This document shows, piece after piece, positions 1-64,000 of a stretch of DNA of 64,000 bases (its first letter is position 1; each line of letters opens with the position of its first letter). The position numbers and the translations under genes are program-made. Below the pieces are notes generated by a model, which worked only from the letters and a program-made list of their open reading frames with translations, searched no databases and was not told where the DNA came from. The DNA is from Ginglymostoma cirratum (taxonomy: Eukaryota): contig JAHRHZ010000267.1 of NCBI GenBank assembly GCA_024137785.1, forward strand, positions 56,891,245-56,955,244. The letters are read 5' to 3'.

Positions 1-3000
1 TCCTCCTCCTTTGTTACATTACTGGGATTTCAAAGTACAAATCGAAATTAAGGCTTGTTACTAAACTGAAAAATGTCAAAACATTTAAATGTTCTGTTTA
101 AAGTACTGTACCAGAGTTAGAAAGACCGTCTGCGTGTGTTCATTATATCAGCATCGGTTCTTTCTTTTTCTAAAAAAAAGACCTTGATCTTTTTTAAACA
201 AAAAAAGTGAATGGATTCTCAAAGGCATGAGTTTAGAATTACATTCTGCAAACTCTCCTTCCAACTTAGAAATTAGTACAAAGAGATCAAATGTCAAGGA
301 TGCAGATAATCTGCTAAATCTTTTAAAGGTCAATTTATTTGAAGCAATTTGCAAGCAGGTTACAAGCGAGCTTGTGTAAACCCTGGTTATGTGGAACTGA
401 CTGATTTGCAGTTCCCAGTTAAACTATTGTGAAAATAAAAACCCGCGCATCCCAATTCCGATCTGTTGGTGCTGAAAGAATCTACAAGTCTTGCCCTTCA
501 GGCTTCATTGCCAGATTCCTCCCCCGCCCCCCATTTTCGAGTTCGGTTATACACATTACACGGAACAAAGACATCACATCTATTTTCCCTACAGAAGGGT
601 ACAGTGGATAATAAATTGCTTGCCATGTGGAGAGGCGGAGCTGTAAGCGACCCTCAATAATAACCCACCACCCCAACCCCCCTCCACATTTCTCCCCTCC
701 ACTTCGAGACAGGTTTTATCAGCCTCCAGCATATCTGCTCATTGTATCTGCTCAGTTTACTCACTCTGCAGTTGGGGTGGGTGAGTGCGTGGAGCAGGGG
801 ATGGGATAAGCTTTGACTGAGGAAGGCAGCCAGGCAAGCGCTGGAGAAATATTGCTACGAGGTGCAATGAACAGCTGTGTGGCCTTTCCACCTGATAAAG
901 GAACTCCAAGTCCTGAAGGATTTGTGCTATCCATGCCCTTCTGTTAGGCTAACAAGTATCACATCTGCCATAAATCCATCAAGGTTTCAACTGGGCAACG
1001 AAGAATTCTAACAATTCGGCCCAACAAGAAGGAGCGGGTAGGGCAAGCTTACACTAAATGTGATGCTCTGTATTCAAATAGAGTGCATGTAAAATGTAGC
1101 CAAACAAAGCCACCGCTGGCATCTAGCTGCCTTGGCTAATGGCAACTTAAACCTGATTGTCACCAAAAAGGGAGGAGACTGAAGATGCTGATACACGTTG
1201 AAATCAGAGGACTGGTTCTCTGCGTATTACGAGGATGGGAAGGGGAATGTGGTGAAGACAACTTACGGCTGTTTGTTATGTTTCACTTACACTGTCAGTT
1301 CTCCGCATTTCTGCTTTCCCCCAGAAGGCTGTCTAATGGGATCTTTTCGTGCAAATTACAGCCTGTGCTGACCTACTTCGGTCTTGTCCCCGCAGGCTGT
1401 TGCAGACTGCGAGAGTGCATTGTGTGGAAATAAACAATCAGAAAGGGGATTGGGTAGTGCTGTTGTTCCACCGCCTTTAATTAGAAAACACAGCTCCTTA
1501 GAAACGTCATGCCGATAAATATTGAATGCAATGCAAAGTGTGTTTAATTGGAGACGCTGTAGTCCTCTTCCGATCGTTCATATTGCCTCAACATTGTTAA
1601 CTTAAAACTGGAAAACCAGACGTTCCAAACACGCCTAAAGTAATGCCTCTGAATTTGAGGATTGTGAGTAATTTGTCTCTATACTTAGCCTACAAGGAGT
1701 GCAATCCAGCCACTATTGAATCAGGTTGTACCACACTTAGAGAATTTTCCTTGGTTCTCTCAAACGTGGAAATCAATCTCGAACAAAGACCAATTCATTT
1801 AGCTGATATCAAGCTCCAAGCGCTGAAATATTTTAAAACTGTTACGCATATCCTTTTTCATTCAAGTGACTTAAGTTACGTAAGGCTCGGCGCATAACTC
1901 CGGCTCTCCATGTGCAAGTTAATTATTGAGATCATTTCTGCGTTGGTAGTGCGCGTTGAAGATGCTTTTGCTTATTTTGAAATGTAAATAGATTTTCAGT
2001 ACAGGAGGCTGATTGAAGTGTGGGAAATACCAGCCAGATCTGATCAATGGCTTTGTTATGAAGGAGGTGTGGAACTGACAGAAGCTGGTCTACCGAAAGC
2101 TTGTAACAATTTTGTAAATTTGCATGAAAAACAATTTAGACAAATTTGTGTTACTGCCTTGGGCCTCCACCATCAATGAGCTTTACAGTGATTCCTGGCT
2201 TCATTAGACGAACCGGCTTGGCACATCTGGGGAAAAATTAGCTGAGGAAGCTCATGGAATTTAAAGCATTTGGTTAACTTTTAACTTTCCATCCTGCCAT
2301 CTGAAGCCTTTGTGGAGACGACTTTTGTCTTTCTTCATATTATCTAGTACTTTACTGCGACCTCTGTATTTCATACTTTCTTAGACAGCTGACAGGCTGA
2401 TGTGTTGGACCTCTAACTGTTTTAAAAATATTCAATATAAACACCTCTCCTTGAGTCACTCTGGTCACTGTTCAGCTGAATTGCAGTGTGTTACATTAGA
2501 CCTATCAAGATGAGGGAGCTCCTTTCCTCTAAATGTTCTAAGCTGCTCCACATTTTTTTTGCAGGCAAAACAGCAATTCTATTCTGTTTAAATTACTAAT
2601 GACTGAATGAAGAGAATGGCTGGTTACTGTGATGTTTTGTTAAACATGACAGAATGTAAAATGATCAAGTGATGACTATGAGCATGTTTATTCAATTTGA
2701 GGAAATTTTATCCATACACATGGACATTTTTTAAAAGTTATGCAATGCTCAAACTGTTTCCAGTGCTGTGTCTGCTTTTGAATTTAATTTCAATGTGTGA
2801 AATCTGTAATCCTGTGGATTCAGATGATTATTTCAACAATATTCCTGTTTTTATTTGATTTAAATATGTTGTGCATTATAGAGGAAAGCAACCAGTCACA
2901 TCCAGCCCCACAATAGCATGACCAAAGTAAATCTATAATTGTGTCAGTGAATCTGTTTTAGCAATAAATGTAGCTTGGTTGATCAGTAAGAGCGATCCAT

Positions 3001-3589
3001 TAGTGCCTGTCTTTAATAGATCCTTTCAAAAAAGGTTAATTTCAGTGTAGCAGGTGCTCCTTAAAGGGAGGAAATGAAAATATTGTTTTATTTAGCAGCT
3101 CTTAATTTTATATACTTAGCAGAGTCTGGCAGAGATTCAGATTTTGTGTGTGTGTCTTTTTGTGTGTGACAAAACTGGTACTCTGTCTTGAAGCCAGCCT
3201 TGCACAAACTGTGCTTTCTTTGTAAACTGAAACAAAGCTGAACGCTGTTATTGTTTTCTCTGCTTCACTTCTCTGTGATGTAGTGGTTGCAATAAAAGTG
3301 CCTTTGTTTCCTGATCCAGCATCTTTCAGTGACCAACCCATTTTTAAATGCCTTGTTTCACACTCAGCTCATTTTCTTTCATCCCTGCAATGCCATAGAG
3401 TCATTTAAGGCAGGGGGTGGGATTGTGGATTTAATTGGAAAATGCTTCTGTGTGTTTGTTCAGCTATCAGTTTGAAACAATATATAATTTGCTAACTGGT
3501 CGAATAAACCGTGTTATATTGATGCTTTTAGTATCTTGACCATTGTCATTTCACTGTGGATACAATTGCAGTGATCAAAACAAAATGTT

Positions 3590-3850
3590 ATATCTCAGAT
3601 GCCCCTAAAAAAAATCCTATGGCACTATTTGACAACAAGCAGGGGGTTCTCCTTGTTTGAATATTTATCCCTCAAAGAGCAGTACTGAACAAATTATCTA
3701 GCCACTTATCTTATTGGTGTTTGTGAGACCTTGCTGTGTGCAAATTGGCCTCCATTCTTCCAAAATTACAACACTTGACAAAATAATTCTTTGCTTAGCA
3801 TTTTGGGATATCCTAGGGTTGTGAAAGTTATTATATAAATGTAGATCTGC
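3590..3850 (+). mobile_element. Deu-type (SacSINE/AmnSINE-like) SINE, 3' part
   Basis: cctatggcactatttga...agcaggggttctcc...aatatttatccctcaa...gtttgtgagaccttgctgtgtgcaaattgg...tgggatatcctagggttgtgaaag...tatataaatg; the same block recurs many times in the window. Confidence 0.6.
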
Positions 3851-4219
3851 CTGCCATCACTCACTAACTGACGTATCACTGAGTTGGGACTTCCCAAGAG
3901 GAATTTCCCATCATTTAGCGTGAAAGTAGGCTGCCTGATATCTAACCTTTTTAGGGACTATGCTTTCGGAGACAGTAGTTTCTGCATTCTGTTTTTTGAC
4001 TCACATCCAGGTTGAGTGCTTTTGAGCTGTCCACCTGACATGTTGCAGTCAAAATAATCATTTATGAACCATATTCTAGGAGCCAAATGCATGGAAGGCT
4101 GACTATTGGCTTTACTCAATGTTACAATAATCAGCTTCCATAGATATACTTATTACATAAATCTCTTTTTTTAACATATTCTGTTCATGTACATAACAAA
4201 AAACAAAATTGTTGCATGA

Positions 4220-4545
4220 GTTTAATAGGTGACACAAAAACATAACACCTTTTAGGATGTCCCAAAATGCTTCACAGCCAATTTGAACTTAAAGAGTGCA
4301 CACTGCTGGAATAAAGGAAGACGACAACCAACTTGTACACAGCTAGGTCCCACAACCAGCAAAGTGATAACGATCAATTCCAAATCCTGAGGGACATTTT
4401 GCACTGAGAGGACCTATGGGGACCTTGAGTTAACATGACAGCTGAACAGTAGCTCGCCAGTGCAGCACTCCCTCAGTGCTAGCTTGGAATAGAATCTGAA
4501 TTCATAACTTTCTGCCTTGAGGTGAAAGTGCTACCACTGACAAAC
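4220..4545 (-). mobile_element. Deu-type SINE, degenerate
   Basis: Reverse complement of the family above, including cagtgcagcactccctcagt and the tRNA-like head ...gaggtgaaagtgctaccactga. Confidence 0.6.
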
Positions 4546-4784
4546 TGAGGTCTATTGTAATTCTGGTTCTGCGTTAGCTGATACCGCCAAAGAGATTTGC
4601 CACTTTTTTTTAGCTACAATCAGTCAGTACAACTTGTCAACCTGAGAAAAACCAAAACTAATTTTGAATACAATTAGGTATATTCTAATTTAACAAATTA
4701 AACTTCTGTCTTGTGGTTGAAATGGCATCTATTTACTAAAAGCTTTAATGTCACAAAACAGATTCAAAAATTCCAGACATTTTT

Positions 4785-5010
4785 AAATTCATTCCTTAGT
4801 GTCACAGGCTGAGCCAAAATTTCTTACTCATCTCAAATTTCCCAGATGGCTTTTAAGGGCCAACTACATCACTGTGGGTCGGTAATCACGCATAGGTCAG
4901 ACTAGGTAAGGACAGCAGATTTCCTCCTGTCAAGAACCTTAGTGAACCAAATGAGTTTTTGTGACAATTGAGAATAGTTACATGGTTAACATTAGACTAG
5001 CTTTTTTATT
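4785..5010 (-). mobile_element. Shark SINE-like repeat (gtaggccagaccaggtaaggac family)
   Basis: taggtcagactaggtaaggacagcagatttcct...agtgaacc; homologous to 14130, 22515 (opposite strand), 49590 and 53050. Confidence 0.55.
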
Positions 5011-8000
5011 TTACTAAACTTTACTGAAACTTCTAAAAAAAATACTCAGTGTTATAAAATGAGGTGGGGGAGGGAATCTTAACCAATTTTCCCTTTATAA
5101 TCCTGGATTAATTCCTTGTGGAAAATTTGGAAATTCTGCTGAGGTTTGCGAAAGGAGGGACCATACGTTCCTATTGATTCTTAATCAGTATTGCGCTGTT
5201 CAAATGATCCACTTTTGCACTAAATTTCTGATGCTCTGTTTGCACTGCTTAATTCAAATCATTGAATAATTAGTGCAAACAAGACCTGGAGTTATCAGGA
5301 GTACATTACATTAAGTACATTTTAAAAGCAAAAAAAACAAAGAACTGTTATCATGTAATCAAGAGAATTACTATTTTATGCAGCAGTCTTTTCTGTTTGT
5401 GCTGTTTGTGTTTGGATGTCAGTGTTTGAATGTCATTCAGTGAATAAATTCTTTCTAAGTGCTGCTGTTTCAATATGAAACTGGGCAGCAGGTTCTTATT
5501 AGCATTGCCTTGGCTGAAGTCTTATTGCATTATAGATTGAAGGTCATAGTAACATACTCCAGCAAAATGCAATTGTTGTAATACCAATAACTTGGGTGAT
5601 TCAGTCATAGTACTGAGGGTTTCTTGGGTGGAAAGGTGCATGGATACTGTATGTAGTTAAAATAACATTGTCTTTTTAAAAGTACTGGATAGGATACAAG
5701 AAACTGCTTAGTATCTGATTTATCTCCTTCTCTGTTTGTCTCTCATTTTCTTTGTCTTTCTTTTACCACTACTTTTTTTTAGTAGCCTCCAGAATTTACT
5801 TCCCCTGTTGAGCTGTAAAAATGCATTCCTGGCATTTGTTTCACTTGGATTGTAGGAGACTGTAATCCAGACTGTAACTCTGTTTCCACTGCTGAATCTA
5901 GCTTTGTTTTTTGCTCCTGGAGCAGTAATGTGGTCTTGTAATGAAAAAACACTCAAGTGGGTCCTACTGATGTTAGCATTGGAGAATTGTACTTTATAAT
6001 GTAAACATGTCAGTGTAAAAATACTTTCAATATTATCCCCTTACCTTACGTCATCACAATGTTGACATTAACACTCATTGCATAGCTTTGTGTTTTAGCT
6101 AGCACTTCTCCAGAACCACAAAATTATGGGATTCATTTTTACCTCCAGTGCTTGTCTATTGAACGGACATAGTGAATGGTCTACATATAGCAGAACTTCC
6201 CTGGTTGTCATCCTACTGAAATACAAAACATATAATATCAATGAGGAGGAAGAGACCGGACGGCCCATTAACACTGTACTACACCATGGTGTAGTATCAT
6301 GAATTAACTCTTCCTTCCCATTCCACACTCCATGTGCTGCATGCTTCCAACAAATGTACATTGTGAAGATTAAGAGTATTGAGGCACTTCAGAGTAGAAC
6401 ATGGTGAATAGAGAAAAGATTATTTCAGTTGCACTTTGGTAATTTCCAATTTGAAATGTTTTACCCTTGGGCTGTACACCTAATATGTAATGTATTTTGT
6501 AAATAATAAGACCATTACATTCATGTTGCAAAGTTTTATATTTTCTTTAACAAATGTTATAACGTTTTTTTTTGGAGAAAAGGAGCAAAGCTGATGGTCC
6601 TAGGATACCATAAACAAATGAAATAAGAATCAAGTGGTACAAAGATGAGACAGGGCATTGATGTCCTGGATTCATGCCTAAGGTGTAAATTCCCTCAGTT
6701 CTTCCTTCCTCCTTTTGATAATCATTCTTGCAAACTGCCAACCTTCAGTGTCCCCCAGTCGCTACTCTGTACCTGCTTTATCTCATTTGTGTTATAGGCC
6801 TTGACATTTCATGTAATGTTAAATGGGGGAAGTATACTCAGGAGTGTTTATTATTGAAACATTCCTGCTAACCCATTAGTCCAAATGAATGGTCTGACAC
6901 CTGTGGTTTGAAATGATTAACCGCTAATGGAGTTCATTCAAAAACGACAAAAAAAATCACTAACTGTTTAAGGAACGTGGCCTCAGCATTAATGACTGCT
7001 GGTTCAGAAGCTGTTGTTTGACTAGCATTGCTCATAAAGGTATAAAATTGGTTCTTTGTGTTACTGAATGATTTAGTTGGACAACAGCACAGACCTGGAG
7101 ACTGAAGTTAATGCAAAACTACTGCTAGCACGAGTTTATCCAGAGACCAGGGGGAGTTAAAGGAATTGAATTGGGCTCAATGGTGTTTACCTTATACCAA
7201 AAAAATGATGTAACCAACGCATACAACTCCAATCAAATCAAAGTCTTGCAGCCAAATCCTTCTTTTGTTGAAGAACTCTGGGTGTATTGAAACATGCCTT
7301 GGCTATCCCTAAACATTCCATGACTCTTAAGAGCAAAGCATTTTTGATGGTGTTGCCATTTTGATGGTGATGGAAGTTCAGACCAGATGTCAGATTCTTT
7401 ATTTTTGAGCCCACTGATTCACAATCCAACGTGGTTTGTCCAATTTTGTGAAATGTTTGAAAAATGGAAGTGAAGATTTTTGGGTTCAATGCTGAAGAAT
7501 TTGTGGCTGGATCCGATTCCATCTCCCCTGGTTGAAACAGAGCAGGTTAACCTTTTGGAGTTCCAAATGCGTTTTGAAACTTGCACATGTTCGTTAACTG
7601 CTATTAAAAAAATCTTCCCGGTGAATTTAGACTGGGTTCATACTCTTGAACCCTACTACAAGGAGCAACAAATCCCTTGCATACTGTAAGAATCTGCAAC
7701 CTTTTCAAAGTGTGTTTACATTCCAACACTGGAATAATTGGTGAAAAAAATGACGTACCAACTTGATGCAAACTGATTCTGTGACTGCAAAAATTGAGAA
7801 GTGTGAGGAATTTTTCATCACCTAAGATATTCTATGCTTTTTGAAAGCCAGTTTCAAAAACATACTTCACAGCATAGCATCAGAACCCGAAACAAAAGGG
7901 TCTGTTTGCAGTTTGTCGATCATTATTTTCTTGGGTAGGACCCTCGAGCTTATTTTTGACAAGATTTGGCTATGATTCACTGTTATCTCTTCAAATACCA

Positions 8001-8159
8001 GTGACCATGACTGTTGGTGAAAGGGATGATGTCATGCAAGCAGCATGTTGCACATAAAGCCTATGTGCTTCTAATTGCCTTTAGCTGTTCAAAAATCTAC
8101 TGTGTCTGGGCACATAGCTCCCAAAAGTTCGTAAGGTTGATTGTAAGCCACCATCAGGA

Positions 8160-8465
8160 AGACAAAACTTACATTTATATAGTGCCTTTCACAGTCTCAG
8201 GGCATTCCAAAACATTTTGCAGCTGGTGAATTGCTTTTGAAATGTAATCACTGTACTAATATAGGAAGCATAGCATGCGCACAGCAAGATTCCACAAACA
8301 GCAATTTGATAAGGAACACAGAATCTGTTTCTTTTCAGTGATGATGGCTGAAGGACAAAGAATGGCCCACACAAGTCATATCTCCTCTACTCATCAATAT
8401 AGTGGCATGGCTCACCTAAGAAAGCAGAAGGAACCTAAATTTATGTTTCCTCTGAAAGATCCATG
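8160..8465 (-). mobile_element. Deu-type SINE
   Basis: cttacatttatatagtgcctttcac...cacagcaagattccacaaacagcaat. Confidence 0.55.
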
Positions 8466-8659
8466 AAACAAAATCCTGTAGAGGAACTAATTTTCTTTTT
8501 CCGACACATAGCTGCCAATAAATGTGCTTTAATCCTTGTGATTTGGTTTGCCACTCCTTTTAAATCTGATAATCAACTGTGCATTTCAAGTAGTGATTAA
8601 TGGCCGTAGAACTAAAAACTAAAGACGGGGAATATCTCTCTCTAGGTTTTACATCAGTC

Positions 8660-8870
8660 TAGGAGTAATGGCTATTTGGCCTCTCGGGCCTGGCCGACTT
8701 TCAGTAAGATTGTGACAAATCTGTATCTTAACTTCATTTTCCCAGCTTGGTTCTGTAACTCTTTATATTCTTGCCTAACAACTTCCAGCAGTCTCAACAC
8801 TGAAGTTTTCAATTGACTTAGGCATTTTAGAGCGAGAGAGTTCCCAGATTTTCGTTAGTCACTTCTAGCC
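8660..8870 (-). mobile_element. CR1 LINE 3' end fragment
   Basis: taggagt..ggctatttggcctctcgggcctg...ttcagtaagattgtgac..atctg; same pattern as the other CR1 3' ends. Confidence 0.45.
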
Positions 8871-9524
8871 GTTTAACTTAATAGGAGTAAATTGGAGAGT
8901 TTTTCTGGTGGTTGATTCAGGAGCCACAAAAGGCACAGGAGATCTGAATTAAGATGGTCGGAAATGTCTGTTTGGATTGTCTGCCGAGATGATTGGTGCA
9001 AAGCCTTCTATTCTTGTTCACATTCAGTTCTTTGCATTCCATCCATCATGCCCAGGGAGCAACACGTTTGTTATTTGTGCAGGAAATCAGTTGGAATCAG
9101 CCATTTTACTATTTGTTATTTATCTGTTTTACAAGTCAGGTGTTTGACTTTTGCTATTTTTTCATTTAAAAAAACTGTTGCACCTTCAATTTCTTCCAGT
9201 AAATTGACTCCAATGAATGTTTAAGACAGCCTTGTTTTGTTGGTTTCTGAGATTGTCCACAGACAGTTGAATGACAGGGAAGTTTTTGAAATTCAGTGTT
9301 GATTAATATCAAGACTATTTTGACAGGCACGTGCACTTATGACTAGTTATTGCTGCTTTCATTTACCATAAGCCCATTTAAGATAAATTGCATATTTTTA
9401 ACCAGGTCCTTGTGTTTAAAAACTTTTGTTTTCAACCATGAGGCAAGAAAATACTGTTACTCGTTCTTATGTTTTTAATTATTAACTGCAGGTGACAGAT
9501 TTGGTTCAGTGAGAAATAATCATG

Positions 9525-10370
9525 CATAGAGTCACGGAAACAAACCCCTCGTCCCATTTGCCAGCATTTGGCCCATGTCCACCTAAACCCTTCCTATTCA
9601 TATACCCATCCAGATGCCGTATAAATGTTGTAATTGTACCGGCCTCCACCACTTCCTCTGGCAGCTCATTCCATACATGCACCACCCCCTGCATGAAAAA
9701 GTCGCTCCTTAGGTCCTTTTTAAATCGTTCCCCTCTCACATTAAGCCTCTGCCCTCTTGTTTTGGACTCCCCTTCCTTGGGCAAAAGTCCTTGACTATTC
9801 ACTCTATCTATGCCGCTCATGATTTTATAACCTTCTATTACGTCACTCCTCAGCATCCGACGCTCCAGGGAAAATAGCCCCAGCCTATTCAGCCTCTTCC
9901 TACAGTTTAAACCCTCCAACCTTGGCAACGTCCTTGTAAATCTTTTCTGAACCTTTTCAAGTTTCACAACATCTTTCCTATAGCAGGGAGGCCAGAACTG
10001 AACACAATATTCCAAAAGTGGTCCAACCAATGTCCTGTACAGCTGCGATATGACTTCCTAACTCCTATGGTCAATGCACTGACCAGTAAAGGCAAGCATA
10101 CCAAACGCCTTCTTCCACTATCCTGTCTACCTCTGACTCCACTTTCAAGGAACTATGAACCTGCACTCCAAGGTCTCTTTGTGCAGCAACACACCCCAGG
10201 ACCTTACCATTGAGTGTATAAGTCCTGCCCTGATTTGCCTTTCCAAAATGCAGCACCTCACATTTATCTAAATTAAACCCCATCTGCCACTCCTCAGCCC
10301 ATTCACCCATCTGATCAAGGTCCTGTTGTTATTTGACGTAAACCTCTTCGCTGTCCATGACACCACCTTA
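9525..10370 (-). mobile_element. CR1 LINE (HER1-like) 3' fragment with reverse-transcriptase C-terminal region
   Basis: Minus-strand ORFs read WAEEWQMGFNLDKCEVLHFGKAN, QRDLGVQVHSSLKV, PLLEYCVQFWPPCYRKDVVKLEKVQKRFTR, LGLFSLERRMLRSD and VVHVWNELPEEVVEAGTITTF, which is typical CR1 ORF2; frameshifted. Confidence 0.93.
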
Positions 10371-10375
10371 TTGAT

Positions 10376-10497
10376 ACATGGGAACACCATCATTTGCAGG
10401 CTCCACTGAAATTCACTCACCATTCCAGCTTGGAAATATATTGCCCAATGTCATTGGGTCAAAAATCCAGAAATTCCCTCCCGAAGGGCATTGTGTC
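10376..10497 (+). mobile_element. LINE 3'-end fragment (catgggaacaccacc...cttggaaatatat family)
   Basis: Homologous to 41230-41535 and to the reverse of 30575-30835 and 57820-58200. Confidence 0.55.
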
Positions 10498-10499
10498 TT

Positions 10500-10700
10500 G
10501 GCTTAGAAGGTTTTTGGATTTGAACCCCACTTTCGACTGGCTAATCTAGAAGGACATTCCAATGCAGAACTGAGGAGATGCAGTGCTGCCTGGTGGATAA
10601 GGTGTGACTGCTCCTGCTCCCTCAGGTGGACACGAAAAGACCACATGGTGTTATTTTGAAAGAGAGCAGGGAGTTCTCCCTGGTCAATATTTATCAGCAA
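10500..10700 (+). mobile_element. Deu-type SINE, 5'/central part
   Basis: tRNA-like B-box region, gcagaactgaggagatgcagtgc, ctcaggtggacacgaaaagaccacatgg...gagcagggagttctccc. Confidence 0.55.
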
Positions 10701-10899
10701 CCACCTGTATGCATGGAGAGCCATGCCAATCTGCCAGCATGTTCTTGCATTTGATACACCTTGGAATTTGCAACTATTTGAGGGGTGGTGAGAGGCAAGT
10801 GACATATCCAATTAGACACTGGTTTGGGCCTGTTTTGGGGTTTAATTTACCATTGGGTTTAACTATTCAGACATAGCCACACTGCTGTCGGCACATTTC

Positions 10900-11170
10900 T
10901 TTTGTTTCTTTCACTTTTTGTTTCCTTGCCTCATCACTATTCCCATTAGCCCTGTAAGACCAACTCTCTTTGTCATTCTATCTCTCCTGCCTTGACCCCA
11001 AACACAGAATGTCCTTTGTCTTCGCCCTACCCACCTCTTGATCAAATCTGATTCCATCTCCAACACTGCCCAGATCTGATGGTAGGTCATCAACCTGGTT
11101 GTTCACATGTCTCTCTCCATGCAGATGCTGCCAGACCTGCTGAGTTTCTCTAGCACTTTCCATTTTCCTT
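10900..11170 (+). mobile_element. Penelope-like pseudo-LTR fragment
   Basis: Pyrimidine-rich tract, then a decayed hammerhead region (ctgatggtaggtcatcaacctg) and cagatgctgccagacctgctgagtttctctagcac. Confidence 0.6.
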
Positions 11171-11583
11171 TTACATTGACAGCGCCTGTAATTTGTTGCT
11201 TTCCTTCTGAGGGCACTCTGCCTCCCAGCATTGACCGGTAAATGGGTCTCTCCCATCCCCACCCACACTCCAACCTTCGTCGCTGAGGCTGAAGCAGGGG
11301 TGGAAATGAACACCCCCATGGCAGCAAATACAAAATGGCCACAGAATCAGCCACAGAACTGCCCCAGTTTTCACGTTTATGATCTGGTAGCTGTGGTTAT
11401 CTTTAATTTCACTATTTAAAATCTGCAGAAGACGTCTTCATCACGAGTCTTCCCATTTTCTCATCCTACATCAGCAATTCCCAGCTGTGACAGTGAGGCT
11501 GAGAATCTCTTACTGCCAGAAGGCCTGCTTCATTGGATGGTAAGCATGATCCCTAACCACTAATTGGCCAGTTGGTCAAAGAC

Positions 11584-12213
11584 CAGGTAAAACAGTGATT
11601 TACTTGCACTTCACTCAATCTAATCTACGGTATTTGCTGCTCACAATGTGGTCTCCACTACATTGGGGAAACAAAGTGCAGACTGGGCAACTGCTTTTCA
11701 GAACACCTATGTTCTGTTTGCAAAAGTGACCCTGAGCTTCCAATTGCGTGCCACATCAACATACTGCTGTGTTCCCTGGTCAACATCTCTGTGTCAGGCT
11801 TACTACAGTGCTCCAGCGAAGCTCAGGGCAAGCTGGAAGAACACCACTTCACTTTTCACTTGGGAACCCTGCAACCCTCTGGACTCAAAGTCAAGTTCAA
11901 TAATTTTAGGGCCTGAGCACGATCTCCCATGTCTTTACCCCAACCCCACACACCAGGCTTTGTCATCACATGGGCTGCTAGCACAAACTAGCCATTGTCA
12001 GCCACTAACAATCTCCATTAGCAGCAATTCATACTCCCAGGCTGACCTCTACCCACTTCTTTGTCTACCCAACTGTTTTTCTCTCTCTTTGGGCTCCATC
12101 TCCATCTTCTTCACCCCTTCTCCAGCAATATATACCAACCTTTTCCCAACTTTTCTCACCACAGATGCTGTCTGACCTGCTGAGTTTTTCCAGCAATTTC
12201 TGCTTTTGTTCAG
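11584..12213 (+). mobile_element. Penelope-like element 3' fragment: GIY-YIG endonuclease plus pseudo-LTR
   Basis: Frame from 11584 reads QVKQ*FTCTSLNLIYGICCSQCGLHYIGETKCRLGNCFSEHL...LPIACHIN (IY..CxxC..YIGET); ends in cacagatgctgtctgacctgctgagtttttccagcaatttctg. Confidence 0.88.
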
Positions 12214-14129
12214 ACACATTATTGGACATTGAAGGTGAAGTGGGCCTGGGACCTGGAAATGTGCCCGAGCAAATGTCTAGCCCACCAAGTTAGATTATCT
12301 AAACCTTGACCAAATAGCTAGGTTTAAGGTCTGACTTTACTGGGGAGTCCAAGGTGGAGAGGTGTACAAAGGATATTCCAGAACTTGGGGCCTAGGTAAC
12401 TGAAGGCACAGCGATCAACATGTCTAAAAGGCAATCTGGCCATGAACTTAATCTTGTGCGAGGAAAGTATTTCCTGCATCACAATATGAACTATGCTTCA
12501 AAAATGATTCATTTGCTGCGAAGCCTGAGGTCGTGAAAGGTGCTAGATAAATGTAAGACCTTTCTCAATGCAGCCATTTTGAAAATGCAAAGTTTGTGAG
12601 CACGAAATTGAGATCAAAATCCTATCTGGAAAACTTTCTTTTGATGGGAATGCCGGCTATTCCTTCTCTTTGGGCTGAGTGAGGATGTAGAACAAATAAC
12701 AGAGTTGGGTGTAGCTGGAAAAGATTCTGCAATTGTGCAGTGAGTGGGAGTGGTGAGGTAATCACAAAAGCCAGTAAAGTGGAGAGGAAGCAGCTATCAA
12801 GGCAAGCGTGGCATCTTCCTTCCTGTTCCCAGAAGCTGGAGACTTTGGCCTGTGTCATTTCAGCTAACTGCAGGGTTTGTTTTTCTCATGAGGGACAGCT
12901 AATAAAGAATGTCTGTAGGCTGTGACTTTTACCGTAAAATGGTTGAAGTTGTAAGTCTTGAACCTGGAGTGAAAAATTACAGGTATTTGACTGGCAATGT
13001 GGGATATTACTTCCCAGCAAGTGTTTGCTGTAACCAGAGGAAACCTTATTCATAAAAGACACTGGATTTCATTTTTTTGCCTCAGTGGGATTAAGTGCTA
13101 AACTGATTGAAAACTGAAATGAAATGTACGGAATCTCCCCAAGACTGTGTGATTTCACTCTCTAGGACCTTTTCATTTCTGTTTTCTTCTCTTTAAGTGA
13201 AACTGGCAAAAATTCAGATGGGGATTTCACCAATTTGTTATTTTTTTTCCACTGCACACTAGCATCAAAACTTTTATTTCTATTTCAGCTGTAAATGCAA
13301 GGGAAAGCTGACAACAATTACTCCTAGTGACCTGACAACTGAATTTGTAGACCTACATATCATGGCCAAACCCTTCACCTGTTGACCATTTTATAACACA
13401 GTGTCACTGTCAGCAGCCAAAATGTTGCGGGATGGCTGAACAGTTTAAGTATGGTGTCGCCATGACAACATTACGCTGCTGGATTGCTCATGACATCGCT
13501 GACCATGGCAGCATTTTATTTTGTATCTAGTTTTGTAAGCAAAGGTGTTATCAAAATGGATATTTTTCAGATCAGCAAGTTCCTTGAGGAACTAGCTCTG
13601 GAAGCATGGCTGTAGCTTCAGTAAGATCATTCCGAGATAGATGCCCTGTATGATGTAGGTCAAACTTACAGCATGGTCATCTTCATTTTTAGCAGTGTCT
13701 TTATGTAAACAAGAGTCAGTGATTTCTAATTATTATTATTCACTTCTACATAGAAGCCTTGCATTTTCACTCCCACTGGAACTCTTTATCCGAAATTGGC
13801 ACACGTGAGGTAAAGGAATGTTGAGACATATCACTGGCCCTAATAATGACAGGAATCTTCATGGCAAAGGACACCAATGAATAAAAGTTTAAAAACATCA
13901 TTTAACATTTAAAAAAAAAAGCTTTAATACATTTTCCCCCTAAATTGGAGGCTGTGTCTTCAACAGTCTGGGTCCTAACCTCTGAAATTTCTTACCTAAC
14001 CCTTGCCACCTCTCTCTTTCTCCTTTTTTTGGCTACTAAAATCCTACCTCTTCAGCCAAGTATTTATGATCTGTTGTCATGCTTTAGTTTGTTGCTGACT
14101 TTTATAAAAGAAATCATATGTGAGTATTC

Positions 14130-14430
14130 CTGGCGACACCAGCACTTATTACTCGTCCCTAACTGCCCAGAGGCTTGTTAAGGGTCAATCACATGTAGGT
14201 CAGACCAGGTAAGAATGGCAAATTTCCTTTCCTAAGGGAGGTTGGTGAACGAGGTTAGTTTTTATAATAAAAAACGGTTAGGTTACATGGTCACCATTAT
14301 GCAAATTTTCAACTTAAATTCCAAATTTCACTGAACTCAAACTTGCTATGGTCTGATTCAAACCCGTGCCATTACTCCGAGGTATGTGGATTACTAGACC
14401 AGTGACATTACCACTACAGCATCATCTTCT
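14130..14430 (-). mobile_element. Shark SINE-like repeat (gtaggccagaccaggtaag family)
   Basis: atgtaggtcagaccaggtaagaatggcaaatttcc...ggattactagaccagtgacattaccactac. Confidence 0.6.
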
Positions 14431-14834
14431 CCACTGAGCTTTTTAAGGTAGTTTAAAGATACTATATAGATGCAAATTGTTATGTACACGGTCTGATAAC
14501 CAAATGTTTAGAAAACCTGTAATGACAGCCTAAGCAAACAATACAATTTGCTGCTTTAAATGCCTTATTTGGGTTGCCAGACAGACTTCTCCAAATGAAA
14601 CCACATTACTGGAAATAGTCAGCAGCAGAGATAACATACAACTATCTCCAACATTTTCTGTTTTTTATTTTAAGATTTCCAGCATCTGCAGTATTTTGCT
14701 TTTGTCTTCAAGAACTTTCCGGTTTGGTACTAGAGTGATTTAAATTACTCGAGTCCTCTAATGAATATGAATTAATGATCACAAAAATATCTTGCAAAAT
14801 CTAATTTCCAAGATCACAATAGTGGTGTTTATCA

Positions 14835-15400
14835 GTAGCAACAGCTTGTATTTATATAGCACATTTAACTTAAAAAGAAAATTCCAGGGAGCTTCACAGG
14901 AACATTATAAAGCAAAATGTAACACTGAGTCACATAAGGAGATATCAATGCAGATGACCAAAAACTTGTTCCAGATTTTAAAGGGCATCAGGTAAGAGGA
15001 GGAAGAGTCGGTGAGTTTTAGGGAGGGAATTCCAGAGTTTGGGTCCAGGCAGCTGAAGGCATAACCCCCAATGTGGAATTGATTAAAATGGAGGCGCTCT
15101 GTGGAATTTTTTACCACAGATGGCTGTAGAGGTTGGGTTGTTGGGTGTATGCAAGGCTGAGATAGATTTTCAATCAGTGAGGGAATAAAGGATTATGGGG
15201 AAAAGGCAGGAAAGTGGAGTTGAAGATTATCAGGTCAGCCGTGATTTCTTTGAATAGCAGAGCCGACTTGGTGGACTGAATGGCCTACATTTGCTCCTGT
15301 GATTTATGATCTTATGATTGAGGCCAGGATTAGAGGAATGCTGTTTTCCTGAGGGTTGGGGGTTTGGAGAAGATTTCAGAGATAAGAATTTATCAGTGAA
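14835..15400 (-). mobile_element. L2-like/SINE 3' fragment interrupted by a CR1 3' end
   Basis: cttgtatttatatagcac...gggagggaattccagagtttgggtccaggcagctgaaggca; resumes gaggccaggattagaggaatgc after 15320. Confidence 0.55.
15095..15317 (+). mobile_element. CR1 LINE 3' end
   Basis: ctgtggaatt...aaggctgagatagattt...ggaaaaggcaggaaagtggagttga...gaatggcctacatttgctcct...ttatgatcttatg tail. Confidence 0.75.
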
Positions 15401-16097
15401 AGATGAATCAATATTTTTCAATATTTTTTAAAAAGTGGCAAGTTCTGGAAATCAGCCAAATGACAAGACTTAAGTTTCAAGTTGGAAGAGTACAACATTG
15501 AGGGGCAGAAACCTGTTTTGGGCAGTGCATGATATTGTGTGCAAATTATTTCATTTCGATCTGAAACGTTTCAAGTATTATTTCATGAAATGAAATAATA
15601 CTTGAAATGTTGCAGATCGAAGACAGAAATAAATCTTGAGCAGTGTCTCCTGGTGGAACTGTGTGGGAGTAACCACTCTTTAAAGCCTTGGTTATTATAA
15701 ATAACTGACATGGAACTCCTAAACTGTGTGACAAGTTAAATTCTGTAGTTTACTTACAAATAAAATCTCATGCCAGATGTTGAGAATCTGTACCGATATT
15801 GCACTTGTATCAGTGTTTTCCCTCTATCACCAGAATGCTCTTGTCCTTTCTGCAGTAAATAATCTAGGAAGAATTGAATCATTGGGATGTACTTGTGCTG
15901 AGCAATGATACCATAAACCTTGCAGCTGTAACCATTGAGACTTTCCAGAAAAATCTGGAATCATATTAACAAAAATCCACGCGCTTTGCTTTGAGGTAAA
16001 ACTCTGTGGAATTTTGTTTTCCCAGCAGATCAGGAATAGCCCAGTGAGCGGTGGCTAGTGTAACTGCAGCAGATGGGAGAATGAGACCGGAGAGAGT

Positions 16098-16398
16098 TGC
16101 ACTTATATAGCACCATTAGGATCTCCCAAAGTATCCTTCAGAAAATGGAAGGACTTTTGAAGTGTAGTCATAGTTGTGGTGTAGGAAACATAGCAACCAG
16201 TTTGAGCATAGTAAGGTCCCACAGACAGTACTGAGATAATGACTGGATATTCTCGTTCTCTTCGTCCGGTTGGTTGAAGCATAAGTATTAGATGAGATCC
16301 CGGGACAGCTTCCGTGCTGTTCTGTGAATAGTGGCCTGGGATCATATAAGTCCAGCTGAGAGGGCAGACATAGGCCTCTGTTTAACATCTCATCCATA
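16098..16398 (-). mobile_element. Deu-type SINE
   Basis: gcacttatatagcacc...ggtcccacagacag...ggcctctgtttaacatctcatcc. Confidence 0.6.
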
Positions 16399-17094
16399 AC
16401 CAGATATTACAGCTGGGAATATTAGCCAATGAACTATTAATGAGGTGGAATGACAGTGTGCAGTTTAATGTGTTAAAGGAGGTGTTAATCTATTTAAAAT
16501 AAATGGGTTAATGCCTCCATTTAAAACAGCAACCAGATAAATGCCGTACGAACATGTTACAGATTTATCCAATTATCGGAGCAATAGTCATTTCCAGATC
16601 TGTATTAAACTCCTCTTGAGTGAAATCACTGTATCTTCACCAGGAGTAATTGACATCTGTGTTTTATAGTACTGAAATGGTTGCTGTCCTTATCATTTTA
16701 GTTTGTCTTCTGAGAACCAAAGGTGTAATCTAGACAAAGTGTTTGTAATCTGTGTGGACAGACTGGGAAAAGCCTTCTTGAGTTGTGCTGCTGTTATTTT
16801 CTGTCAGCATGATATCTCTGTAGAAGAATACCCCTCAGTTTATTTACACATGTACAACCAACTACAACTTTCTCAGCTTAAAACAAAGAAGGTGGTGGTG
16901 ACAACCGGTAAAATGGGTAACCACAGCCTGCATGATTTTGTAAGGGATGTGGTGGGTGGAATAGTAATGGGGTGGGATGTGGTCTCAACTGCAATGTGCA
17001 TTTGGTTTTCATTTGAACTGGCATCTCCTGTAAGTGAATCACAGGAGTTGGCCTCTTTATACAGCATGTATCAGTCAGTGCAAATTACACAGTC

Positions 17095-17425
17095 TGCTTT
17101 GTAGCCTCCCCTGACCCGCAACCCTCCGAGATGTCTGTGCTCCTCCGATTCTGCCCTCTTGCACGTCCTTCAGTTTTAATTGCTGCATCATCAGTAGCCA
17201 TGTCTTCAGCTGATAAAGGTTCTATTCTCCCCTGAAACTTCCCCACCTCACGACCTCTCTTTCCCCCTTTCAAAGCACTCCTTAAAACCTACCACTTTGA
17301 CTAAGCTTTTCATCATCTGCCCTGATATCTTTTTATGCAGCTTGGTGTCACATTCTAACTGAGAATGTTCTTGTGAAGCACCTTGGGAGGTTTACCATGT
17401 TAAAAGTTCTATTTAAATACAACCT
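17095..17425 (+). mobile_element. L2-like LINE 3' end
   Basis: caaccctccgagatgtctgtgctcctccgattctgccctcttgcac...ctccttaaaacctaccactttgac...tgtgaagcaccttggga; homologous to 20700, 48530 and 57255. Confidence 0.65.
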
Positions 17426-18348
17426 GTCAGGGATCTTATTTTGTACATTTTGTTTGTTCTCTCTGACCCATGGCATAAGAGAATACCATTGTCAAACCAT
17501 TTTGGCTCATGTCACTATTGTCCCTTAAGTTAGATAATTAGCCCCACTAACCATCTCCTTACCCTCATTTCAGTTCAACAGTTTCACCCACTCTTGATCC
17601 TGGCCTTTTCGGAGCTTCCTATCATGTAACGGACCAACGTTTTTCATTTTTTATATTGGGAGTATACAGCAATAGTGTAGTTCATTTTAATTTTTTTGTT
17701 TGAAGTGAAATCATTTCAATTTTTTCAGACTCCATTTTCAGGAAAAGCAAATAATAAAATTTTTGTTAAATCACTTGTTTAGGCCTTTTTCACCAATAGT
17801 TACACCACATACAATATATATTACATTCCGGGCAATGGATTTCATAATTGCTCTGACTCATTTTGGGCTCTGATGTCTGTCTCCAGTCAAACAGTGTATT
17901 TGTCCCACCTGCACTGTGTATTTACTGTTGCATCTACTGTTTTGTTTGCACTTGGTATCCATTGGGACTACGGGCACTAGTCCAATGTCTGCAAAGCTTC
18001 TTCTCTGGCACAATCCAGCTGCACGAGCATTTGGCATAGGCAGCAGGATTGCCTTGCTGCCCGTGTTGGAGGAGACTGTTTGTGCTGACTTGGAGCCTCA
18101 CCCCAGGGTTTACACAGTCCTCCCACTGCATGCTGACTCCGGTGCTCCTGTGTGATGACCCTCTTGCACAGAAGGGGCAAGTTTTCTTTTGCATTGCCAA
18201 CATGTCAGCATGAATGTAAATTGCTAAATGGATTGTTAAAATTGAAAAGCTTGTTGTGGTCATTGTTGGCAAGGCCAACATTTATTGCCCATTTCCGACT
18301 GCTATTGAAAAGAAGGTAGCGAACTGGTTTGTTCAAACACAACAGTTA

Positions 18349-18660
18349 GGGCGGCATGGTGGCTCAGTGGTTAGCACTGCTACCTCACAGCGCTAGGAAC
18401 CCGGGTTCGATTCCACCCTTGGGCAACTATCTGTGTGGAGTTTGCACATTCTCCCCATGTCTCAATGGGTTTCTCCTGGTCTCCTCCCACAGTCTAAAGA
18501 CGTGCAGGCTAGGTGGATTGGCCATGCTAAGTTGCCTGTAGCGTTCAGTGATGTGTAGATTAGGTGGGTTACAGGGGGATGGGTCTGGGTGGGAAGTCTG
18601 AGAGTCAGTGTGGACTTGTTGGGCCGAAGGGCTTGTTTTCACACTGTAGGGATTCTATGA
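18349..18660 (+). mobile_element. HE1-type V-SINE, full length
   Basis: tRNA-derived head (tggctcagtggttagcact; ggttcgattcc), V-domain tgtgtggagtttgcacattctcccc, and CR1-like tail acactgtagggattctatga. Confidence 0.88.
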
Positions 18661-20699
18661 TAAAATGATCTATGAGTGTGAATAGCATACATTATCCCAT
18701 ACTGCTATTAGGCATTCCACCTAGTGACAATGAAAGGATGACAATGCAGTTTCACAGACTTGGGAACTTGATGCTGGTGTTTCCATGTGCTTGATGCCCT
18801 GGTTCTTCCAAGTAATGGGGAGCTGCTGTCAAAAAATATTTGGTGAGTTGTGAAATCCACCCTAGAGCTAGTGCACACTGCAGCTACTGTAAACCAGGGC
18901 TGGGTTTGTGTTCAGAATAATCTGTGCCATGTAAATTTGTATTTACAATTAACATTTTACAAGAGAGACAATGACGATTGGCTCTTGTTAATGTTCAGCA
19001 TGAGATCCTTTGACACTTTCTTATGTTTAGTAAATTGCACAGGCGTGAGGAAATACAACCCCACCTGTTCTGAAACAATGAATCAGCCCCTGTATTTCCA
19101 CATATACACTAGTACTGTAAGATATCTGAGTTCTTTTTAACACATCACATTGAACAACTGTGCTTCTCATATCAGTTTTCAAGCAATGTAGAAGTCACTT
19201 TCTTTGACGTATTCTTGTGTTGGCACACCAAGTGATATCATGGGTTCTTAGATAGAAAGATTGATTTATATCTCTCTGGAATTGTAGCCCAGTGTTTTGC
19301 TTCAAAAATATGACAAATGTAATGTAATGATTTTCTCTATCAGGGTGGGCTGTGGCAGGGAAAAATAGGATGCAGAATGATAAGGACTTGGGTCCTTTTC
19401 TTAAACACAAAATGGGTATGTTTAGAAATTTATCCATACATATGAAAGTGAACATAAAATGATTTACTATGAATTCAGACAACTTAATCAGCAGGTAAAT
19501 TGGCAAATCTGAGGATGAAATGCAGCAAAGCAATAATCGGCAAATTGAAATATGCATATTCAGTTAAGCAGGTAGCTAGCACAGATACCTAATCTGTAAC
19601 CATTGGCCACTAGTCTCCTTAGCTTTCTGCATGGAACTGCTTTTAAAAACATAATTCTTGACAGTACTGCTCCAAGAATGCTATTTCAAGAAACAAGGTA
19701 TTTTAAGTCAAGCTTTAGCATTCGGACACAAAATCAGTTGAGTAAATTACATATTCTGCTTGGGAGTTGAAAGGCTGCTGTCCTCTGTGATGGGTTTATG
19801 ATGAAGAGGAAAAAATGCTTTATCTTTTGAGGCACATTGATAGTAATGGCAGTGATTACAGTCCTCCTCTGTAATACCTATCTGTCTCAGTACAAAACCT
19901 CCTGGAATCAGAAATGGATATCCTCTGTTAATTTTTTTATATATATGCACGCTGACGATTTCTGTGCAATTGCTTTAGAATTAATCCACAGCTCGTCTCT
20001 AAACCCTGTATGTGGTTGTGTGAAAGTCACTATTAAGAGGCAATGCTGTGCCTCCCACATCTGCAGGTGGCAGGCTAAATCAGACAAGAGCTCCCTTTAC
20101 TTCCAATGATGGTCTGCTGGTTTAGGACATAATTGATCTCTGCAGGTAAATAACTGGATAATATGAGGGATTGTTGACATGAGATGCTGTGTAATTTCCA
20201 CTGTTAACACTGCGGATCTCGTTATCACTGTGAGGGTAGGGTAAGTATCCACAGTGTTGATTGGAGCTCAGTACAGCAAGCCAGCCATGTCTTCACTTAG
20301 AAATTCTTTTCTTCACCTTCCTAGCACTTCATACGTTTTTTCAAAAAAGAAGCATTTCTTGAATATACAGCCTAAGTGACCTGAATTGACACCTGAGCTG
20401 TGGTTGCTGAGAGAACTTGTGTATCCAGTGAGCAGAACAACCTTTAGGAAACAGTATGGGTGATAGCGGCTGCAATAACATGGTTTTAACTTGAATGAGA
20501 TTTGAGACATTTGGCTGCGATTCACAAAATTCTTTCCCTGTAATCGTAGTTTGCATGCAAATTAGATTTATTCCCTTTTCATTAATCCGTCTCACACAGA
20601 GTTTGGTTCGGTTTATGATTTGGAGCATTGGTAGATACAACTCTTTGTCCCTGAGATAGCTGACTTACACTGGTACCCAATCCAGTCCTCATTCCTGTT

Positions 20700-21030
20700 T
20701 CTATGCCCTTTAGCGGCCTCTTCTGTCCCCGTCTCTGTAATCTCCCCCAGGCCCAACAACCCCCCATGATCACTGCAATCTTCCGATTCTGGCCTCTTGC
20801 CACCATTAGCGGCCATGCCTTCTGCTGTTTAGACCCTAAGCTGTGGAATTCTATCACTAACCCTCTTTACATCATTGTCCCCTTTTCAAGATACTCCTTA
20901 AACCTACCTCTGTGACCAAACCTGTCCTAATATCTCAAAACAGCTTGGTGTCAGATTTGGTTTAATAATGCTCCTGTGAAGGGCCTAGGATGTTTTACAG
21001 TGTTAAAGGGCGGTGTGAAGATATGAGTTG
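20700..21030 (+). mobile_element. L2-like LINE 3' end
   Basis: ctctgtaatctcc...attctggcctcttgc...ctccttaaacctacctctgtgaccaa...gctcctgtgaag. Confidence 0.65.
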
Positions 21031-22514
21031 TCCTTTTGTTCATTACTAAGAACTGAGCTGCAGTCAGCTTATCATTAATGCATATCTTTAACAGAGTAAC
21101 TGTTGGTTTCAGTAACAAAATATCAATTCTCCAACAAATGATTCATAAGAGAAACTGGGGGAAAAGCAATGCAAAGGCTTGTGGGGGCTGAGGGAGGGTC
21201 TAGTCTACTTTGGTTTGCAGCCTGTCAGCACAAGTTTGTGAATGTCTCCCTGTCTACCTACTTTGTAATTTTAGTGCAGCATAGATTGAATAACAGCAGC
21301 TTACTTTACATAATAATTCATTCTGTCATATTGAAATAATGTATTAGGTTCAGACCTACTTCCTCAATAAATCAACATGTCAGGAGATATTATCACCCAG
21401 TATAACTTTGGGATACTAACAGATGACAATCAATGTTCAGCTACAGAAAGATTAATCATTTGATTAAGCTTGTAAACAGAGTAAATTAAATTCATTATGC
21501 AGTCTTTATTTCTGCAATAGTTTTAATTATTTTGTTTATTTGGAAACCTTGTTGTCTTCCAGTCATACCAGCTGCATCTCCGAGGCATTTCTTTTTCAAA
21601 AATAATCACTCTTTTGATTTTCTCTATCACTTGTACCATATTTGAAATGAATCCGTGGAGCATAATTGCTGTAATTAAATAATTGGATCTTATTTTTTAT
21701 ATGCCAGTGCAAAACAGGAGGGTGGGGAATGAATGATTACAGAGGTGGTCGATTCATCTGACTGCATTCTTGGCAATTTAATGTCATTGGACAATGTGCT
21801 TGTTTCATATCGAAGCCAGCTTGTGAGGTTGTGGTCCTGTATTTAATTATCCAATCATCATTCCAGCTCATACTGTGTTGGGGGCACTAACTAGGTGGCT
21901 TTGAATTTGTGAAACTAATAATTAATTTTGGAGATGAGGAATACAATGCCAAAGCTTTCGTAAGTTTTCAATCTATATGTTTGAGTGTGGCTAAATCCAA
22001 ATCTAGCATTCTTATGTGGAAGTAGCTGTTTGGAGGTTTGCTGACATATGACCCTGACATCGGTATTGGGATTCATTGATAAACGGCATTCCCCCTGCTG
22101 CATCTTTTCATCCAGCGTAAGTATAATGACAATCTAGACAAACCATTCCATTCCCAGATGTTTTGTAAGTGAGCTATTCTATTAGAGAAATGCAAAGTTT
22201 ACTACTTGGAGACAAGATCCCTTTGTACAACATGTGTGGCCTCTAAACGAAGATGCATTCTGTTATCTTATATGTGTAACAGGAAGATTTATGTTCCTTA
22301 GCTGTGAGATGGTATTCTACTACACATCTGGGTTTTTAACAAGTCGTTCATCAGGTTTGTGTGCTAGTGTTACATTGCAGCAGTGATATTATCCCAATCA
22401 ACAGTGAAACACTTGCATTCACAGAAGATACTGTATAAATGCAAGCTCTTCCCTCTTTAGGGGGGTTGTTTTGTTGCATTTATATCATTTGTTTCTGATT
22501 CTGAAGCTTCCAGG

Positions 22515-22865
22515 GATGGTGGTGTAGTCAGATAGTAATCCAGATGCCCAGGCTAATACTCTGGGGACACAGCAGCTGATGGAATTTCAATTCAATTAAT
22601 AAATCTGGAATTAAAAGCCAGTCTCAGTAATGGTGGCCATGAAACCATTGTTGATTGAGGTAGAAACTCATTTGGTTTACTAATGTCCTTTCTGGGAATG
22701 AAATCAGCAGTCCTTACCTGATTAGGTATGCACTGAGTCCAGATCCAGAGCAATGTGGTTGACTCATAACTGTCCTCTTGAAGTGATCCTGATAAGCCAC
22801 TCAAAGGCAATTAGGAATGGACAACAAATGCTACTCTCTGGCAACATTCACACACTCCATGAAAG
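22515..22865 (+). mobile_element. Shark SINE-like repeat (gtaggccagaccaggtaag family, sense orientation)
   Basis: agtaatccagatgcccaggctaat...ttcaattaataaatctggaatt...catgaaaccattgttgatt...gtccttacctg. Confidence 0.6.
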
Positions 22866-22944
22866 AATTAAGAAAAAATAAAATTCCATCCCTTCTCTTG
22901 CTTACTGTTCTTCATAATTCCACAATCCTACTTAAGATTTAAAG

Positions 22945-23267
22945 TCATAGAATTCCTCGGGGCTATTTGGCCCATCAGGTCTGCACTGATGCCCCTGCCC
23001 AAAAAGGATCCCACCCAGATCCGCACCCCATCACCATAACCCTGCATTTCCATGAATAATCCACTTAGCCTGCACATCCCTGGACACTACAGGGCCCTTT
23101 AACATGGCCAATCCACCTAACCAGCACATCTTTGGACTAGGGAGGAAACCCACACCGACACAGGGAGAATGCACAAATTCCACACAGATAGTCATCCAAA
23201 GTTAGAATCAAACCCAGATCTCTAGCACTGTGAGACAGCAGTGCTAACCACTGAGCCACCCTGCTGC
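22945..23267 (-). mobile_element. HE1-type V-SINE, full length
   Basis: Reverse complement of the 18349 element: tcatagaattcc...catggccaatccacctaacc...cagtgctaaccactgagccacc. Confidence 0.85.
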
Positions 23268-23653
23268 TACTTTATCTTCTTCAGAAAGTGCAGAGGAGCA
23301 CAGCGCCTCAAAACAAGCAACTAGAAGTGTAATCCAGTTCCATTGTTACTGCAGTGGTTAAGTTGTCCCACATTGTTTTTTATGTGCCAGGATACTTTCA
23401 GAATCACTGTGAGCTGAACATGCAGTGTCAGCAATGTACACGTTCAGGGTCGTAGTGAATTTATTGGAAATCACTGTGACACTGCCAAAGTAACTCGCTT
23501 GTGTCTGCTTTGTTTGTGATGTCTGTAGCAGCACTCAGTTACTGCAAATAGTCATTCATTAGACCTTGTGTACAATACTCTCTTGCACATCCTCTAACGT
23601 ACTTGGATAACATGGCTAATGCCAGAGTTTTAACCAACTTGTGTCTCAGATAA

Positions 23654-23845
23654 AAACTTAAAGAACTGCAGATGCTAGAAATCAGAAAGGAAAACAGAAA
23701 TTGCTGGAAAAGCTCAGCAGGTCTGGCAGCCTCTGTGGAGAGAAATCAGAGTTAACATTTCGGGTCTAGTGACCATTCTTCAGATCTCCCCCCACAGAGG
23801 CTGCCAGACCTGCTGAGCTTTTCCAGCAATCTCAATTTTTGTTTC
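23654..23845. mobile_element. Short fold-back element derived from Penelope pseudo-LTR, with target-site duplication
   Basis: Perfect inverted arms attgctggaaaagctcagcaggtctggcagcctctgtgg / ccacagaggctgccagacctgctgagcttttccagcaat; flanked by tgtgtctcagataa (23640-23653) and tgtgtttcagataa (23846-23859). Confidence 0.8.
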
Positions 23846-24319
23846 TGTGTTTCAGATAACTATTTTTATGGTTTCGCCTTCAACATGGTATGCTTGAAAG
23901 TTGTTCCTCTTAAATTTTGCTTTTTTCTCCAAAGCCTTAAAATAGCTAAACTTCAGGTGGATCTCTATGTCTCACTCCTCCATAGCTAACTGCACAATAA
24001 TTATCTGCTTGGCACTATACAACTCTGAGGTGCCTCAAGTCCAGGTTCTGAACCAAAAATTCCACCCTACAGGACAAGTATGTGAACACCAACAAACCTG
24101 GAAAACAGAACATGAGCAGGCAAACAGTATTACAGCAACGCTGTTAGGTCCTAAGTCTGACCTCTCACAGCTGGGATGCAACTTGGGAAAGGGAGAGATG
24201 CATTTAACTTCCATTTGTACCTTTGTGGACGGTATTAATGTTCGATGTATTGTTTCTTTGTTTGTAAGTCCTGAAGAGATAATTTTTGCATGAAATGTTA
24301 TTAGCAAACTAGGTTGAAA

Positions 24320-25120
24320 GAAATAAAGACATGTATTTACATAGTGCTTCCCAGGGTGTTCCAAGATAGATTACAGTCAATGAAGTAGTTGTTGAATTCC
24401 TGTTGTAACATGAGAAATTCAGCAACTAATTTGCAAATAGCAAACTCCCACAAACAGTAATGTGTTAATAACCATGGAGTTACCAACCCTTCAAGATTGG
24501 TCTGGAGTCTTTAGGAATTGAAGATCAAATTCCAGAACATTCCTGGGAGCATTCTGGGAGGAAAACCATCACAACTTTACAAAAAGATTGGGTTTTTGGT
24601 CATTTTCTTTGAATATTTCTCTTTTTATTTCTCACTTTCAATATTTTTATAACCGGCAAAAGAGCTGTCTGGTTGACAACCAAATATTCACCAGTTAGTC
24701 TTCTTGCTGTTCTGTAGAAAGACAGTGTATCACAAGGAGGGATATATTGACCACCAATGGGTGGAGGGTGGGACACTCATGTGTATATATACATGTATAT
24801 GTTTAACATCAGTTTATGTTTAATGGCAGTTGGCAAGCCCAAAAGCTGAGATAGAGCTGTTGGTTAAGGAATTAGCATTGGCTAGGATACTGGAGATAGC
24901 CCCTGCTTTTATTCAAAAAAGTTGTGAAATTTATATCCAACTGAAGGGTAAATGGGAACTTTGGTTTAAAATCTCATCCAAAAGACAACACCACTGACAG
25001 GGCAGCACTCCCTCAGCACTGCACTGAATTGTCAGCAAAGATCGAACCCCTGGAGTGGGATTTGAATCCACAACTTGCTAATTCAGAGGCAAGAGTGCTG
25101 TCCACTGACCCATGGCTAAC
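24320..25120 (-). mobile_element. Deu-type SINE split by an internal insertion (24475-24841)
   Basis: 3' part ends caaactcccacaaacagtaatgtgttaataacca; resumes ...gttggttaagg...atctcatccaaaagacaacaccactgacagggcagcactccctcagcactgcactg...ggagtgggatttgaatccacaac. Confidence 0.75.
24475..24841. mobile_element. Probable non-autonomous hAT-like MITE nested in a SINE
   Basis: Imperfect terminal inverted repeats tggagttaccaac / gttggcaagccca (10/13), resembling the agggttgccaac TIR type; it interrupts the SINE. Confidence 0.45.
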
Positions 25121-28100
25121 CATTTAAAATGAAGATTAAGGTTAATTCTAATTTTTAAGCAGTAATGCTTAATTGGGGAGTCAAAGTGAAGCTAAAAGAT
25201 TGAACTCAAAACCCATTTACTGTGTGTCTTTGGGAAACAGAAGTGGGTGTAGTTCTGCCTATGCAAAAATATTAATAAAAGACAGGAGGTGAATTAGACT
25301 GACAGGAAATGGAAGCATATACAGTCATGACTCAAAAATCTGACCACAGTTGCAATTGGCCATTTTGCTGGATAAATCAAGCTGCCAGATTAGCAAACCA
25401 ACTGCATGTATCTCAGTAAATGCCAAATCATGGCCATATATTGGGTTATATTGTTGAAATGTTTGCAAATGTGTTACACAACCAAAGCAGATCACGTGAG
25501 ATTGGAAGAATATCTCCTTGTGGTAAAACTATAGCTGAAACATGAGCGACTGGTAATTGCCTGTGTGGATCAAAGCCAGAAATTGTGCATATTTTAAAAA
25601 CAAAATTGTTTTGATACCAAAATGCCTGAGGATTTGAAATGAAAGGGATCTTGTTTGAAGGATACTTTTCAAGTTGGATAAAAGTAAATTGAGTGGACTG
25701 AGTTTTGAGCTGTGACCTATGGCCCATTGGAAATTGACATACAACAATACTCAATATTTAAATTCATTTGCTTTACCTGTAGCATGTTTAACATTGAATT
25801 TATATAAAGGATCCGATTAGTATTAACAGGACATATTCACTGTGATTTGCCACTTCTGGGGAAAGATTGTATTCGGATGTTAGTCAGAGGTCGTGCTTAA
25901 CATTCTGTAGCGATTGGAATCACATTCTAGAAATTCAGTGGGAACGATGCAGCTTTATTCAGGCTTCCAATCCCAGGACAACTTTAATCGTTGCTTGTTT
26001 GCTGTTTCGTGAACCACTGTAAACATTGCTCCAGCTTATTGTTTCTCGACATACCCAGAAGTTTGAGAGAAATTTAAAGGAGGCTGCCACAAAATGATTG
26101 CATGACAAATGGCATCAATTGGGTGTACCCTGTGGAAAACTGGTATCGGTCTGTACCCCACGTGTTAGAAATATACCTGATGGAATCTCAGTTTTAGACC
26201 ATTGTAGAACTTGAGCACAGACTATTGTGTTCTCTCCAGAAATTACATGCCCTCATTCACACTGTCAACTTAGCACTTAACCACGTGTGTATTTTGAGGT
26301 GCATGCTGGACATTCATGTTGCATCTCCCTGCTTCATACATGTGTACATACTGTGATGACAACCTGCTGACCTCTTTCTCTGCACCCCTGAATGACAGTG
26401 TTGCCTCTTCATCAATTGCACCTTAATCTAGGCTAACTGCACAGCCAAGGCACATCCAAGTTCATTTTATTTGGAGCTGGCTCAGCAAAGCAGTCAGTCT
26501 TCTAGCGACCATGTGCATGATTTTCACTGTTGTGATTTTTGGATGCTCTTAAAGTGTCTTAAAGTGCCCATCACATATTTGTTGGCCTGAAGTTCGTCTG
26601 GTAATGACATTGAAATTGCCATAACTGCCAACGAGGCTGACGTATATAGTACAATGTGGAAATCCAAAAAAAGCTGTCAATGAGTCTCTGCTCCTCTGGT
26701 TAGTGAGAGATAGAGGTTCGACAGCTTTACAATCTTTACAGTCATGAGAGCTTCCAAACTTGCCGCAAAATTTTAAAAAAGCCTGGAAAACATTATAGCC
26801 TGTAGAATAAGGAGTATCTGGGTTGATGAACTTGCACTAATTTTAAAAGATATATTTTTGCCTTTTTTTAAAAGCTTTTATATCTTTATTTTGGCTGCTA
26901 TTGTAATAGGTTTGTTTGGTTACCTTTAAAATTAAAGTAGATGTGAAGGACCTAAAGTGCTTTTAACTTTCTGTCAATGCAAATGCTTCAATTTGATTGG
27001 CTATTTGCTGATATCACTGCAGCTCCATACCAAGACATCTCTAAACTGGTACCAGATTTAAACAGCCATCAAGAAAAGGGAAATTCTTGCCAAAGAAATC
27101 ACAACATCTTTAAGGATACCTTTCCGTAAGATCTGCGGTGGGCATACAGTTCACTATAGGAAGGATGTTATGCTGACAAACAGAAATGTAGAAACTAGCA
27201 GCAGGGTTGGTCATTCAGCCTGTTTTGGTTCCATTTTGAATCTCGAAAGCAATGGGAATGTTGCCTGCCAACTGGAGAGCTGATGCAAGACCCATACTGC
27301 CTCCTGTGGGGCATGTCATTGAACAATGAGCCCACCAGGCAGCTGAGAAGTGGCTATTTGCCCTGGATCAGAATCCTGTGGGTGGAGGTGCCGTCCTACC
27401 AAGAACAGCCAGCCAGTTGGAGGTCAGCAGCTCATTTGCTCAGCAGCATCATTAGAAGATGGTTGGATTGACAGCCTCTGGAGACTCGGAATAATGGAAT
27501 AACCTGATCCAGAAGCAGGTACTGGCTTGGGGAGGTTAGAGGGGTGGAGGTCATCTCCCATAAAGGAAGATAAACAACCCACACAGGTTCATTTATTGTG
27601 TTCTGTGTGGCAACTTGCCTTTGAGCGGCTGGGGAAGCAGCAGTGACAGTAAATAGGCCCTTAAGTGATCCTTAATTGTCCACTTAAAAAGACGTCAGTT
27701 CTGGGTGGAGGCAGGAAGGTGTGTTGGGGGGTGTGGGAGGTACTTGTGCTGCAGTTGTGTCCCAACCTCTGAGCCAGGAAGTCCGTGTTCAAGTCCCATC
27801 TGTACCATAAGTCCCATCTGTGTGTCATAACATCTCTGATAAAAATTGGTTAGGAAAATATACAGGAAGGCATGTACCTTCCATTCCCAATTAAATACCC
27901 TCACTGCCTCTCAGCACACCACGAGAGAAAGGTTCTTCATGTCCCTCCCCTAAATATTTCTCAAATGGAAAATAGTTAAGTAGTTTTCTTTGTGTTGTAG
28001 AGATTGATTGTAGCCATTTTAATTTACAAAACAAAGCCAGACAGCAACCAGGCTCTCTGGCATGTAAATTTGTTTATAAGGCTATTTGCATAGACAGCAC

Positions 28101-28872
28101 GGCAAGCAAAAAAAACCTAATGAATTTTTAAATGGGTTGCATAGCATGACACCAGTCACCATAGCTCAACAACAGCACAGTTAACTTGGGACAAGAATCA
28201 AGGGTTCACAATGCAACATGGCACATGCAGAGCTTTTCTGGATACTTAATGCATCATCAGTATTACTGGATTAAAACAAAGGCTGATTACAGACCAGCTT
28301 TAATTTAAAAAGAAAAGTACTGGAGAACAAACTGTATAGAAGGAAGAACAAATCTGATGTGTGTCATTGGTTTTGAAATGGACTCCAATTACTTTTTTTT
28401 TCCTCTGGCACTTTTTTTTTAAACACACACTAATAATAGATTAATGACCTGCTTAGTGTTTGGGGATTTTGGGTGCATTGTGATTTACTTCATGGTTCTC
28501 CTGTGAAACACCAGATGTTCCAAGAACTTTAGATGGGATAATCTTTTCATAATGTACAGTTTGAAAGCCCAAATGCAGAACCCACCAGTCGTTACTGCTG
28601 CATCTGAAATGCACAGAACAATCCAAGCTAAAGCTCCAATATGACTATAAAGAGCCTATGGAGAACACTGCAACGGCGCGCAACCTTCTTTTATTCATTG
28701 CGTACAAAGACGTTTCATAATCTTATGAAACTAAATCAACCTCCCAGCAATCTGAAAAAAAAGTAAAGGCTATTGTTTAATTTCTTTGCTTATTTTAAGA
28801 TAAATAACACACGACTGTGAATGCAAATTGTAGCATATACTTAACATGGAATATTTACAGGTTGGATAAGGG

Positions 28873-29085
28873 GGGGTCAGTTAGCTTGGGCGGCTGGTTT
28901 GCAACGTACAGTCATGCCAAAAGCGTAGATTCAATTCCCACTCTGGCTGAGGTTACCAGTAAGGACTCTCCTTCTGAACCTCTTCCCCTTGCCTGAGGCA
29001 TGGTGACCCTCAGGTTAAAATGCAACTGGTGAGAGAGCAGCCCATGATCCAATAGGACTGTAATGATTTTACCTTTACCTTTTAC
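28873..29085 (+). mobile_element. tRNA-derived SINE, second family
   Basis: tcagttagcttgggcggctggtttgc...gccaaaagcgtagattcaattccc...ggtgaccctcaggttaaa...gagagagcagccc; paralogous to 44215-44415. Confidence 0.6.
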
Positions 29086-30574
29086 AAGCTGGATACAGGG
29101 AAGTCCATTACAAGACGACACACTGGGCCAAACATGCACATCAGAGGCAGGAAATGGAACTAATTAGCTACCTACTATTGATTAGGTTAAATGTAACTGC
29201 ACCTACTTTTTGATTCTTCTGCTAAAGTGAATAGATGGGCCCTTTTTGTCTCCCGCAATGCGTGTGTGTGATAGTCCCTTGGGGTAAGAATGCTCGGGGC
29301 AAGAACCCAATCGTACAGCCTTTTAATACCAGGAGGCTGCTGCATTGCAGCTACTACACAGTTCTGTCTGATCAGAAAACTCTCTCACTCTTGCTGCCTG
29401 CTGTAACCATTTATAAATTGACCAGCCTGGCTGACATATCTTCCATGGCCAAGTCATGAGGTAGGACTCAAATCCTGATCTTCATTTTCAAAACCTCTTT
29501 CTATGCACATTCCGTCAATCGGTGGTTTTACATGTCTCCACTCACCTTAAAGCAGACTTGCTTGGGTCTTCTTTGGCCAGAGATTTATAGCAGCTTCCAT
29601 CTTGTAGCATTGCAGTGAGCTGAGAAACCCCAGTGAATTAAATTTCAAGGAACATGCAACTGGCGATGCATGACCTAACTTGCCTTGGACTATCAATCAG
29701 AGGTCCTGCCCTTAAATGAAAGGATATGTAACACATTCTACCTTCATACTTGTATCCATTGATGGTGTTACTATGAGTGGTGCAGTGTAACTGTGTACAG
29801 GGTTGTTGTGCATTCCCTGAAACAGTCCAATATTATGGAAACCATTTGCTCTTTAATGGGCAAGTCTGCATTGGACATCTTATTGTATGTTTTATAACTG
29901 AGAGATTTAAATAGGAATGCACAGAACATCTAACTTTCCATTGACATCTGGTTTCTTCCTTTTTAATTAATAGTAACAGCCACAGATAGTAAAAATGTTG
30001 CATTTTCCAGTCCTGATGGACAAAGAAATCTCACAAAGAGTACAGATAAAATTATATTGGCACATAATTGAATGTAGAACTTCTCAAAAAAATGAAACCA
30101 CTCTATGTTGTGGTCGTCAATCTGTTAGCAGGTACATTGTCACATGTTGAGTTGGGGAATATAGATTGGGAAAAATAATCTATTGAGATAATCGAGAATA
30201 CAGGGCATGCCTATAGGATGAACTAAGTTCCATTGGCAGTGGTTGACTTTGCATTTTATTGATTCACTTGTTTACACTTACACTTGTTGTAGATTTAATA
30301 TCTCGTGCCTATGTAAATATGGCACTAGTTTCTGATTGACCAGGGGCTTTTCTTTACAATGCTTTACGCACTGCGTTAAGATGTCCAGTCCATACTTCTA
30401 GTTCAGGTTTTCAGCCACTGTATCTTTAATTTTCTCAGAATCCACACCTAACCTTAACCAATTGGGCACAACGAGCATCAATTGGGAACAGACTTACATA
30501 ATCAAACTCAGAAAAACTGAACCATTGATCGCACCAGCCAGCTTAACAGATCATGAGTGCAAGATATTTCAATT

Positions 30575-31132
30575 CACTCATAGGCATTGCTGGGTGGGCC
30601 AGTATATAGTGCCCATCCTTAGTTGCCCTTGAGAAAATGGTGATGAGCTGCCTCCTAGAACCACTGCGGTCCACGTGCTGTAGGTTGACCCACAATGCCA
30701 TTAGGAAGAGAAATTCAGGATTTTGACCCAGTAGCAGTGAACAAACGGCAATATATTTCCAAGTTAGGAAGGCAAGTGACTTGGACGGGAACTTGCAGGG
30801 GGTAGTGTCTCATGTATCTGCTGTTTTTGACCTTCTCTGATTGTTTGAGCGAGAAATCAAGCTGACATTTCAATGTTGTACTGAGGGAATCTTGCACTGC
30901 AGGAGGTGCTGTCCTTTGGGTGAGATGTTCAAATGGACACAAGATTCCATGGTACTATAAGCTGGGTGAAAATCCTGGAATTTGTTCCCTGTTGGGATTG
31001 TGGGTATACCTATAGCACGTAAACTGCAGCAGATCAACAAGACAGCTCACCAACACCTTGTCAAGCACAACCAGGGACAGGCAATAAATGCTGGCCCAGC
31101 CAGCAATGTCCACATCCCTTGAATGAATAATA
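30575..31132. mobile_element. Composite of LINE 3' fragments in both orientations around a Deu-SINE piece (30860-30960)
   Basis: gcccatccttagttgcccttgagaaaatggtgatgagc (-); tgtactgagggaatcttgcactg (SINE); aaatcctggaatt...gcaataaatgctggcccagccagc (+). Confidence 0.55.
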
Positions 31133-32832
31133 AAAGAAAAGCAGGTGTGTTTTAATGGCTCAATGGCCTCTCATTGTCCCTGTAACTTACAAAGCCACCG
31201 CCAAGGACATCCACCCTGCCTTCTGGCCCTTAATTGGAGAAACTGGAGGTGGGTAACTGCTTCCCCCAAGGTTAGGTTCAGGATCAGGAAAGAGTCCCAA
31301 TCCCCATCTCCCACACTCGGAAAAGAAAATCCAGTCCATGGCTCAAGACTGTACCAGGATTACCATGATGACAGTTTTAAGCATCTAAGAGCGTCCTAAG
31401 TTGTCAGGAATGAACATATTTAATTGCTGTGGCCTTGTGAGATATCCAATTAATTAGCGGCTGGGGGCATGATTGCTGGGCACGCATTTCTTTACATAGG
31501 CAACTTCATCAAGCATAACTGGCATAGAGTAAAATCAGGAGGATACAGCAGCAATGAAGAGTCAAAAGGGTGCTTTGAGGTTAGGGGAGGGAGCGATCTG
31601 AAGGAAAAGAGAGGGACAAGTCGGGAAGAAATGAGTAACTGCCAGCCAGCCACAAGTGGATGACTGGGCGGTACTCCCAAATATTCCAGCAGTGGCAGAT
31701 GAGACATATGTTCCAGCATTGGAAAAACGTGCACATGTGGAATATATTTTAATTCACACTTTAGGGGGAACACTTGTTTTTTTGTTTTGAAGCAAGGCCA
31801 CAGAAAGGTTACAAGTTTTGTAGCAGTGGTCCTTTTCAAAAAAGAAAACAAAATATGTTGTTCTCGGATTATTGATTGAGCAATCGTTTTGTTTCTCTTC
31901 CATTGCACAAAATAAGTTTAAAGCTTTGAAAACCTGCAGCCAGCCAATTTAGTCAGCACTTAGCCAGATACATTTAACAAAAACACAGTTGGCAGAACTT
32001 CGAAGAAAATGCTTAAAATCAGAATTATATGCGCAAGTTAAAAAACACTCCCAGAGGCTCTTCAATCGGCCAGAACTCTAACCATTAAGCTACAGCCAAA
32101 GAAAATATATGCTAAATAATCCCTTTAAAATAAAGAAGACTGGGCTAAGTCAATTTAATTTAAAGACATTAATACAGTTTGGTTAATTTATAAAATTTGA
32201 TGAAAGCAGTGTGTTAAAATGTGGCAGAGTAAATCACTTATAATTTAAAGGTAAAATACAGTGATATTTTTGCATTAGAGATTGGCCAATTACATAAAAG
32301 GATAAAATAACAGTTCTGTGGAACTTCACAAAACTGAACATGCTGCACAGTTGAGGTGCAAACAGTGTAAGCACACATCCAGCCAAGAATTTGTCCGATT
32401 TATTGCTATCACCAAAGGATGAGAGAGTTTTTGCAGTTTGAGAAAAAGCTGGAGAACAGGACCGATTGGTTGCCACGGTAACGATTATAACAAGTGAATG
32501 CAGACTTTTTTTTGGAAGCAAGAGTTGAACACTAGATAGAACCTTGTGTTTCTTCACCAACAAGGCTTCACTTTGGCTTGATGTCTGTAATTCATTGTTA
32601 ATTTTTACACACAGGCAGCTTGACAACTTGTCCTGGACCAGGGAGAACAATCATGCAATGGGCACCTTTTGGTTGTTTTAATTAAACGGTGCTGGAGTTC
32701 ACTGATTAGCAGCCACAGCTTGTTGCTTATCCCTGGAAGAAAACCTCAGCAGACCATACTGTGCAGTGCGCACCAAGCAGCCCACACTGCCTCCCAGCAG
32801 TTTGGACAATCAGGCCACACCGATACAGTGCT

Positions 32833-33132
32833 AACAAGGCGTGAGGCTGGATGAACACAGCAGGCCAAGCAGCATCATAGGAGCAGGAAAACTTGACGTT
32901 TCGGGCCTAGACCCTTCATCAGAAATGGGGGAGGGGAAGAGGGTTCTGAAATAAATAGGGAGAGAGGGGGAGGCGGATAGAGGATGGATAGAGAAGAGGA
33001 TAGGTGGAGAGGAGGCAGACAAGTCGAAGAGGCAGGGATGGAGCCAGTAAAGGTGAGTGTAGGTGGGGGGGTAGGGAGGAGATAGGTCAGTCCAGCGAGG
33101 ACGGACAGGTCAAGGGGGCGGGATGATGTTAG
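32833..33132 (-). mobile_element. Young Penelope pseudo-LTR (solo or truncated copy)
   Basis: About 128 nt are the reverse complement of 54253-54380 with only 2 mismatches; flanked by direct repeat gatacagtgct (32822-32832 and 33154-33164). Confidence 0.88.
32890..32927 (-). ncRNA. Minimal type I hammerhead ribozyme motif in Penelope pseudo-LTR
   Basis: Minus strand: attt-CTGATGA-a-gggt ctag gccc-GAAA-c-GTC-aagt; conserved core, stem II, GUC cleavage triplet. Confidence 0.7.
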
Positions 33133-33287
33133 TCTGCAGTACCTTTTATCTGAGATACAGTGCTGTTTGGTGTATCATTCCCACAGATGATCAGGTCCTT
33201 TGCGTTTGGCTGAAATATATGGGGTGATCATGCCAGGATACAATGAAATCGTGGCTAAATCTATGATAAGGATATTACTGGTTTAGT

Positions 33288-33410
33288 CAGCCATGGTTCC
33301 ACTGATAGCACTCACATCTCACAAATCTGTAGGTTGTGGATTCAAGTCCCACTCCATAGACCCAAGCATGGCAGACAGGCCTGACATACCAGAGCAGTGC
33401 TATTGTACTG
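33288..33410 (+). mobile_element. Deu-type SINE 5' head
   Basis: tagcactcacatctc...aggttgtggattcaagtcccactcca. Confidence 0.5.
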
Positions 33411-33702
33411 TTTCACTTTGACTTGAGTACATTCATGCCCCCTGCTATAACCTACATGTTTGGTGGTAGGGGGTATTAAACAAGTGTGATGGGTGGGGAC
33501 CCCACTTCCATCTTGACTCCACCTTGATTAAGTCTGAAATAGAAAGGCCCATGGATGGTCCTTGAAGTTCCCCCAGTGCTATTACTCAACAATGGCTTGG
33601 GTTTCCAGTGACAATACAATTAGTCAGGAAAGAAGGCATTGAATGAGTGACATTTTAGTCAGATATTATTAAGGATACAGAAAAAGTCAATAAAAGTGAG
33701 TG

Positions 33703-33925
33703 AGGAGCCTACGGAATTCTCTGCCACAGAATGCAGTTGAGGCCAAAACATTGAATGTTTTCAAGACAAGTTAGTTACAGTTCTTAGGGCGAAAGGGTTC
33801 AAAGGGTATGGAGAGAAGTTGGGAACAGTGTATAGGGTTGGGTGATCAGTCACGATTATATTGAATGGCGGAGCAGGCTCTGTGGGCCAAATGGCCTATT
33901 CCCACTCCTATTTTCTATATTATGA
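33703..33925 (+). mobile_element. CR1 LINE 3' end
   Basis: ggaattctctgccacag...gttgaggccaaaacattgaatgttttcaag...tgaatggcggagcaggctc...gggccaaatggcctattcc; similar to 59100-59322. Confidence 0.75.
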
Positions 33926-34469
33926 TTCAACCCAGAATACTGCTTTAAATTCAAACTTCAGAAGTAGAAACTAAGTAAGATATAAATGAGTAAACATTCT
34001 AGGTGAGCAATAAAGGTCTGGACTTTGGAATTGTTCTAGGAATAATCGGGGATAACATTGGGATCTCTTTGGTTGGAAAAACAGCCCTTCCATCTTTTAT
34101 CAAATTACGATGCAGACATTTGTTGTGGTGCTTTTACAATCATGACTGAGGGAGGAGGAAAATACAAGGTGCTTTCCAGCTGAAGGAAGTGAAATTAGTG
34201 GGTTCAGCCCCTGGCTATTCTTATGCAGCTCCCTGCAGTCTGTCGCAAAATGTAGTGAAAGGCTGAAGTTTCAGGCCTTCCCATCAGCCTGAAATAAGTG
34301 TGGGTGCCCAGGTGGGGGAGTGTAAATGGGGAGTGTAAATGCAGAATTTAAAAAACAGAACTATAAAGCTTTCTCAACGTTATGAATGCCAACATCAAAG
34401 ATAATCCTTAATTGTATAAAAGTCACTTTGTATTTCAGAACTTGATGTATCCTGAGAAAAGGCGCATCT

Positions 34470-34710
34470 TTCTCCAAGCTTTTTGTTTTGCACTCATCAG
34501 GACAATTTGCAAGAATACCAATGTAACCAGAAAACCAACATTTACACTGAAAGAATGCTAATTGGATAGGAAATGGATTCTGATGAGTAGAGGCATTGCT
34601 ATGAGAATGCAAGAAAGTTAATGATGGTGATAGTCCTTAACTGCTGCATTCTTTATGGTAATGCCTCCAGCCATCAGACTCCACTTCCCAATCAATTAGC
34701 ACTTCCCTCT
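34470..34710. repeat. Fold-back element with about 56-nt imperfect inverted arms and an adjacent decayed hammerhead-like motif
   Basis: Arms 34556-34611 (tgctaattggataggaaatggattctgatgagtagaggcattgctatgagaatgca) and 34645-34701 (tgcattctttatggtaatgcctccagccatcagactccacttcccaatcaattagca); minus strand 34475-34505 reads ttgtc-CTGATGA-gtgcaaaac-aaaaagctt. Confidence 0.65.
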
Positions 34711-34809
34711 CATTTAGATTGAGGTGGTTTCTTGAGTCAACACCACTGTGCAAGTATGACATTATCTGACTGTTTCCCTATGTGTTAGCCCTTGTAACAG
34801 AGCCTTATA

Positions 34810-35078
34810 AACAGAGAAAATATCGAGAATGCTGGAGAACCTCAGCAAATCTAGCAGCATCTCTGTTAGAGACAGATACAGAGTTAATGTTTTGAGTCTA
34901 GTCTAACTTTTCATCAAAACTAACTCAGTTCAGAGTGAACAGGCTTCAGTTCTGAAGGCATCATACCAGACTCAAAATATTAACTCTGTTTCTCACTCTG
35001 CAAACACTGCCAGATTTGTTGAGTTTCTTCAGTGTTCTCTATGTTTGTTTCAGACTTCCAACACCCAGTATTTTGCCC
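34810..35078. mobile_element. Fold-back element made of two inverted Penelope-type pseudo-LTR ends
   Basis: gaatgctggagaacctcagcaaatctagcagc...cagagttaatgttttgagtct versus agactcaaaatattaactctg...ctgccagatttgttgagtttcttcagtgttc. Confidence 0.75.
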
Positions 35079-35591
35079 TTGTAATGAAGACTGAGTTCTT
35101 GTTGAGACAGTTGTTTTGAAGTTTGTAAGCAACACTAACTATTTACGCCGTAACAAGTTCTCAGACTTAAACATAGATGAGGTTCCGTGCTTCCTGGTGT
35201 TATAGCAACATTACATGTCTATAACTCATAAGGTAGCTGACTGACTTCAAACTGCATTGACTCCATTGCACTGAGTGCTGATGGGGAGGTGGGGACCTTT
35301 ATACTGGGACATCATATCATAATGTCATCTAATTGTCTTAAAGGTGCATTTCTTGGATCTGTGCAATAACAGAGCATAGACCACTGAAAGTTGTTTGGTT
35401 TAGTAATATTGACAATATTTTGGACTTTAGGATTGTTTTCTATTCGACAAAACCATTTTAGATGACACTTTAATTAAGGAACCGTGTCCTGCTGTGGAGG
35501 GTTTAGAATTATATTGACTTTGATATTCAGGTTAGATGTTGAGAGCATAGAGTGCCCTGTGCAGCAAATTGAAAGTATTTGTAGTCATGTT

Positions 35592-35860
35592 ACATAGAAC
35601 ATAAAACAGTACAGCACAGTACAGGCCTTTCGGTCCACGATGTTGTGCCAAACTTTTACCCAAATCCTAAGGTCTATCTAACCTCCACCCCTACCTTATA
35701 CTATCATGCATATGCCTATCTAGTAGCCGCTTAAATGCCAATGAGGCTGACTCCACTACCCTCTCCGGCAATGCATTCCACGCCCCGACCACTCTCTGAG
35801 TAAAGAACCTACCTCTGACGACTCCCCTATATTTACCCCCACTCCACTTTAAAACTATGC
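35592..35860 (-). mobile_element. CR1 LINE 3' end, relatively young
   Basis: acatagaacataaaacagtacagcacagtacaggcctttcggtccacgatgttgtgcc...gcattccacgccccgaccactctctgagtaaagaacctacctctgac; CpGs retained. Confidence 0.8.
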
Positions 35861-36021
35861 TGGTTTCCTAATCTTTGCCATGTTTTCTGTGGAAGACGCT
35901 GAAGGGAGTGGAGGTGCTTCTGAAAGCAGAGACGACCATGGTTTTGCTTCTCTGCCTCCTAGACATCAGTTAATATTATAAGCACCTGGTTCAGGAGCCT
36001 TGGGATGGCTCCTGATAGAAA

Positions 36022-36362
36022 GATAGAATCAAACAGTGCAGAACAAGGCCATTTGCCCATGTTATCTGTGCTAACTCTTTGAAGTTGCTATCCAGTTAGT
36101 CTCACTCTCCTTGTCTTTCTCTGCAGCCCTTTTTTGCTTTTTAAATACTGATCCAATCTGTTTCAGAACGTTATGATTGAATCTGTTTCCAATGCTCTTT
36201 CAGGGAGCACATTCCAGTTCATAACAAGTCATTGTGTTTTGTTTCTGAAAAAGTCTCCTCATGCCAGACTTTGACACTTGTTTTAGATTTGTATTTCTGG
36301 TTGCAGTCTCTTCTGCCAATGGAAACATTTTCTCCGCACCTATTCTTTCAAAGCCCCTTGGA
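36022..36362 (-). mobile_element. CR1 LINE 3' end, old
   Basis: atagaatcaaacagtgcagaacaaggccatttgcccat...gcacattccag; minus-strand ORF contains MFPLAEETATR. Confidence 0.55.
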
Positions 36363-37282
36363 TAATGGAAATACAAGTTGTTGCTTGTCTGAGCTCTTTT
36401 TTTAAAATTTGAGGATAGTGGATCAATTGAGAGATGAGTGGGGAAAAAGGAATTGCTTCTGCCTCTAAGTAAACCTGTATAACTGTTCCTTTTTTTCAAA
36501 TACTCAGCAATGGTAGCACAGGAGATGACAAAGTACGACTCTGCAGAAAATTACCATCGATACAACATACAATGTGTTTTTGTACTACTCTCTAAAATCA
36601 ACATTAAACTTGCAATGTACAAATCAAATTTAAGTACAGACACAGCTTGGAGTGAGATTTCCTCATGCCTATCTTGTGTTGAACTAGAAGCCTGGATTCA
36701 GGCTGCACCGTGATCCCACTGCACACTGACTTTCCAGCGATTGTGTAACTAAACCCTAATGTGCCTGGAAGTGTCTCTGATTGTTTTATGAATACAAACT
36801 CAAGCAGTTTACAGCACAGATGGAGGCATTTCGGTCAGTTGTGTCCTTACAGCTTCTTTGGTTGAACACTCCCAAAAACTAATTGCACCGCCTTGTCTCC
36901 ACCCTGCGTTCATCTGTTCTCCCTTTTTTAAAAGATAGGTTAGTCTCTGCGTCAACAACAATACGTGGCAAACATTCCTTGCTCTAACAACCTGCTGTGT
37001 GCAATTCAGTTCCTTGCTGCTCTTTTTTTTGTTTATCCATTTTATCAGGATGAAGTATTGACCTGGTTCCTAGCCAATAATTAACTTTGCATTTGAGCTT
37101 ATGTTAAGTGTGTCCCATTTTTAATAGCCTCTATTCCTGCTGTATTACATCATTCTTTTGTGTGTTCACCTCATCTGGTACAGATTGTCTAATAGTTGTG
37201 AGCTTTGTCCCATAAAACCAAGGATTTCTGCAATTTAGTTAACTCTTTTTTCAGTGCATTTATACAGTGACTCCTTACTGCC

Positions 37283-37458
37283 TAGAACAGGACAGAAATA
37301 GGCCATTCAGTACAATCATGGCTGGGCTAAAACTTCAATGCCTCTTACCCATCCAATTCCCATAACATTGTACGCCACTGGTATTCAGAAATGAGTCAAT
37401 GTCTCCCTTAAACACAAAGTCTGGGCCTCTACAGCCCTCCACGGTAGATTCACAATAT
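37283..37458 (-). mobile_element. CR1 LINE 3' end
   Basis: tagaacagga...aggccattcagtacaatcatggctg...gcctctacagccctc. Confidence 0.5.
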
Positions 37459-37736
37459 TTATTGTTTGCAGAGAGAAGCAACAATGATAGATATAAATCC
37501 CAGACAATGCACTGATAAAGGATTTAACCTGTGAGGATGAGAAGGTCTGATAAATCCTTCCAATGGATCATTGAAAGTCACGATCACTGGAAAGTCAGTA
37601 TGCAGTGGGATCATCTTTTCAACCAATTTGGGATGTGGGGATGGATAATGAAGCCTCCTTTTGATTGTGTGTGGGACATTTATTCTTCCCCAGAGTTGGC
37701 GTAACCTGATGTCTTGTCCTTTCTCATTTCTTTCAG

Positions 37737-39119
37737 CTCCAAGGATCAATAAAGAGGAAGTTGGAAAGCAACGGCTCACCTGCCAGTCACGACAAAATCA
37801 ATGATCTGTCGGATGGCACGTTCTCGGGCGAGGTTAAAAGGATCTGTCTTGACGATGTCAGTCTTCCGATGGGTCAGGGCGATGCCTCCAGCGTCCTTCG
37901 CCCCGATGTGCAAAGCTCCTCACTTCCAATTGGGCACCGCAGCCAGGCCCTGCAGACTCCTGCCTCCATGGGCCCCTCTTTAGGTTGTGTAGCCCCGGGC
38001 ACCAATGCGGGCCTCATGGGCAGCAACCAAGCCAACGGGAATGACATTAGCTCACAATTTGCGGTGACATCCAATGCGGAGATGAAACCCAGCGTGGGGG
38101 ATGGTCACAGCATGTTCTCGTTTGACTCCAAGGGGGTGAACAATATGCAAACGATGGATCAGGACTTGGAGGACCTTCTGGAGGAGTTGACAAACATGCC
38201 GAATCCTCCCCTCAACGAACTCGACCTTTTGACCAACAGGAACGACCCGCTGAACCTGGGCCTCGTGCAGACAAGTCAGGGCAACACTCGAAAGCCATCG
38301 CCTCAGGCGGCCTCCCATCTGGAGAACGCCATACCCAGCCGAGAGTTTTCTCCCATTTACAGTCAGGCGCCGGCAGGATCCCCCCAGCGAAGGCCCCCGT
38401 CGACAGGTACCTCATATCCGTTACCGGCGCCGCCCAACCCCATGCCACTGCCTATGTCTTCGACGTCACAAAACCAAGGGACGAACCAGGCCCAGCCGCC
38501 ATTGCTGTCCAGCACCAGCGCTAACCGAGTTGGGACCAACTGGCACGAACTGTCGCACGCTCAGCAGTTGAAGAAGATAGCGGCGAGCCAGCATCAGCGT
38601 TCTGTCACCCAGCAGTCACACCCGCAGCAGGGCCAGGCGGCCAACTGGCCCCCGGTGGCTTCCTCCGGGCCTTCCCCGCCCTACCAGCCGGACAAGTTGC
38701 CGAGCCCCTCCCTGCACCAGCAGCCGTTCAGCCCCCCGAGCGCCATACTGCCCAGCATCCCCGCGTCGAGCGGCACAATGCAGAGTTACCTGTACAACAA
38801 GGCGCCGTCCAGCCAGTCCAACCGCATCCCCATGATGGTGCAGCAGCCGGCTGGCCTGAGCCAGGGTCCGGTGACTGACAACTCCCTGCCTTCCGAGCAG
38901 CTCTCGTTCAGCAACACCAAGCCGCTGTCGCACTTTGACCCTGACCTACCTGCTCAGAAGATGCCGCAGGTGGCAGGGGCTCAGAGCCAGCCCTCGGTGG
39001 TGCATTACATGCAAAGGTCCGCCGCAGCCGCTCAGCAGCCGACACCCCTGCAGCTACAATTTCGAAACAAGCTACGAATGCACCAGATGAGACTTCAGGG
39101 CGGCCTTCAGCAGTCATCG
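37737..39119 (+). CDS. MAMLD1: Large internal coding exon (equivalent to MAML exon 2) of a Mastermind-like transcriptional coactivator, most likely MAMLD1; 461 codons, phase 0/0
   Basis: Polypyrimidine tract and acceptor ttctcatttctttcag|CTC at 37736/37737; donor TCG|gtaaga at 39119/39120. Open frame LQGSIKRKLESNG...QQSS. Motifs recalled from MAML2/MAMLD1: LQGSxKRK, KRICLDDVSLPMG, DQDLEDLLEELTN..P..NELDL, WHELSHAQQLKKIAAS, GPSPPYQPDKLPSP, LSFSNTKPLSHF..QKMP..QPSVVHY. KRICLDDVSL, NGN..SQF, SHLEN, GPSPPY..KL and FSNTKPLSHF fit MAMLD1 better than MAML2. GC and CpG are clearly higher than in the flanking intron. Confidence 0.85.
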
Positions 39120-39207
39120 GTAAGAGTTTTCTAAAAAGGAACGGCTGACGCAATGGCTTTCATGTTTCTTTGAACCTGTCAAAGGCGAGTTCTTGCGCGA
39201 GCAAGTT

Positions 39208-39590
39208 ACTGCAGAGGCTGGAATCTGTACTGGAAACAAAAAAGTGCTGGAGATCACAGCGGGTCAGGCAGCGTCCATGGAGACAGCAAGCTAACGCTTC
39301 GAGACTTGACGACTTCAGAGCTAGAATGAAGTGTGTTTGTGGAGGTGGGGTGGGAGTGCTGGGGGAGAAAGCATGTTGATCGTTCAGATTAAGTGATCAG
39401 AATGTGAGAATCTGAATGTCAACATCCTTTCTTCCCCCAGCGCGCGCACACCCCCACCACAGCTCCCCCGCGCAACACCACTGATGAATAGTGAGATGCT
39501 GATGAATAGTCATCTAGACTCAAAACATTAGATTGCTTTTTATCCGTGGATGCTGCCTGATCCAGTGATCTCCAGCATTTCTTTGGTTTG
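39208..39590. mobile_element. Fold-back Penelope-derived element immediately downstream of the exon
   Basis: Outer arms 39234-39281 / 39543-39589 (tgctggagatcac...tcaggcagc.tcca.gga / tccgtggatgctgcctga...gtgatctccagca); inner arms 39344-39390 / 39409-39460 (gctgggggagaaagcatgttga..ttcagatt / aatctgaatgtcaacatcctttcttcccccagc). Confidence 0.8.
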
Positions 39591-40742
39591 AAGGTTCATT
39601 CTTGGCTATTAGAACTCCAGAAATTCTAACATGTACTTGGTAGCCATTTTAATAAATGATCCCACAATTACAAGCTGCCTTCTAATAGCTTATAACAACA
39701 TGAAAATGCAGACTTCATTGAAAAGTTTCGTATGAATATAATGCCTTTCAAGGATAGGCCTGCCATTAAAGTTGTTTGCCTTAGACCTCTCTAAAGTAGC
39801 CACTGTTTCCAGCAGGATTTTCTGATTTCCCCTCATAAGGTGTGCCAGCCAATGTTACTCTAAACCCAGTAGCCATCTCTAGATTGCAAAGTACATGCTT
39901 TTACCACTTGCGAGTTGGGATTTACAGAGTGCATCCTGCACAGAAACAGGCCATTCTGCCAAATCTGTCTGTGTGCTCCACTCCAAAACTTTTCCATGTC
40001 TTTCTTCATAGGAATCTAACATTGTAATCCTCTCTTCCCTTCTGTCTTGCATGTTTGTTTAACTTGTCCCTGGTAACTATGGTTTGGCAAATATCTATTT
40101 AAATGGAGCATTCAGTTTTCATTAAATGAATTGAAAGTATGTTTCCTGGTGCCAGTACATTTTTTTTTTTAAAAAGAATGAATTCTCTCTGCTGTCTTCA
40201 GCTTATGTGTCACTACCCCCCTCTTCACCACAAGACCATGTCCTTCCATTAAGACTCCATTTAGCTGGGGATCAGTGTTGTCCAGGATTGAGCATTGCTT
40301 TTAAAGAAATGATTTTGCCAAAGTCAAAGTCAGGTGAATATGATAATAGTTTAGAGCAGCTAAAAATGACAACACCGTCCAAGAAGCTAGCAAAAAGTAA
40401 GTCTTTTGGTTGATGGTTTTACCGGCATCTTTGAGCAGTACTTCAATGTTAAAATTTTGTAGAAATAAGAATACCATTGCCCCATTCAAGGACTTCTGAC
40501 TTGCAAATCAAGGAGTATTGATGACAAGATTTCATTTAATAATCTTGCAGGTAATGTTGCTTGAAATGTGGTAGAAAAAATAGTTAGTCCTAGTGTGTTT
40601 TGAAATTCCCAGACACTTGCTTATTGAAGAGTACTGTGATATCCTAAGGCTTTCAGTTTAGCAGACTGGTTTTGAACTGATAATACTGACTGTAAAACAG
40701 ATTTGGTCAAAATGGGAAAGTGACCTAGTGTTCCCTCTTGTA

Positions 40743-40980
40743 GGTGTAGCTCAGTGGCAGCACGCACATCTGAGAATAGAAGGCCACGAGTTTGAGTCTT
40801 TGCTGTGAGGTTTTGCACATCTAATCCAGGCTGACACACCAGGGCAGTGCTGTGCTACTGAAGGCGCTGTCTTTTGGATGAGACTTTAAACTAAGCCTCA
40901 AACTCCCTTTTTGGTTGGATGTAAAAGAAGAGCAAGGGAGTTCTCTCTCGTGTCCTGGCCAATTTTAATGCCTCAAACAA
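40743..40980 (+). mobile_element. Deu-type SINE
   Basis: tgtagctcagtggcagcac...gcacatctaatccaggctgacac...ttttggatgagactttaaac...gggagttctc...gtcctggccaat. Confidence 0.6.
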
Positions 40981-41044
40981 TTTTTCCAGGAATTAAAAAG
41001 GTTGAAATGTGTAAATGGATTGTCAGATTAGACTTGTATTTCCT

Positions 41045-41215
41045 CAAATGTTGAAAATTCAGGGGTGATCTAATTAGCATGTTTAAAGATGATCAAAGCA
41101 TTTGATAAGGTAGATAAGGATGAGCAATTTTCCTCCATTGAAGATGATTACCACAAAATTAATCTGGTTGATTAGGGATGATGTCAAGAAGCACTTCTTC
41201 ACAGAAGGGTAGGTC
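41045..41215 (+). mobile_element. Old CR1 fragment
   Basis: ggggtgatctaatt...gtttaaagatgatcaaagcatttgataaggtagata...aagcacttcttcacagaagggt. Confidence 0.45.
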
Positions 41216-41229
41216 GAAATTCACCCAGG

Positions 41230-41535
41230 CTCTAAACACAGCACCTTCCAATCTCATGACCATCTAGAAGGACAAGGGCAGCAGATACATGGGTACACCA
41301 TCCCTGCAAGGTCCCTTCCAAGCCATTCACCATTCTGACTTGGAAATATGTCATCACTCCTTCAGTGTCACAGGGTCAAAAATCCTGGAATTCCTTCCCT
41401 GAGGGCATCGTGGGTCAACCTCCAGCATATGAACTGCAGCAATTGAAGAAGGCAGCTCACTACCACCCTCTCGGGGATGGACCATAAATGCTAGCCCAGC
41501 CAGTAATGCCCACATCCAATGAGTGAATTTTAAAA
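41230..41535 (+). mobile_element. LINE 3' end (catgggaacaccacc family)
   Basis: catctagaaggacaagggcagcagatacatggg...cttggaaatat...gggtcaaaaatcctggaattccttcc...gcccacatccaatgagtgaat. Confidence 0.65.
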
Positions 41536-42714
41536 AAACAACTAGAACTGTCTCCTGCAAAGGGAAATACAAATCAACCATTACTTAAGTAGATAGTAGA
41601 ACAGGCTCGAATGGTCTTTTGCTGTTCGAATGTTCCCATCAATGGGATCTTGTTGTGCACTCACTGCTGTGCTTCCTGTAAAGGGAACAACAGAAGTGCT
41701 TAATTGGCTGCAAAGTACTTTTGAATGGCCTGTTTCAGAGAAAGGCTCTAAAATGTTGCTTTAATTTCTTTCTATCTCATCCAGAAAACTGCTTTTGTAA
41801 ATCTCTAATATCACAGCAAAAGTAATAAATTATTGCCATACCAGTGCTTTCCAACCATTATCACTTTAAAGTCCACCAGCTCAAAATCAATTGATAACCC
41901 TCTCACTACAGATTGTGCTTGTGCTTTGAGCCACAGTGAATGAAAGCATGTCTAAAGAATGCAAATCCAAAACTGGTGGGTTATACAGGAGAATGGAAAT
42001 GGCTGCTGAACACTGGTCATTTTTTTTTCCTCTCTCTCATCCCTGATGTCTGGGCGGTAAGTATTCTTTTTCTGGGAATGACTCAAGCAGACCAGCAGAT
42101 AGGTCAAAGTTCACAGCGAGGCAGAGATTTGTGGGCGAAGGTATGTGGAAGGTAGCCAGCTGGAGAGGGAACAAAAAAGCCATGAAATGCGATCTCTCTA
42201 ACAGGCATTGGAAACACAGCTAGCAGCTGTTGTATGGTCCTGAAACTTTTTATGCGTGTGTTCTTGTTAGTGCTGTGAATGGAAAGATGTGCATTTTACT
42301 TTAACACAAATATGCTTATATCAATGCTGTTTTCACTACATGTGTGAACTGAGTAGTTCAAAACAGTGTTTGGCCTCTGTTTCTACCTACATAGTTAAAA
42401 ATGCAAGTGTACAATCTCAATGAGGTAAGTAAGGTTTTTTTTTTGGCCACAGAGACCTCTGTTGTCTGGCAGTATAGAGTGAGTGAGCTTATGTTGAAAA
42501 TATTCTTGCTTCCTTCTAGGCTTTTAAGGAATGTGTAACCGTGTTGAGGATGTTCAAATTAAAATGAAATTCTCCACCACACCCCTCGACACCACACTTC
42601 CTCCCCCCCACCCAAAAAAAGAACTCTATGCTGCCCCCTTCCTTTCAGATTTTAGACTATTGTAGCTGGCTGTTGGGTTTGTTTGAACTATGGAGTAAAT
42701 ATCCAAAAACCTGA

Positions 42715-42905
42715 CAGAGAGAGAGAGACACACAGACAGGCGGACAGGGTTGGGGAGAGAAGGAGGGACAGCAGAAGAGAAAGAACTATAGAGGGAGAGA
42801 AATGGAGCCAGAGTACGAAGGAAAGGCAGACAAGGGTGAGACAGCCGTGCTAGTCATGGAGGGAGGGAGCGAATTGGGGGAGGAAGAGAGATTGAATAGA
42901 GACAG
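42715..42905 (+). repeat. Purine-rich (GA) low-complexity tract
   Basis: cagagagagagagacacacagacagg...ggagagaaggagggacagcagaagagaaag. Confidence 0.55.
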
Positions 42906-44214
42906 AACATTTTGGGAAAAAAGAGCTAGATTTGATTTCAAAGGTCTGTGACAATGATAATGCCAGACTGTGAGCTTTTGAGTGTAAGCAGCTTCTGAAC
43001 TACAGCAGCAGCCCCTACAGCTAATTGAGTACCTTTTGAATAGGCGAATAAAGGATGATGAATCAGTACTGTCTTGGAGCGGTGAGCTAGATGTTTGGTT
43101 TCATGTTTTCTCACTGGTGTTAGCAATGACTTGCTTAGTGGTCATTTGTTTGTTTTTCGAGTATAGCAATTGTGCCCCAAGGTGCTGCACTTACATTCTG
43201 CGTATTGATATTAAAAGAACTGTCACTCAGCAGAATCAGAAAACTTTGACAAACCTTTCAACTTGGGCAAATTCAGGACCCCTGAAGTTGACATCTGTCC
43301 ATCCCTGGTGATAATGGACTGAACCCACAGTGTGGGTCACTTCTGGGTGGGACGTTGTCTGTTGTGAAGGTAGTTATTTTCTAAAAACATAATTGAAGGT
43401 ACACTTTGCCATCATTTTAAAAAAATGTACACTGGTCTGCTCAAAGAATATTGTTCTGCTCTCTCAACCGATAAATCCTGCAAAAAAAAAAACAACAGCT
43501 TCAAACTCGAATAAAACTGGAGATTGTCACGCATTCTGACATTGCTTTATTCTAAACTGCTGGTGCCATGGGAAACTTTATACCAAAAAAGCTACTCTGA
43601 GCAGACTGGGTAAGTAATGTTTGGAGCCAGTTGTTTTGCAGCACTAGATCAGCCAGTTAGAGTATTGATGGTGGCTGACACCATGACCTACAGGCTTGAT
43701 GAGTAGAAAGATTCATTGGCTCACGACCCAGCTATCTTAAGGGGTATTCAGTGTTAGAAAAGAACAGATTAGATAGTTGCCAATACTTCTATGTTGCGCT
43801 GCCTCCTGCTGACTAAGCCACAGAACAGTCATGATCTTGAAAACAACAACAAAGTCTTCAGTTTATTAATACTCTTTCGCCCACTTTCTTTCCTCCCACT
43901 CTCTCAGGTTCTTTTTTATTTTTTTGTAGCTTTTTCCCTTCTTTTTCTCTTTTTGGCTGTTTTTCTTTCTCTCCTCCACTAGCACTGCCTCCCTAAAGGC
44001 TGAGATGAAACAACAGTGACACGAGGACTGACAGAGCAAAAAGCTCGTCCACAGAATGAAAGTTAATAGAGGGGTGGGGTGGGAATCTCCTTTCAAAAAT
44101 AACATCTTCATTTTCAGTATTCCACAAGTAGTTACATCTTCCACCTGCTAGAAATGACATTTCAAGCTGTTAATTCAGTCACATTGATGTTGTGCGCAAA
44201 TGTAAACAGGGGGA

Positions 44215-44415
44215 GGGGTCCATCAGCTTGTTTGGCTAGATGCAAGGGCGGAGTGGTGCCAACAGCGCAAGTTCAGTTCCCGCATTGGTAGAGGTCACTC
44301 TGAGTTCCCAACCTTACCTGGGGCACCCCTGTGATGACCTTCAGGTTAAACTCCATGCCAGTCATCTCTCTTATGAGAGAGCAGTCTGTGGCCCTCTGAG
44401 GCTGTAGAGACTTGC
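44215..44415 (+). mobile_element. tRNA-derived SINE, second family
   Basis: gtgccaacagcgcaagttcagttccc...gatgaccttcaggttaaac...cagtcatctctc...gagagagcag; paralogous to 28873. Confidence 0.55.
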
Positions 44416-47400
44416 ATGTATGTGAACCTGTTGTATCCACTTTGGTGTCACACTGCCCTGGGAAACCTAATCTAATTATGAGCAAGGATACTAAAGTCAA
44501 CTAAACCTGTGTCTAATATCAGTTCCCCAAAGCTTGAGTGGATTGAAACTACGCAATTTTTTTTTTAAGTTAAAGAAACACTTGAGTATTTTTTAAGATA
44601 GCTGAAGAGAACAACAAAGCAAGGATTGTATTTTTTGGACACTGTGAACAGAACTTCCAAGTTTGTAGCTGAGGTTTGATGTTAGTAGTGCAAGTTCCAG
44701 AAATATTCCAGCAAGGCAGCATTCTTATTCCAATGACGTGTCTGATTAACCTGTAGCAAGTTAAAGCCACATCAAAGTGAAATGAGATACAAGCTGGCAA
44801 ACTCTCAGAAATATGTAGATCAAAAGTTTTTTTTTTTTCCATTCCGCCTAATCTGTTTTTTAAGCAATTGAAAATTCTTCAGTTGAAATGCTTATTTAAC
44901 TAAAGAAAATGGGTTTGTACATGAAAAACATTGCTCAATAGAACAGGCACTATCTACAAGCAAATTGAAATAAGCAATCTTTTTGTAAGAAATTAAAAGT
45001 ACTTGGAATGAAAATGAGTTCCTTTTTAACAAAAAAAAGGGTTTGAAGTTCACTTTCAATTTCCCCAGAGTCACTCTTCAGCTGATGGGAGAAAGTGGAG
45101 CTGGACTTTTTGGAGAAATTCTGTGTAAGTGGGGAAATGGTAATTATTGTAAACAGAAACTTGCTCTGGCTTATGAAACCTCAGCTAGTGAAGAGGATGC
45201 AAAACAGACACGGTTTCATAAGGCTGTGTAGGACCTTTGTACAAGCATACTGAGGATGAATCAGAGTTTAAATATCACTCACTCCAGCTTTCAGTGGCCC
45301 GATTTCACCTCAGTGAGACATGTATTATGATCTAATTTTCATTAGTAAATGGTTGGGCCTGTACGTTTTAGTTGAATTACTAGAAGTCAGTGAAAGAAAT
45401 CTCTATTTTAGTGAGCAAAGCAACAGAATTATGATGATAATAAGCCCTTGTCGAATTCAAGGTTTCAGAATGACTTCCTGCATCATCTCCCTTACAAAAT
45501 GAAGTTTGTTTCTTCCTGCGGCATCAATGAACAGTATATACTGTTTAATACTTGCATTTCCTCAAATTGTATTGTGAGCTTTTCATTCTTATTTATTTCG
45601 CTTTGGCACAATGGCATAGTTGATTTGCTTGGATGCCAAGCCTATTCAACTATGCTGTTCTCACAGTATTTATTTGGTGTTTAAAATTTGGGAAAAATCA
45701 ATCTCATTGGTTCTGCCCAATTGCACCGCCAATGAAAAGTTGAATTGAAACATGATGAAATGTGAGGCTTAGACTCTCAATGCCATTCTGTGAAGGTTTA
45801 GAGTTTCCCCACAAACCCCTCAGGAATTTCATTAATAGAAGGTTTTTCTTTAGGGGAGAAATGTAGAATTGGCCAGCAATTAAAGTGAAACAGTTCAGCC
45901 TCCTGGTGATATGAAAACTGGAGGTGTGGTGCCCATAAATGATATTTTAATCAGATTCTCATTCTACTGAATGATCTGCGTTTACCTTCTTTCTACTTCC
46001 GTGGAAAGTGATTTTATTTAATCCACATTTGAGCTCAATCAGTCTTCAAAAGCTTTTCTCCGAAACCACTTTGGAACTTTGCCTTCCTTTCTTGAAACAC
46101 AGACACAATAAATTGTGTGCACAGAACATTTTGCTTATGCTGGGTGGCACCAGTTCCCAATTTGTGGCATCCTCTAGGAGACTGGGGGCATTCGATTTGT
46201 CTGGTGGCAGCAGTGTCAATGCAACTGGTTAAAAGCTGATTGAGGCCTAATCGGCAAGGAGATAAGATCATGAATGTTGCAGGTTAAGCTGACTACCTTC
46301 GCATTGTATTTGGTGATGACTGTACTGGTGCATGCAGAGGAAATGGAGAATGGATTGTGTAGCAAGTGTTTCTTTTTTCAACTACAAAAATAAATTGCAA
46401 ATTTCTGCATTATGGTTTTAAAAGAAATCCCCCTTTCATATTGAGTGTAAAAATATTACAACTGCAGTGGTGGCTGGAATTTGTAAATAAGGAGCAAAAT
46501 ACCAACAATACCCCAAGGTAGATTGCTAGATCAAGGATGGCAAAAGCTAATCTCTGTTTGCCTGCCTTGTTTTGTGCATCCGTGTCTCCAAATATTTCAC
46601 TGTCTTAGGAGTGATGTGGGAATGAATAGCCATAACTGGGCTCAATGTCAATATAGTCAAATCTTCGTACCCCATTTTGTTTAGCAACAATCTTGCTATG
46701 TCTGCTTTTGATCAGGCAATGTTACCATAGCTTATTACCCATTTTAAAAGAGGCAGTGTTTCTGTATTGATTCTCGTTGCGCTGTTTCTGTAACGCGTTG
46801 AACTTGGCAGAAGTGCCAGATGCAGTGTTGTTTCTAAATTATCTACAATATGCATATACAAATTCTCAGTCATTAGTTCTGACCAAGTAGGCAGGCATGT
46901 CAAATAAGTTGGGGCTGCCAGGGATTCAGTTTCTAACTGGGACCTAGTTAGATGCACTGACCCAGAGAAGACAATCCATGTGCTGTGTTGAGTTGACGAT
47001 TTGCCCGGGATGCCAGTGATGTCTGTTGTCCCCTATAACATTTCCCAGATGTTGAATGCTGTGACTATTCCCATGTCCAGAGCTGCCTTTCAGGACCTGC
47101 ACCAGAAATTAACTAACCTAGACATCCACATGCTGCCCAGGTTAACCCTGGAATAGACAAGCCATTGATACCTCCTCACAGCTAGGAGCAGTGTTCAATC
47201 AGACACTGGAGATCAGTGGCTGATCACGGGTGGGAGCAGTGTTCAACCAGGTGCTGGGGATCCACGGTGATTCTTGGCGGGGAATCTGGAAAATTTGTAC
47301 TACCCTCACCGTCCCTTTCTGCTTGCTCCCTTATGGCCAACTCTGTGCTGTGTTCCTGGCAGGAATGATTCCCTCTGCAGCTGTGAAGCATAGGAGCCTC

Positions 47401-48049
47401 TTTGTGTTTCTGTTAGCCAAGGAAGAGCTCAGCAACTCTCACTTGTCCTGATTGGCGGATGTTCGGATCAGAGTCCCCTGGCAATAAGGGGACTATTTTG
47501 AGAAAAGTGGCAATTTTTTTTGTATCGAAATAAAGAAGCAAAAATGATAAAAAGTCATGAATCCAGGAGTTAAAACGTTTCAAGTGTATTCTAATGGATC
47601 CCTGCTCACTGGGAGATTTTCGGTTTTGCTCATGACAGGCTGTTTGAATTTGGATCAATTTTTTTTTTAGCACCAGCGACGTGTGTATCCCAGCAAAATG
47701 AGCTGAAACCAAGCATTGTGGGACCTCTGTTAATGAAAGTCAGAAAGGAACTTCTCTAACTAGAGAGTGAACAAGTTGGGCTGGTTCGAAAGCTTTTCCA
47801 GTGAAGTTTTATATGAAATATATTCTGTGCTGTGACCATTGCTTCTTGAAATGTTTAAGTGGACACAACAGTTTGGCAGCATCAGTTCATGGAAAGAATT
47901 GATGTTCTGAAAGGACTGAGCCCAGTTTCTAAGCACTATTTAGAGAGAAGGATTTGATCTGAACAGATTAAATTTTACTACACACTGGGTTTTAAAGCAA
48001 ATTTAAAATTCTTATCTCCACAAGATAACTTACCCACACTGGGGAAGGT

Positions 48050-48050
<1 letters not shown>

Positions 48051-48092
<42 letters not shown>
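48051..48092. repeat. (GT)21 microsatellite
   Basis: Perfect dinucleotide run. Confidence 0.97.
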
Positions 48093-48094
<2 letters not shown>

Positions 48095-48529
48095 ATGTAT
48101 GTAATCAAGATGGCAAGCCACAATTATGGTCCATTAATAGAAGCTTTCAGTACTTTGCCATGTGATATCTAACTGGTTTGACAGATTCCTGTGGGAGCAA
48201 TTTCAGACCTACTTATAAATGTGCCAGTCATGGTTCCTGGGTTGTGTTGTCTTCATTAACACAAATGTTATTTTCCATTTTGCACGTGGGTGTTCTGAGG
48301 GTCTCGGTTTATCTCTCTATTCTTCCCGTTCTGGTTCAGGACCACGCTTAGATTGTTGGTGAGAAGCCTGTTTCTCGGCCTCTGACTTATTGCACTTGTC
48401 ATTGGATTATACCACAGTATGTGACTGTGCCCTCCTCTTCCTCAACATGGAGACCAGATACTACATGGAGTCCCACTTGAATTTAAAATTGGTAGCTCTG
48501 TGTTCAACTCTCTCTGTGATCTGGCCTTT

Positions 48530-48830
48530 TCGTCTCTCTCTATGACCTCCTGCACCCCTTCCACCTCTGGGAACGCCACGCTCCTCTGATTCCAGCTACC
48601 TAAGAATGACCAGTGTCTTTTGTCCCACTGTCAACTTCTGTGCCTCTTTCTGTTTCAACCCAAAGCTCTAGAACTCCCTTCTCAATCTCTTCATGTCTCT
48701 TTCTGCCTTTTAAAATGCTCCTTAAAACATACATCTCTGACATTGCTTTTGGGCATCTGGCCTAATGCCTCCTGTTTCAGTTGGGTTTTCTTGTTATGAC
48801 GGCTATGAAGCTCCTTGGGACATTTTACAA
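48530..48830 (+). mobile_element. L2-like LINE 3' end
   Basis: ctcctctgattcc...aagctctagaactccct...gctccttaaaacatacatctctgac...tgaagctccttgggacattttac. Confidence 0.6.
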
Positions 48831-49584
48831 CATGAATTTTAAGTTTTGGTGTGAAGTGGCACGATTTTGCAAATGTAATTTATATCTTAAAATGATATTC
48901 ATACATGGGGTTGAACAGACACTATTATGTAGAGTGCAAACACCATTCTTTTTAAATGTTAATACTGTGTTCTTTTGCTGCAGTGAACTCAGTCTGTAAT
49001 GATTGTATTTTGTATCTTAGTGCTGAAAAAAAAACTAATGCCACCAGAGACCTGTTTTTCCTTTTTACTTATTTCAATGAAATGTCAGGTTTCTAAAGTC
49101 ACAATTTTTTTCATTTTGTTTTTGCAATTTTGCATTCTCCAAAGTGTCAAAAAGGCACTGCAAAGTATGAAACTACTTGGAACCCAAAGTCGAAGCTTTT
49201 AAGCCAATAATGAAGACAGTGTGCATTTTAATATAGGCTTTGGAACACTGGGGAGCCTCCTGCCCTGAAGGAACACTGAAGATTAGATTGTGTTGATCCA
49301 ATGTATTTTTTCACTTTTTTTTTTAAAGGAGACTCATTTTTGTCTGATACAGAGCAATAAGAGGCTGTTGTGTGGCTGGTGATTCCAGTGACACCTTGCC
49401 CTATTTTACCACAAAGTGAAGTTGGTGAAAACTCCATTGCCAGCAGTTGTCACCAGGAATGTGGGACCTATTAAGGCCAGAAGAACTGGGAGCAGGAGTG
49501 AGCTCACAATATGATATGATATCGTATCAAAGAATCATTTACTCATCCCCATAATGCCATGCCTAAAAGAATTTTGAGCTTTTC

Positions 49585-49922
49585 TGTATTCTTTCGTAGG
49601 ATGTAGATGCCACTGGTAAGGCCAGCATTTGTTGCTCATCCCTAACTACCCTTGCACTGCATGGCTTGATTGGCCATTTCAAGGAGCTTGGAGTCAAATA
49701 CTGGCCAGACTAGATAAGGATAGAAAACATTAATGATCCAGGTAGGTTTTTACAACTTTCGATGACTGTTTCATGGTCATCACTATTGAGACTAAATTTA
49801 TAAGTTATAAATTTAAATTGCCCTAACTGCCATGATGGGTTTTGAGTCTGTGCTCCAAATTGCCAACCTTGGCCATGGGATTACTAGCTCAGTGACATTA
49901 GCATTGAGCTGACATCTCTCCC
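49585..49922 (-). mobile_element. Shark SINE-like repeat (gtaggccagaccaggtaag family)
   Basis: aaggccagcatttgttgctcatccctaact...ggccagactagataagga...ggattactagctcagtgacatta. Confidence 0.6.
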
Positions 49923-49944
49923 CTTACTACTGTGGTCTTTTGAG

Positions 49945-50228
49945 GACATAGGAACCGGAGCAGGCCATTGTGTTCTGTCATTCAGTGACATCATAGCTGA
50001 TCTGTGGTGTAACTCCACATACCTGCCTTAGGCCCGTTTCCCTTAATACCCTTTGCTTAACAAAAATTTATCCACCTCAGATTTAAAATTAACAACTGAC
50101 CCAGTATCCACTGCTGTTTGTAGAAGCGAGTTCTAGGCTACCACCCTTTGTGTGTGGAAGTGCTTCAAACATCTCTCCTGAATAGTCTGGCACTAATGCT
50201 TAGACTATGACCTCTAGTTCTGGAAAGC
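49945..50228 (-). mobile_element. CR1 LINE 3' end
   Basis: gacataggaaccggagcaggccatt...catagctgatctg...ccaccctttgtgtgtggaagtgcttc. Confidence 0.7.
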
Positions 50229-50489
50229 TCAGTGTCCATGCCCACTTCCTTTGTCCAGGAGCCTTCATTTGAAGTGGACAGTTTGCTGGTTTCTGTATCA
50301 TTGATCTGCCTGGGCATCTCCCTCAGGCATCCAGCCCTCTTTAGACCTTTCTACTTGGGAACCGCTACTACAACATTGACCATCGGAATTCTTTTGCCCC
50401 CCTTATTTGATCCACTTTGTCCTTCTCTGTATTTGCAGCCATTTGATTATCTCAGGTTTACTCCTAACTCTTTGAGCCCTAACTCTCAT

Positions 50490-51660
50490 TCAACCCACTG
50501 ACGATAATGATGATCTTGTTATTGGCTAGTGAACTAACCTCCAACTTGTAAGGTGTCTTCCCTCTGTGACCTTCAACCTTGGAGTCCCTCAACCCTGTAC
50601 ACCACCTTCCCCCTCTCTCCCAAGACCCACTAACAAATGCTCTGGTAAACCTGTTTCATCTTGCCTGTGTCCCAACAGAACTAACTTACTCCTGTCTCAA
50701 CTCCATATGTTATTTGCCTTGAGTAACCTCTCTTCAACTCATCCCTGGTCTTGACCAAGTCCTTAAACCTTGGCCGCCCAAGACCTCTGCATCTCCATTC
50801 CCACTGTTAAGTGAAACTCCGATTCCTCCTTGAAAGAAGGCCTGCTGGATCCTCATCCACTGGCACACTCCTCTGCCTGTCCGAACGTGTTCTCACATGA
50901 GCTGATTTTGTCTGGATTTTCAATCACTTTGTTTGAGTTATTGGTGTTATCAAGAGAATTTATATGGGCCCTAGTTATTGCCTCCCTTTTCATTGTTTGT
51001 TCCAGTCCAACTCAGACTCATCTGTTTTTGGGCCAGTACATTAATGACTGTGACAGTGCTATTTCCGGATCTTGGCCCTGACTTGGAAACTTAAATCAGT
51101 TTTGTTCCTAGTTTCTACTCTTCTCTCACCTCCGTGTGATCCATCTCCAACTTTTCCCTTCCTTGACTTCCCTACTTCCACTTCTGCACGGTGACTATTG
51201 GCCAAGGACTGACTGACTATAAATCCACGATGTCACATCTGATATGACTGTGCTTCTCCACATCCTGCTTCCTGTAACGATACCCATCCTTTCCCCCTGC
51301 TTTCCATCTCCTTCACAGCTGTTCTGGTAATGGACATCATCCAGAACCAGATCAGTGTCTGTTTTTTTTAACAGATTCCCTTCGGAAGAGAGGGGCTCTT
51401 GGGGCCCTCTGCCAATTGCGTGCCAGTCCCTCATTTCCAGCTTTTCTATTTTCACCTCTTCCCCTCCTTCCCGGAAACTGTGATTTTTTCCACCATTTCC
51501 AACACCTTCAGTGTGATATCAGCACCAAAGTTATCACCTGTCTACCTTTTCCCGTTAGGAATTCCACAGGGAATCTCTTCCTCTGTGGTGCCCTGGTACA
51601 CTCAATTGCCCCATTACCACATCCCTCCCTTTCCCAGCGTTTTTCCCTCTGCACGTGAGA
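50490..51660 (+). mobile_element. Old, degenerate Penelope-like reverse-transcriptase region
   Basis: C/T-rich strand as at 53489; relics of MGPSYACLF (atgggccctagttattgcctcccttt), YIDD (cagtacattaatgactgt) and LPFLD (tcccttccttgac); multiple stops and frameshifts. Confidence 0.6.
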
Positions 51661-52514
51661 GAACAGCAATGCTTGGGGTTAGATTTTCCTGTTCCAAATC
51701 AGGAGGAATGAAAAGTGGTGACAGCCTGCTCCATGTATTCCTGACTTGCTAACTATTTTCTGAAGAAATCGCCGTGGAATAGGAGGTAAGTGGGCAAGTG
51801 AAGTTACCCGCCATGATAGTTTGGTTGTTTTGAAATCCTTAGGGAGTTTAAGAGCTCACTTCTGACCTCCTGTGGTTTTCTGTGATGCTCCCTGAGGCTG
51901 ATAAGCCACAGCCTGGTGCTCACAGGAGTGGCAGCACTGGAATAGTTTTATTTAATGCAGAAAGTGACCCTTCACCTAAGGGAACTACTGAGCAGTAATA
52001 AAACTTTTAATGTACAAACTCTCTCAAATGTATATTCTCTGTTTGCCTTGACCACTTTGAATTTGAGGATCTCCTTTGATTTTAAAACTGCACACATATG
52101 GTGGCCATTCAAGCTATTATGTCACCTGCTTCCATTGTGTCACTGTGACCACTCCTTGCCCGGTCCTGCCCTGGCTACTAACACAATTCATGCTTCACAA
52201 CATGTTGGAGATGGAGGGCGATTGTGGCCCAGCATCAATGTGTCTCCTGATTCCCACTTCCCACAAGTAAGCCTAATCCCTGGCCTTTTACCTCCTCCTT
52301 CCCACCATTCAAAGCCCCAGTTACTCTTAGCAGGCAAAACACGTATTTACCTGGATTTTTTTTTTTCAATTTACTATTGTGTGTGAGACAAAATGCAGAT
52401 TGAATGATAACTGCAGAAGATCTTGTTCATTATGCAAGTAGAGAGAACTGCACCTCCCCTTTTAAATCAGAACGTTATGGCCTTGGAACTCAATGATTTC
52501 ACATGGTAACCATT

Positions 52515-52802
52515 GGGGTGGCACGGTGGCTCAGTGGATAGCACTGCTACCTGACCACCAAGGACCCAGGTTTGATTCCACCCTCGGGCGACTGTGTGGA
52601 GTTTGCGCATTTTCTCCATGTCCTCGGAGGTTTCTGTGGGTGCTTCAATGTCCTTGCTCTGTCTGAGGATGTGCAGGTTAGGTGGATTGGCCGTGGTAAG
52701 TGCAGGGGTAGGATAAGTGGGTGGTTCTGGGTGAAATGCTCTTTGGAGGGTCGGTCTGGACTTGATGGACTGAATGGCAATGTAGGGATTCTGTGATTCT
52801 AT
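52515..52802 (+). mobile_element. HE1-type V-SINE
   Basis: ggggtggcacggtggctcagtggatagcactgct...tgtgtggagtttgcgcattttctcc...gtagggattctgtgattct. Confidence 0.85.
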
Positions 52803-53049
52803 TGTTCTTGCTTTTCTTCAGACAGTAATTGGTAGTGAGTTTGTTTCTTTTCTACATTTGTCCCTTGTTGGATCCATCTTTTATTTCTTCACTTGGCCCA
52901 ATTTGATATTTTTTCACAATCCACCATCACTTTGTCATCTAAACTTGCACTCTATCGCAGCCCTTCCCTTCAGTCCTGACTTTAGCTGCTCTATCTTATC
53001 TGTTCTATCAGTAATTGATTAACTTCTGATGATTTTGTGTATATTCTTA

Positions 53050-53395
53050 TGCCACGTGGCTGTTGATGGGAAGGCCAGCATTTGTTGGCCATCGTAGTTG
53101 CCTCCGAAATGATTGACATACTCGGTCAGTTAAGAGTAAACCACATTCCTGTGGGTCTGGAGGCCACATGTAGGCCAGACCAGGTGAGGGCAGCAGATCT
53201 CCTTCTCTAAAGGGCATTTGTGAACCAGATCATTGACCAATCAATGACTGTAATTATGGTCACCATGACTGAGATTAGCTCTATACTTCCAGGTTTATTA
53301 ATTAAATTTAAATTCCACTCGTTACTATAGTAGACTTTGAACCACCATCTCCTGAGCCTCTAAGCAGTGATAGGTAATACTGCCACATCACCTCA
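53050..53395 (-). mobile_element. Shark SINE-like repeat (gtaggccagaccaggtaag family)
   Basis: cacatgtaggccagaccaggtgagggcagcagatctccttctctaaagggcatttgtgaaccagat. Confidence 0.6.
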
Positions 53396-53852
53396 CCAAG
53401 CTGTTGCAAGCATAAACCCTGAGCTCCATTTTTCTCATTAAGGAGCTTGTGTGGGGATGAAACCAGATAAACAGAGGAAAAGGAACAACCACCGCCTCCA
53501 ACCTCATCGTTCCCCAACCCCGCACCGCCCGCTTCTATCTCCTCCCCAAAATCCACAAACCTGAATGCCCTGGTCGACCCATTGTCTCCGCCTGCTCCTG
53601 CCCCACCGAACTCATCTCCACCTACCTAGACTCCATTTTCACCCCCTTGGTCCAGGAACTCCCTCCCTACGTCCGTGACACCACCCACGCCCTCCACCTC
53701 CTCCAGAACTTCCAATTCCCAGGTCCCCAACACCTCATTTTTACTATGGACGTCCAGTCCCTATATACCTGTATTCCCCATGCCGATGGCCTAAAGGCCC
53801 TCCGCTTCTTCCTGTCCCGCAGAACGGACCAATCCCCCCTCCACCGACACCC

Positions 53853-54252
53853 NNNNNNNNNNNNNNNNNNNNNNNNNNNNNNNNNNNNNNNNNNNNNNNN
53901 NNNNNNNNNNNNNNNNNNNNNNNNNNNNNNNNNNNNNNNNNNNNNNNNNNNNNNNNNNNNNNNNNNNNNNNNNNNNNNNNNNNNNNNNNNNNNNNNNNNN
54001 NNNNNNNNNNNNNNNNNNNNNNNNNNNNNNNNNNNNNNNNNNNNNNNNNNNNNNNNNNNNNNNNNNNNNNNNNNNNNNNNNNNNNNNNNNNNNNNNNNNN
54101 NNNNNNNNNNNNNNNNNNNNNNNNNNNNNNNNNNNNNNNNNNNNNNNNNNNNNNNNNNNNNNNNNNNNNNNNNNNNNNNNNNNNNNNNNNNNNNNNNNNN
54201 NNNNNNNNNNNNNNNNNNNNNNNNNNNNNNNNNNNNNNNNNNNNNNNNNNNN
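53853..54252. other. Assembly gap (400 N)
   Basis: Run of N. Confidence 1.
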
Positions 54253-54297
54253 CTCCCCCTCTCTCCCTATTTATTTCAGAACCCTCTTCCCCTCCCC

Positions 54298-54335
54298 CAT
54301 TTCTGATGAAGGGTTTAGGCCCGAAACGTCAAGTT
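54298..54335 (+). ncRNA. Minimal type I hammerhead ribozyme motif in Penelope pseudo-LTR
   Basis: attt-CTGATGA(54303-54309)-a-gggt ttag gccc-GAAA-c-GTC(54328-54330)-aagt. Confidence 0.7.
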
Positions 54336-54864
54336 TTCCTGCTCCTATGATGCTGCTTGACCTGCTGTGTTCATCCAGCCCCATGCTTGTTATCTCTAAG
54401 CAGCATAGTATGCTGATGGGGTTAGACAAAGAGGGTTTATGGAGGTTCTTGTGGAATGTAAACAATGGTATGGACCAGTTGACTTGTGTAACATCTACTT
54501 TGCCAACTAGCTAAAGGTTTGTGTCTACAAATTACATGTTTACCTGATTCCTTCTAAACATTGCATGTGTGTTTACACATTTACTATGCTACAAGTGGTG
54601 TTGGCAACAATGAGGTTTGTGGGATCCCTCATTTACATAAAGAGAATCTGATTAGAAGTAGTTCACACGAATAGGATGATGTAGGTGCCAGTAAGACACA
54701 TGTATTGTAATCGGAATGAGGGGGATTCCCCTATGCTTTAACATAGTAATGTTTTTAAATTCCGATCAGCCCTTCACCCTTTCGCTCATAAAAACAGGTC
54801 TGTACATTGTACCGGAATCAAGTGGGTGATGATAAATTGCAGGAGTTCCCTGACTGGTTGGGCA

Positions 54865-55075
54865 CAGAATCTACACGAGAGAAACAGACCACTTGACCCA
54901 AATGTCTGTTCAGACAGTAGTGCTGCACCTAAGCCTCCTCATAGCCCTCTTTGCACCTGGTCTCCGTAACCTTCTATTCCTTTCTCCCTCTTGATGTTAT
55001 CCGCCTTTCCTTTGAATGCATGTATTAAGGCCGTTACAGATAGCTGGCTGCACTGAACGAGTACCATTGTTTTCT
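54865..55075 (-). mobile_element. Old CR1 3' end
   Basis: cagaatctacacgagagaaacagaccacttgaccc...tctccgtaaccttctattcctttctccctc. Confidence 0.45.
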
Positions 55076-57254
55076 GTAGATTTTCAATCTTGGCAATGCT
55101 GAGGAAAACTGGTGGAGTCCAGACTGCACTCTGTTCAGGCAAAGACTGACTTGGTGAAAAGGAAGAAAAACAGTCTTCCGGTGGAAGTTTAGCACGGCTG
55201 GTGGGTTGTGCAGAGAGACAGGCCCTTCCTGTATCCCAGGCACCAGACAGTGGAAGGAAGACCGGCACCAGGCTGAGTTAATGTGATGGATAGGGACAGC
55301 AGGTCACTGAGCTGAGCTAATTGGTGTGCAGCCATTAAATGATTCCAAAGTACTGATGCTTGGTTGCAGCTGACATTTCACGCAATCAGCCAGGCAGGTT
55401 GACACATTGAAATACATGAATTTTTGACCAAATTGATGCTGTATGTTTTGTTAGTACAATAAAACTGCACCTGCTTGTACTAACAAGCCATTCATTATGT
55501 GTATACATGTGTGTTTACGTGTGTGTACTCCTGTGTGTGTACCTATGCTGTGTGCATATGATTCTGTCTTTCAAAGCTTGACTTCAGGGTTGGAGCAAAG
55601 GTCAAAGGTGAAAGCTCCACTACATTGTGAAAATCAATCACAAATTAATTTGGCTAGAATAGTGAATGAATCTGACTGAGAGTAATGATCATTGTACAAT
55701 TACAACAAAGCAGTAATTACTTTATTATCAATTAAAATTACCATTCATAAGACCAAGTGTATTAAACAAAAAGGCTGAACTCTGAAATGTTCACACAACC
55801 GTCATAAAGAGCTCCAGTTTCATCTTCAAACCTAACTGGTTTTTTTTTGGCGACATATTTTTTTCCAGACGCACAGATGTCAGTTCACTAATTAATTGTG
55901 AGCTAAAAATACATTTCTTGTGTTTATTTTGTTGTTTCAACAACATCAGCAGTCTCTTGAGGAACAGGAAGTGAAAAGCTGGTTGAAATGCAATGCGGCA
56001 GAATATGGTTCTGGAGCTCAGAGTTCAGTGACAGACAATTATCTGTTTTGCAGCTGATTAACCTTTTTCTGGGTTATATTTCAGTGCCTGTCATGGCTTT
56101 AACAAGACCGGGGTGGGGTGTGTTTGAGGGGGGAAAAAGAACATTGAAGTCAGGAAGGTGGTGGTTAAACCAAAATCAAACTTAAATAGAGAGGAAGTGG
56201 ACACAAGCACATGATGTAGTGGTTTAGGTTATTGAAGGTACATCATCAGTTATATCCTCTGAGTAATGGCACTGGAAATTTATCCTCTTATGGTTTTACA
56301 AAATTTGGGGAGAATGAGCAAGTTTCACAGGAAAATCCCAAGTGACTCAAGTTTGTCGCCTCAGCACCAAAGCAGGGTTTCACTGTAGTTACTCCCACCA
56401 GTTAGATTGCAGATTTTCCTTTCTTTTTATTGTTGTTACTGTAAGATTCATATTCACAATGTCATCACAGTGAGAGAGAGCTTGAGATTCGCTGTCACCA
56501 TATGGTTAGCATGAGATTCTGCTGATTTCCACTTGCATTGCAGATGGCTGGGAGTTTCTGAAGGCCATCCTTGTGACTGGCAAACAGAGCGCATGTGTTC
56601 TCAGGCTTTACTAACTCCCACCCACCCTTGTCCACACCCCTTCACACATTGGAAAAATGTAGTGCTCGTCCTGTCCACCAGACAAGGATGAGGTGAGTCA
56701 ATGCTGCTATTTTAATCCACAATTTACTGCTCCCAGGTACTGTATTCAGCTGACTAACCCAAAGTGTGCAAGTATAAGGTTGCAGTACTTAGTAAGGAAC
56801 GTGATGTTAAACAGCATTAAGTTGATCTATTTCATACCCCTTCCCTATCCCGTTAGGTGTGTGCACATTATGGTAGGGGAGTAATAATAATTTTTAATCA
56901 ATTTGTTCAGAAGTATTCTGACACACAGTTCTGTAACAGGTGGGTATTGAACTCTGATCCCTTCTGGCCCAGAGTTAGGAACACTATTACTGTTCCTGAA
57001 GAGCTCTGAAGTGGGGTATATTGTAATGATAAGCTCTTACCTGCCAAATGAAAAGCTTGTTTTTGAAGAAGCGTTTGAATTCAACCGCCTTTAAAGTGTG
57101 GTTTGTCTTTTTATTATTGTTTGTGTTGCAAACACTATGTATATAAATATAGATTTATTTTAACAAGCTCAAACTTATTTGAGAGTTCAGGTCATTGAGT
57201 AAATCTCTCCCTTCATGAATTGGGGCTTGCCTTGTCCCTATCATAACATTATAA

Positions 57255-57552
57255 CTGTCTATGTACCTCCAACACTTGTCTCTCGCACAATCCCCTAATT
57301 CCTTTGTTCCACCACTGGCAACTGTGCCTTCACCTGCTGAGGCTCTAAACTCTGAAATTTCTTCCCAAAACCTTCCCACTCTTCATTCTCTCTATCCTCC
57401 TTTCAAATCCCGCTTAAACCCTCTACCTTTGACCAAGCATTTGGTCACTTCTTCTAATATCTGCTCATATGATTCAGTGTCACATGCTTTGGCAACATTC
57501 ATGTGAAGTGCTCTGAGAGTTTTTACCGTGTTAAGGATGCTGTACAACTGCT
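57255..57552 (+). mobile_element. L2-like LINE 3' end
   Basis: ccaccactggcaactgtgccttca...cttaaaccctctacctttgaccaagcatttggtca...tgtgaagtgc. Confidence 0.6.
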
Positions 57553-57807
57553 TTCAGTTTTTTTTTCCCAAAATGGATGTACTAAGAGCCTTTCTTTCAC
57601 ATTGGAAACGTAACCAAATCAATAATAAGAGGCAAGGCTCCCACAGTGGTGTGACCTCAACTTTGACCACTTCTGCTTGCCACGATTGACGTTAAACATT
57701 ATGTGGTCTTTACCTGTATAGAGTGTTACTAAAGCTATGAAAGCAACATCAGAGCCCTTTTCTCCTCTTCACCACCATAACCTATCTCTTTTGCTACACC
57801 TTAATTA

Positions 57808-58210
57808 TTAGGCTGTCAATTCTTACCCATCCCAATTGCCTCTGAGAAGGTGGTGGTGAGAGGCTGCAGTTCATGTGTTGTAGGAATACCCACAGTTCGA
57901 TTGGAAAGGGAGTTCCAGGACTTTGACCCAGACACGCTGAAGGAGTGATGACAGCTGTGACTAGGAAGGGAACCTGCAGGTGATGCTGGTGTTCCCGTTT
58001 GTCGGACGCCCTTGGCCTCTTAGGTGGTAAAGGTCTCTGGATTTGGAAGGTGCTGTCTGAGGACCCTTGCTGAGTTGCTGCAGTGCAGCTTGTAGATGGT
58101 ACTCAGTACTGCTACTGCACATTGATGACCAGAGTGAATGTTGAAAGTTGTAGATGGTATGTCAATCAAGTGGGCTGTTTTGTCTTGGATTATGTCAAAC
58201 TTCTTGTGTA
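57808..58210 (-). mobile_element. LINE 3' fragment (catgggaacaccacc family)
   Basis: cccatcccaattgcctctgagaaggtggtggtgag...gggagttccaggactttgacccag...tcaatcaagtgggctgttttgtcttggat. Confidence 0.65.
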
Positions 58211-58213
58211 CAA

Positions 58214-59325
58214 CCTATATTGATTTTGATGGAACTAAATGTAATATCTCCACATTTGCAAACAACATTAAAGCTGGATGGGAGGGTAAACTGTGCAGAG
58301 GATGCAAAGATGCTTCAGTGTGATGTGGGCAAATTTTTTTCTTAGTCATTCACAGGATGAGGGCATCACTGGTTGGCTAGACTGGCATTTATTGCCTATT
58401 CCTAATTGCACAGAGGGCAGCTAGGAGTCAATCACACGAAGTGTAATGTGGATAAAGCAGCCGAAACAGGAAGGTGGGTTAGTATCTGAATGGCATTAGG
58501 TTGGGAAAGGGAGAGGTGCACTGAGACCTGTGTATCCTTGTACAGGTTTCAGGCTCTTGAAGTCCCTCCCTTCGTATATTAGGGTTTGGCCTGTCCACAT
58601 TTACAACTGTCTCTACCTCTAACTCTGGCCTCTTGCACAATCCCCTAGCCCCTTTGCACTTCTATTTGATAAATGTGCTGAAAGGAAGCAGGCATTGAAG
58701 AAGGCAAATGGCGTGTTGACCTTTATAGCAAGAGGATTTGAGTACAGCAACACAGATGTCTACAGAGCCTCAGTGACACCACACTTGGAATATTATGTGC
58801 AGTTTTGGCCCCCTTATGAGGAAGGATGTTCTGGTTATGGAGAGAGCGAGTGATGGTTTATTACATGGATTTCTGGGATGGCAGGACTGATGTACAGGGA
58901 GAGACCGGATCAGTTAGGACCGTGTTCAGCTGGAGGTTAGGAGAATGAAGGGAGGAAGGCCTCGTAGAAATCTATAAAAGTTGAACACGACAGTGCTAGA
59001 CAGAGTAAACGCAGGCAGGATGTTCCTGATGTCTGGGAATCCAGAACCAGGGATTACACTCTAAGGATATGGGGTAGGCATTTAGGACCGAGATGAGAAA
59101 TTTCTTCACGTAGAGAATGGTGAGCCTGTGGAATTCTCTGCAGAACAGAAAGCCATTGAAGCCAAAACATTGAATATTTTCAAAAAGTCATTAGATGTAG
59201 TTTTTTTAGGACTGAAGAGATCAAAGGGTATGAGGCAAAAGCAGGAACAAGGGATTGAATTGGACCATCATATTGAATGGTAGAACAGGTTTGAAGTGCT
59301 AAATGGCCTACTCCTCCTTGTTCCA
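58214..59325 (+). mobile_element. CR1 LINE 3' ~1 kb (RT domain to tail) with two nested insertions (58340-58437 and 58545-58670)
   Basis: tgtaatatctccacatttgcaaacaacattaaagctg (ISKFADDTKL relic), gagacctgtgtatcc, cacttggaatattatgtgcagttttggcccc (HLEYxVQFW), tail aaatggcctactcct. Confidence 0.8.
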
Positions 59326-60744
59326 ATGTTTGCTGGAGCTGCACTCATCTAGGGCAAGTGGGGAGTATGCCATCACATTCCTGACTTGTGCCTTGTCGGT
59401 GGTGGACAGGTTTTGGGGAGGCAATAATGAATGTTCAGTATTGATTTCCACTTCCTGCCTCAAAGCTGCTGGGCCTCCAGCAAAATATTGAGCAAAAGAA
59501 GTTGGCGAAAGGGGGAAATATTGAAATTCTTTCCATCTGTTTGTTGCTACCAGGTCCAGCTGTCTGTCAGTCAGAGGGAAGCGCTGATCATTGAAGTAGC
59601 TCACCTTCCATCATTCCAAATAGGTGACCAATCTTCCAGCATTGTTCTGGGGGATTGCGATTTATCTGCTGCGTGTAATTGAGGAGGAAAAAGCATGAGA
59701 ATCTGAAATACAAAATGTGTTTTACATACTTGTTGCAATAACATTAGAATATCCAAAATAAAAGGCTGTTTGACTGAGGGCACTTGGAGGTAGCATCACA
59801 GAAAGGTATTGGAGTGTAGGTACTATCCTAGTTTGCCTGTTCAGAAATGTTACTATGTACCTCTGGAGCAGATACGATTTGAACCCAGGCTTACTTGGCT
59901 CAGAGTTGGGGACACTACACTACAAAGAGTCCTTAATGTTGGTGTCTGACTTGAATCCAAGTGTGCCTGCGCTTGGACATAGTCCCTGCTTCTCTGCAAG
60001 CCATGGTCATAGGCAGCAGAAGTCAGGTGTGGGTGAAAATGAACAGGTGCTAAGAGTTCTAGCCCACCTACATCATCAGATTATCCTGGAGTGTATTCAC
60101 AGGCCTGTTGGTGATTCAAGTACTTTGCTTTATTTTACATAGCTGGGAGAGAGTAAGAGAAAGGAATGACTCATAGTTTCTGGCCAAAAATAATAATGGT
60201 GAAACAAGATGCTGAATATAGACAACTGTTGTTAATTTAATTTTCAAAAACTCGGACACACACGTAGCCTGTACCAGTTGTATCTTCAATTAAATCATTT
60301 AAAAGTGGAGCCTTGTTTGCAATGTCGGACCATTTGTTGCCACTGCTTGCTTTCTGCGGCTTGAATGTTGCAGAATAACTGACACTAACGTGAAACAGAT
60401 TTTTCTTTTACCTGACGAACTAAAGTAGAGGGATCTCTAATTGCTGTGTTTTAAGGCTGAGGTTGTGCTCGTTTGGTACCAGGGAATATTCAAAACGGAA
60501 TCTGATACTCCCCCCACAAACAGGAAATGACGTTACACTGAAGCTCAGGGCTGCGGTGTGCACACATCCCAGTGTCATTTCTCGTATGGCGTGAAATGAC
60601 CAACTCCAGATACAAGGAGGAGAGCAAAGTTGAAGCAGTTTACCAAGTTGTTGACTGAAGGTGAATGACAGGTGCAAGCTGCTGCTGCTACTTGAATTCC
60701 CTCCAACACGGCAAAACACCCCAAGGTCTTTCATTAGAAGTGTA

Positions 60745-60980
60745 GACCATAAGACAAAAGAGCAGAATTAGGCCCTTCAGCCCATTGGGTGTGCTCTTCC
60801 ATTTGATCATGGATGATGAGTTTCTCAACTCCATTTTCCTGCCTTCCTATCCTTTCATCCCCTTACTAATCAAGAGCATATTTACTTCTGTCACTTGGCC
60901 TCTATAGCCTTCTGCAGCAATGAGTTCCACAGATTCACCATTGTCTGGCTGAAGAAATTCCTCCACATCTCAGTTCTGAA
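60745..60980 (-). mobile_element. CR1 LINE 3' end
   Basis: agaccataagac...gagcagaattaggcccttcagccc...gagttccacagattcacc...gaagaaattcctc. Confidence 0.7.
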
Positions 60981-61019
60981 GTCTTACCCATGTTAACTGG
61001 AAGGAATTGTGCCCAACCG

Positions 61020-61612
61020 AATAGAATTGCAGCACAAGGGAAGACCATTCAGCCCATCAAACTTGTTCCTGCTCGTTGAAGGAGCTATTTAGTTTATTCC
61101 CACACCTATCTCTATGTCCAGTTACTGTAGAATTTGATTTCATCACCATTTTATCTGCAGTCAAGATCTTGACAACTGTGTGAAGGAATTTCCCTTCATT
61201 TCCTCTCAAGCTTCTGCCAATTATTTATCATTTATGACCAGAGGAAATAGTTTCTCCCAACTTGCTCCAACAAAACCCCTCTTAATTTTGTATGCCTTAT
61301 TTAAGTCTCCCCTTGCCTTTTCTATTTGAAGGAGAACAATCCCAGCTTCTCCTGTCTCTTTATATAATTGAACTGTCTCATTCTAGCTATCATCCTGGTA
61401 AGTGTCCTGTGCACCCTCTCTTCACATCCTTCTGAAAGTATGGTGCCTCATTGTACACAAGACTCCCAGTGAGGCCTGATTTAGCGATTTAGAAAGGTTT
61501 AACATGACTTTCTTGTTGTATTTGATGCCCCTATTTACAAAGTCAGGTGCCCCATTTACTGTCCTAATTGCCTTAACAACATGCCCTGCCTCCCTCCAAC
61601 AATTTGTGAACG
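61020..61612 (-). mobile_element. Old CR1 LINE 3' fragment
   Basis: Minus-strand ORF with FVNRGIKYNKKVMLNLSKSL; tail atagaattgcagcacaagggaagaccattcagccc. Confidence 0.65.
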
Positions 61613-61786
61613 TGCACCATGTGCTGTTTGGACAATGTTGCAACAGTCCAAAGGTGACAGTGGAGTGGAGAGAGGGTTGGTGGGCAGTTAAAACTGGTTG
61701 TCATGGGCTTTCAGAAGGTGAGCTTACCTGTTCCTCAGGAGTGATGTCAGGTGGCAGTTTTTGTGCAGAAGAAAAGATGGTGGAAA

Positions 61787-61900
61787 TGGACAGCATGGTG
61801 ACATTGAGGTAGCAATGCTACCTCAGCGCCAGGGAGTTGGGTTCGATTGCAGGCTTGTGTGCCTGTCTGCATGGAGTTTGCATGTTCTCCCTGCGTCTGA
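61787..61900 (+). mobile_element. HE1-type V-SINE, 3'-truncated
   Basis: ggacagcatggtg...cagcgccaggga...gggttcgatt...tggagtttgcatgttctccctgcgtctg. Confidence 0.6.
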
Positions 61901-61919
61901 AGTAAACATCACAATCTGT

Positions 61920-62155
61920 CAACCCACACTGAGTCAAAGATCATGACCCTTGAACCTGTTTTGGGGCAAAGACCATGACTTGTGGACCTACACTGGGACA
62001 AAGACTGTGATCCTTGAACCTACATTGAGACAAAAGCCATGAACTGTGACACTACAATGGGGCTAACTCCATGACACATGAATCCACATTAGGACAAAGA
62101 TCAATAGCCGTGAACCTACATCAGGGCACATTCCATGACTTGTGAACTTGCACTT
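61920..62155. repeat. Degenerate 32-bp minisatellite, about 7.4 copies
   Basis: Units start at 61920, 61952, 61984, 62016, 62048, 62080, 62112 and 62144; consensus approximately gaacctacattgggacaaagaccatgacyygt. Confidence 0.85.
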
Positions 62156-62166
62156 CTATTTGAACT

Positions 62167-62512
62167 GGGCAGCCTGGTGACAGTGGTTGGCACTGTGGCC
62201 TTTCAGAACCAGGGACCTGGGTATGATTCCAGCCTTACATGACTGTCTATGGAGCTTATGCGTTCTGCTTGTGTCTGCATGGGTTTCTGCCAGATACTCC
62301 GGTTTCCTCCCATGGTCCAAAGATATGCAAGTTAGGTGGATTGGTCAAGCTAAGTTGCCCTGTAGTGTCTAGGGATGTCCAAAGTAGGTGGATTGGCCAA
62401 TGGGAAATGCAGAGATAGGATGGGGCATTGGTCTGGGTAGGATGTTCTTCAGAGGATTGGTGCAGACTTGATGGGCCAAATGACCTCTTTCAGCACTGTA
62501 GGGATTCTATGA
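62167..62512 (+). mobile_element. HE1-type V-SINE, full length
   Basis: gggcagcctggtgacagtggttggcactg...tccggtttcctccc...gttaggtggattgg...cagcactgtagggattctatga. Confidence 0.85.
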
Positions 62513-64000
62513 GAGAGCCCTTTTCCAGTGACACTTTTAGATACTTTTTTTCCTCTTGTCATGTTCATCATGTGGCTATGTGTCAGAACCAATGTAAATC
62601 AATAATTTAGAATGTGCTCCGTTTTTGCCTTTCTGAATGTGACAGCTCGTGATTCGGTGGGAGTCAGTGTCACTTCAGTCGTTTACCGAAGCAGCCTCGT
62701 TGTTTTTAACTTTGACAGTAGGCTATTGAAACATGAGCTTGGTCACGTGGGACAACCAATGTTTTTGAAGTACACTACGAAAGGCCTGTGTTGTGTTTTT
62801 TTTCGTTCATCAGCGCAACTTTACCAGTCCCGTTTTCCCCCTCTCTAGGACTTAACTTACAAATCACCAACCTGTTTTTTAAAATTGCCAATGTCTTACA
62901 CACCACAGCGTTAAAGCAAAAAGCTTACAGCTGCTTCCTCTCACGGGTGCGTTCACAGTTTGTACTTGCACTGCTCCAGATCAGAGTCGAAATTCAGGTG
63001 CCACTGAGTGGAGTGAAGCATGGGGTGTTGCCTGGATGAAGTATCAGACTGTAAGTCTGTGAGTCGTGCTTCTCCGTTTCCCACCCAACAGGTCTCCTGG
63101 AAAGGATCAGTTCAGGCTCTTGTTTTAAAATGGTGCAATGGAGCTAAGGGTCTGCTGACTGGCAGAGTAACAGTTTTCCACAGTAGACCAGAAACTTTCT
63201 TCAGTTTGTTGAGCAGCCATTATTGTGGAGGACTAGGGAGAGGACTCAGCCCCTCAAACCTGTTGGTGACTAAAATTACAGCAATGGGGAGAAAGTGTGA
63301 CTGAAGTCATTTGCACTGTTCGCCAGCTCATCTCAACTGACTGTGTCTTCAGTTACCATCCACTTGTGCTTCCTGGAGGGCTTGCTACGGACTGAGCAGG
63401 AATCTTTTGTAGCCCTTCCATTCATCCCCCCTGTTCCCCAATTTAGCCCAGAGAGACTGGGGCTAATTAAAGCATCCTGCTGCGTTTATCAGCACTGTTT
63501 GAATCTCAGTGGATGTGGAACAGAACAGAGCAGTTTGCTGCCTGCAGAACGAGACTTTACAGTAACCAGCTGCTCTTGTCATCATAGCTGGAGATTGGTT
63601 AACTTACACTGAACAGAGATCAAACCTGCAATCATCCTGCTTCATTACCCAGCGCCTCGCAACAGGGTGCATCCCCTTATCATAAAAACTGCAAAAATAA
63701 ACCATCATCATGAAATCAGTTAAGCAACTGTTTGACAGACAAGTCCAAAATACGTTGTTTTGAAATGAATAGACCTAGGGCACTACAGTTTAGGGCAACC
63801 TCATTTTTTTCTTTAGAAACAACAGTCCAAGTGGAAGTTTCAAACCTGCTTCTAGATTTACGCTGGGACACTGGCCACATTGTTATAGGAAGAATGCTTT
63901 GACAGCATCACTCCAGCATTAAAAGGTGAATAGTTTTCAGTTCAGCACCTAAACTCATGAAGCGTGGGCCAATCTGGCTTCCTAGTAGCTTCTGTCTTCC

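What the first reader, a model, noticed from the sequence alone, without database searches (positions are those of the whole stretch)
23640..23859. Tiny hairpin element with a hammerhead core in its loop, a target-site duplication and co-varying arms
Seen: a ~190-bp insert with ~39-nt perfectly complementary arms (23700-23738 / 23792-23830). The spacer on the minus strand reads CTGAAGA-a-tggtc acta gaccc-GAAA-tgtt-aactctg, a CUGANGA/GAAA hammerhead core with probable CpG decay. The insert sits between 14-bp direct repeats (13/14 identical). Both arms carry gaggctgcc where other copies in this window have gatgctg(c/t), so the arms were copied from one template or homogenised. Known: Penelope-like elements carry minimal hammerheads in their pseudo-LTRs and often leave inverted termini. 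Inference: this is a one-step insertion. Together with three other fold-backs here, it may represent a class of non-autonomous, ribozyme-bearing hairpin retroelements (retrozyme-like) rather than DNA-transposon MITEs.
Basis: partly seen in the sequence, partly recalled or inferred. Interest (0 to 1): 0.7.

Follow-up and report, generated by a model that had tools for sequence, protein, structure and literature searches.

The report
Shark Penelope retrotransposon hairpin stub
This small DNA hairpin is real but largely ordinary: it is two head-to-head copies of the ribozyme-bearing end of a common Penelope-type jumping gene, likely stitched together once at the moment of insertion, and its ribozyme is predicted to be broken.

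Summary
In detail: 39/39 perfect arm core, 13/14 direct repeats, hammerhead core on the minus strand. The 192-bp insert is two inverted copies of the pseudo-LTR (pLTR) of a Penelope-like element (PLE). A 3.2-kb pLTR–ORF–pLTR parent exists in this genome. The long arm carries the hammerhead plus a 37-nt "tail"; the short arm lacks both. This inverted-pLTR, one-sided-tail layout is published for PLEs.

It is not a propagating hairpin. The 22 closest hairpins have 22 different junctions. The same junction occurs with the tail on either arm. No hairpin resolved at both ends had two tails.

Most family copies start 0–6 nt upstream of the hammerhead core, 29 nt below a TATA box at an initiator-like site. 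The ribozyme therefore likely sits in the loop because it begins the RNA. Best model: two cDNAs primed from both target nicks at two internal start sites, then joined by microhomology. This copy has three hammerhead lesions and is shared by four relatives; no empty site was seen. Such hairpins number roughly 10^5 per genome. The scan reported the same layout before, in this genome and others.

The parts
23640..23653 (+). Left copy of the 14-bp target-site duplication; its last 4 nt also match the element's end
23654..23686 (-). PLE 'tail' (37 nt counting the 4 nt shared with the duplication), present on this arm only
   Evidence: same two-end pattern in the parent family and as read-end peaks at 23660 and 23691 in four relatives (table 7)
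23687..23787 (-). Long arm: pLTR body from about the predicted transcription start to the tail-less end; 86-88% identical to both pLTRs of a full-length copy (L252)
23754..23783 (-). Minimal type I hammerhead core (CUGAAGA, bulged A, helix II, GAAA, UG-UU). Lesions: G10.1>U at 23775, C15.2>U at 23757; helix I mismatch at 23785 just outside. Predicted cut between 23754 and 23753.
23783..23788 (.). Inversion junction; two placements fit equally (3 mismatches each): a GA microhomology at 23783-23784, or the long arm running to 23787
   Evidence: sequence against the family reference
23788..23845 (+). Short arm: inverted, 5'-truncated, tail-less second copy of the pLTR
23700..23738 (+). Perfect 39-nt core of the left arm, including the G variant shared with the right arm (23731 / 23799)
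23792..23830 (+). Perfect 39-nt core of the right arm
23846..23859 (+). Right copy of the target-site duplication (13/14)

Best explanation
The insert is two head-to-head copies of the hammerhead-and-tail end of a Penelope-like retrotransposon, likely made in a single insertion event and likely unable to move or self-cleave now. Shown: the unit is the pLTR of an autonomous RT/GIY-YIG family; one arm has the tail and the other does not; junctions differ between loci; most short copies begin at the 5' edge of the hammerhead. Inferred mechanism: (1) a partial-tandem parent is transcribed from a TATA/initiator promoter whose +1 is the first base of hammerhead helix I. (2) The element's protein makes a staggered cut of about 14 nt and primes reverse transcription from both nicks, at the two internal start sites that bound the tail, on uncut RNA. 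(3) One cDNA (here the tailed one) runs off at or near the RNA's 5' end; the other stops after about 60 nt. (4) The two ends are joined through microhomology and repaired, giving duplication-tail-arm-hammerhead-arm-duplication. The hammerhead lies in the loop because it is the first thing in the RNA, not because a hairpin RNA is the mobile unit.
For: Parent: L252 has pLTR (2396-2520), ORF remnants and pLTR (5554-5662) over about 3.2 kb. Its RT hits PF00078 at E=1.4e-6, just under the curated cut-off. Its C-terminal piece is 58% identical to the GIY-YIG domain of a young sister family, which hits PF01541 above cut-off. Junctions: 22 distinct of 22 hairpins among the 30 best DNA hits, and 19 of 23 even in a set picked for short junctions. 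One tail: 21 of 22 top-hit hairpins have exactly one (1 eroded); in the junction-picked set 13 of 23 have one, 8 have an eroded arm, 2 have none, 0 have two. Young sister family: of 52 junction matches, 22 were resolved at both ends; 20 have one tail, 2 scored none (one runs into a gap, one is a partial tandem), 0 have two. Its duplications are mostly perfect 14-17-mers. The tail is on the short, loop-less arm in 19 of those 20, which a cDNA snap-back cannot give. The three other loci with this finding's junction type have the tail on the short arm in 2 and on the long arm in 1. Arms share derived bases 47 times, against a mean of 18 and a maximum of 34 in 2,000 shuffles. 5' ends: 7,667 exact core matches but only 1,264 with the 7 upstream bases. 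25 of 30 genome-order copies stop 0-7 nt upstream (4 scored long, 1 more is long by eye). TATAAA lies at -29 from the A of TCAGTT, with a TATAWA in 21 of 30 long copies; the sister family has TATTTAT at -31 and 5 of 21 copies stopping at -3 to -5, none between -6 and -22. Published in vitro support: a lizard PLE cuts and extends both strands, starts at two internal sites that bound the tail, is predicted dimeric and uses uncut RNA (PMC11167929).
Against: No empty site was seen, so the duplication is not proven by comparison. The transcription start is inferred from motifs and copy ends only. A cap-G test was inconclusive: 43 G, 45 A, 12 T among the first 100 of 1,067 matches, counted by hand, against 32/43/25% background, and confounded by microhomology. 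Arms are not always concordant. At reference position 74, 8 of 10 hairpins with a variant have it on one arm only; in the young family 3 of 7 cases at recurrent variant sites are one-sided. This copy's arms differ at positions 106 and 110, variants that other copies carry on both arms. The 39-nt perfect run is longer than scattered mismatches would give (P=0.002), so later arm-to-arm repair is possible. Hairpin sets were selected by similarity or junction pattern, not at random. Helix pairs are conserved (93% of cells paired) but show no two-sided covariation.
Confidence: 0.75

Rival explanations
1. Same element and same double priming, but copies start from the 3' pLTR and pile up at the hammerhead because reverse transcriptase stalls on its structure, or because a splice acceptor lies there, not because the RNA begins there.
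For: Long, variably truncated copies exist. A branch-point-like motif, a pyrimidine run and CAG lie just upstream. In D. virilis the intron end maps to the 5' end of helix I (PMC4209133).
Against: Ends lie upstream of the structured part, within about 7 nt, in two families, each with a TATA-like box about 30 nt away. By eye the 30 copies share no upstream exon.
Confidence: 0.12
2. Self-priming fold-back: a single cDNA, or an antisense RNA as proposed for rotifer PLEs, folds back at a microhomology and copies itself to make the second arm.
For: This copy has the tail on the loop-bearing arm, which fits. Arms share subfamily bases. Antisense self-priming is the published proposal (PMC3846280).
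Against: A copied arm cannot gain a tail that its template lacks, yet the tail is on the loop-less arm in 19 of 20 young hairpins and in 10 of 13 one-tailed junction-picked family hairpins. Some arms differ at recurrent variant sites. The antisense-RNA version is weakened, not excluded.
Confidence: 0.08
3. One reading: a non-autonomous, ribozyme-bearing hairpin RNA that propagates as a unit (retrozyme-like).
For: Hairpins are abundant (10 inverted pairs in 387.5 kb of sampled sequence). Some junctions recur, e.g. one 8-nt junction is the commonest among 87 young-family matches.
Against: Recurrent junctions are microhomologies and occur with either tail side. This junction type has only 3 other exact-pattern matches genome-wide against 7,667 cores. 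The stub lacks the upstream TATA. In the fold-back, helix I pairs have probability 0.00 and the helix III self-dimer is +0.8 kcal/mol against -3.5 for an intact copy. No tandem unit.
Confidence: 0.04
4. A MITE of a DNA transposon.
For: Short, non-coding, inverted repeats, flanking direct repeat.
Against: Arms are not terminal (one-sided tail), the duplication is 14 bp, interiors are not shared, and the sequence is the end of an RT/endonuclease element.
Confidence: 0.01

Closest known systems
Inverted-pLTR-plus-tail insertions of EN+ Penelope-like elements (Arkhipova et al. 2013, PMC3846280, passages; Craig et al. 2021, PMC8557442, passages)
   Same: Head-to-head inverted, 5'-truncated pLTR; a 30-40-nt tail at one end only; a target duplication around the whole; TATA and initiator motifs in the pLTR; microhomology junctions.
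   Different: Here both copies are so short that no ORF lies between them. The duplication is about 14 bp, against 8-10 bp in the rotifer examples read. The published proposal is antisense self-priming; the tail-side data here favour two primings.
PAc (Poseidon of Anolis carolinensis) in vitro system (Frangieh et al. 2024, PMC11167929, main text read)
   Same: Two RT start sites bounding the tail about 100-140 nt downstream of the hammerhead; both strands cut and extended; uncut RNA used as template.
   Different: The parts read do not model inverted insertions or map a transcription start; the link to hairpins is my inference. The clade of the shark family was not tested.
[quoted passage not shown]
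   Same: Extra base between positions 9 and 10.1, 4-bp helix I, no loop 3, palindromic 15.2-16.2; the paper also reports pairs of motifs on opposite strands 100-700 bp apart and mostly single truncated copies.
   Different: This copy has lost G10.1-C11.1 and the 15.2-16.2 palindrome; its helix II is 5 bp in the intact family.
Metazoan non-LTR retrozymes (Cervera and De la Pena 2020, PMC7229834, passages; Li et al. 2026 bioRxiv 10.64898/2026.07.22.740005, parts 1-2 of 5)
   Same: Non-coding, type I hammerhead, related to PLE pLTRs.
   Different: Retrozymes are tandem repeats with a ribozyme in each unit and give circular RNA. This is a single head-to-head insertion with one decayed motif.
L1 twin priming (recalled; seen only as the abstract of PMC2837659 in a search listing)
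   Same: Both target nicks prime cDNA; the result is an inverted, truncated insert within a duplication.
   Different: In L1 the two cDNAs cover adjacent, largely non-overlapping parts of the RNA (recalled). Here they overlap by about 60 nt and begin at two fixed sites.

Membership tests
EN+ Penelope-like element insertion | Sequence belongs to the pLTR of an element with an RT plus GIY-YIG ORF | tested here: met
   Long arm 86-88% to both pLTRs of L252; RT PF00078 E=1.4e-6, below cut-off; C-terminal piece has no Pfam hit itself but is 58% identical to a PF01541-positive sister domain
EN+ Penelope-like element insertion | Inverted 5'-truncated pLTR, head to head | tested here: met
EN+ Penelope-like element insertion | 30-40-nt tail at one end only | tested here: met
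   37 nt on the left arm only
EN+ Penelope-like element insertion | Target-site duplication | tested here: inconclusive
   13/14 repeat, 5 in 200,000 by chance, same length as in sister insertions; no empty site available
EN+ Penelope-like element insertion | Clade placement (Penelope/Poseidon, Neptune, other) | not tested
   No reference PLE proteins were fetched and no tree was built
Minimal type I hammerhead | Core boxes CUGANGA and GAAA, with a cleavage triplet | tested here: met
Minimal type I hammerhead | G10.1-C11.1 pair, helix I and palindromic 15.2-16.2 intact | tested here: not met
   Met in intact family copies such as L229; in this copy U-C, A-A and U-G
Minimal type I hammerhead | Compensatory covariation across copies | tested here: inconclusive
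   93% of 270 cells paired against 4-63% when slid, but 0 two-sided changes and no excess over shuffles; 49 sequences, 6 of 54 random hits left out as degenerate or gapped
Minimal type I hammerhead | Self-cleavage | not testable with these tools
   Needs an in vitro assay
Non-LTR retrozyme | Tandem head-to-tail units, each with a hammerhead | tested here: not met
   Self-comparison shows only the inverted copy
Non-LTR retrozyme | Propagates as a defined unit | tested here: not met
Non-LTR retrozyme | Expressed as circular RNA | not testable with these tools
   Only contigs of runs guessed to be RNA were available
MITE | Terminal inverted repeats at both ends and a shared interior | tested here: not met
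   One-sided tail, locus-specific centres

The most novel reading that the evidence does not exclude
The roughly 10^5 hairpin stubs are a fossil record that settles how PLEs make inverted pLTRs and tails: a dimeric RT-endonuclease primes from both target nicks at the two tail-bounding sites of the 5' pLTR, on uncut RNA and sometimes on two different RNA molecules, and runs off at a transcription start that coincides with the first base of hammerhead helix I.
Probability: 0.45. Interest if true: 0.55.

Novelty: new member of a known kind. Interest (0 to 1): 0.27.

Why it matters
The locus itself is one old, decayed insertion among very many. The class has some value. The literature read still calls the origin of PLE inverted repeats and tails undefined (PMC8557442). 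The strict one-tail rule, the tail side and the shared 5' end can be counted genome-wide and turn the 2024 in vitro results into testable in vivo predictions. Practically, such stubs are easily mis-annotated as MITEs or microRNA precursors (one search gave only sub-threshold hairpin hits), and young ones break assemblies.

Tried and rejected
Rfam found no hammerhead; all hits were sub-threshold generic hairpins.

The idea that the unit is a fixed-length SINE was rejected: long, variably truncated copies and a full-length parent exist.

The idea that arms begin at the hammerhead cut site was not supported. Short-arm starts spread over reference positions 39-80 with no pile-up at 52, and none of the 9 close inverted partners among 30 genome-order copies starts there.

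Apparent double hairpins about 430 bp apart are one palindrome assembled from both sides of a gap.

Empty site: not found. Four relatives carry the insert (left flank runs into it in 4 of 4 runs, right flank in 3 of 4).

No RNA holder is on record. One run guessed to be RNA covers both flanks without differences; this is no evidence on expression.

The cap-G test was inconclusive. A first junction pattern was too narrow and matched only this locus; it was widened. PDB gave no hit for the RT.

Host gene: the ORF at 37710-39134 looks like a mastermind-like exon from recall only. It has no Pfam hit, no MamL-1 exon was found on this contig and the Atlas was unavailable, so an intronic position is unproven.

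Six paper searches listed no title on shark PLE mini-hairpins or on a start site at helix I. Repbase and Dfam could not be searched. I opened no supplements; those of PMC4209133, PMC11167929 and the 2026 preprint (closed) may list shark elements.

Full report
1. Observation. The sequence is as described. The arms 23700-23738 and 23792-23830 are 39/39 complementary, inside a 68-nt inverted repeat with 9 mismatches. The minus strand folds at z = -14.75. The 14-bp repeats match at 13 positions; 5 of 200,000 random boundary pairs do as well. The hammerhead core begins at 23783 on the minus strand. Both arms read GAGGCTGCC, and the 5 other window copies matching the motif read GATGCTG. Rfam does not recognise the core.

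2. What the unit is. An own-genome search gave 5,052 candidates, of which 40 were scored. Among the 30 best loci, 22 are hairpins, 7 are single copies and 1 is a head-to-head pair of two subfamilies that I left out of the counts. Copies that reach further upstream share up to 1.5 kb. One locus, L252, is a whole element: pLTR, ORF remnants and pLTR over about 3.2 kb. L253 is a near-whole copy with an inverted pLTR at its 5' end. The finding's long arm is 86-88% identical to both pLTRs of L252. The ORF has an RT domain (PF00078, E=1.4e-6, just under cut-off). Its C-terminal piece is 58% identical to the GIY-YIG domain of a young sister family. That sister family has one copy in this window (53461-54400) and at least 150 copies at 99-100% protein identity. 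The unit is therefore the pLTR of a Penelope-like element. That the host is a shark rests on recall and on earlier AI notes, not on a call of mine.

3. Anatomy. Against a 155-nt reference, the long arm covers positions 18-155 and the short arm about 58/63-120. The 37 nt beyond position 118 are the tail. Two 3' ends recur in the parent family, in the sister family and as read-end peaks in four related species. The junction can be placed at a GA microhomology or 4 nt further on, each with 3 mismatches. The long arm differs from the reference at 9 of 138 sites.

4. Is the hairpin a travelling unit? No. All 22 top-hit hairpins have different junction coordinates, and 19 of 23 differ even in a set chosen for short junctions (7 of those 30 loci were not clean hairpins and were dropped). 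Only 3 other loci match this junction type exactly. Two of them carry the tail on the short arm, the opposite of this finding, and none has the G variant. In the young family, 87 short-junction hairpins were found and 50 loci examined, giving 52 matches. Of 22 resolved at both ends, 20 have exactly one tail, none has two, and 19 have it on the loop-less arm. The commonest junction occurs with either tail side. Duplications there are mostly perfect 14-17-mers. In 80 stretches taken at round coordinates (387,505 readable bases), the profile found 88 hits, among them 10 close inverted pairs counted by eye. That is about one per 39 kb, or roughly 10^5 genome-wide for all related families; this is a rough figure, since over half the sampled bases were masked.

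5. The arms. Across 45 hairpins the arms share derived bases 47 times, against 18 on average and 34 at most in 2,000 shuffles, so both arms come from the same source subfamily. Concordance is incomplete: 4 shared against 3 one-sided cases at recurrent sites in the young family, and 2 against 8 at position 74 in this family (biased by the query). This copy shares the rare G (about 3% of depth in relatives) but differs at positions 106 and 110. Its mismatches cluster at the arm ends (P=0.002 for a 39-nt perfect run), and 3 of the other 44 hairpins have runs as long. One template, two templates from one source, and later arm-to-arm repair cannot be separated with these numbers.

6. Why the hammerhead is in the loop. 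The genome holds 7,667 exact matches to the family core but only 1,264 that also carry the 7 upstream bases. Of the first 30 in genome order, 25 stop 0-7 nt upstream of the core and 9 have an inverted partner within 100 nt. In long copies a TATAAA lies 29 nt before the A of TCAGTT, which is also the first base of helix I. The sister family has a TATA-like box at -31 and the same two-peaked pattern, with 5 of 21 copies stopping at -3 to -5. I read these stubs as run-off copies of the RNA's 5' end. The copies span the predicted cut site, so their template was uncut.

7. The ribozyme. Intact family copies form a 4-bp helix I and a 5-bp helix II and have a self-complementary AACGUU for dimer helix III (-3.5 kcal/mol). 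This copy has U-C at 10.1-11.1, an A-A mismatch in helix I and AAUGUU (+0.8 kcal/mol). In the whole fold-back, helix I pairs have probability 0.00. Helix I is also rare in isolated intact monomers (at most 0.04), so this last number alone does not discriminate. Across 49 copies the helices are 93% paired but show no two-sided covariation. The copy is predicted inactive.

8. Age and context. Contigs from four related organisms run from unique flank into the insert (left side 4 of 4 runs, right side 3 of 4), with flank differences of roughly 3-12%. The insertion is therefore older than those splits, and no empty site was seen. A position in an intron of a mastermind-like gene is possible but unproven.

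9. Comparison with what is known. Inverted 5'-truncated pLTRs with a one-sided 30-40-nt tail and a flanking duplication are described as typical of PLEs (PMC3846280; PMC8557442; passages read). Minimal hammerheads in pLTRs, including opposite-strand pairs, are described in PMC4209133. Two internal RT starts, cutting and extension of both strands and use of uncut RNA are shown in vitro in PMC11167929. D. virilis structures were seen as passages of PMC2377424. Retrozymes are defined as tandem repeats (PMC7229834; 2026 preprint), which this is not. The scan's index holds 149 notes with these words in at least 15 genomes, one listed from this genome; none lies near this locus.

10. Verdict. A real, old, probably dead Penelope stub in a known layout: new member of a known kind, interest 0.27. 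What remains of interest is the use of such stubs as a record of the PLE insertion mechanism.

Noticed in passing
window 53461-54400: Young Penelope-like element (RT ORF across a 400-N gap, intact minimal hammerhead at 54303, tail-less end). At least 150 genomic copies at 99-100% protein identity, so the family is probably recently active.
   Followed up: yes
window 34810-35068 and 39205-39581: Two older pLTR hairpins of related families, each with the tail on one arm only; no clear duplication recovered.
   Followed up: partly
window 11600-12210: Old 5'-truncated PLE with a GIY-YIG C-terminus and a tail-less 3' end; the hammerhead segment seems deleted.
   Followed up: partly
window 34556-34701: Fold-back with 47-nt arms containing a CTGATGAG...GAAA core at 34580; no match to the pLTR profile, possibly an unrelated PLE family.
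   Followed up: no
window 30585-31108 and 15555-15621: Inverted repeats (147-nt arms at 74%; 32-nt arms with a 3-nt loop and a GAAACGTT motif) that do not match the pLTR profile.
   Followed up: no
window 37710-39134 (+): 474-aa Q/P/S-rich open frame that looks from recall like a mastermind-like (MAML) exon; no Pfam hit, and no MamL-1 domain found on this contig.
   Followed up: partly
window 23200-23270: Very high-copy short repeat (millions of summed depth), probably a SINE fragment.
   Followed up: no
window 9506-10057 (-): Frame resembling the RT C-terminus of a CR1/L2-type LINE (recall; no Pfam hit).
   Followed up: no
L117/L118, L141, L142: Young perfect hairpins are assembled twice around an N gap, with the loop on both sides; many young hairpins have an N gap in one arm.
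   Followed up: yes
L252:1-6001: Full-length decayed family copy (pLTR-ORF-pLTR, about 3.2 kb), with an unrelated palindrome of about 400 bp just upstream.
   Followed up: partly
L092-L160 (young family hairpins): Target duplications often begin or end with letters that also match the element's end, hinting at short primer-template pairing; not quantified.
   Followed up: no
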